From positions 1 through 33,364 of the forward strand of contig DATLLV010000102.1 of the NCBI GenBank assembly GCA_035537655.1: a stretch of DNA of 33,364 bases, read 5' to 3'. The notes below the pieces were generated by a model. That model ran no database searches, had not been told where the DNA came from, and saw only the letters and a list, made by a program, of their open reading frames with translations. Source of the DNA: Miltoncostaeaceae bacterium. GTDB taxonomy: Bacteria; Actinomycetota; Thermoleophilia; Miltoncostaeales; Miltoncostaeaceae. The first letter of the stretch is position 1. Each line of letters starts with the position of its first letter. Shown here piece by piece: positions 1-33,364 of this stretch. Position numbers and translations under genes: made by a program.

Positions 1-381
1 AGCGGCCGCGGCCGCTGGAGGCCCAGGGCCAGGGCGAGCCGCGTGGCGCGCCGGTGCTGGTGGCGGATCCGCGAGGCGACGTCGGGGCCGCGGGGCAGCC
101 CGCGCGGCGCCGGGCGCTCGTCGACCGGCTGCTCGAGCTCGTCCCGGCTCGCGAGGAAGGCCACCACCTGGCGCAGGCGCCAGGAGCGGCGCAGGCCGCA
201 GGCCGAGGCGGGCCGCGTGCTCCCGGGCGCGGTGGCCGAGGCGCGCGACCGAGTCGCGGATCGCCTGGGGATCGGCCTGGGCCGCCCCAGGGGGCGGGTC
301 GGCGGCCGACTCGGCCGCCTGGGCGGCGGCGGGGACGACGACGACCGCGATCGCGAGCGCGACGAGCGAACGGCTCCTCAT
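1..381 (-). CDS. putative secreted protein, N-terminal part only (runs off the left edge); reading frame appears to change around 195-250
   Basis: ATG at 381 on the minus strand, with GGAAGGAA 6 nt upstream. The translation MRSRSLVALAIAVVVVPAAAQAAES looks like a Sec signal peptide. G/C at third positions holds in this frame only down to about 200. After that a neighbouring frame (..WRLRQVVAFLASRDELEQPVDERP..) has the coding signature. It is absent from the ORF track because there is no stop inside the window. Confidence 0.35.
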   Translation of the reverse strand, partial: MRSRSLVALAIAVVVVPAAAQAAESAADPPPGAAQADPQAIRDSVARLGHRAREHAARLGLRPAPLLAPAPGGGLPREPGRARAAGRRAPGAARAAPRPRRRLADPPPAPARHAARPGPGPPAAAAA

Positions 382-612
382 ACGGTTCCTTCCGTGGGGG
401 ACGGGGCGCCGTGCGCGGGCGGGCACCGCCGGAGGCGTTCCGGACGGCGCCGAGGCCGCGGGCGGGCCCGCGCCGACGTTCGGTCGGGGATGGCGCGGGC
501 AGCGGGGGATGGAAGCCCACCCCCGCCGCCGCGGCAAGTACCCATCCGTCATGGGCCGAAACCGCAGAATCTGCTACGTGCGGGAATCCGGGCCGCGGCC
601 CGCTCGCTGCCC

Positions 613-618
613 TAGGCT
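613..618 (+). promoter_or_regulatory. candidate -10 box (TAGGCT) for a leaderless transcript starting at GTG 625
   Basis: taggct-cccgcc-gtg. No SD is present. An in-frame TAG at 613 makes GTG 625 the first possible start. Confidence 0.3.
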
Positions 619-624
619 CCCGCC

Positions 625-1608
625 GTGGCCGCCGACGACCGCGCCCAGCGCCGCGCCCGGTTCCTGCGCGAGCTGGCGGCGCGGGACCTCTACGAGTGGT
701 TCGGGATCCCCCCCGACGCGGGCGACGACGCCATCCGGGAGGCGGCCGAGCGCAAGCGGCGCGAGCTGGCCTCGACGCCGATGCCGCAGCGGACGCGCCA
801 GATCGAGCGCGCCTTCTGCGACCAGGGCGAGAGGGTGCTGCTGCGGTCCGACTACCGGCGCGACTACGACGCGCTGCTGCGCGCCTCACGGACGCCCGAG
901 TCGACGGGCCAGAACCGGGCCGTGGCCGAGCGCGAGGCCCGCCTGCGGGCCGCCCGCGAGCGCATCGAGCGGTACGGCGACGACGACGCGCGCATGGCGC
1001 CCGGGCCGGCCACGCTGCTGGCGGCCCCCGACGCGCGCGAGCGCCTCGAGGCCGAGCGGGCCGCGGCGGCGGCGGTCGCCGACCCGGCCGAGGCGCTGGC
1101 GGCCGCCCGCCGCGCCCGGGTGGAGGGCGAGTCGCTGCGCGCGCTGGCGTTCGCCGAGCGGGCCCAGGCGCTGGCGGCCACCCCGCGGGCGCTCACCACG
1201 CTCGCGAGCGCACGGCGCGACGTCGGCGACCTGGCCGGGAGCGAGGCCGCCGCGCGCGAGGGGCTGCGGCAGCTGCCGACGGTGCGCGAGAACGCGCCGG
1301 GCTGGACCGCGCTCGGCGCCACCCTGCGCGCCCGGGGCCAGCTCGACGCCGCGGCCGACGCCGCCGCCCGCCTGATCGAGGAGGACGAGGAGGACCCGCA
1401 CGGCTGGCGGGTCATGGCCCTGGTCGACACCGACCGCGGCGAGACCCTGCGGGCGGGCGAGGCGTGGGAGCGCTCCGCCCGCCTGGGCCTCGACGTCCCC
1501 GGGGCGCTGGCCGGCCTCGAGGTGCTGCGGCGCGCCAGCCTGGCCCGCAACGACTCGCTCGCGGCGGCCGACATCGAGAGCCGCATCGCGCGGATCAGGC
1601 GGGGCTGA
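625..1608 (+). CDS. hypothetical protein with a J-domain-like N-terminus lacking HPD and an Ala-rich TPR-like C-terminal half
   Basis: 327-aa ORF. DLYEWFGIPPDAGDDAIREAAERKRRELA resembles J-domain helices I-II, but no HPD tripeptide follows. The C-terminal half is helical-repeat-like. Composition is protein-like, unlike the overlapping frames. Confidence 0.6.
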   Translation: MAADDRAQRRARFLRELAARDLYEWFGIPPDAGDDAIREAAERKRRELASTPMPQRTRQIERAFCDQGERVLLRSDYRRDYDALLRASRTPESTGQNRAVAEREARLRAARERIERYGDDDARMAPGPATLLAAPDARERLEAERAAAAAVADPAEALAAARRARVEGESLRALAFAERAQALAATPRALTTLASARRDVGDLAGSEAAAREGLRQLPTVRENAPGWTALGATLRARGQLDAAADAAARLIEEDEEDPHGWRVMALVDTDRGETLRAGEAWERSARLGLDVPGALAGLEVLRRASLARNDSLAAADIESRIARIRRG

Positions 1609-2305
1609 GCCCCCGCTCCCGCCAGGCCGGTCCGAGCCGCAGGCGCTCGCCGTGGTCGCGCAGCCACGCGCGCGGCGCGGAGAAGCCGGGCGCCACCTCG
1701 CCCAACAGGCCCCAGTAGGCCGCGGAGTGGTCGGGCCGCAGCAGGTGGCAGACCTCGTGCGCGACGACGTAGTCGAGCACCGCCTCCGGCGCCAGCAGCA
1801 GGCGCCAGGAGTAGGAGAGCCGCCCCGAGGTCGCGCAGCTGCCCCAGCGGCTGCGCGGGTCGCGGATCGTCACGGCCGCCACGGTCGCGCCCAGCCGGGC
1901 GGCCAGCGCGCGCGAGCGCGCCCCCAGCACGCGACCCGCCTCGCGGCGGTACCAGCGCTCGACCAGCCGGTCCAGGTCGCCGCCCGGCCCCAGCCGCGCG
2001 ACCAGGCGGCCGTCCTCGCGGCGGGCGGCGCTGCGGCCGGCGGGCGGCCCGAGGGCCAGCTCCAGGCCGCCGTCGAGCAGTGCGAGGCGGTCGCCGGGCG
2101 CGAGCGGCGCGGGCGGCGGCCCCAGGCGCGCCCGCTGCTCGGCCACCCAACCGGCCTGGCCGCGCAGGAACTCCTCGACCTGGCGGGGGCTGGTCCGGGG
2201 CGGCACCGTCAGGCGGACGCCGGCGAGCGACACCCGCAGCGTGATGCGCCGGGCGCCGCGGTGCCGGACCACCTGGCAAGGGAAGGGAGGATCGCCGCGG
2301 GGCAC
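1595..2305 (-). CDS. YgjP/DUF45-type (M48-like) metal-dependent hydrolase
   Basis: 236 aa with a GTG start. It carries WGSC followed by the HEVCHL (HExxH) motif and the ..W.. C-terminus typical of YgjP-like proteins. It overlaps the convergent upstream gene by 14 nt. Confidence 0.85.
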   Translation of the reverse strand: MPRGDPPFPCQVVRHRGARRITLRVSLAGVRLTVPPRTSPRQVEEFLRGQAGWVAEQRARLGPPPAPLAPGDRLALLDGGLELALGPPAGRSAARREDGRLVARLGPGGDLDRLVERWYRREAGRVLGARSRALAARLGATVAAVTIRDPRSRWGSCATSGRLSYSWRLLLAPEAVLDYVVAHEVCHLLRPDHSAAYWGLLGEVAPGFSAPRAWLRDHGERLRLGPAWRERGLSPA

Positions 2306-2313
2306 CGCGCCGC

Positions 2314-2319
2314 AGGCTA
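2314..2319 (-). promoter_or_regulatory. candidate -10 box (TAGCCT on the minus strand), 8 nt upstream of GTG 2305
   Basis: Minus strand reads tagcct-gcggcgcg-gtg. There is no SD. It lies in the 22-nt gap after the hydrolase stop. Confidence 0.25.
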
Positions 2320-2327
2320 GCGGCGGC

Positions 2328-4166
2328 TCAGGTCGACGCGAAGACCGCTGCCGCGTCGAGCGCGTCGGCCGGCAGCCGCACCGGGGGCCGCCCGCGCAGC
2401 TTCAGGCTCACGCCGCGGGGCCCAAACCGCGCCGTGGCGGCGCCCGAGGGGTACGTGACCGCGAGCCGGCCGCGCACCTCGAGGAAGTCGGCCCCCAGCA
2501 CTCCCGAGACGTGCACCCCGGGCACGTACGAGTAGCGGCGCAGGACGATGGCGAAGCTCGGCGTCAGGTCGGCGTCGGCGGTGCCGCCGCGCAGGCCCGT
2601 CGCCGGGTCGCCGCCGGCCGCCGCCGCGCGGGGCAGGTCCGACAGCGTGGCCTGCAGGGCGCCCAGGGCCACGGTCACCGGCCGCCCGTCGGGCAGCGTC
2701 GCGACGAACCCGGCCCAAGTGAGCGGCGGCTGGGGGAGCAGCGGCGCCGAGGGGGCCAGCTCGGCGCACGGGCGCCCGACGGGCCGCCCGGCGAAGAACC
2801 GCCGCACGCCGACGTCGACGCAGGCGTCGTCCCCCGTGATGACCGAGTGGCCGCGGTGGGGCACGGTCAGCACCTGCGCCCGCGGCAGCGCCGCCGCGAA
2901 CCGGCGCGCACCCTCCAGCGGCGTCCGCAGGTCGTCCTCGCCCGAGAGGATCAGGACGGGCACGTCGGGAAGCGGCGCCGAGGCCCGCCCCGCGCCGGCC
3001 TCGGGCCAGCCGACGCAGGGGACCACCGGGCTGAGCGAGGCGACCGACGCCGCCGTGAACGGCCCGCGGGCCGCCGCGGCCGCCGCGGCGGCGTCGAGGG
3101 CGGCGACCCGGCCTGCGGGCGGCGTGTCCGCCGTCCACGGGACGGGGGTGTCCGCGCAGCGCGCCGCCAGGAAGGCGGCCGTGCTGAGGCGGGTCGGCTG
3201 CGCCGTGCCGCCGCCCCCGGGCTCCGCGAGGCGGCGCAGCAGGGTCGCGTCGCCCGCGAGGGCCATGCGCACGGCCGCGGGGAAGGCGGCGCGCGCGCGC
3301 GCATCGAGGTCGCCGAGGAGCAGGGCGCCGAGGAGGGCGCCGGGCTCACGCGGGCCGCCCAGGCCCGCGGCGGTCGCGACGCCTGCGCGGTTGACGGCGA
3401 GGCCGGGCACGGCGCGCCGGGCGAGGATCCGCTCGAGCCGGCGCACGTCGCCCTCGAGGCCCGGCGCCAGCGCGCCCAGCACGCGCGGCGCCGCGGCGAC
3501 CGTGTCCGCGCGGTCGGCGCCGTCGCCGGCCTCCGGCACGATCGAGTCGAGCAGCAGCCGGTCCACCCGCTCGGGGTGGGCTCGCGCGTAGCGGGCCGCG
3601 ACGTACGTGCCGTACGAGGTCCCGCCCACCGCCCAGCGCTCGACGCCCAGGCGCCGCCGGACCACGTCGAGGTCCTCCACGACCTGGTCCGTGGTGTAGA
3701 GCCGCCGGGCCGGGCCGATCGTCCCGGCGCACGCCGCCGCCGCCGCGGCCAGCTCCCCCGCGGGCGCCTCGCCGTCGAGCGCGGGGCACGAGAGCGCTCC
3801 CGAGCGGCCCGTCCCGCGCACGTCCAGCGCCACGATCTCGCGGTTGCCGGACAGGGCGCGCAGCCGGACCATCAGGTCGGCCGACTGGCGCGCGATGCCC
3901 GCCTGGCCGGGGCCGCCGCTCAGGTACAGCAGCGCGCCCCGCGACGGGCGGCCGGGCCGGGGCGGCAGGCGTGAGACCACGAGCCGGAGGGTGCCGCTCG
4001 CGGGCGCCGCGTGGTCGAGGGGGACCTCGACGACCCCGCACTGCAGGAGCTCCGGGCAGGAGAGCAGCGGCCCCGGCGGGGGCGCGGCGCCGGCCGTCGC
4101 GGACAGGCACGCGAGTGCGGCGCCGGCCGCGGCGGCGGCCAGGGCGAGGTGGGCGCGGCGTCGCAT
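2328..4166 (-). CDS. secreted alpha/beta hydrolase, tripeptidyl-aminopeptidase-like (S33 family)
   Basis: I take the start at the internal ATG at 4166 (MRRRAHLALAAAAAGAALACLSATAGA, a signal peptide). The nucleophile elbow is GGTSYGT. A TAP-like C-terminal region reads PVLILSGEDDLRTP...HRGHSV. The upstream 111 codons of the listed ORF are Arg/Gly junk. Confidence 0.85.
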   Translation of the reverse strand: MRRRAHLALAAAAAGAALACLSATAGAAPPPGPLLSCPELLQCGVVEVPLDHAAPASGTLRLVVSRLPPRPGRPSRGALLYLSGGPGQAGIARQSADLMVRLRALSGNREIVALDVRGTGRSGALSCPALDGEAPAGELAAAAAACAGTIGPARRLYTTDQVVEDLDVVRRRLGVERWAVGGTSYGTYVAARYARAHPERVDRLLLDSIVPEAGDGADRADTVAAAPRVLGALAPGLEGDVRRLERILARRAVPGLAVNRAGVATAAGLGGPREPGALLGALLLGDLDARARAAFPAAVRMALAGDATLLRRLAEPGGGGTAQPTRLSTAAFLAARCADTPVPWTADTPPAGRVAALDAAAAAAAARGPFTAASVASLSPVVPCVGWPEAGAGRASAPLPDVPVLILSGEDDLRTPLEGARRFAAALPRAQVLTVPHRGHSVITGDDACVDVGVRRFFAGRPVGRPCAELAPSAPLLPQPPLTWAGFVATLPDGRPVTVALGALQATLSDLPRAAAAGGDPATGLRGGTADADLTPSFAIVLRRYSYVPGVHVSGVLGADFLEVRGRLAVTYPSGAATARFGPRGVSLKLRGRPPVRLPADALDAAAVFAST

Positions 4167-4228
4167 GCCGCCATCAGACCACGGACCACCAACGCGGCGC
4201 GAACGCCCCGCTGACGACCGCGGCGCGC

Positions 4229-4672
4229 TCAGGCCGGGACGACCAGCACCGGGCAGGGCGCTCCGCGGGCGAGGCGCGCCGTGACGCTGCCGAGCGCGGT
4301 GCGCACGGCGCCGCGCCGGTGCGGGTGCACCACGAGCACGTCGCACCCCCGCTCGCGTGCCCAGGCGGCGATCGCCGCGGCGGCGTCGTCGCCCTGCAGG
4401 ACCACCGCCTCGGCGCCGGCGCGCTCGGCCATCGCGGACAGCCAGGACGCCGCCTCGGCGGCGATGCCCGCGGCCACCTCGTCCTCCGGCGGCGACCACG
4501 CCGTCCGGCCGCCCGAGAAGCGGCCGGCGCTCTCGGCGACGTGCACCAGGCTCAGCGCCGCGCCGGCCATCGCGGCGAGGCGCAGCGCCTCGTCGACGGC
4601 GGGGCCGCCCCCGGGACCGTCGACGCAGCAGCCCACCAGCCGGTAGCCGCGCCGCGCCGGGTCCTCGGACAC
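4229..4672 (-). CDS. universal stress protein family
   Basis: 147 aa with a GTG start. Pattern is ..LVHV.. then ..DVLVV.. then GSVT..L...A.CPVLVV, typical of UspA-type domains. Confidence 0.8.
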   Translation of the reverse strand: MSEDPARRGYRLVGCCVDGPGGGPAVDEALRLAAMAGAALSLVHVAESAGRFSGGRTAWSPPEDEVAAGIAAEAASWLSAMAERAGAEAVVLQGDDAAAAIAAWARERGCDVLVVHPHRRGAVRTALGSVTARLARGAPCPVLVVPA

Positions 4673-4678
4673 GGCCCC

Positions 4679-4684
4679 AGCCTA
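4679..4684 (-). promoter_or_regulatory. candidate -10 box (TAGGCT on the minus strand), 6 nt upstream of GTG 4672
   Basis: Minus strand reads taggct-ggggcc-gtg. There is no SD. Confidence 0.3.
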
Positions 4685-4740
4685 TACGGCACCGGGACGC
4701 CGGCGGCCAAGCCGGACGCGCGCCCCACCCCGGCGTGCGA

Positions 4741-4746
4741 TATCAC
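4741..4746 (+). promoter_or_regulatory. weak candidate -10 box (TATCAC), 6 nt upstream of GTG 4753
   Basis: tatcac-tccgcc-gtggcc parallels taggct-cccgcc-gtggcc at 613. The last base departs from the TANNNT pattern. Confidence 0.2.
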
Positions 4747-4752
4747 TCCGCC

Positions 4753-5388
4753 GTGGCCTGGATCGACGTCAGCGTGCCGCTGCGGACCGGGATGGTGACC
4801 TTCGAGGGCGACCCGGACGTGTCGATCGAGCCGGCGACCCGGATCGCCGCGGGCGACCTCGCGAACGTGAGCCGGATGGAGCTCGGCACCCACACCGGCA
4901 CCCACATGGACGCGCCCCGCCACTTCATCGACGGCGGGCCGGGGATCGACCGCATCCCGCTCGAGGCGCTGGTGGGCCCCGCGCTGGTCGCCGACGCCCG
5001 CGGCGTCCCCGGCGACATCGACGCCGCCGCGCTCGCGGCGCTCGGCGTGCCAGCCGGCACGGAGCGCCTGCTGCTGCGCACGCGCAACGAGGGCCTCTGG
5101 GAGCGGGACGCCTTCACGCGCGACTTCGTGGGCATCGCCGCCGACGCCGCCCGCGACCTGGTGGCGATGGGCGTGCGGCTGGTCGGCATCGACTACCTCT
5201 CGATCGCGCCGAGCGCCGACCCCGCGCCCGCCCACCTCGCGCTGCTGGAGGCCGGCGTGGCGGTGGTCGAGGGCCTCGACCTGCGACAGGCGCCCCCGGG
5301 GGCCTACGAGCTCGTCTGCCTGCCCCTGCGCATCCAGGGCGCCGACGGCGCGCCCGCCCGGGCGCTCATCCGGCCCGCCTCGGCTTAG
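4753..5388 (+). CDS. cyclase-family protein (kynurenine formamidase-like)
   Basis: It contains WIDVSVPL...GTHTGTHMDAPRHF (the HxGTHxDxPxH motif). The start is ambiguous between GTG 4735, GTG 4753 and ATG 4792. I chose 4753 because it keeps the conserved IDxSxP N-terminus. The listed 343-aa ORF start (4357) overlaps the USP gene and translates as Arg/Pro junk. Confidence 0.8.
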   Translation: MAWIDVSVPLRTGMVTFEGDPDVSIEPATRIAAGDLANVSRMELGTHTGTHMDAPRHFIDGGPGIDRIPLEALVGPALVADARGVPGDIDAAALAALGVPAGTERLLLRTRNEGLWERDAFTRDFVGIAADAARDLVAMGVRLVGIDYLSIAPSADPAPAHLALLEAGVAVVEGLDLRQAPPGAYELVCLPLRIQGADGAPARALIRPASA

Positions 5389-5816
5389 GTCCGCAGCTCC
5401 GAGGCCGGCAGGTCGTCGGGCAGCGGGATCTCCTGGGGCGTCCGCGGCTCGGGGTCGTCCCAGTCGGCCCAGGCCAGGCCGTCGCGCCCGGCGTGCTCGC
5501 CCGCCGCGCCGAGGGCGATGAGCACGCAGTCGGCCGGGCCGCGGTTCAGCAGGCGCCGCCGCACCTCGGGGCCGACCCTGGCCAGCTCGCCCTCCCCGAC
5601 GTCGCGCTCCTCACCCTCGAGCTCGAGGGTGAGGGTGCCCCTCAGGACGAGGTAGACCTCCTCCTGGCGCTCGTGGCGGTGGATGCGGCCGCGCTGGCCG
5701 GGGCGAAGCATCATCTGGTTCAGGCCGAAGGAGGTGACCCCCAGCCGGCGCCGCAGCGGCACGAAGCGCTCGGGCGAGTCGAGCTCCAGGCGCGTCACGG
5801 TGACCCCGGACTCCAT
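5385..5816 (-). CDS. cupin-domain protein
   Basis: 143 aa with GRIHRHERQEEVYLVLRG...ARVGP (cupin motifs 1 and 2). Its stop shares 4 nt (ttag) with the cyclase stop. Confidence 0.8.
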   Translation of the reverse strand: MESGVTVTRLELDSPERFVPLRRRLGVTSFGLNQMMLRPGQRGRIHRHERQEEVYLVLRGTLTLELEGEERDVGEGELARVGPEVRRRLLNRGPADCVLIALGAAGEHAGRDGLAWADWDDPEPRTPQEIPLPDDLPASELRT

Positions 5817-5823
5817 GCGCCAG

Positions 5824-5833
5824 ACCCTAAAGT
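5824..5833. promoter_or_regulatory. two overlapping divergent candidate -10 boxes in a 23-bp intergenic region
   Basis: Plus strand: taaagt (5828-5833)-acgaac-GTG 5840 (metX). Minus strand: tagggt (5829-5824)-ctggcgc-ATG 5816 (cupin). Confidence 0.35.
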
Positions 5834-5839
5834 ACGAAC

Positions 5840-6988
5840 GTGCCGGTTGAGCAGGTCGAGACGCGCAGCGCGGTCCTGTTCGACGGGGAGCGACCGCTGG
5901 CGCTCGACTCGGGCGCGACGCTGGCGCCCGTGGAGGTCGCCTACGAGACCTACGGGACGCTCGACGCGGCGGCCGCGAACGCCGTCGTGGTCTGCCACGC
6001 CCTGACCGGCGACGCCCACGCCGCCGGCCACCACGGCGACCCGTCGCGGCGGGGGTGGTGGGACAACATGATCGGGCCGGGCCGGCCGCTGGACACCGAC
6101 CGCTTCTTCGTGATCTGCGCCAACCTTCTCGGCGGCTGCCGGGGCACGACGGGACCCTCGTCGGTCGACCCGGCCAGCGGCCGCCCCTACGGGCTGCGCT
6201 TCCCGCTGTTCACCGTCCGCGACCTGGTCCGGGTCCAGCGCGCGGTGACCCGCCACCTCGGGGTCGAGCGGCCGCTGGCGGCCATCGGCGGCTCCCTCGG
6301 CGGCATGCAGGCGCTGCAGTGGGCGCTCGACGCGCCCGGCGAGCTGGGCGCCGCCGTGGTGGTCTGCGCCAGCAGCCGCCTCTCGGCCCAGAACATCGCC
6401 TTCTCGGCCGTCGCGCGCACGGCGATCATGAGCGACCCGGACTTCTGCGGCGGCGACTACCAGGAGGCGGGCGTGCGCCCGGACCGGGGCCTGGCGGTGG
6501 CCCGCCAGATGGCGCACATCACCTACCTCTCGGCCGAGTCGATGCGGCGCAAGTTCGGCCGCCGACTGCAGGACGGCGACGTCCCGCGGCTCGGCTTCGA
6601 CGTCGACTTCCAGGTGGAGAGCTACCTGCGCCACCAGGGCGAGTCGTTCCTGCGCCGGTTCGACGCCAACAGCTACCTCTACCTCAGCCGGGTCATGGAC
6701 TACTACGAGCCGTTCGCCGACCCGGTGGCGACCGCGGAGGCCGTGAGCGCCATGACGAGCGACGTGCTCGTGATCTCGTTCGACAGCGACTGGCGCTTCG
6801 ACACGGCGCACGCGCGCGAGATCGTGCGCACGCTGGCCGCCCACGGCGCCCCGGTGAGCTTCCGCGAGGTCGCCTCGCCCCACGGCCACGACTCGTTCCT
6901 GCTCGAGGTGCCCGAGTACCACCGCACGGTGGCCGCGTTCCTCGACCGGGTCGCGCGCGAGCGCGTCCCGGCGGCCGCGACGGCGTGA
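5840..6988 (+). CDS. metX: homoserine O-acetyltransferase
   Basis: 382 aa. It has NAVVVCHALTGDAH, WWDNMIGPGRPLDTDRFFVICANLLGGCRGTTGPSS and GGSLGGMQALQWA (nucleophile elbow), a classic MetX/MetXA pattern. Confidence 0.95.
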   Translation: MPVEQVETRSAVLFDGERPLALDSGATLAPVEVAYETYGTLDAAAANAVVVCHALTGDAHAAGHHGDPSRRGWWDNMIGPGRPLDTDRFFVICANLLGGCRGTTGPSSVDPASGRPYGLRFPLFTVRDLVRVQRAVTRHLGVERPLAAIGGSLGGMQALQWALDAPGELGAAVVVCASSRLSAQNIAFSAVARTAIMSDPDFCGGDYQEAGVRPDRGLAVARQMAHITYLSAESMRRKFGRRLQDGDVPRLGFDVDFQVESYLRHQGESFLRRFDANSYLYLSRVMDYYEPFADPVATAEAVSAMTSDVLVISFDSDWRFDTAHAREIVRTLAAHGAPVSFREVASPHGHDSFLLEVPEYHRTVAAFLDRVARERVPAAATA

Positions 6989-7578
6989 GGGCCGACCTCG
7001 ACCTGGTCGCCCGGATGGTCGCGCCCGGGTCGCGCGTCCTCGACCTCGGCTGCGGGGACGGCGACCTGCTGGCCGCGCTGATCCGCGACCGGGGCTGCCG
7101 CGGGCAGGGCGTCGAGGTCTCGCGCGAGGCGCTGCACGCGTGCATCGCGCGCGGGGTGCCGGTGGTCGAGGCGGACATCGACGAGGGGCTGCCCGACTTC
7201 GAGGACGGGGCCTTCGACGTGGTCGTGCTCTCGCAGACGCTGCCGGCCGTCCACCGGCCCGCCGTCGCCCTCCGCGAGATGACGCGCGTCGGGCGGCTGG
7301 GGATCGTCTCCTTCCCCAACGTGGCCCACTGGCGGCCGCGCATGCAGCTGGCGATGAGGGGGAAGATGCCGGTGACGAGGACGCTCCCCCAGCGCTGGCA
7401 CGTGACGACGAACATCCACCTCTGCACCATCCGAGACTTCGAGGCGCTCGCGCGCGCCGAGGACCTGACCCTCCTCGAGCGGCGCCTGCTCGACGCCGGC
7501 GGCGGCCCCGCGCCGCCGCGGGCGTCGCGACGACCCAACCTGCTCGCGGCGGGGGCGGTCTACATGCTGCGGCGCTAG
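6985..7578 (+). CDS. metW: methionine biosynthesis protein MetW
   Basis: The GTG at 6985 overlaps the metX TGA (GTGA). It has RVLDLGCGDGDLL (SAM-MTase-like fold) and ..HLCTIRDFE.., typical of MetW. About 197 aa. Confidence 0.9.
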   Translation: MRADLDLVARMVAPGSRVLDLGCGDGDLLAALIRDRGCRGQGVEVSREALHACIARGVPVVEADIDEGLPDFEDGAFDVVVLSQTLPAVHRPAVALREMTRVGRLGIVSFPNVAHWRPRMQLAMRGKMPVTRTLPQRWHVTTNIHLCTIRDFEALARAEDLTLLERRLLDAGGGPAPPRASRRPNLLAAGAVYMLRR

Positions 7579-7587
7579 CCCCCTCCG

Positions 7588-8538
7588 ATGGACTCCATCC
7601 GCAGCTTCATCGACGCCGTCCAGGCCTTCGGCGAGCGCCTCGCCGCCGTGCACTGGGGCTTCCTGGTGGCCGCCATCGCCTTCAGCGTGGCCAACCTGGC
7701 GCTGCGCTCGCGGGCCTGGCAGCAGATCCTGCGGGCGGCGCTGCCGGAGGAGCGGATCCGCTACCGCACCGCCTTCGGCGCCTACTGCTCCGGCGTCGGG
7801 GTCAACGCGATCATCCCGGCGCGCGCCGGGGACGTGGTGAAGCTCTTCCTGGTCAAGCGCACGACGCGCTCGGCCCGCTACCCGACGCTGATCGGCACCC
7901 TGGCGGCCGAGACGATCTTCGACTTCTTCGTCGCGAGCGCCCTCCTGATCTGGGCGCTCGCGGCCGGGGTGCTGCCGGGCCTGCGGCTGCCCGACATCCC
8001 GGCCTTCGATCTCTCCTGGGCCTTCCGCAACGGCTGGGTGCTCCTGGGGATCGCCATCGCCCTGCTCGTGCTGGGGGCCCTGCTGGGGCGGCGCCTAAAG
8101 GCGTTCTGGCGCCAGTTCGGCCAGGGCCTGGCCATCGTGCGCCGGCCCGGGCGCTACCTGGCCCACGTCGTCCCCTGGCAGGCGGCGGGGTGGGCCTGCC
8201 GGATCGGCGGGGCGTGGTTCTTCCTCGACGCCTTCGGCATCCCCGCGGGGATCGAGAACGCCTTCATCGTGCAGGTCGCGGGGAGCCTCGGCAGCCTCTT
8301 CCCGGCCACGCCGGGCGGGCTCGGGCCCACCCAGGCCCTGCTCGTCGTGATGCTGGCCGGCGAGGCCGGGCGCACCGCGATCCTGGCCTTCAGCGCCGGC
8401 ATGGAGCTCACCCTGCTGATCGTGAACGTCGCCCTCGCGGTGGTCTGCATGGCGCTGATGCTGCGCAACCTGCGGTTCCGCAGGGCGATCGCCCAGGCCC
8501 GCGCCGACCAGGCGGCCGACGCGCCCCGTCGGGGGTAG
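7588..8538 (+). CDS. UPF0104 / lysyl-phosphatidylglycerol-synthase-TM-region-like (flippase-like) membrane protein
   Basis: 316 aa with multiple hydrophobic segments. It has the LRSRAWQQIL and GVNAIIPARAGDVVK signature of this family. Confidence 0.75.
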   Translation: MDSIRSFIDAVQAFGERLAAVHWGFLVAAIAFSVANLALRSRAWQQILRAALPEERIRYRTAFGAYCSGVGVNAIIPARAGDVVKLFLVKRTTRSARYPTLIGTLAAETIFDFFVASALLIWALAAGVLPGLRLPDIPAFDLSWAFRNGWVLLGIAIALLVLGALLGRRLKAFWRQFGQGLAIVRRPGRYLAHVVPWQAAGWACRIGGAWFFLDAFGIPAGIENAFIVQVAGSLGSLFPATPGGLGPTQALLVVMLAGEAGRTAILAFSAGMELTLLIVNVALAVVCMALMLRNLRFRRAIAQARADQAADAPRRG

Positions 8539-8604
8539 CGGGCTTGTCCGCCGCCGCCCGGTGGGGGAGGCTGGCCGTCCGGGAAGCGACCGAGGAGGCG
8601 GGCC

Positions 8605-8919
8605 ATGCCGTGGGCAGTGATCCAGGAGTGGTCGATGGGCGGGCACGACACCAGCGGCTACGACGCCGTCAACCTGCAGCTCGGCGCCATCGAGAACCCC
8701 CCGGCGGGCCTCATCGTCCACACGGCCGGCGGGACCGAGGACGGCGGCTTCCGCGTCTTCGACGTCTGGGAGACGCGCGAGGCGTGGGAGGCTTTCGAGC
8801 GCGACCGGCTCGGGCCCGCGATCGAGGCGGCCATGGCCGCGCTGCCGGCCGACGTGCGCGAGACGATGGGGCCGCCCGACCAGACCATGTACGAGCTGCA
8901 CGGCTTCATGCGGCCGTAG
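8605..8919 (+). CDS. small conserved hypothetical protein (possibly a dimeric alpha/beta-barrel, ABM-like)
   Basis: 104 aa. GAGGAGG lies 6 nt upstream of the ATG. Composition is protein-like (..FRVFDVWETREAWEAFERDRLGPAIE..). I cannot name a firm family. Confidence 0.55.
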   Translation: MPWAVIQEWSMGGHDTSGYDAVNLQLGAIENPPAGLIVHTAGGTEDGGFRVFDVWETREAWEAFERDRLGPAIEAAMAALPADVRETMGPPDQTMYELHGFMRP

Positions 8920-8934
8920 CGACGCCGCGGCGGG

Positions 8935-10032
8935 TCAGGCGACGGCGCGCGCGACGTCCGACAGCGACAGCAGGCCCACCAGCCGCTCGCCGTCGAGCAC
9001 GAGCGCGCGCCCGATGCCCGAGGAGCGCAGCGCCGTCACGGCCGCGCCGAGGTCGTCCTCGGCGGAGAGCGTGGGCAGGTGGTCCAGGTGGAGCATGCAG
9101 TCGCCGACGCGGCGCGTGTGCCACTCCGCGCGCGGCACCTGGGCCAGGGCCTGGAGCGGCATGATCCCGACCGCCCGCCCGGCCTCCACGACCGGGTAGG
9201 CGCCGAAGCGCTGGCCCCAGGCGATCCGCTCGACGAAGGCGGCGAGCGTCTCGTGCGGGACCGCCGTGACCGGGTCGCGCACCATCAGGTCGCTGACGCG
9301 CTTCCCGGCCAGCGGGTCGGCGCCGCGCATGATCACGCGCGCCTCGGCGGCCGAGGCCTGGAGCAGGAACCAGCCGATGATGGCGAACCAGAGGCCGCTG
9401 AAGGTCCCCTGCAGGATGAACAGGGCGATGCCGAGGCCGATCAGGACGAACGAGATGATCCGTCCGCCGCCCGCGGCGAGCCGGGTGGCGCTCTGCAGAT
9501 CGCCCTTCCAGCGCCACAGCGCCGCCCGCAGCATGCGGCCGCCGTCGAGCGGCAGGGCCGGCAGCAGGTTGAACGCCAGCAGCGCAAGGTTGATGACCCC
9601 GAGCCAGGCACAGACCGCGCCGGCCGCCTCCGGTAGCCCGGGCACGTAGGCGAGGCCGATGAAGCCCCCGCCGAGGGCGGCGGAGACCAGCGGGCCGGCG
9701 ATCGCGATGCGGAACTCGGCGCCGGGCGAGGGGAACATCCCGGCGAAGCGGGCGACGCCGCCGAAGAGCCAGAGCGTGATGCCGTCGATCTGCATGCCGT
9801 CGCGGCGGGCCTGCACGGCATGGCCCAGCTCGTGCAGCAGGATCGACGCGAAGAAGGCCAGCGCCGCCGCCACCGCCATGGCGAAGTAGGTGTTGTCGCC
9901 GAGACCGGGGTTCGCGTCCGGGAAGACGCTCCTGGCCAGCGTCCAGATCAGGAGCGCCAGGAGCAGCAGGACGCTCCAGTTCAGGCCGATCCTGACGCCG
10001 GCGATGCGCCCCAGCGAGTAGCTGTCCCTCAC
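8935..10032 (-). CDS. site-2 protease family (M50) metalloprotease with a C-terminal CBS pair
   Basis: It has HELGHAV (HExxH), a downstream ..NLLPALPLDGGR motif, several TM segments and two CBS-like repeats at the C-terminus. I take the start at GTG 10032 (VRDSYSLGRIAGVRIGLNW, the usual family N-terminus). The listed start at 10176 adds 48 Arg/Pro-rich codons. Confidence 0.85.
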   Translation of the reverse strand: MRDSYSLGRIAGVRIGLNWSVLLLLALLIWTLARSVFPDANPGLGDNTYFAMAVAAALAFFASILLHELGHAVQARRDGMQIDGITLWLFGGVARFAGMFPSPGAEFRIAIAGPLVSAALGGGFIGLAYVPGLPEAAGAVCAWLGVINLALLAFNLLPALPLDGGRMLRAALWRWKGDLQSATRLAAGGGRIISFVLIGLGIALFILQGTFSGLWFAIIGWFLLQASAAEARVIMRGADPLAGKRVSDLMVRDPVTAVPHETLAAFVERIAWGQRFGAYPVVEAGRAVGIMPLQALAQVPRAEWHTRRVGDCMLHLDHLPTLSAEDDLGAAVTALRSSGIGRALVLDGERLVGLLSLSDVARAVA

Positions 10033-10039
10033 AGTGTTG

Positions 10040-10045
10040 AGTGTA
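10040..10045 (-). promoter_or_regulatory. candidate -10 box (TACACT on the minus strand), 7 nt upstream of GTG 10032
   Basis: Minus strand reads tacact-caacact-gtg. There is no SD. Confidence 0.3.
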
Positions 10046-10072
10046 GGCCCACCCGGGCCGGAATTGCCCCTT

Positions 10073-11029
10073 TCAGGCGATTCTCGCGCCGGGGTCGACC
10101 AACCGCAGGAGCGCGTCGCAGGCCCGGCTGGCCGGCGCCGGCACGCCCAGCGCCGCGGCGCGGCGCGCGACGGCACCGACCAGGGCCTCGCGCTCCAGAG
10201 GGCGGCCGGCCTCGAGGTCGAAGAGCGTTGAGGAGCCGCCGTCGGACGGCAGCCGCCGGCGGGCGTCGGCGAGGTAGGTCTCGGCCGCGTCGGGCGCGAC
10301 GTCGACCCCCGACGCCAGCGCGACGGCGACCGCCTCCCGCCCCAGCGCGAGCATCAGCGCGACCGCCTCCGGGTCGGCGAAGACCCGCCCCACCCGCGCC
10401 CGCCCGAGCGCGGTGACCGTGTTCAGGGACGCGTTCGCCACCAGCTTCGTCCAGAGCGCGGGCTCGTCGGTAAGGTCGACCCGGGCCGGGACCCCGAGCG
10501 CCTCCGCGACGGCGGCGAGGGCACCGCCCGGCGCTCCGGCGCCGCCGCCCGCCAGGCGGTCGCGCAGCCGGCCCGTCGAGGGGTCACGGCTGGGGCGGCG
10601 CACCACCCGGTCCGGCGCGAGGCGCTGGCAGCCCAGGTAGACGGCCACGCCCCCGACGGCGGCGCCCGGGCAGGCCCGCCGCAGCGTCGCCGGGTTGTCC
10701 ACCCCGTTCTGGAACGAGAGCACGACCGCCCCCGGGGCGAGCGCGGGCGCGAGGGCCGCCCCGGCGGCGGCCGTGTCCCGGCTCTTCGTGCAGACGATGG
10801 CCAGCTCGACGGGCGCCCGTTCCGACGGGTCGGCGACCGCCGTCAGGGCGACCTCGCGCTCGACGCCGTCGTCGGTCAGGCGCAGGGGCCCCGCCCGCAG
10901 CGCGTCGAGCGAGGCGCCCCGGGCCACGACGGCGACGTCGCGCCCGGCCTCGGCCAGGCGCGCCGCGGTGAAGGCGCCGATCGCCCCCGCGCCGACGACG
11001 AGCGTCCGCGGGGCCGCCCCGTCGCTCAG
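10073..11029 (-). CDS. panE: 2-dehydropantoate 2-reductase (ketopantoate reductase, ApbA/PanE family)
   Basis: It has a Rossmann N-terminus (LVVGAGAIGAFTAARLAEAG), ..IVCTKS.., ..QNGV.. and a PanE-like C-terminal domain. No ATG, GTG or TTG lies upstream of the GxGxxG. The only plausible start is CTG 11029-11027, which overlaps the rnhA TGA. The rest of the listed 550-aa ORF is out-of-frame read-through of rnhA. Confidence 0.75.
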   Translation of the reverse strand: MSDGAAPRTLVVGAGAIGAFTAARLAEAGRDVAVVARGASLDALRAGPLRLTDDGVEREVALTAVADPSERAPVELAIVCTKSRDTAAAGAALAPALAPGAVVLSFQNGVDNPATLRRACPGAAVGGVAVYLGCQRLAPDRVVRRPSRDPSTGRLRDRLAGGGAGAPGGALAAVAEALGVPARVDLTDEPALWTKLVANASLNTVTALGRARVGRVFADPEAVALMLALGREAVAVALASGVDVAPDAAETYLADARRRLPSDGGSSTLFDLEAGRPLEREALVGAVARRAAALGVPAPASRACDALLRLVDPGARIA

Positions 11030-11553
11030 ACGTCCAGCCCCAGCTGGCCCTCGACCCGCGGCGGCGGCGCGTCGTCGGGCGGCGGCGCCGGCGGCGGGGC
11101 CGGCTCGGCGTCCTTGGCGGCCTCCTGGGCCAGGCGGTCGGCCCGCTCGTTGGCGTCGTGGCCCGCGTGCCCGCGCACGAGGGTCGGGCGCACGCGCAGG
11201 CGGGCGAGCTGGGCGATCATCCGCTCCCAGAGGTCGCGGTTGGCGACCGGCTGCTTGCCCGAGGTGCGCCAGCCCTTCCGGCTCCAGCCGTCCAGCCAGC
11301 CCTTGCCGATGGCGTTGGCGACGTAGCTCGAGTCGGTGACGAGCTCGACCTCGGCGCCGTCCGGCACCGCCGCCAGGCCCTCGAGCGCGGCCGTCAGCTC
11401 CATGCGGTTGTTCGTCGTCGGGAACTCGCCCCCGGTGAGGACGGTCTCCTCGCCGTCGGGGGCGGTGATGATCGCGGCCCACCCGCCGCGGGCGGCCTCG
11501 GTGCCGTTGCCCGAGCAGGCGCCGTCGGTGACGAGGGTGAATGTCTCGGCCAT
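11026..11553 (-). CDS. rnhA: ribonuclease HI with a Pro-rich C-terminal tail
   Basis: 175 aa. It has the DGACSGNG.., ..NNRMELTA.., ..TDSSYV.. and ..HAGH..NERAD.. pattern (DEDD catalytic residues). The last ~30 aa (AEPAPPPAPPPDDAPPP..) are low complexity. Confidence 0.9.
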   Translation of the reverse strand: MAETFTLVTDGACSGNGTEAARGGWAAIITAPDGEETVLTGGEFPTTNNRMELTAALEGLAAVPDGAEVELVTDSSYVANAIGKGWLDGWSRKGWRTSGKQPVANRDLWERMIAQLARLRVRPTLVRGHAGHDANERADRLAQEAAKDAEPAPPPAPPPDDAPPPRVEGQLGLDV

Positions 11554-11618
11554 GGCGCTCTTGGTACCGTAGCGCCCGCCTCGGCCGGGCGTGGCCGGGG
11601 GTCCGCGAGGGGGACCGA

Positions 11619-12413
11619 TTGCCCGAGGGCCAGGATGCGGGGCGCAGCTTCGACCGGAGCGCGGAGCAGTACGACGAGCTGCTGGCGCGCAACCGCATGG
11701 GCGCTGAGCGCCTGGTCGCGGCCATCCCGCCCGGCGACTACGCCCGCATCCTCGACGTGGGCTGCGGCACGGGCTTCGTGACCGAGGCGATGGTGGCGCG
11801 CTTCGGGTCGTCCAGCGTGACCGGGGTCGACCCCTCCGAGCCGATGCTCGAGCGCTTCCGCGAGAAGCTCGAGGGGCTGGGGATCGAGGGCGAGCTGATC
11901 CGCTCGAGCGTCCACGAGATGCCGGTGCCGGACGAGGCCTTCGACGCCGTGGTCAGCGGCATGGCGTTCCACTGGTTCCCCGACAAGCCCGCGGCGGTGG
12001 CGGCGATGGCGCGGCGCGCGCGCCCGGGCGGCGTCGTGGCCATCCTGGCCTCGGGGGCGGGCACCGACCAGGAGTTCCAGCGGCTGCTCGAGGGGATCGA
12101 CCCGCCCGTGCCCCCCGCCTGGACCGACGTGTTCGACCGCATCCACCGCACCGGCGCCGAGCTGGCCTCCTACATGGAGGACGCGGGCCTCGAGATCGTC
12201 GACGTCTGGGAGGAGCACCGCGCCCGGCGGGCGGCGCCCGAGGCCTTCATGGCCCGGATCGGGGCCGTCGCCTCCCACCTGTCCGACGACCTCGACCGCG
12301 CCGAGGCCGAGGGCCACGCGGCCCGGGTCGCGGCCGCGCTCACGGCCGCCGCCGGGCCGCGCGGCTTCGAGTACACGTTCGTGAAGCTGTACGGGATCGC
12401 GCGCAGGCCCTAG
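11619..12413 (+). CDS. class I SAM-dependent methyltransferase
   Basis: It has FDRSAEQYDELL and ILDVGCGTGF (motif I), plus ..FDAVVSGMAFHWF. The preferred start is TTG 11619, with GAGGGGGA 5 nt upstream. The listed ATG at 11541 would overlap the divergent rnhA start. Confidence 0.75.
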   Translation: MPEGQDAGRSFDRSAEQYDELLARNRMGAERLVAAIPPGDYARILDVGCGTGFVTEAMVARFGSSSVTGVDPSEPMLERFREKLEGLGIEGELIRSSVHEMPVPDEAFDAVVSGMAFHWFPDKPAAVAAMARRARPGGVVAILASGAGTDQEFQRLLEGIDPPVPPAWTDVFDRIHRTGAELASYMEDAGLEIVDVWEEHRARRAAPEAFMARIGAVASHLSDDLDRAEAEGHAARVAAALTAAAGPRGFEYTFVKLYGIARRP

Positions 12414-12444
12414 CGCGCCCGAGGCGGTGTGCCGGCCGCCGTCA

Positions 12445-12463
12445 CGCCCTCGGCGCGAGGGCG
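12445..12463 (+). terminator. possible GC-rich hairpin downstream of the methyltransferase gene (no U-tract)
   Basis: cgccctc-ggcgc-gagggcg forms a perfect 7-bp stem with a 5-nt loop, about 30 nt after the stop at 12413. Confidence 0.25.
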
Positions 12464-12511
12464 GCGCTCCGCGCGCGCCACGCGCACGCCGCGACGGCGC
12501 ATCCTGGGGAC

Positions 12512-13219
12512 GTGCCGCTCGACCCGATCCTCGCCCTCTGGACGGCGGCCGCAGCGGCGCTCGGGCTGGCCCTCGGCCCCGCCGCGGCGGCGACGGTGGC
12601 GCGCTGGCCGCGCGGCGAGCCCGTCCTCCGGCCCCGGCCGCCCTGCGCGGCCTTGCGGGCACTGCGCGGGCGCCCGGCCGGCCGCGAGGCGCTGGCGGTC
12701 GAGGCGGCGAGCGCCCTCGCGGCGGCCGGCGCGGTCGCGCTCGCCGGCGCCGGGGCGCGGGGGGTCGCGGCGGCGGCGCTCGCCGTCGCGCTCGTGCCGG
12801 TCGTGGTCATCGACGTGCGCCACCGCCTGGTCCCCGACGTCGTGGTGCTGCCGGCGGCCGCGGTCGCCCTGGCGGCCGCCGTCGCCGCCGACCCCGGGCG
12901 CTGGTGGGCGCCGGTGGCCGCGGCCCTCGGCGCCGCCGCGTTCCTGGTGCTGCCGTGGCTCGTGCGCCCGGAGGCGATGGGCCTCGGCGACGTCAAGCTG
13001 GCGCTGGCGATGGGCGCCGCGCTCGGGGGGGCGGTGGTGCCCGCCCTGCTGGCGGCGTTCGCGGCCGCGGCGGCGGCCTGCGCCGGGCTGGTCATCCGCC
13101 ACGGCCGCCGCGCCCGGCGGATGACGGTGCCGTTCGGGCCCTTCCTCGCGGGCGGCGCCCTGGTCGGGCTCGCGTGGGGCCCCGCGATGCTCGCCTGGTG
13201 GGCCGGCGGGCCGGCGTGA
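12512..13219 (+). CDS. prepilin (type IV leader) peptidase, A24 family, short form
   Basis: 235 aa, polytopic. It has ..VVVIDVRHRLVPD.. and ..GLGDVKLALAMG.. (the two catalytic Asp motifs) and ..PFGPFLA... It lacks the N-terminal double CxxC zinc region. Confidence 0.85.
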   Translation: MPLDPILALWTAAAAALGLALGPAAAATVARWPRGEPVLRPRPPCAALRALRGRPAGREALAVEAASALAAAGAVALAGAGARGVAAAALAVALVPVVVIDVRHRLVPDVVVLPAAAVALAAAVAADPGRWWAPVAAALGAAAFLVLPWLVRPEAMGLGDVKLALAMGAALGGAVVPALLAAFAAAAAACAGLVIRHGRRARRMTVPFGPFLAGGALVGLAWGPAMLAWWAGGPA

Positions 13220-13221
13220 GC

Positions 13222-14034
13222 TCAGCCCCCGGGCTCGGAGATGGCCAGCGGCCGCCCCACCAGCAGGTCGCCGGCCCGGGCCGCGATGGCGTCCGCCAGC
13301 CAGGCGTCGATCGCGCCGTCCCTGGCGGCGTCGAGCTCCAGGGCCACGATCAGGCGGCTCAGGCCGCCCTGGCCCTCGCGGACGACCACCCGCGGCGGCC
13401 CGTCCCACGGCCCGCCCGCGCCGGCGACCGACCCGGCGACGTCCTGGATCGCGGCCTGCACCGCCTCGGGGTCGCGCGTGAGCATCTCCAGGCGCACCCG
13501 GCGGCGCCCGTCCGGGATCACGCGGACGCCGGCGATCTGGCCGTTGGGGATGATCATCCGCTCGCCGCCCGGGCTGCGGAGGGTGGTGGCGCGCAGGCCG
13601 ATCGACTCCACCCGGCCGGTGTAGCCGCTGGGCTCGACGCTGATGGTGTCGCCGACGACGTAGTCGCCCTCGAAGAGGATGAAGAAGCCGGCGATCGCGT
13701 CGACCAGCAGGCGCTGCGAAGCGAAGCCCGCGATCACCACGACGAGGGCCCCGCCGCTCACGGCGGCGACGCTGCCCCCGCCCGCGATCGCGAAGACGAT
13801 CGCCACGATCGCGCCGACCAGGATCACGTAGCGCAGGGCGCTCGCCATCGCCTTGATCGCCGTCTCGCGATGGCGCGCCTTCGGGCTCTCGCCGCGCGAG
13901 CGCCGGATCAGGCGGCTCATCAGCCAGGCGGCGAGCCACGCCAGCACCAGCGCCCCGACGATGATCAGGGCGGTCAGGGTCAGCCGCTCCGCCCAGCTCG
14001 GCAGGCCGAAGACGGTCGCGGGCGCCAGGGGCAC
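13222..14034 (-). CDS. small-conductance mechanosensitive channel (MscS family)
   Basis: It has TM helices followed by ..FEGDYVVGDTISV...GRVESIGLRATTLRSPGGERMIIPNG (MscS beta-domain signature). I take the start at GTG 14034. Upstream codons of the listed ORF are Arg/Pro junk. Confidence 0.85.
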   Translation of the reverse strand: MPLAPATVFGLPSWAERLTLTALIIVGALVLAWLAAWLMSRLIRRSRGESPKARHRETAIKAMASALRYVILVGAIVAIVFAIAGGGSVAAVSGGALVVVIAGFASQRLLVDAIAGFFILFEGDYVVGDTISVEPSGYTGRVESIGLRATTLRSPGGERMIIPNGQIAGVRVIPDGRRRVRLEMLTRDPEAVQAAIQDVAGSVAGAGGPWDGPPRVVVREGQGGLSRLIVALELDAARDGAIDAWLADAIAARAGDLLVGRPLAISEPGG

Positions 14035-14040
14035 GCCGCG

Positions 14041-14046
14041 ATGATA
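14041..14046 (-). promoter_or_regulatory. candidate -10 box (TATCAT on the minus strand), 6 nt upstream of GTG 14034
   Basis: Minus strand reads tatcat-cgcggc-gtg, in the 38-nt gap after the upstream stop. Confidence 0.25.
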
Positions 14047-14072
14047 CGGGGACCCGCCGCCGGTCCCGCGGC

Positions 14073-14513
14073 TCAGGCGGGCGGGTCCTCCACCGTGAAG
14101 GCCTGCACGCCGACGATGGCGAAGACGCGCATGCCGGGCATCTCCCAGAGGTAGCCGTCGTCCGGGCGCAGGCGGCGCGCGCTCACCGCGCCCGCCGCCA
14201 GGTGGGCCTCGAGGGCGTCGGCCGCGGGGCCGGCCATCTGGGCTCGGAGGGCGAGCAGGGTGCGCTCGGCCTCGGCGGCGTCGGCGGGGCTCAGCGCCGG
14301 GCCGGGATCGTCGCCCGGGGTGCGGCCGCGCCACTCGCCCAGCCGCGCGCGCAGGGCGGGGTCGTCGTCCGGGCGCCGGGTCACGGCCGGCCGGGGCGGC
14401 GCGCCCGGGCCGGCGGGGGCAAGGGGCGGCCGCCGTGAGCGGCTGCGCAGGCGGCGCAGCTCCCGGATCGTCAGCAGCCATTCGCGGGCCTCGCGGAAAA
14501 GCCCGCGCCTCAC
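14073..14513 (-). CDS. hypothetical protein (146 aa) immediately upstream of the MscS gene
   Basis: This is the C-terminal 146 codons of the listed 955-aa ORF. GTG 14513 is preceded by GAGGAC. Third positions are strongly G/C. The protein has an N-terminal helix (LFREAREWLLTIRELRRL), a Pro/Arg-rich linker, and a C-terminal ..DDGYLWEMPGMRVFAIVGVQAFTVED. I recognise no family. Confidence 0.45.
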   Translation of the reverse strand: MRRGLFREAREWLLTIRELRRLRSRSRRPPLAPAGPGAPPRPAVTRRPDDDPALRARLGEWRGRTPGDDPGPALSPADAAEAERTLLALRAQMAGPAADALEAHLAAGAVSARRLRPDDGYLWEMPGMRVFAIVGVQAFTVEDPPA

Positions 14514-14573
14514 GACGACGTCCTCTCGGCCATGGGGACCCCTCCGGCGCGGTGTGGTGGCTGAGAGACTGAC

Positions 14574-15776
14574 ATGCCCGTGCGACCGCTCTCCGCCGAT
14601 GCCCGCCCGCCGGACGGCGGGCTCGCCGCCGCGCCCGGCCTCCCGGAGGTGGCGCGGGAGTGGGGCCGGATCGGCGTGGTCGGCTTCGGCGGCCCGCCGG
14701 CGCACATCGCGCTGCTGCGGACGCTCTGCGTCGACCGGCGCCGCTGGATCGACGCGCGCCACTTCGAGGACGCGATCGCGGCCACCAACCTGCTGCCGGG
14801 GCCCGCCTCGACCCAGCTCGCGATCTACTGCGCCTGGCGCCTGCGCGGGACCGCCGGGGCGCTGGTGGGCGGGCTCTGCTTCATCCTGCCCGGCCTCGTG
14901 ATGATCATCGCGCTGGCGGCCCTGTTCCTGTCCGGGTCGCCGCCCGACTGGGTGCGCGGGGCGGGCGCGGGCGCCGGCGCCGCGGTGGCCGCCGTGGCGG
15001 TCGAGGCGGGCATGCGGCTGGCGCTGCCGGCGTGGCGGCGCGCCCGCGGCGCGCACCGCCGGCGCGCGCTCGCATACGCCGTCGCCGGCGGCGCGGCGGC
15101 GGCCACGCTCGGGCCGTGGCTCGTGCTGGTGCTGCTCGCGTGCGGCCTGGTCGAGATGGCGTGGCGCCGCGGGGCGTTCCGGGCGTCGGCCGCGGCGCTG
15201 TCGCCGGCCGCGCTGCTGCTCGCCGCGGGCGCCGGGACGGGCGGCCTGGGGGCGCTGGCGTGGACGGCGTTCAAGGTGGGCGCCCTCTCGTACGGCGGCG
15301 GCTTCGTGATCATCCCGCTGATGCAGGCCGACGCGGTGGACCGCTTCGGCTGGATGACCGACGGCCAGTTCCTGAACGCGGTCGCGCTGGGCCAGGTGAC
15401 GCCGGGGCCGGTGACGCACACGGTCGCGGTCGTGGGCTACGCGGCGGCGGGCGTGGGCGGGGCGCTGTTCGCCGCGCTGATCGCGTTCGCGCCCTCGTTC
15501 TCGTTCGTCCTGCTGGGCGCGGACCGCTTCGACCGGCTGCTGGCGAACACCGACGTGCGCGCGTTCCTCGACGGCGCCGGGCCGGCGGCGATCGGGGCGA
15601 TCCTGGGCTCCGCCATCCCGCTGGCGCTGGCGATCGGGGAGGCGTGGCAGGTCGCCGTGCTCGCGGGGGCGGCGCTGGCGCTGTTCGTCGCCCGGCGGGG
15701 CGTGGTGTCGACGCTCCTGGCGGCCGGCGCCGTCGGGGCGGTGCTCGCCCTGGCCGGAGCACCGCTGCCCGGCTAG
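14574..15776 (+). CDS. chrA: chromate transporter ChrA (two fused CHR domains)
   Basis: 400 aa. It has GVVGFGGPPAHIALLR...NLLPGPASTQLAIY in the first half and a second ..YGGGFVIIPLM...GQVTPGPV.. repeat. Confidence 0.9.
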   Translation: MPVRPLSADARPPDGGLAAAPGLPEVAREWGRIGVVGFGGPPAHIALLRTLCVDRRRWIDARHFEDAIAATNLLPGPASTQLAIYCAWRLRGTAGALVGGLCFILPGLVMIIALAALFLSGSPPDWVRGAGAGAGAAVAAVAVEAGMRLALPAWRRARGAHRRRALAYAVAGGAAAATLGPWLVLVLLACGLVEMAWRRGAFRASAAALSPAALLLAAGAGTGGLGALAWTAFKVGALSYGGGFVIIPLMQADAVDRFGWMTDGQFLNAVALGQVTPGPVTHTVAVVGYAAAGVGGALFAALIAFAPSFSFVLLGADRFDRLLANTDVRAFLDGAGPAAIGAILGSAIPLALAIGEAWQVAVLAGAALALFVARRGVVSTLLAAGAVGAVLALAGAPLPG

Positions 15777-15785
15777 AAGGAGGAC

Positions 15786-17033
15786 ATGGCCGCCACGCAG
15801 TACGAGGAGCTCCGCCACTTCCGCACCCGGGTGCCGGGCGAGGAGCAGCGGGTCACGAACCTCGAGCTGTTCTTCGACCTGGTCTTCGTCTTCGCGGTCA
15901 CCCAGCTCTCCCACTCGCTGGCCGTCCACCTCACCTGGACCGGCGCGCTGCGGACGCTCTTCCTGCTGCTGGTCGTGTGGTGGGTCTGGAGCTACACGAC
16001 CTGGATGACGAACTGGCTGGACCCGGAGCGGACGCCCGTGCGGCTGCTGATCCTGGGGATGATGGTCGGCAGCCTGCTGATGGCCATCGCCATCCCGGAC
16101 GCCTTCGGCGACCGGGCCGTCCTCTTCGCCGCCGGCTACGTCGCGGTGCAGGTCATGCGCAACGCGTTCATGGTCTACGCGACGCCGCCCGGGTCGGTCA
16201 TCCGGCTGGCGTTCGTCCGCATCGCCGCCTGGTCGGTGGCCACCGGCCTGCTCTTCATCGTCGGCGCGTTCCTGCCGACGGCCGGGCAGGTGACCCTCTG
16301 GGCGATCGCGCTGGCGCTCGACTACGCCGGCCCCTACGCCCGCTACTGGGTGCCGGTGCTGGGCGCGTCGGACACGGCCGACTGGGACATCGAGGCCGGG
16401 CTCTTCGCCGAGCGCTTCCAGCTCTTCATCATCATCGCGCTCGGCGAGACGATCGTCGTCACCGGGCTGACGGCCAGCGACCTCGACCTCGACGCCGCCC
16501 GGCTGCTGGCGATCGTCGTGGCGGTGATCGGGACGGCGGCGTTCTGGTGGCTCTACTTCGACTACGTGGCCCGGATCGCGGGCCGGCGCCTGCAGGCGGC
16601 CGACGACGCCGGACGGCTCGCGCGGGACGCGTTCAGCTACATCCACATTCCGATGGTGGCGGGGATCATCGTCGCCGCGGTGGGCGACGAGCTCGTGATC
16701 GCCCACCCCGGCGAGGAGCTGAGCGCCGCCGGGCTGGCGTGCGTCGCGGGCGGCCCGGCGATCTACCTGCTGGGGCACGTCGCGCTGCGGCTGCGCATGG
16801 CGGGGTCGATCAGCCGCAAGCGCCTGGCCGCGGCGGGCGCCTGCGTCGTCGTCGGCATCGCGGCCGCGCCGCTGCCCGGGCTGGCGGTGAGCGCGATGGT
16901 CGCCGGGGTGTTGGTGGCGCTGATCGCGGCCGAGGCCCACTCGGGGCGCCGGTCGCGCATGCGCGGCGAGGCGAGCCCGCTGGAGGCCTTCGAGGCGTCG
17001 CTCGCGCGCGAGGCCGGCGCGCCGCCCCGCTAG
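15786..17033 (+). CDS. ltrA: low-temperature-requirement protein A (LtrA) family membrane protein
   Basis: 415 aa. AAGGAGGA lies upstream. The N-terminus ..RVTNLELFFDLVFVFAVTQLS.. and the many TM segments are typical of LtrA. Confidence 0.85.
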   Translation: MAATQYEELRHFRTRVPGEEQRVTNLELFFDLVFVFAVTQLSHSLAVHLTWTGALRTLFLLLVVWWVWSYTTWMTNWLDPERTPVRLLILGMMVGSLLMAIAIPDAFGDRAVLFAAGYVAVQVMRNAFMVYATPPGSVIRLAFVRIAAWSVATGLLFIVGAFLPTAGQVTLWAIALALDYAGPYARYWVPVLGASDTADWDIEAGLFAERFQLFIIIALGETIVVTGLTASDLDLDAARLLAIVVAVIGTAAFWWLYFDYVARIAGRRLQAADDAGRLARDAFSYIHIPMVAGIIVAAVGDELVIAHPGEELSAAGLACVAGGPAIYLLGHVALRLRMAGSISRKRLAAAGACVVVGIAAAPLPGLAVSAMVAGVLVALIAAEAHSGRRSRMRGEASPLEAFEASLAREAGAPPR

Positions 17034-17036
17034 ACT
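17031..17036 (+). promoter_or_regulatory. candidate -10 box (TAGACT), 8 nt upstream of the aroC GTG; overlaps the ltrA stop codon
   Basis: ctagactcgcgc (17030-17041) is identical to the 12-mer at 28562-28573 in front of dxs. No convincing -35 is seen. Confidence 0.3.
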
Positions 17037-17044
17037 CGCGCTCC

Positions 17045-18205
17045 GTGGCCCTGACGTACCGCACAGCCGGGGAGTCCCACGGCCCGGCGCTCTTCGCGGT
17101 GCTCGAGGGGCTTCCGGCCGGGCTCCCGCTCACGCCCGACGACATCGACGCCGACCTCGCGCGCCGCCAGCTCGGCTACGGCCGCGGCGGGCGCATGAAG
17201 ATCGAGCGCGACCGCGTGCAGGTGAAGACGGGGCTGCGCCACGGCCTGACGATCGGCAGCCCGCTGACGCTCGAGATCCCCAACCTCGACTTCCCCAACT
17301 GGGCGGCCGACCGCATGGCGGTGTGGCAGCCGGAGGGCGAGGTGGAGCCCATCACGCTGCCGCGGCCCGGGCACGCGGACCTGGCCGGGATGCTCAAGTA
17401 CGGCACCGAGGACCTGCGCCCGATCCTCGAGCGGGCCAGCGCGCGCGAGACGGCGGCGCGGGTGGCGGCGGGCGGCGTCGCGAAGGCGCTACTGCGCCGC
17501 TACGGCACCGAGATCCGCAGCCACGTGGTGCGCATCGGCCCCGAGGCCGTGCCCGTGCGCGACGACCTCTCGATCGAGGACTTCGAGGGCGTCGACGAGA
17601 GCCCGGTGCGCTGCCTCGACGCCGAGGCGTCGGAGCGGATGAAGGCGGCGATCAAGGCGGCCGGCCAGGACCACAACACGCTCGGGGGGGTCTTCGAGGT
17701 CTGGGCCTTCGACCCCCTGCCGGGGCTGGGCTCCCACGTCTCCGGCGACGCGCGCCTCGACGGGCGCCTGGGCCAGGCCCTGATGGGCATCCAGGCCATC
17801 AAGGGGGTCGAGCTCGGCGCCGGCTTCGCCCTCGGGGCGATCCCCGGCAGCGAGGCGCACGACGAGATCTTCCACGAGCCCGAGCGCGGCTTCTACCGCC
17901 GCACGAACCGCTCGGGGGGCATCGAGGGCGGGATGACGCACGGCGCGCCGGTGGTCGTCCGCGCGGTGATGAAGCCGATCAGCACCCTCACGCGGCCGCT
18001 GGCGTCGGTGGACGTGGCCACGAAGGAGCCGCGCAAGGCCTTCAAGGAGCGCTCCGACATCTGCGCCGTCCCCGCCGCCGCCGTGGTGGGGGAGGCCGCC
18101 GTGGCGTTCGTGCTCGCCCAGGCCCTGACGGAGAAGTTCGGCGGCGACTCGATCGACCACCTCGACGCGGCGGTGGAGCGCTACCGGGCGGAGGTGGGCC
18201 GGTGA
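17045..18205 (+). CDS. aroC: chorismate synthase
   Basis: GTG 17045. It has LTYRTAGESHGPAL, ..RRQLGYGRGGRMKIE.., ..RPGHADL.. and ..ERASARETAARVA... The listed ORF start (14660) is spurious read-through across chrA and ltrA. Confidence 0.95.
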   Translation: MALTYRTAGESHGPALFAVLEGLPAGLPLTPDDIDADLARRQLGYGRGGRMKIERDRVQVKTGLRHGLTIGSPLTLEIPNLDFPNWAADRMAVWQPEGEVEPITLPRPGHADLAGMLKYGTEDLRPILERASARETAARVAAGGVAKALLRRYGTEIRSHVVRIGPEAVPVRDDLSIEDFEGVDESPVRCLDAEASERMKAAIKAAGQDHNTLGGVFEVWAFDPLPGLGSHVSGDARLDGRLGQALMGIQAIKGVELGAGFALGAIPGSEAHDEIFHEPERGFYRRTNRSGGIEGGMTHGAPVVVRAVMKPISTLTRPLASVDVATKEPRKAFKERSDICAVPAAAVVGEAAVAFVLAQALTEKFGGDSIDHLDAAVERYRAEVGR

Positions 18206-18212
18206 GGCGCCC

Positions 18213-18722
18213 ATGCGCTGGCTCGTCCTGACCGGTTACATGGGCGCCGGCAAGACGGCGGTCGGGCGGCGGGTGGCGTCGCGGCTCGGGCGCGACTTCA
18301 CCGACGCCGACCGCGAGATCGAGCGCCGGGCCGGAATGGCGATCCCGGAGATCTTCTCCCGCCGCGGCGAGGTCTGGTTCCGCCGCACCGAGGAGACCGT
18401 CGTCCGCGAGGTGCTCGAGGGCGAGCCGGGGGTGCTCGCGCTGGGCGGCGGGGCGCTCGAGAGCGCGCGCACCCGCGGGCTGGTCAGCCGGGTGGCCGAC
18501 GTGGTCTGGCTGCGGGCGAGCGTCGAGGTGGCGTGGCGGCGCGTCGAGGGCTCCGACCGGCCCCTGGCCATCGACCGCGACCGCTTCGCCCGCCGGGCGG
18601 CCGCGCGCGAGGCCGGCTACCGCGAGGCCGCGGCCCTGGAGGTCGACGCCGACGCCCCGGCCGACGCGGTCGCCGCCCGGGTGGCCGCCTGGGCCCAGCG
18701 CGCGGCCGAGGCGGCCCGGTGA
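18213..18722 (+). CDS. aroK: shikimate kinase
   Basis: 169 aa with a P-loop (LTGYMGAGKTAVGR) and D.D..IE......I.EIF...GE..FR..E. Confidence 0.9.
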   Translation: MRWLVLTGYMGAGKTAVGRRVASRLGRDFTDADREIERRAGMAIPEIFSRRGEVWFRRTEETVVREVLEGEPGVLALGGGALESARTRGLVSRVADVVWLRASVEVAWRRVEGSDRPLAIDRDRFARRAAAREAGYREAAALEVDADAPADAVAARVAAWAQRAAEAAR

Positions 18723-19816
18723 ACGCGCTCGCGCCGGCGCAGGTCGTCTGGGCGGAGGCGGGGGACGCGCGCTACCCGGTCCACCTCGGCACGGGCATCC
18801 TGGACGAGCTCGGGCCGCTCTGGGCCGAGCGCGCCGCGGGTCCCAGCGTGCTGCTGGTCAGCGACGGCAACGTGCCCGGCCTGGCCCGGCGGGCGCGGGC
18901 GTCGCTGCAGGGCGCCGGCCTGCGGGTGATCGGCGCGAGCGTCCCGCCGGGCGAGGGCTCGAAGTCGCTGGCCCAGGTCGAGCGCCTCGCGCGCCTCGCG
19001 GCGGAGGCCGGCCTGCGCCGCTCGGACGCCGTGGTCGCGCTGGGCGGCGGCGTGGTGGGCGACCTGGCGGGGTTCCTTGCGGCCTCCTACCAGCGCGGCG
19101 TCCGCCTGGTTCACGCCCCGACCACCCTGCTGGCGATGGTGGACTCCGCGATCGGGGGCAAGACCGGCGTCGACCTGCCCGAGGGCAAGAACTACGTGGG
19201 CGCCATCTGGCAGCCGCAGCTGGTGCTGGCCGACATCGAGACGCTCGACGGCCTGCCGCCGCGCGAGCTGGCCTGCGGCTTCGCCGAGGTGGTCAAGTAC
19301 GGCCTGCTGGAGGGGCCGGAGCTGCTCGAGCTGGTGGAGTCCTGGCCGGCGCTGCCGGGCTCCGCCGCGGAGCTGACCGGCCTCATCCGCCGCTGCGCCG
19401 CCCACAAGATCGCCGTCGTCGCCGCCGACGAGCGCGACCACGGCGTCCGCGCGTCGCTCAACCTCGGCCACACGGTGGGGCACGGCATCGAGGCGGCCGG
19501 CGGCTACGAGCGCTACCGCCACGGCGAGGCGATCTCGCTCGGCCTGCTCGCGGCGCTGCGCCTGTCCGAGCAGGAGCTCGGCCTCGACGCGGCCGTGCGC
19601 CAGCGGGTCGCGGTCGTGCTGGCGCGCCACGGCCTGCCGACGCGGCTCGACGCGGCGGTCGCGACGCCGGCGATCCTCGAAGCCATCGGCCGCGACAAGA
19701 AGGCCGACCGCGACGGGCTGAACATGACGCTGCTGACCGCGCCCGGCGACGTGCGGCTGGGCGCCACGCCCGCCCCGGGCCGGGTCGAGGCCGCGGTCGA
19801 GGAGCTGCGCGGCTGA
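18719..19816 (+). CDS. aroB: 3-dehydroquinate synthase
   Basis: GTG 18719 overlaps the aroK TGA (GTGA). It has ..ALGGGVVGDLAGF.., ..PTTLLAMVDSAIGGKTGV.., ..NLGHTVGHGIE.. and ..HGEAISLG.. Confidence 0.95.
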   Translation: MNALAPAQVVWAEAGDARYPVHLGTGILDELGPLWAERAAGPSVLLVSDGNVPGLARRARASLQGAGLRVIGASVPPGEGSKSLAQVERLARLAAEAGLRRSDAVVALGGGVVGDLAGFLAASYQRGVRLVHAPTTLLAMVDSAIGGKTGVDLPEGKNYVGAIWQPQLVLADIETLDGLPPRELACGFAEVVKYGLLEGPELLELVESWPALPGSAAELTGLIRRCAAHKIAVVAADERDHGVRASLNLGHTVGHGIEAAGGYERYRHGEAISLGLLAALRLSEQELGLDAAVRQRVAVVLARHGLPTRLDAAVATPAILEAIGRDKKADRDGLNMTLLTAPGDVRLGATPAPGRVEAAVEELRG

Positions 19817-20250
19817 TGCTGCGGGTCGCGCTGCTCCACGGGCCCAACCTGAACATGCTCGGCCGCCGGCCGGCCGAGCACTACGGCTCGATGACCCTGC
19901 ACGAGCTCGAGGACCTCGTGCGCGGCTGGGGCGCCGAGCGGGGCATGGAGGTCGCGTGCTTCCAGACGAACCACGAGGGCGCCTTCCTGGAGCACGTGCA
20001 CGGCCTGGCGGGCGCGGTGGACGGCGCCGTGGTCAACCCCGGCGCCTGGACCCACTACCAGTGGTCGATCCGCGACGCGCTCGAGCTGCTCGGGGCGCCA
20101 TTCGTGGAGGTGCATCTGTCCGACGTCGAGGCCCGCGAGCCGCACCGGCGCCAGTCGGTGGTCCGCGACATCGCGGCCGCCGCGGTCTGGGGCCGGGGCC
20201 CCGACGGCTACCGCGAGGCCCTCGACAGGCTGCGGGAGGTGATCGGGTGA
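19816..20250 (+). CDS. aroQ: type II 3-dehydroquinate dehydratase
   Basis: 144 aa. It has LLHGPNLNMLGRR.P..YG, ..FQTNHEG.. and ..NPGAWTHY..IRDA... The start overlaps the aroB stop (TGATG). Confidence 0.95.
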   Translation: MLRVALLHGPNLNMLGRRPAEHYGSMTLHELEDLVRGWGAERGMEVACFQTNHEGAFLEHVHGLAGAVDGAVVNPGAWTHYQWSIRDALELLGAPFVEVHLSDVEAREPHRRQSVVRDIAAAAVWGRGPDGYREALDRLREVIG

Positions 20251-21323
20251 AGGAGGAAGGCCGGCAGGACGCGGTGCTCGAGGCGCTCGCCGAGCGGGGC
20301 CTGGGGGCGCTCATCGTCACCGACCTCGCCAACGTCCGGTACCTCACCGGCTACGTCGGCTCGAACGGCGTCGCGGTGCTCGGCCCCCGCGGGCGCTCGC
20401 TGCTGACCGACTCGCGCTACGCGGTCGCCGCCCGCGCGGCGGCGCGGGGCGTCGACGTCGTCATCGGGCGCCGCGACCTGCTGGGCGACGCGGCCGCGCT
20501 GGTCCCGTCGGTCGCGGGCGAGGGCGCGGTGGGGGTGGAGGCCGAGAGCCTCACCGTGGCCCGCTACCGCCGCCTCGAGGCGATGCTCGACGCCCCGCCG
20601 GAGCCGACCACGGGCATCGTCGAGACGCTGCGCGAGGTCAAGGACCCCGACGAGATCGCAGCGATGCGGGAGGCGGCGGCCGTCGCCGACCGCGCGCTGG
20701 CGGCGGTGCTGGGGCGCGGGATCGTCGGGCGCACCGAGCGCGACGTCGCCCTCGCGATCTACGGCGCGCTGCTGGACGAGGGGGCCGAGCGGCCGAGCTT
20801 CGAGACCATCGTCGCCGCCGGCCCGAACGGGGCGCGGCCGCACGCCGTCCCCGGCCCGGAGCCGATCGCGCCGAACACGCTGGTCACCATCGACCTGGGC
20901 GCCGTGGTCGACGGGTACTGCTCGGACATGACGCGCACCGTGGCCACCGGCCCGCTGCCGCCGCGGCTGGCGGAGATCTACGCGGTCTGCCTGCGCGCGC
21001 AGCAGGCGGCCCTCGACGCCGCCCGGGCGGGCATGGGCGCCGCCGAGCTCGACGCGGTCGCGCGGGCCGTCATCGGCGACGCCGGTTACGCTGACGCCTT
21101 CGGCCACGGCCTGGGGCACGGCGTGGGCCTCGCGATCCACGAGGCGCCGGGCGTGCGCCCCGAGGGCACGGCCACGCTGCGCGCGGGCATGGCCGTGACG
21201 ATCGAGCCGGGCATCTACCTCGAGGGCGAGGGCGGGGTCCGGATCGAGGACCTGGTGATCCTGGGCGACGAGGGCTGCGACATCCTGTCGCACGCGCCCA
21301 AAGAGCTGACGATCGTGGACTGA
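20247..21323 (+). CDS. M24-family Xaa-Pro peptidase (aminopeptidase P / PepQ-like)
   Basis: GTG 20247 overlaps the aroQ TGA. It has a creatinase-like N-terminal domain, then ..DLGAVVDGYCSDMTRT.., ..HGLGHGVGLAIHE.. and ..GGVRIED.. (metal ligands). Confidence 0.9.
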   Translation: MKEEGRQDAVLEALAERGLGALIVTDLANVRYLTGYVGSNGVAVLGPRGRSLLTDSRYAVAARAAARGVDVVIGRRDLLGDAAALVPSVAGEGAVGVEAESLTVARYRRLEAMLDAPPEPTTGIVETLREVKDPDEIAAMREAAAVADRALAAVLGRGIVGRTERDVALAIYGALLDEGAERPSFETIVAAGPNGARPHAVPGPEPIAPNTLVTIDLGAVVDGYCSDMTRTVATGPLPPRLAEIYAVCLRAQQAALDAARAGMGAAELDAVARAVIGDAGYADAFGHGLGHGVGLAIHEAPGVRPEGTATLRAGMAVTIEPGIYLEGEGGVRIEDLVILGDEGCDILSHAPKELTIVD

Positions 21324-21338
21324 GGAGGGCGGGACCGC

Positions 21339-21893
21339 GTGATCTCGACGAACGACCTGAAGAACGGCTACGTGCTCGACATCGACGGCGAGCTCGTCAG
21401 CGTGGTCCAGTTCCAGCACGTGAAGCCGGGCAAGGGCGGCGCCTTCGTGCGCACCAAGCTCAAGAGCCTCTCGAGCGGCGCGGTGGTCGACCGCACCTTC
21501 CGCGCGGGGGAGAAGCTGGAGCGGGTGACCACCGAGACGCGCACGATGCAGTACCTCTACCGCGACGGCGACGAGCTCCACCTGATGGACAACGAGAGCT
21601 ACGAGCAGATGTCGGTGCCCGCCGCGAGCGTGGACAACGACGACCTGCTCGGCCCGAACACCGACGTGCAGGTGATGTTCGTGCGCGAGCGCCCGATCCG
21701 CATCGACCTGCCGACCTTCGTCGAGCTGCAGGTGGTGCGCACGGACCCGGGCGTGAAGGGCGACACCGTCTCGAACGTGACCAAGCCGGCCGAGCTCGAG
21801 ACGGGCGCCACCGTCGACGTGCCGCTGTTCGTCAACGAGGGCGACCGGCTGCGGATCGACACGCGCACCCGCGAGTACGCCGCCCGCGCCTGA
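21339..21893 (+). CDS. efp: elongation factor P
   Basis: 184 aa with a GTG start and GGAGGG upstream. It has ISTNDLKNG...HVKPGKGGAFVRTKLK... Confidence 0.95.
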   Translation: MISTNDLKNGYVLDIDGELVSVVQFQHVKPGKGGAFVRTKLKSLSSGAVVDRTFRAGEKLERVTTETRTMQYLYRDGDELHLMDNESYEQMSVPAASVDNDDLLGPNTDVQVMFVRERPIRIDLPTFVELQVVRTDPGVKGDTVSNVTKPAELETGATVDVPLFVNEGDRLRIDTRTREYAARA

Positions 21894-21896
21894 CCC

Positions 21897-23711
21897 GTGC
21901 GGGATAGCCTGCTCCGGACCACCGAAGGGATGCCCGTGACGCCTCCCCCCGACCACGTCGGCTACGTGGACGCGACCCTCCGCGACCTCGCCCCGTTCCC
22001 CTGGGGGACGGCGGTCGGCACCGACGACCTCGCCCTCGCCGCGGCCGCCCTCTCCGAGGTGGGCGCACAGGTGCTCGAGGTGCTCGACGCCCGCTGCGCG
22101 CGCGCGGCGCTCGAGGCGCGCTCGGAGAGCCCCTGGGACCGGCTGCGGGCGATCCTGCGCGAGGCCGGCGCCACGCCGGTGGGCGTGGTGGTGGGGGCGC
22201 GCAACCTCTGGGGCGACCGCCTGCTGGCGCCCGACGTCGTGCGGCGCTTCGTGCTCTGCGCCGCGGACAGCGGCGTGCGGCGCATCCGCGCCACCGACCC
22301 GATGAACGACCCCGAGGCGCACGCTCCCGTGGCCCGCGCCTGCGCGGAGGCCGGGGTCGAGTTCGTCCCGACGCTGATCGTGGGGCCGGCGCCCGACCCG
22401 GGCGACCCGCGGTGGGTCGCGGAGGCGGCCGAGCTCGCCGCCCAGCCCGGCGCGCGGAGGATCTGCGTGTCGGACGGCGCCGGCCACCTGTCGCCGGCCC
22501 TGCTGGCGGCGCTGGTGGAGCAGGTGCGCACGGCCACCGGCCTCGCCACCGAGGTGCAGGTGCAGGCGCCCGGAGGGCTCGCGCCCCTGTCGGCCACCGC
22601 CGCCGTCGGCGCCGGGGCCACGGCGGTGCAGGCCTCCGCCGGCCCGGTGGCGCTGGTCTCGGCGCGTCCCTCGGCCGAGACGCTGCGGGCCGCGCTGGTC
22701 GGCGGCGGCCGCACCTTCGACTGCGCGCCCTCGGCGCTCGACCGCGCCGCCCGCGTGGTCGGGCCGATGCTGCCCGCCGACCGCCTGCGCCAGGCCGCGG
22801 CCGCCGTCTTCGGCCCCGCGGTGGCCGTGCCGCCGGCCCTCGAGCCCGGCCTGATCTCGCGCTTGGGCCGGCTGGGCCTGTCGCGCAGCCTCGTCGCGGT
22901 GGCGGCCGAGTCGGCGGCCGTGGCCCGCGACGTGGGCGCGGCCACGCTCGCGTACCCGCTGGGCGCGGCGGTCCTGGCGCAGGCCGCCCGCCACGTCATC
23001 GACGGCCGCCGCTGGGCCGAGATGGAGCCCGAGCTGGCCCAGGTCGCGCTCGGCCGCGCCGGGCGCCTGCGCGGTCCGGTGGCGCCGGAGGCGCTCGAGG
23101 CGGCGGCCGCGGCGGACGCCGGCGAGCCCGAGGTGCGCGACCTGGCGGCGGTCGCCGAGGAGGCGCCCCAGGGGCTGTCCGAGGAGGACCTGGTGCTGTG
23201 GGCGATGTTCGCCGAGACCACCGAGCAGGTGGTGGCGCGGCGGCGCTCGCTGGGCGCCGAGGCCGCGAACCGGCCGGGCCAGCCGGCGATAGACCGCGAC
23301 CTGCTCGAGACACTGGTGGACGTCGTCGAGGCGTCCGACGAGGCCGAGGTGAGCGTCGAGGTCTCGGGGGCCCGCGTCACGGTGCGGCGGGCCGTCGCGC
23401 CCGAGCCGGGCGAGGCGGTCGGCGCGCCCTCGGGCCGCGGCGGCGCGCACGGCGACGGCGACGTCGAGGACGGCCTGGTGCGCGTCACCAGCCCGATGGT
23501 CGGCACCTTCTACCGGCGCCCGGCGCCGGACCAGCCGCCGTTCGTCGAGGAGGGCCAGCGCGTCGAGGCCGGCGACCCGCTCTGCCTGATCGAGGCGATG
23601 AAGCTCTTCAACGAGATCGTCGCCGAGGAGGGCGGGGTCGTGCGGACCATCTGCCTCGACGACGCGGACGCGGCCGAGTTCGGGCAGCTGCTGTTCCTGC
23701 TCGAGCCGTGA
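21897..23711 (+). CDS. accB: biotin carboxyl carrier protein (AccB module, residues ~465-604) fused to an N-terminal PycB/OadA/5S-type carboxyltransferase-like domain with substituted metal-site positions
   Basis: This is a single 604-codon frame. Residues ~21-445 align collinearly with PycB-type CT domains: VDATLRD; LEV...SPWDRLR; ARNLWG..APDVVRRFV...GVRRIRATDPMND; ICVSDGAGHLSP; EVQVQAPGGLAP; VPPALEPGLISRL; SEEDLVLWAMF. The C-terminus carries the AccB N-domain (LLETLVDVVEASDEAEVSVEVSGARVTVRR), a P/A/G linker, SPMVGTFYRRPAPDQPPFV and the EAMKL biotinylation motif (K569, nt 23601-23603). The start could instead be ATG 21930. Confidence 0.85.
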   Translation: MRDSLLRTTEGMPVTPPPDHVGYVDATLRDLAPFPWGTAVGTDDLALAAAALSEVGAQVLEVLDARCARAALEARSESPWDRLRAILREAGATPVGVVVGARNLWGDRLLAPDVVRRFVLCAADSGVRRIRATDPMNDPEAHAPVARACAEAGVEFVPTLIVGPAPDPGDPRWVAEAAELAAQPGARRICVSDGAGHLSPALLAALVEQVRTATGLATEVQVQAPGGLAPLSATAAVGAGATAVQASAGPVALVSARPSAETLRAALVGGGRTFDCAPSALDRAARVVGPMLPADRLRQAAAAVFGPAVAVPPALEPGLISRLGRLGLSRSLVAVAAESAAVARDVGAATLAYPLGAAVLAQAARHVIDGRRWAEMEPELAQVALGRAGRLRGPVAPEALEAAAAADAGEPEVRDLAAVAEEAPQGLSEEDLVLWAMFAETTEQVVARRRSLGAEAANRPGQPAIDRDLLETLVDVVEASDEAEVSVEVSGARVTVRRAVAPEPGEAVGAPSGRGGAHGDGDVEDGLVRVTSPMVGTFYRRPAPDQPPFVEEGQRVEAGDPLCLIEAMKLFNEIVAEEGGVVRTICLDDADAAEFGQLLFLLEP

Positions 23712-23718
23712 GGCGGCC

Positions 23719-25082
<1,364 letters not shown>

Positions 25083-25086
<4 letters not shown>

Positions 25087-25505
25087 GCCCCGAGCGCGAG
25101 GGCGGCCGGAGGGCGGCCAGGCGCCAGGCGGTGATCCTGCTCTACCAGCGCGACGTGACCGGGCTCTCCCTCGAGGAGCTCGAGGAGAACGCCGCCCGCG
25201 AGGGGGAGCCCCTCGACCCCTTCGCGCGGGCGCTGGTCGAGGGCGTCGCCGCGGACACGGGCAGCCTCGACGAGCTGATCACGCGGGCGGCCGAGGGCTG
25301 GACCGCGGAGCGGCTCGCGCCCCTCGAGCGCAACATCCTGCGGGTGGCCGTCCACGAGATGCTCGACTGGCCCGACATCCCCGCGGCCGTCTCGATCAAC
25401 GAGGCGGTCGACCTGGCCAAGCGCTACTGCCAGGCCGAGGCGCCGGGCCTCGTGAACGGGATCCTGGGCCGGATCGCCGCCGACGGCGCGGAGGTGCCGG
25501 GGTGA
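25083..25505 (+). CDS. nusB: transcription antitermination factor NusB
   Basis: ATG 25083 overlaps the accC TGA (ATGA). 140 aa. It has ..RRQAVILLYQ.., ..W..ERLAPLERNILRVAVHEM.. and ..INEAVDLAKRY....APGLVNGILG.. Confidence 0.9.
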
Positions 25506-25687
25506 CCGGCCCCGACGCCGCCGGCCGCCTGGCCGCCGACGCCGAGCGCCTGGAGGAGGTCGCCCGGCGCCTGCGCGACGAGGACGTGCCGCCCGAGGAG
25601 CTGCGGGCGCTGGCCGGCGAGGCCCTCGACCTGTCATCGCGCATCACGGACGGCGTCGCCCGCCTGGTGCGGGGCGAGGGGGGCTGA
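25502..25687 (+). CDS. 61-aa helical protein, possibly exodeoxyribonuclease VII small-subunit-like (XseB-like)
   Basis: GTG 25502 overlaps the nusB TGA (GTGA). RLEEVARRLRDEDVPPEELRALAGEALDLSSRI resembles the XseB pattern LEEIV.rLE.g.l.LEesl.l.e.G..L. It occupies the position where xseB lies relative to nusB and dxs in Bacillus-type clusters. No xseA is present in the window. Confidence 0.4.
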   Translation: MTGPDAAGRLAADAERLEEVARRLRDEDVPPEELRALAGEALDLSSRITDGVARLVRGEGG

Positions 25688-25721
25688 GCTGGCCCGCGGG
25701 GACGAGCTGCTTGACCCGCGC

Positions 25722-26117
25722 GTGCAGGTGGTGGTCATCCCGCCGAGCGACCCCGCCGCCGCCGGGCACGCGGAGCTGCAGGGCGTCGGCAGCGGCGACG
25801 ACCGCCCGCCGATGGGCGAGCTCGCCGCGCGGCCCTGGCTCACGCAGGGCGAGGCCGTGCGCGGCGCCCAGCTCGAGACGCTCGGGCTGACCCTCTACGC
25901 CGGCCACCCGGAGCTCGCGCTGGTGAACCTGCCGACGGCGTTCATCGAGGCCGGCGTGCGTCTGCTGAAGGAGCTCGGGACCTACGTCCTAGCCGGCGGG
26001 GTGCTGGAGGACGGCGACATCATGCAGTTGCGCCACGACCTGCCCCAGATCGTCGGCGTGATCGCGCCGCCGGAATCCGACGCGTCCGGCGCCCTCCGGG
26101 TGGTGCTGCTGGCGTAG
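25722..26117 (+). CDS. hypothetical protein, DUF4262-like by eye
   Basis: 131 aa with a GTG start. LETLGLTLYAGHPELALVNLPTAFIEAGVRLLKELGTYVLAGGVLEDGD...IVGVIAPP resembles the YTvGL...hPEL.v.GLp...a..lLn.l...v core of that family. The last 136 nt overlap the convergent sigma ORF, and both frames share wobble positions. The plus-strand peptide is the more protein-like of the two. Confidence 0.45.
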   Translation: MQVVVIPPSDPAAAGHAELQGVGSGDDRPPMGELAARPWLTQGEAVRGAQLETLGLTLYAGHPELALVNLPTAFIEAGVRLLKELGTYVLAGGVLEDGDIMQLRHDLPQIVGVIAPPESDASGALRVVLLA

Positions 26118-26728
26118 CCGGCCGGGGGCGGCCGCCCGTCGGCGCTCGCCGGAGCCTCGAGGGCGGCGCGCACCCGCGCGAGCCCCAGGCGCAGCCGGCT
26201 CTTGACCGTGCCCAGGGGCAGGCCCGTCGCCTCGGCGATCTCCCGCTGGGAGACGCCGCCGCAGTGGACCAGGAGGAGCACGTCGCGCTGCTCGGCCGGG
26301 ACCTCGTCCAGCAGCCGGTGCAGCCGTGTCGCCTCGGCCCGGTCGGCGCCCGCGCGCGCGACGGGGTCCTCGGGGGGCCCGAGGGCCTCGACCGCGAGGG
26401 CCGCCGCCTCGGCCCGGCCCCGGCGGGCCTGGGCGCGATGCCTGTTGATCGCCTGGTTGCGGGCGATCCCGATCAGCCAGGCCCGCACGCCCCCGCGTCC
26501 GGGGTCGAAGCGCGAGGCGTGGCGCCAGAGCGCGAGGAAGGCCTCCTGGCAGACGTCCTCGGCCTCGCCGGACCGGCCCAGGTGGGCGACGACGAAGGAG
26601 TGCACCGCCCGGGCGTGGCGGTCGTACAGGACCTCGAAGGCCTCGGCGTCCCCGGCCGCCACGCGGGCCATCAGTGCGGCCTCGGCGTGCGGCTCGCGCC
26701 GGGGAGCGGCTGTGATGGTGGTGGTCAC
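25982..26728 (-). CDS. ECF-type RNA polymerase sigma-70 factor with no adjacent anti-sigma
   Basis: Region 2 reads GDAEAFEVLYDRHARAVHSFV...AEDVCQEAFLALWRHASRFDP..GGVRAWLIGIARNQAINRHR. Region 4 reads EQRDVLLLVHCGGVSQREIAEATGLPLGTVKSRLRLGLARVRAAL. The preferred start is GTG 26728 (GAGGGGG upstream); ATG 26671 is also possible. A 57-aa S/T/P-rich tail follows region 4 until the first stop at 25982. Confidence 0.85.
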   Translation of the reverse strand: MTTTITAAPRREPHAEAALMARVAAGDAEAFEVLYDRHARAVHSFVVAHLGRSGEAEDVCQEAFLALWRHASRFDPGRGGVRAWLIGIARNQAINRHRAQARRGRAEAAALAVEALGPPEDPVARAGADRAEATRLHRLLDEVPAEQRDVLLLVHCGGVSQREIAEATGLPLGTVKSRLRLGLARVRAALEAPASADGRPPPAGYASSTTRRAPDASDSGGAITPTIWGRSWRNCMMSPSSSTPPART

Positions 26729-26810
26729 GCCCCCTCTGATCCCGCCCGGGGGCGATCCGTGACATGGCCACCGGGTTGTAACGCGGGCGCGCCGACCCGG
26801 ATCCACCCCC

Positions 26811-26818
26811 TATATGGT
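26811..26818. promoter_or_regulatory. only A/T-rich patch (tatatggt / accatata) in the 180-bp divergent sigma-sigma intergenic region; candidate bidirectional -10 element
   Basis: It reads TATGGT on plus and CATATA/TATAGG on minus. I could identify no clear -35 or ECF-type GGAAC..GTC promoter. Confidence 0.2.
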
Positions 26819-26908
26819 CTACCCGGAAGTTGGAGGAGGACCGGCACGCAGCGGGTCGCCGACCGCCGTCCACCGCAGGGCTCAGCGCACCCGGATGAGG
26901 ACCGCCTC

Positions 26909-27526
26909 GTGGAGGCCCTCCGGGGCCGGGACGAGGCGGCGTTCGCCGACCTCATGCGTCGCTACACCGCGCCCATGACCAGTGTCGCGATGCTCTACGT
27001 GAGGAACCACGCGGTGGCCGAGGAGGTCGTCCAGGACGCCTGGCTGAGCGTGGTGCGCAGCGTGGACCGCTTCGAGGGCCGATCCAGCCTCCGGACCTGG
27101 ATCTTCACCATCCTGGCCAACTGCGCGCGCAAGCGGGCGGCGCGCGAGGGGCGCTGCGTCCCGTTCTCCTCCCTCCTGGGCGGGGAGCCCCTGGAGCCCT
27201 CGGCCGAGCCGGATCCGTTCACGCCCGCCGATCACCCGCGCTGGTCGCGCATCTGGACGACGCCGAACGACGCGTGGGACGCGCTCCCGGAGGACCGCGT
27301 GCTGGGGCGCGAGTGCGTGGACGTCGTGCGCGAGGCCATCGCCGGCCTGCCGCCGCTGCTGCGCGAGGTCATGACGCTGCGGGACGTGGCCGGCTGGAGC
27401 GCGCGCGAGGTGGCCGAGGCGCTGGGGATCAGCGACGAGAACCAGCGGGTGCGGCTGCACCGAGCCCGCGCGCGCGTGCGCAGCGAGCTCGAGGGCTACC
27501 TCGGGGCGCCGGGAGCGGGCGCGTGA
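26909..27526 (+). CDS. ECF-type RNA polymerase sigma-70 factor
   Basis: Region 2 reads RDEAAFADLMRRYTAPM...AEEVVQDAWLSVVRSVDRFEGRSSLRTWIFTILANCARKR. A long linker follows. Region 4 reads LLREVMTLRDVAGWSAREVAEALGISDENQRVRLHRARARVR. The start is set at GTG 26909 (GAGGA 7 nt upstream). An alternative is an in-frame ACG at 26846, 5 nt after a perfect GGAGGAGGA. Confidence 0.85.
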   Translation: MEALRGRDEAAFADLMRRYTAPMTSVAMLYVRNHAVAEEVVQDAWLSVVRSVDRFEGRSSLRTWIFTILANCARKRAAREGRCVPFSSLLGGEPLEPSAEPDPFTPADHPRWSRIWTTPNDAWDALPEDRVLGRECVDVVREAIAGLPPLLREVMTLRDVAGWSAREVAEALGISDENQRVRLHRARARVRSELEGYLGAPGAGA

Positions 27527-27777
27527 GGGGGCCGCCGAGGGCGAGCTGCGAGGACGTGGTGCGGCTCCTCACCGACTACCAGGACGACGCGCTGCCGATG
27601 TCCGAGCGACTCGAGTTCGAGCGCCACGTGGCCGTCTGCCCCGCCTGCCGGGGCTACCTGTCCCAGATGCGGGCCGTCCTGGCGGCGGCCCGCGCGGGGT
27701 GCGGGCCGGGGCTGACGCCCGCGGACGAGGCGGCCCTGCTGGCGGCCTTCCGGACCCCGGAGCCGGACGCGCGGTGA
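27523..27777 (+). CDS. soluble zinc-binding anti-sigma factor (zf-HC2 / ZAS, RsrA-like Cys/His spacing)
   Basis: GTG 27523 overlaps the sigma TGA (GTGA). 84 aa with no TM segment. It has C9...H35-x3-C39-x2-C42 (SCEDVVRLLTDY...ERHVAVCPACRGYL) and a C-terminal ..LLAAFR. Confidence 0.8.
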   Translation: MRGPPRASCEDVVRLLTDYQDDALPMSERLEFERHVAVCPACRGYLSQMRAVLAAARAGCGPGLTPADEAALLAAFRTPEPDAR

Positions 27778-28484
27778 TCGCGTTCAAGTTCCTGACCCCC
27801 GGCGCCGTCGGCCTGTTCAGCCGGCTGTCGTGGCCCGTGCCCGACGACGGGGTCCCCGGGGCCTGGGTCGAGGTGGAGGGGCCGCTCGAGGTGTGCCGGA
27901 ACGGGATCCACGCCTGCGGCCCGGGCGACCTGATCGACTGGATCGACGCCGAGCTGTGGCGCGTCGAGCTCGGGGAGCCCGTCATGGAGAGCGAGGCCGG
28001 GTTCGTGGCGTCCCGCGGGCGCCTGGTGTCGCGGGTCGAGCGATGGCACGACGGCGCCGCCCGGGCCCTCGCCGGGGCGTGCGTGCTCCGGGCGCGCGAC
28101 CGCGCGGTCGAGGCCCTCGAGCGCGGCGGCCGGCGCGCGGAGGCCGGCGACCTCCGGCGCCTCGAGGCGCACCCCGCCATCGCCGATCGCGCCCAGGCCC
28201 TCGCGCGGGGCGCCTCCCCGGAGATCGCCGGCCAGCTCGGCTTCGCCGCCGACGCGGTCGCGATGTCGCGCGGAGCCATGCCCGATTCCACGATCCTGGC
28301 CACGCTGGCGCCGCCGAGCGCGGCGGCGATCGCTGCCAACGTCGCCTTCACGGCCGCGCGGGCCGCCGGGCGGGCGCACGAGGTCGCCGGGCGCGCCGGC
28401 GGGTTCGACGCCGGGTACGCGACCGAACGCGTCTGGCAGCGCGATTGGCTGCTCTCCCGGCTGGATCTGGCCCGCGCCGCCTGA
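27774..28484 (+). CDS. uncharacterised 236-aa protein co-translated with the sigma/anti-sigma pair
   Basis: GTG 27774 overlaps the anti-sigma TGA (GTGA). The N-terminal ~110 aa read IAFKFLTPGAVGLFSRLSWPVP..GAWVEVEGPLEVCRNGIHACGPGDLIDWIDAELWRVELGEPV. The C-terminal ~125 aa are Ala-rich and helical. There is no signal peptide or TM segment. I cannot assign a family. Confidence 0.7.
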   Translation: MIAFKFLTPGAVGLFSRLSWPVPDDGVPGAWVEVEGPLEVCRNGIHACGPGDLIDWIDAELWRVELGEPVMESEAGFVASRGRLVSRVERWHDGAARALAGACVLRARDRAVEALERGGRRAEAGDLRRLEAHPAIADRAQALARGASPEIAGQLGFAADAVAMSRGAMPDSTILATLAPPSAAAIAANVAFTAARAAGRAHEVAGRAGGFDAGYATERVWQRDWLLSRLDLARAA

Positions 28485-28540
28485 CGGGGGACGACGGACC
28501 GCCGATCGCCGCCGGGCCCGCGAAGGGCCACACGGGGGAT

Positions 28541-28568
28541 GTGACACGGCGGCGCAAAGCTCTAGACT
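28541..28568 (+). promoter_or_regulatory. candidate sigma-70-type promoter of dxs (-35 GTGACA, 16-nt spacer, -10 TAGACT), giving a leaderless mRNA
   Basis: gtgaca (28541-28546), then 16 nt, then tagact (28563-28568), then cgcgcgg, then ATG 28576. No SD is present. Confidence 0.45.
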
Positions 28569-28575
28569 CGCGCGG

Positions 28576-30489
28576 ATGCCCACGCCCGACAGCCGGTTCC
28601 CCCTGATCCGGGGGCTCCAGGCGCCCTCCGACGTGCACCTCATGACCGACGAGGAGCTCGAGGAGCTCGCCGTCGAGATGCGCGGGGCCATCATCGACAC
28701 GGTCAGCCAGACCGGCGGCCACCTCGGCGCCAGCCTGGGGACGGTCGAGCTGACCATCGCGCTGCATCGCGAGCTGGAGTCGCCCCGCGACCGCATCATC
28801 TGGGACGTGGGCCACCAGGCCTACGGCCACAAGCTGCTGACCGGGCGCCTCGAGGGCTTCCCGACCCTGCGCCAGCACGGCGGCATCAGCGGCTTCCTGC
28901 GCCGGGTCGAGAGCGAGCACGACATCGTGGGCGCCGGCCACGCCAGCACCTCGATCAGCTACGCGACCGGGCTCGCCGAGGCGGGCCGCCACGGCCACCA
29001 GGACGGCCACGTCGTCTGCGTCATCGGCGACGGCGCGCTGACCGGCGGCATGGCGTACGAGGGCCTGAACCAGGCCGGGCACCTGAGGTCGCCGATCACG
29101 GTCGTGCTGAACGACAACGGCATGAGCATCTCGGAGAACGTGGGCGCGCTCTCCAAGCTCTTCCAGCGCGTGCGCGTCGACCCGACGCTCACCAAGGTGC
29201 GCGAGGAGATCGAGCGCGGCCTGGCCAAGCTGCCGGGCGCGGCCGAGATGGGCGGGCACATCCGCGACGCCACCAAGTCGCTGTGGTTCGAGGACGGGGC
29301 GCTCTTCGAGGCGCTCGGCTTCGCGTACTACGGCCCCATCGACGGCCACGACATCGGCGAGGTCCGCAAGGCCCTGCGCACGACGCTCGAGATGGACCGT
29401 CCGGTCGTGATCCACGCCAAGACGACCAAGGGCAAGGGCTACGCGCCGGCCGAGGCCGACGTGGAGGCCATGCACGGCGCCACCCCGTTCTCGGTCGAGA
29501 GCGGCAAGGCGGCGAAGAAGTCGTCCGGCGGCCCGCCGAACTACACCGAGGTCTTCGGCCGGGCGCTGGTCGCCGAGGCCGAGCGCGACCCGCGCGTCGT
29601 CGGCATCACCGCCGCGATGCTCAAGGGCACGGGGATGCACCACATGATGAGCCGCTTCCCCGAGCGCACCTACGACGTCGGCATCGCCGAGCAGCACGCG
29701 GTCGTGTTCGCCGGCGGCCTGGCGATCGCCGGCTACCGGCCGGTCTGCGCGATCTACTCGACCTTCCTGCAGCGGGCCTTCGACCCGATCATCCACGACG
29801 TGGCCATTCAGAACCTGCCGGTCGTCTTCGCGATCGACCGGGGTGGCCTGGTGGGCGACGACGGCCCGACGCACCACGGCGTCTTCGACCTCGCCTACCT
29901 GCGCTCGATCCCCGGCCTGACGGTGATGGCGCCGATGGACGAGGCGGAGCTGGTCGACATGCTCCACACCGCCCTCCGGATGGACGGCCCGGTGGCCTTC
30001 CGCTATCCGCGCGGCGCCGGCCTGGGCGTGGAGCTCCCCGAGCGCCCGCGTCCGATCGAGATCGGCAGGGGGCACGTGATCGAGTCGGGCGAGCGGGTGG
30101 CGCTGGTCGGCTACGGCCACGGCGCGGCGCTGGCGCAGGCGGCCGCGGACCCGCTGGAGGACGCGCTCGGCGCCCGCCCGACGATCGTGAACGCGCGCTT
30201 CTGCAAGCCGATCGACGCCCAGCTCATCCGCCAGCTCGCCGGCCGCCACGAGCTGCTGGTGACGATCGAGGACCACTCCGAGCACGCCGGCTTCGGCAGC
30301 GCGGTGCTGGAGGTGCTCGAGGACGCGCCCACCCGGGTGCTGCGCCTCGGCGTGCCCGACCGCTTCGTCGACCACGGCAAGCGCGAGCTGCTGCTGGACG
30401 AGGTCGGACTCTCGCCCGAGCACGTCGCCGCCCGGGCCGTGCGCGCCCTCAGCGGCTCGACGGGGATCCTCGTCGCCGAAGGCGGGTAG
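28576..30489 (+). CDS. dxs: 1-deoxy-D-xylulose-5-phosphate synthase
   Basis: 637 aa. It has GGHLGASLGTVELTIALH, WDVGHQAYGHKLLTGR, GDGALTGGMAYEGLN (the TPP motif region), IAEQHAV and DGPTHHG. Confidence 0.97.
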   Translation: MPTPDSRFPLIRGLQAPSDVHLMTDEELEELAVEMRGAIIDTVSQTGGHLGASLGTVELTIALHRELESPRDRIIWDVGHQAYGHKLLTGRLEGFPTLRQHGGISGFLRRVESEHDIVGAGHASTSISYATGLAEAGRHGHQDGHVVCVIGDGALTGGMAYEGLNQAGHLRSPITVVLNDNGMSISENVGALSKLFQRVRVDPTLTKVREEIERGLAKLPGAAEMGGHIRDATKSLWFEDGALFEALGFAYYGPIDGHDIGEVRKALRTTLEMDRPVVIHAKTTKGKGYAPAEADVEAMHGATPFSVESGKAAKKSSGGPPNYTEVFGRALVAEAERDPRVVGITAAMLKGTGMHHMMSRFPERTYDVGIAEQHAVVFAGGLAIAGYRPVCAIYSTFLQRAFDPIIHDVAIQNLPVVFAIDRGGLVGDDGPTHHGVFDLAYLRSIPGLTVMAPMDEAELVDMLHTALRMDGPVAFRYPRGAGLGVELPERPRPIEIGRGHVIESGERVALVGYGHGAALAQAAADPLEDALGARPTIVNARFCKPIDAQLIRQLAGRHELLVTIEDHSEHAGFGSAVLEVLEDAPTRVLRLGVPDRFVDHGKRELLLDEVGLSPEHVAARAVRALSGSTGILVAEGG

Positions 30490-30501
30490 CCCCGCGGGCG
30501 G

Positions 30502-31245
30502 ATGCCGCGCTCCCGCCTCGACGTGGCCCTCGTCGAGAGGGGTCTCTTCCCGTCGCGGGCACGCGCACAGGCGGCCGTCATGGCGGGCAGGGTGCACGTC
30601 GACGGCCGCAGGGTCGACAAGCCCGGCGCCGGGGTGGCCGAGGGCGCGGCGATCGCCGTCGAGCCGGCCCGGGAATACGTCTCGCGCGGCGGGATCAAGC
30701 TCGCCAACGCCCTCGACGCCCTCGAGGTGGACGTTCGCGGCGCCTGCGCGATCGACCTCGGGGCCTCCACCGGCGGCTTCACGGACTGCCTGCTGCAGCG
30801 GGGCGCGCGCCGCGTCATCGCGGTCGACGTCGGGTACGGGCAGCTCGACTGGGCCCTGCGCCAAGATGAGCGGGTGCACGTCATGGAGCGCACCAACGCG
30901 CGTGACCTCCGCCCCGAGCTGCTGCCCTGGCAGCCGGACCTCGCGACCTGTGACCTCTCCTTCATCTCGATCGGCACGGTCTGGGGCGCGGTGCGACGCT
31001 GCCTGGCGCCCGGCTGGCGTGCGATGGTGATGGTCAAGCCCCAGTTCGAGGTCGGGAGGGAGCGCGTGGGCTCGGGCGGCGTCGTGCGCGACCCGCAGGC
31101 GAGGGAGGACGCCGTGCGCGCGGTGATCGAGGCGATCGAGGCCGAGGGCGGGCGCGCCGCGGGCACGGCCGACTCGGGGCTGCCCGGGCCCAGGGGCAAC
31201 CGCGAGATCTTCGTGCTGGCCGTGGACGCGGCGGGGGCGGGATGA
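30502..31245 (+). CDS. tlyA: TlyA-family rRNA (cytidine-2'-O)-methyltransferase
   Basis: 247 aa. It has an S4-like N-terminus (RLDVALVERGLFPSRARAQ..), YVSRGGIKL, DLGASTGGFTDCLLQRGA..V.AVDVGYGQL and KPQFE. Confidence 0.9.
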   Translation: MPRSRLDVALVERGLFPSRARAQAAVMAGRVHVDGRRVDKPGAGVAEGAAIAVEPAREYVSRGGIKLANALDALEVDVRGACAIDLGASTGGFTDCLLQRGARRVIAVDVGYGQLDWALRQDERVHVMERTNARDLRPELLPWQPDLATCDLSFISIGTVWGAVRRCLAPGWRAMVMVKPQFEVGRERVGSGGVVRDPQAREDAVRAVIEAIEAEGGRAAGTADSGLPGPRGNREIFVLAVDAAGAG

Positions 31246-32147
31246 CGCCGGGCGCCCACATGGGGAGCGCGGAGCCGATCCGCATCGATCAAGCGGTCGC
31301 GGTCAAGCGGGTGCTGCTGCTGACCCACCGCGAGCCCGACGTCACCGCCTCGACCCTGCCCGCCATCCTGTCGATCCTCGAGGAGGCCGGCGTCCAGGTG
31401 CTGCTCCCGGCCGGCGAGGTGGTGAAGCACCCGGCCCTCTCGGCCTACCAGTCGAGCGACCGCATGGGGCTGCGGCCGGGCGGCGAGGACCTCATCCTCG
31501 TGCTGGGCGGCGACGGCAGCATCCTGCGCGCCCTGGCGCGCGAGGCCGGCTCGGGGGCGCCCGTGATCGGCGTGAACTACGGCCGCGTCGGCTTCCTGGC
31601 CTCGATCGAGCGCGAGACCCTCGAGCGCGACCTGCGCCGGGCCCTCGCCGGCGAGTTCGTCATCCTCAGCCTGCCGTCGCTGAAGGCCGAGTGGGGCGAG
31701 GGCGAGGTGCAGGCGGTCAACGACCTCGCCCTCTTCCGCAGCGGCGAGGCGCGCATCGCCGACCTCACCTACGAGGTCGACGGGGAGCTGGTGGCCACCG
31801 TGCGCTGCGACGGGGTGGTCCTGAGCACCCCGGTCGGCTCGACGGCCTACAACCTCGCCGCGGGTGGGCCGACGGTCTCGTGGCGGGTTCGCTGCTTCGT
31901 GCTCTCGTTCATCGCCCTGCACCACCTCGACAGCCGCCCCCTCGTGATCGGCGCGGAGGAGCAGCTTCGGGTCACCAACAGCGCCCTGCTCGGCGACGTC
32001 GACGTCCAGGCCGACGGCCAGCGCATCGGGGCGCTGCGCCCCGGTCGCTCGATCACCGTGGGTCTGAGCGGGGACGAGGTCCACCTGGCGACGTTCCCGG
32101 AGGCCTCGTTCTTCCGCCGCTACCGGGAGAAGTTCGGCCGGCCGTGA
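31242..32147 (+). CDS. nadK: NAD(+) kinase
   Basis: ATG 31242 overlaps the tlyA TGA (ATGA). It has LVLGGDGSILRA, GVNYGRVGFLA and DGVVLSTPVGSTAYNLAAGGP. Confidence 0.9.
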   Translation: MTPGAHMGSAEPIRIDQAVAVKRVLLLTHREPDVTASTLPAILSILEEAGVQVLLPAGEVVKHPALSAYQSSDRMGLRPGGEDLILVLGGDGSILRALAREAGSGAPVIGVNYGRVGFLASIERETLERDLRRALAGEFVILSLPSLKAEWGEGEVQAVNDLALFRSGEARIADLTYEVDGELVATVRCDGVVLSTPVGSTAYNLAAGGPTVSWRVRCFVLSFIALHHLDSRPLVIGAEEQLRVTNSALLGDVDVQADGQRIGALRPGRSITVGLSGDEVHLATFPEASFFRRYREKFGRP

Positions 32148-33217
32148 TCCGCGCGCTCGAGGTGCGGGACCTCGTGGTGATCGAGCGGGCCGAGATCGCC
32201 CCGCCGGCCGGCCTGACCGCCATCACCGGCGAGACCGGGGCCGGCAAGACCGTGCTGGCCCAGGCGCTGGCGCTGCTGGCCGGCGCGCCCGCCGACGCCG
32301 GCGCGGTGCGGCCGGGGGCGCGCCACGCCCTCGTGCAGGCGACGCTCGCCGTGCCCGACGGGTTCTGGGACCGGCTGGACGAGGGCGACCCGGCCGCGCC
32401 GCTGCGCGAGCTGGCCGAGGACGAGGCCGAGGTCGTGATCGCGCGCCGGGTGCCGGCCGAGGGCCGGGCGCGGGCGCTGATCGACGGCCAGGCGGCGCCG
32501 CGCGAGGCGGTGGCGGCGCTGGCGCGGGCGCTGATCCGCTTCTCGGCCCAGCACGAGCACCGCCGGCTGGTGAGCCCGGCCAGCCAGCTCGCGGTGCTCG
32601 ACGCCTTCGCCGGGGCCGACGTCGTCGCCGCGGCCGACCGGCTGGGGGATCTGCGGCGCCGCATGCGTGCGCTCGACCGGGCGCTCGCTCAGGCCCGCGC
32701 GAGGCGCGAGGCAGCCGAGCGCGAGCGGGCCGACCTCGAGGAGCTGGTGGCGGCGGTCGATGCGGCGGGCCTCGACCTGGACGAGGAGGCCGCCCTCCGG
32801 GCCGAGCGCGAGCGGCTCCGCCACGCCGAGGGCCTGGCGGCCGCCGCCGGCGCCGCGGCCGAGGCGCTCTCGCCGGCCGACGACGCGGCCGGCGCCGGGG
32901 CCGTCTCCGCCGTCGGCGCCGCCGCAAGGGCCCTCGAGCCGCTCGTGGGCGTCGACCCGGCGCTGGCCGGGCCCCACGCCGACCTGGCCGCCGCCGAGGC
33001 GTCGCTGCAGGAGGCGGCGCTGGCGCTGCGCGCCTACCTCCAGGACCTCGAGGCCGAGCCCGGCCGGCTGGCCCAGGTGGAGGAGCGGCTCGACGACTAC
33101 GCCCGCCTGGGCCGCCGCCACGGCCCCGGCACCGAGGCCGTGCTCGCCCGGGCGGCGGAGGCCCGGGTGGCCCTGCGGGGGCTGGACGAGGGCGCCGGCG
33201 AGGTGCTGGCCCTGGCC
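32144..33217 (+). CDS. recN: DNA repair protein RecN, first 358 codons (coherent reading ends at 33217)
   Basis: GTG 32144 overlaps the nadK TGA (GTGA). It has IRALEVRDLVVIERAEI....GLTAITGETGAGKTVLAQAL (Walker A) and ..IDGQAAP.. followed by a long coiled coil. After ..DEGAGEVLALA the plus frame turns into Ser/Ala/Arg junk. Confidence 0.9.
33193..33217 (+). repeat. left arm of a perfect 25-bp inverted repeat
   Basis: cgccggcgaggtgctggccctggcc is the exact reverse complement of 33340-33364. Confidence 0.95.
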
Positions 33218-33339
33218 ATGGCGAGGTCGGCCAGCTCGGCGCGCACGGCCTCGGCCAGGCGCGGCGCGGCCTCGGCGCGGGCCTCCCGCAGGGCGGCCGC
33301 CACGCCGACGGCCTCGTCGAGCACGGCCGCGCGCTCCTC
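33218..33339 (-). other. recN: 122-nt recN segment in inverted orientation
   Basis: The minus strand reads EERAAVLDEAVGVAAALREARAEAAPRLAEAVRAELADLA(M). This is the expected RecN continuation after ..GEVLALA, up to the ..L..LAM.. motif that precedes the C-terminal ATPase half. Confidence 0.8.
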
Positions 33340-33364
33340 GGCCAGGGCCAGCACCTCGCCGGCG
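33340..33364 (-). repeat. right arm of the perfect 25-bp inverted repeat; ends at the last base of the window
   Basis: ggccagggccagcacctcgccggcg. Its true length is unknown because the window ends here. Confidence 0.95.

Follow-up and report, generated by a model that had tools for sequence, protein, structure and literature searches.

A predicted pseudo-carboxyltransferase domain fused to AccB at the accC locus of a Miltoncostaeaceae bacterium

The biotin-dependent carboxylases are a textbook example of modularity in enzymes. In canonical carboxyltransferase (CT) domains the Gln of GHQS, the Arg of LLRGQN and the Thr of VTPTSQ have the substrate-binding and proton-transfer roles described for R. 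etli pyruvate carboxylase (PC), and the CT domains of transcarboxylase 5S and oxaloacetate decarboxylase alpha (OadA) form dimers in solved structures. In two-subunit PC the beta subunit contains a BT-like domain with a conserved HGE motif, and the alpha (BC) subunit, of approximately 471 aa, ends in an Ala-rich hydrophobic helix (PMC5059739). The fusion protein described here is encoded within a 33,364-nucleotide stretch of DNA (the window) and resembles several of these systems in part. It shares with PycB of M. flagellatus (PDB 5ks8; PMC5059739) the order of CT domain, BC-interacting segment and biotinyl domain, as well as an adjoining gene for a separate BC subunit. It differs from PycB in lacking metal ligands and substrate residues, in carrying an ACC thumb and in having an AccB N-domain where PycB has a BT-like domain and HGE motif, and its BC partner is without the Ala-rich helix. 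The TIM-barrel and PYC_OADA fold is common to the fusion protein and the CT domains of OadA (2nx9) and 5S (1rqb), whereas the fusion protein has neither metal site nor substrate site and is attached to AccB.

The fusion gene, its neighbours and the AccB module

A single unbroken open reading frame of 604 codons (positions 21897-23711, + strand) codes for the CT-like/AccB fusion. The efp gene lies upstream (21339-21893, +), with accC (23719-25086, +) and nusB (25083-25505, +) downstream, so that the fusion gene is directly upstream of accC in the efp-nusB slot, as is AccB of multi-subunit ACC. GC3 was at least 0.93 in one frame over the entire ORF and the frame changed only at accC; ORF, neighbours and GC3 are thus in agreement with the uninterrupted frame in an efp-accB-accC-nusB slot proposed by a sequence-only reading of this DNA. 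The start of the protein is probably ATG 21930 or GTG 21936 (593 or 591 aa), because gene callers on related contigs choose these starts, and an AAGGG sequence is found 6 nt upstream of GTG 21936. The same reading had suggested that a GTG-GTG pair at 23229-23234 could serve as an internal start for a free AccB; this start is not supported, as both codons (V445-V446) vary across the family alignment, where L, I, M or R is found instead.

The C-terminal approximately 140 aa constitute a complete AccB. An AccB N-terminal domain of the BC-binding type (residues 464-497, IDRDLLETLVDVVEASDEAEVSVEVSGARVTVRR; 23286-23387, +; dN/dS 0.03) is followed by a low-complexity P/A/G linker (residues 498-527; 23388-23477, +) with pLDDT below 50 and by an AccB-type biotinyl domain (residues 528-604; 23478-23708, +). 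Mean pairwise identity within the family was 59-62% for the domains and 32% for the linker. The biotinyl domain was matched by Pfam Biotin_lipoyl (3.4e-18) and contains the biotinylation motif EAMKL, in which the biotinyl Lys is K569 (23601-23603), the residue originally proposed. Its thumb, RPAPDQPP (residues 541-548; 23517-23540), aligns gap-free with TPSPDAKA of E. coli (thumb residues 94-101), and canonical PycB/OadA proteins show a 7-residue gap at this position. Alignment with E. coli AccB (PDB 1bdo and 4hr7_B; TIGR00531) runs end to end through N-domain, P/A-rich linker, thumb and EAMK. The family profile matched full-length E. coli BCCP (4hr7_B) at 6e-34 over chain residues 22-176, and by BLASTP query residues 21-159 spanned all of E. 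coli AccB (residues 1-156). TIGR00531 scored 97.9 bits over residues 521-603 only, under its equivalog cutoff of 115.2, and this, together with approximately 450 extra N-terminal residues of PC-type CT fold, distinguishes the fusion protein from AccB. The ungapped thumb and the presence of the AccB N-domain show that the C-terminal module is of AccB rather than PycB type.

The 455-aa accC product is a biotin carboxylase of ACC type; it has no Ala-rich C-terminal helix and terminates in ...AERESFLPSLYEARAPA. Its best PDB matches were ACC biotin carboxylases (476-509 bits), compared with 439 bits for Aquifex PycA and 365 bits for MfPC alpha; the score against TIGR00514 (accC) was 592 bits, under the equivalog cutoff of 626.5. 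An ACC-type carboxyltransferase (accA/accD or PF01039) was looked for within the 33-kb window and none was found.

The carboxyltransferase-like domain and its former active site

The N-terminal approximately 450 aa of the fusion protein correspond to a PC/OadA/5S-type CT fold, comprising a TIM-barrel (HMGL-like) part with a degenerate metal site (residues 20-290; 21954-22766, +) and a PYC_OADA-like C-terminal part (residues 291-455; 22767-23261, +). The NCBIfam PycB model PRK09282 aligned with residues 21-603 over model positions 4-590 of 591, with a score of 192 bits (cutoff 402), and the Pfam gathering thresholds were not passed for either HMGL-like (18.7 bits, threshold 29) or PYC_OADA (16.3 bits, threshold 27). 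On the CT side the family profile matched solved structures at 2.6e-58 (5ks8_C), 9e-49 (2nx9) and 1e-34 (1rqb). An AF2 model of the fusion protein (pLDDT 83.5) was compared with known structures using Foldseek, giving TM scores of 0.79 to 1rqb and 0.82 to 2nx9 with an rmsd of approximately 3.9 Å over approximately 460 aligned columns; a CT-CT dimer entry was also among the Foldseek matches. The collinear profile matches and the predicted fold are in accord with the original assignment of some 440 aa preceding AccB to a PycB/OadA/5S-type CT, and profile alignment and structure superposition both support the presence of its TIM-barrel and PYC_OADA parts.

Metal-site positions were mapped by single-sequence and profile alignments against the three solved CT domains 5ks8, 2nx9 and 1rqb. 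The metal Asp (OadA D17, 5S D23) is retained as D30 (codon 21984-21986), the carbamyl-Lys position (OadA K178, 5S K184) is occupied by S192 (22470-22472) and the HxH positions (OadA H207 and H209, 5S H215 and H217) by Q221 (22557-22559) and Q223 (22563-22565). The residues L31-A32-P33-F34 are found in place of GHQS, VVGARN in place of LLRGQN with loss of the pyruvate-binding Arg, and AYPLGA in place of VTPTSQ with loss of the proton-shuttle Thr. The sequence-only reading had placed the retained Asp at D25 and the Lys-to-Ser replacement at residue 191; the retention and the replacement both stand, but the residues are D30, the D of LRD, and S192. Its replacements of HxH by Q221-V-Q223 and of GHQS by LAPF were upheld by the alignments to all three structures, and Lys, His and His were not recovered in the metal columns, nor does any family member in the alignment have them. 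These data indicate that the window protein is almost certainly a pseudo-CT/AccB fusion, with a CT-like domain that is predicted to be catalytically dead.

These observations also bear on whether the gene pair encodes an ordinary two-subunit pyruvate carboxylase (PycB and PycA) that lies beside efp by chance. The best full-length matches, in both sequence and structure, are with PycB models and with 5ks8 (chains C, D), and the JGI annotation of family members is 'oxaloacetate decarboxylase alpha subunit'. However, the metal K, H and H and the catalytic residues of GHQS, R and T are missing, the PycB score falls far below its cutoff, no HGE motif was found across the whole fusion protein, the BC subunit ends without an Ala-rich helix and the biotinyl domain has an ACC thumb and is accompanied by an AccB N-domain. 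An ordinary PC is hence considered highly improbable.

Related fusions in Thermoleophilia and other phyla

More than 100 full-length homologues of the fusion, at 54-100% identity, are present in Miltoncostaeaceae and other Thermoleophilia. Synteny was as in the window at the three close-relative loci examined, and the order aroC-aroK-aroB-aroQ-pepP-efp-X-accC-nusB (X being the fusion gene) was found at a locus with 59% identity and also in M. marina. Annotation of the family is inconsistent, members being recorded as OadA alpha, AccB, 'biotin/lipoyl-containing protein' or 'hypothetical'. A sequencing or assembly artefact, whether a frameshift or a lost stop codon, that fuses a CT-like gene with an ordinary accB might be suspected from the M. 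marina isolate record, where an indel (net -1) within the GC-rich linker splits the gene into 548 aa and 71 aa, and from 380-aa or 500-aa versions in some metagenome-assembled genomes (MAGs). However, the break in M. marina falls inside AccB and leaves the CT/AccB N-domain junction unbroken, and the shortened versions belong to assemblies with many further broken genes nearby, accC, aroC and aroB among them, so that natural short forms were rejected. Against an artefact also stand the continuity of GC3 in one frame, the more than 100 independent full-length versions and the recurrence of the fusion in at least three phyla; on these grounds it was ruled out, its residual likelihood being negligible. 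The fusion is therefore genuine and is conserved throughout Miltoncostaeales, and the survey of its occurrence found it in other Thermoleophilia and in distant phyla as well.

The dN/dS ratio of the CT-like part was 0.24-0.26, compared with 0.22 for efp and accC. The CT-like domain is under purifying selection about as strong as that on these two genes. The pseudo-active-site motifs TLRDL, SDGAGH and EVQVQAPGG are among its best-conserved parts, and R29, D30, D193, E219, Q223 (Q in 16 of 17 sequences) and APGG show little or no variation. Conservation of these motifs would be explained no less well by a retained binding function than by a scaffold alone.

Among the matches listed, the CT-AccB architecture adjoins accC near nusB in Clostridia (Desulfosporosinus, Thermincola, Syntrophomonas and Peptococcaceae) and Eggerthellales, with efp upstream at loci L002 and L017, and also occurs in Bacteroidales MAGs without the accC/nusB context. 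In all three groups the catalytic motifs are fully intact, with retention of TLRDAHQSL, RGQNLVGY, IKDMAG, HxH and LVTPTSQIVGTQ. Database entries name these intact hybrids OadA alpha or AccB. The Desulfosporosinus locus is arranged spoIIIA-X-accC-asp23-nusB and its hybrid scored 193 bits for PYC_OADA; hybrid L018 passed the Pfam thresholds with 73 bits for HMGL-like and 193 bits for PYC_OADA. The window protein resembles these intact hybrids in architecture, thumb and AccB N-domain and, in Clostridia and Eggerthellales, in its accC-linked locus, but reaches only 16 bits for PYC_OADA where they pass.

Differently degenerate CT-AccB versions were found in Gaiellales and two other lineages. In the Gaiellales type the metal Asp itself is replaced (RLL), H is replaced by Y or Q and K by H or L. 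The pocket signature is conserved within each degenerate lineage but differs from one to the next, and no set of pocket residues is common to the Miltoncostaea and Gaiellales types. In another degenerate lineage the fusion is flanked by bioY and fabD/fabG/fabZ, a link of the fusion to fatty-acid synthesis. In a neighbour-joining tree of CT domains the three actinobacterial degenerate types clustered on long branches; a single loss event is not claimed because long-branch attraction could explain this grouping. Taken together, the intact hybrids in other phyla and the differently degenerate versions show the window protein to be derived by degeneration from a PycB-AccB hybrid that is widespread and apparently undescribed. 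A publication on a CT-AccB hybrid or a dead PC-type CT domain was sought in a limited literature corpus and none was found, which is weak evidence. Judged from these sequence comparisons, the fusion is a degenerate form of this hybrid and not an oddity of one lineage.

Possible functions of the fusion protein

The conserved pocket may be read in more than one way. A neo-functionalised enzyme would have a CT-like domain catalysing a different chemistry or acting on a different substrate, forming with AccC a new biotin-dependent carboxylase or decarboxylase. This fits the near-invariance of R29, D30, D193, E219, Q223 and APGG, selection on the domain as strong as on accC and the conserved pocket signature particular to each degenerate lineage. 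However, no set of pocket residues is common to the Miltoncostaea and Gaiellales types, every known pyruvate-binding or proton-shuttle residue is gone and the long branches are in keeping with a relaxation of catalytic constraint, making such an enzyme quite unlikely. The same estimate applies to a variant in which a different metal would be held by the O-ligands D30, D193, E219 and Q223, or in which the reaction would be metal-free. A regulatory or sensor module was suggested by the sequence-only reading; in such a module the dead pocket would instead bind a metabolite such as pyruvate, oxaloacetate or an acyl-CoA, or sequester the biotinyl domain, tuning the BC/BCCP pair. Conservation of the former active-site motifs under purifying selection is compatible with this, and there is a precedent in PCs, whose BCCP docks at sites other than the catalytic ones and whose BT/PT region mediates acetyl-CoA regulation (PMC5059739). 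Loss of the metal ligands and of the pyruvate-binding Gln of GHQS and Arg of LLRGQN, and variation of pocket residues among degenerate lineages, argue against it, and a module of this kind, proposed by analogy, is judged unlikely.

The explanation preferred here is that the fusion gene corresponds to accB in both position and structure, encoding the carrier for the adjacent AccC with a scaffold-type dead CT at its N-terminus, a reading that we consider moderately likely as a whole. That the fusion protein acts as an ACC-type BCCP is, taken separately, reasonably probable; its 'essential' or 'housekeeping' status we infer from gene position only. In the ancestral CT-AccB hybrid one BC/BCCP pair would have fed a PC-type CT attached in cis and presumably also an acyl-CoA CT in trans. 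The cis activity would then have been lost in Thermoleophilia, leaving the window protein as BCCP only. Biotin ligase would modify K569, AccC would bind the N-domain and carboxylate the biotin, and the carboxyl group would pass to a CoA-type carboxyltransferase whose gene lies elsewhere. We propose that the dead CT domain has been kept as the core or scaffold on which the BC/BCCP sub-complex oligomerises, a role suggested by analogy that is plausible without being favoured by the balance of probability; the swinging biotinyl domain may also dock on it.

A broader and more doubtful proposal is that of a hitherto unrecognised shared-carrier design, in which the AccC/BCCP pair of Clostridia and Eggerthellales, and perhaps Bacteroidales, would serve a pyruvate CT in cis, making oxaloacetate, and an acetyl-CoA CT in trans, making malonyl-CoA. 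Thermoleophilia and one or more other lineages would have a dead cis site in a repurposed domain, which would be either a structural core of BC/BCCP or a module that senses metabolites or parks BCCP and so gates fatty-acid synthesis. If this is true, one BC/BCCP pair might supply both anaplerosis and fatty-acid synthesis. The inconsistent annotation of the family would lead metabolic reconstructions of Thermoleophilia astray, for instance to a spurious oxaloacetate decarboxylase or pyruvate carboxylase. The apparently dead domain described here and its living counterpart at the equivalent locus in other phyla would together represent a natural before-and-after series for the origin of a pseudoenzyme.

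The fusion gene and its genomic context

The window is approximately 77% G+C, so that long open reading frames by themselves constitute weak evidence for genes. Three very long ORFs overlapping real genes in another frame or strand (1195 aa, 20208-23795, minus strand; 1181 aa, 14660-18205, plus strand; 514 aa, 21962-23506, minus strand) were rejected as artefacts of this composition, and from synteny with Miltoncostaea marina and locus L083 the 3' part of the second (approximately 17040-18205) may be aroC. In the 604-codon ORF at 21897-23711 (plus strand), encoding a carboxyltransferase (CT)-like/AccB fusion, third-position GC was at least 0.93 in one frame over the full length, and the frame changed only at the next gene. 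The fusion ORF is preceded by aroK, aroB, aroQ, pepP and efp (21339-21893, plus strand) and followed by accC, encoding an ACC-type biotin carboxylase (23719-25086, plus strand), and nusB (25083-25505, plus strand). The start codon is probably ATG 21930 or GTG 21936, since homologues of 591-593 aa start there and GTG 21936 has an AAGGG 6 nt upstream. Between nusB and dxs, two divergent ECF-type sigma factor genes were observed within 25982-27526 (25982-26806, minus strand; domains at approximately 26950-27480, plus strand), where M. marina has small ORFs only.

A search of 5.8 billion proteins identified more than 100 full-length homologues (577-605 aa, 54-100% identity), those named being from Miltoncostaeaceae or Thermoleophilia, and the order aroC-aroK-aroB-aroQ-pepP-efp-fusion-accC-nusB was the same in a relative with 59% identity and in M. 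marina. In the latter (CP064655.1, locus L001:10001-11769) the annotation divides the fusion between two overlapping ORFs (548 and 71 aa), owing to one net -1 indel, seen as a 7-nt gap in the alignment, in the GC-rich P/A/G linker, equivalent to approximately 23403 in the window. Whether it reflects a sequencing error or a genuine split that would release the biotinyl domain, this indel falls inside the AccB portion and leaves the CT/AccB junction unbroken, and both halves are otherwise intact. Together with the full-length homologues and the single-frame third-position GC, this bears out the sequence-only reading of one uninterrupted fused frame. Homologues of 380 aa were rejected as natural short forms, being found in assemblies in which accC, aroC and aroB are also broken. 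On the megabase-scale metagenome-assembled (MAG) contigs of loci L082 and L084 many housekeeping genes (accC, aroC, aroB, dxs) are fragmented, a pattern typical of uncorrected long-read indels, which account for the 'truncated' family members.

A complete AccB joined to a degenerate carboxyltransferase fold

The window gene encodes a complete AccB joined to a conserved pyruvate carboxylase (PC)-type CT fold that is unable to form the canonical site for metal and substrate. Almost the whole of the NCBIfam model PRK09282 (pyruvate carboxylase subunit B; positions 4-590 of 591) was matched by residues 21-603, at 192 bits (cutoff 402), and Pfam HMGL-like and PYC_OADA matched at 18.7 and 16.3 bits, both under threshold. 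An AlphaFold2 model (mean pLDDT 83.5, pTM 0.71), with low confidence confined to the linker, was closest to 5ks8, the beta subunit of a two-subunit PC (E = 8e-36), and also resembled 5S 1rqb (TM 0.79, rmsd 3.9 A, 457 aligned columns) and OadA 2nx9 (TM 0.82), consistent with the proposal that a full CT-like domain precedes AccB.

Metal-site residues were mapped onto 5ks8_C, 2nx9_A and 1rqb_A, for which single-sequence and profile alignments gave the same result. The published ligands, D17, K178, H207 and H209 in OadA and D23, K184, H215 and H217 in 5S, were reproduced at these numbers by counting in the alignments. The metal Asp is kept as D30 of TLRD and is invariant in the 17-member family alignment, the carbamylated Lys is replaced by S192 (S in 15 members, A and V in one each), and the H-x-H motif by Q221 (Q/L/I/S in the family) and Q223 (Q in 16 of 17, V in the other). 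GHQS is replaced by L31-A32-P33-F34, the Arg of LLRGQN by Gly within VVGARN and the Thr of VTPTSQ by Tyr within AYPLGA. With these replacements the protein does not have the set of residues that defines an active PC/OadA/5S carboxyltransferase. The substitutions proposed from sequence (Asp kept, Lys to Ser, HxH to Q-V-Q) therefore stand, and profile alignment places no Lys or His at these positions, although the numbering required correction from D25 to D30 and from S191 to S192.

For the C-terminal module, TIGR00531 BCCP matched residues 521-603 at 98 bits, and E. coli biotin carrier (BCCP) structures were matched at 9e-19 with the thumb aligned gap-free (FYRRPAPDQPPFVEEGQ versus FYRTPSPDAKAFIEVGQ in E. 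coli). By BLASTP the last 140 residues cover the entire E. coli AccB (1-156), and a profile from the 17 family members matched residues 22-176 of the full-length E. coli BCCP chain 4hr7_B (6e-34). In contrast, canonical PycB/OadA proteins are thumb-less, requiring a 7-residue gap at this position, and where the fusion has the AccB N-domain they carry another segment. On these alignments the carrier module is classed as AccB-type and not PycB-type, in agreement with the original assignment of the C-terminal ~140 aa as a complete AccB.

The fusion also fails as a bacterial two-subunit PC on the features that Choi et al. 2016 (PMC5059739) describe: an HGE or BT-like motif is absent from the fusion protein, and the 455-aa accC product is without the Ala-rich terminal helix of the PC biotin carboxylase (BC) subunit. 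The window BC subunit scored higher with ACC biotin carboxylases (476-509 bits) than with Aquifex PycA (439) or MfPC alpha (365).

The dead CT domain is under selection and shows no decay. Mean pairwise identity in the family is 62% for the TIM-barrel part, 59% for the PYC_OADA part, 73% for the AccB N-domain, 32% for the linker and 67% for the biotinyl domain. Nei-Gojobori dN/dS between the window and M. marina was 0.26 and 0.24 for the TIM-barrel and PYC_OADA parts, 0.22 for both efp and accC, 0.37 for the biotinyl domain and 0.47 for pepP.

Intact and degenerate hybrids in other lineages

Full-length relatives at 27-39% identity, with a CT and a thumb-type BCCP, were found by searching 1.84 billion cluster representatives exhaustively, and a scan of GTDB species genomes recovered at least 22 full-length loci, at which neighbours were searched with the window efp, accC and nusB proteins and catalytic motifs tabulated. 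The CT-AccB fusion beside accC was thereby found also in Clostridia and Eggerthellales with intact motifs (loci L009-L018, L002, L020). Intact hybrids of Clostridia, Eggerthellales and Bacteroidales-type genomes retain all canonical motifs (TLRDAHQSL, RGQNLVGY, IKDMAG, HxH, LVTPTSQIVGTQ). In Clostridia (Peptococcaceae, Desulfitobacterium, the isolate Desulfosporosinus fructosivorans, a Thermincola ferriacetica MAG, Syntrophomonas and related MAGs) accC directly follows, and nusB lies beyond it on every contig of sufficient length. An upstream efp is present in both Syntrophomonas L017 and Eggerthellales L002 (efp-hybrid-accC-nusB-dxs), and the order in Eggerthellales L020 is hybrid-accC-nusB-dxs. 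No accC, efp or nusB was detected near the intact hybrids of the Bacteroidales-type MAG loci L021 and L023. The D. fructosivorans hybrid (PYC_OADA 193 bits, HMGL-like 73 bits) lies in spoIIIAA...AH-hybrid-accC-asp23-asp23-nusB, the position of accB in Bacillus subtilis. These arrangements suggest that in intact hybrids one BC/BCCP pair may serve both a PC-type CT and ACC.

Separately, a Casimicrobiaceae MAG (L031:4092-7452) carries an unfused thumb-type accB (EVMK variant) and accC followed by a CT-only gene retaining LRDAHQ, the KD Lys and HSH, with VVSPFAQ replacing VTPTSQ; this may be a different three-gene carboxylase.

Gaiellales and other Thermoleophilia carry a differently degenerate hybrid (TIRLLSQEP, HD, YCQ) in the same aroK-aroB-aroQ-pepP-efp-hybrid-accC-nusB cluster. 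A third type (LRSL, K-TA, DLDN) occurs in a pilMNO-aroC-aroKB-aroQ-efp-hybrid cluster, and a fourth (RDIFQN, KDxES, SAKN; L085:5403-9265) in bioY-fusion-accC with fabZ, fabD and fabG nearby on the opposite strand, tying this degenerate fusion to fatty-acid synthesis. A neighbour-joining tree of CT domains places the three actinobacterial degenerate types together, with long branches, and gives short branches to the intact hybrids, suggesting that catalysis was lost in a Thermoleophilia-like ancestor and followed by faster evolution, a grouping for which long-branch attraction is possible.

Proposed role of the window fusion

The window fusion would serve the adjacent AccC as its BCCP, and its carboxybiotin would be passed to a CoA-type CT encoded elsewhere; neither a CoA-type carboxyltransferase gene nor a second BCCP gene was found within the 33-kb window. 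The dead CT domain would be retained as a scaffold for oligomerisation, a legacy of an ancestral hybrid holoenzyme. It may instead keep a ligand-docking or BCCP-docking function or have a new catalytic activity, as the pocket motifs TLRDL, SDGAGH and EVQVQAPGG are among the best conserved in the family alignment, but the degenerate lineages have no pocket signature in common, which argues against a common new chemistry. The protein is classed here as an AccB/BCCP with a pseudo-carboxyltransferase domain. Its family is annotated inconsistently between sources ('oxaloacetate decarboxylase alpha subunit', 'acetyl-CoA carboxylase BCCP', 'biotin/lipoyl-containing protein', 'hypothetical'), and a full-text search of a limited literature corpus found no published description of either form of the hybrid, intact or degenerate. 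The main interest of these proteins lies in a natural active-to-dead series of a CT domain and in the possible shared carrier of the intact hybrids.
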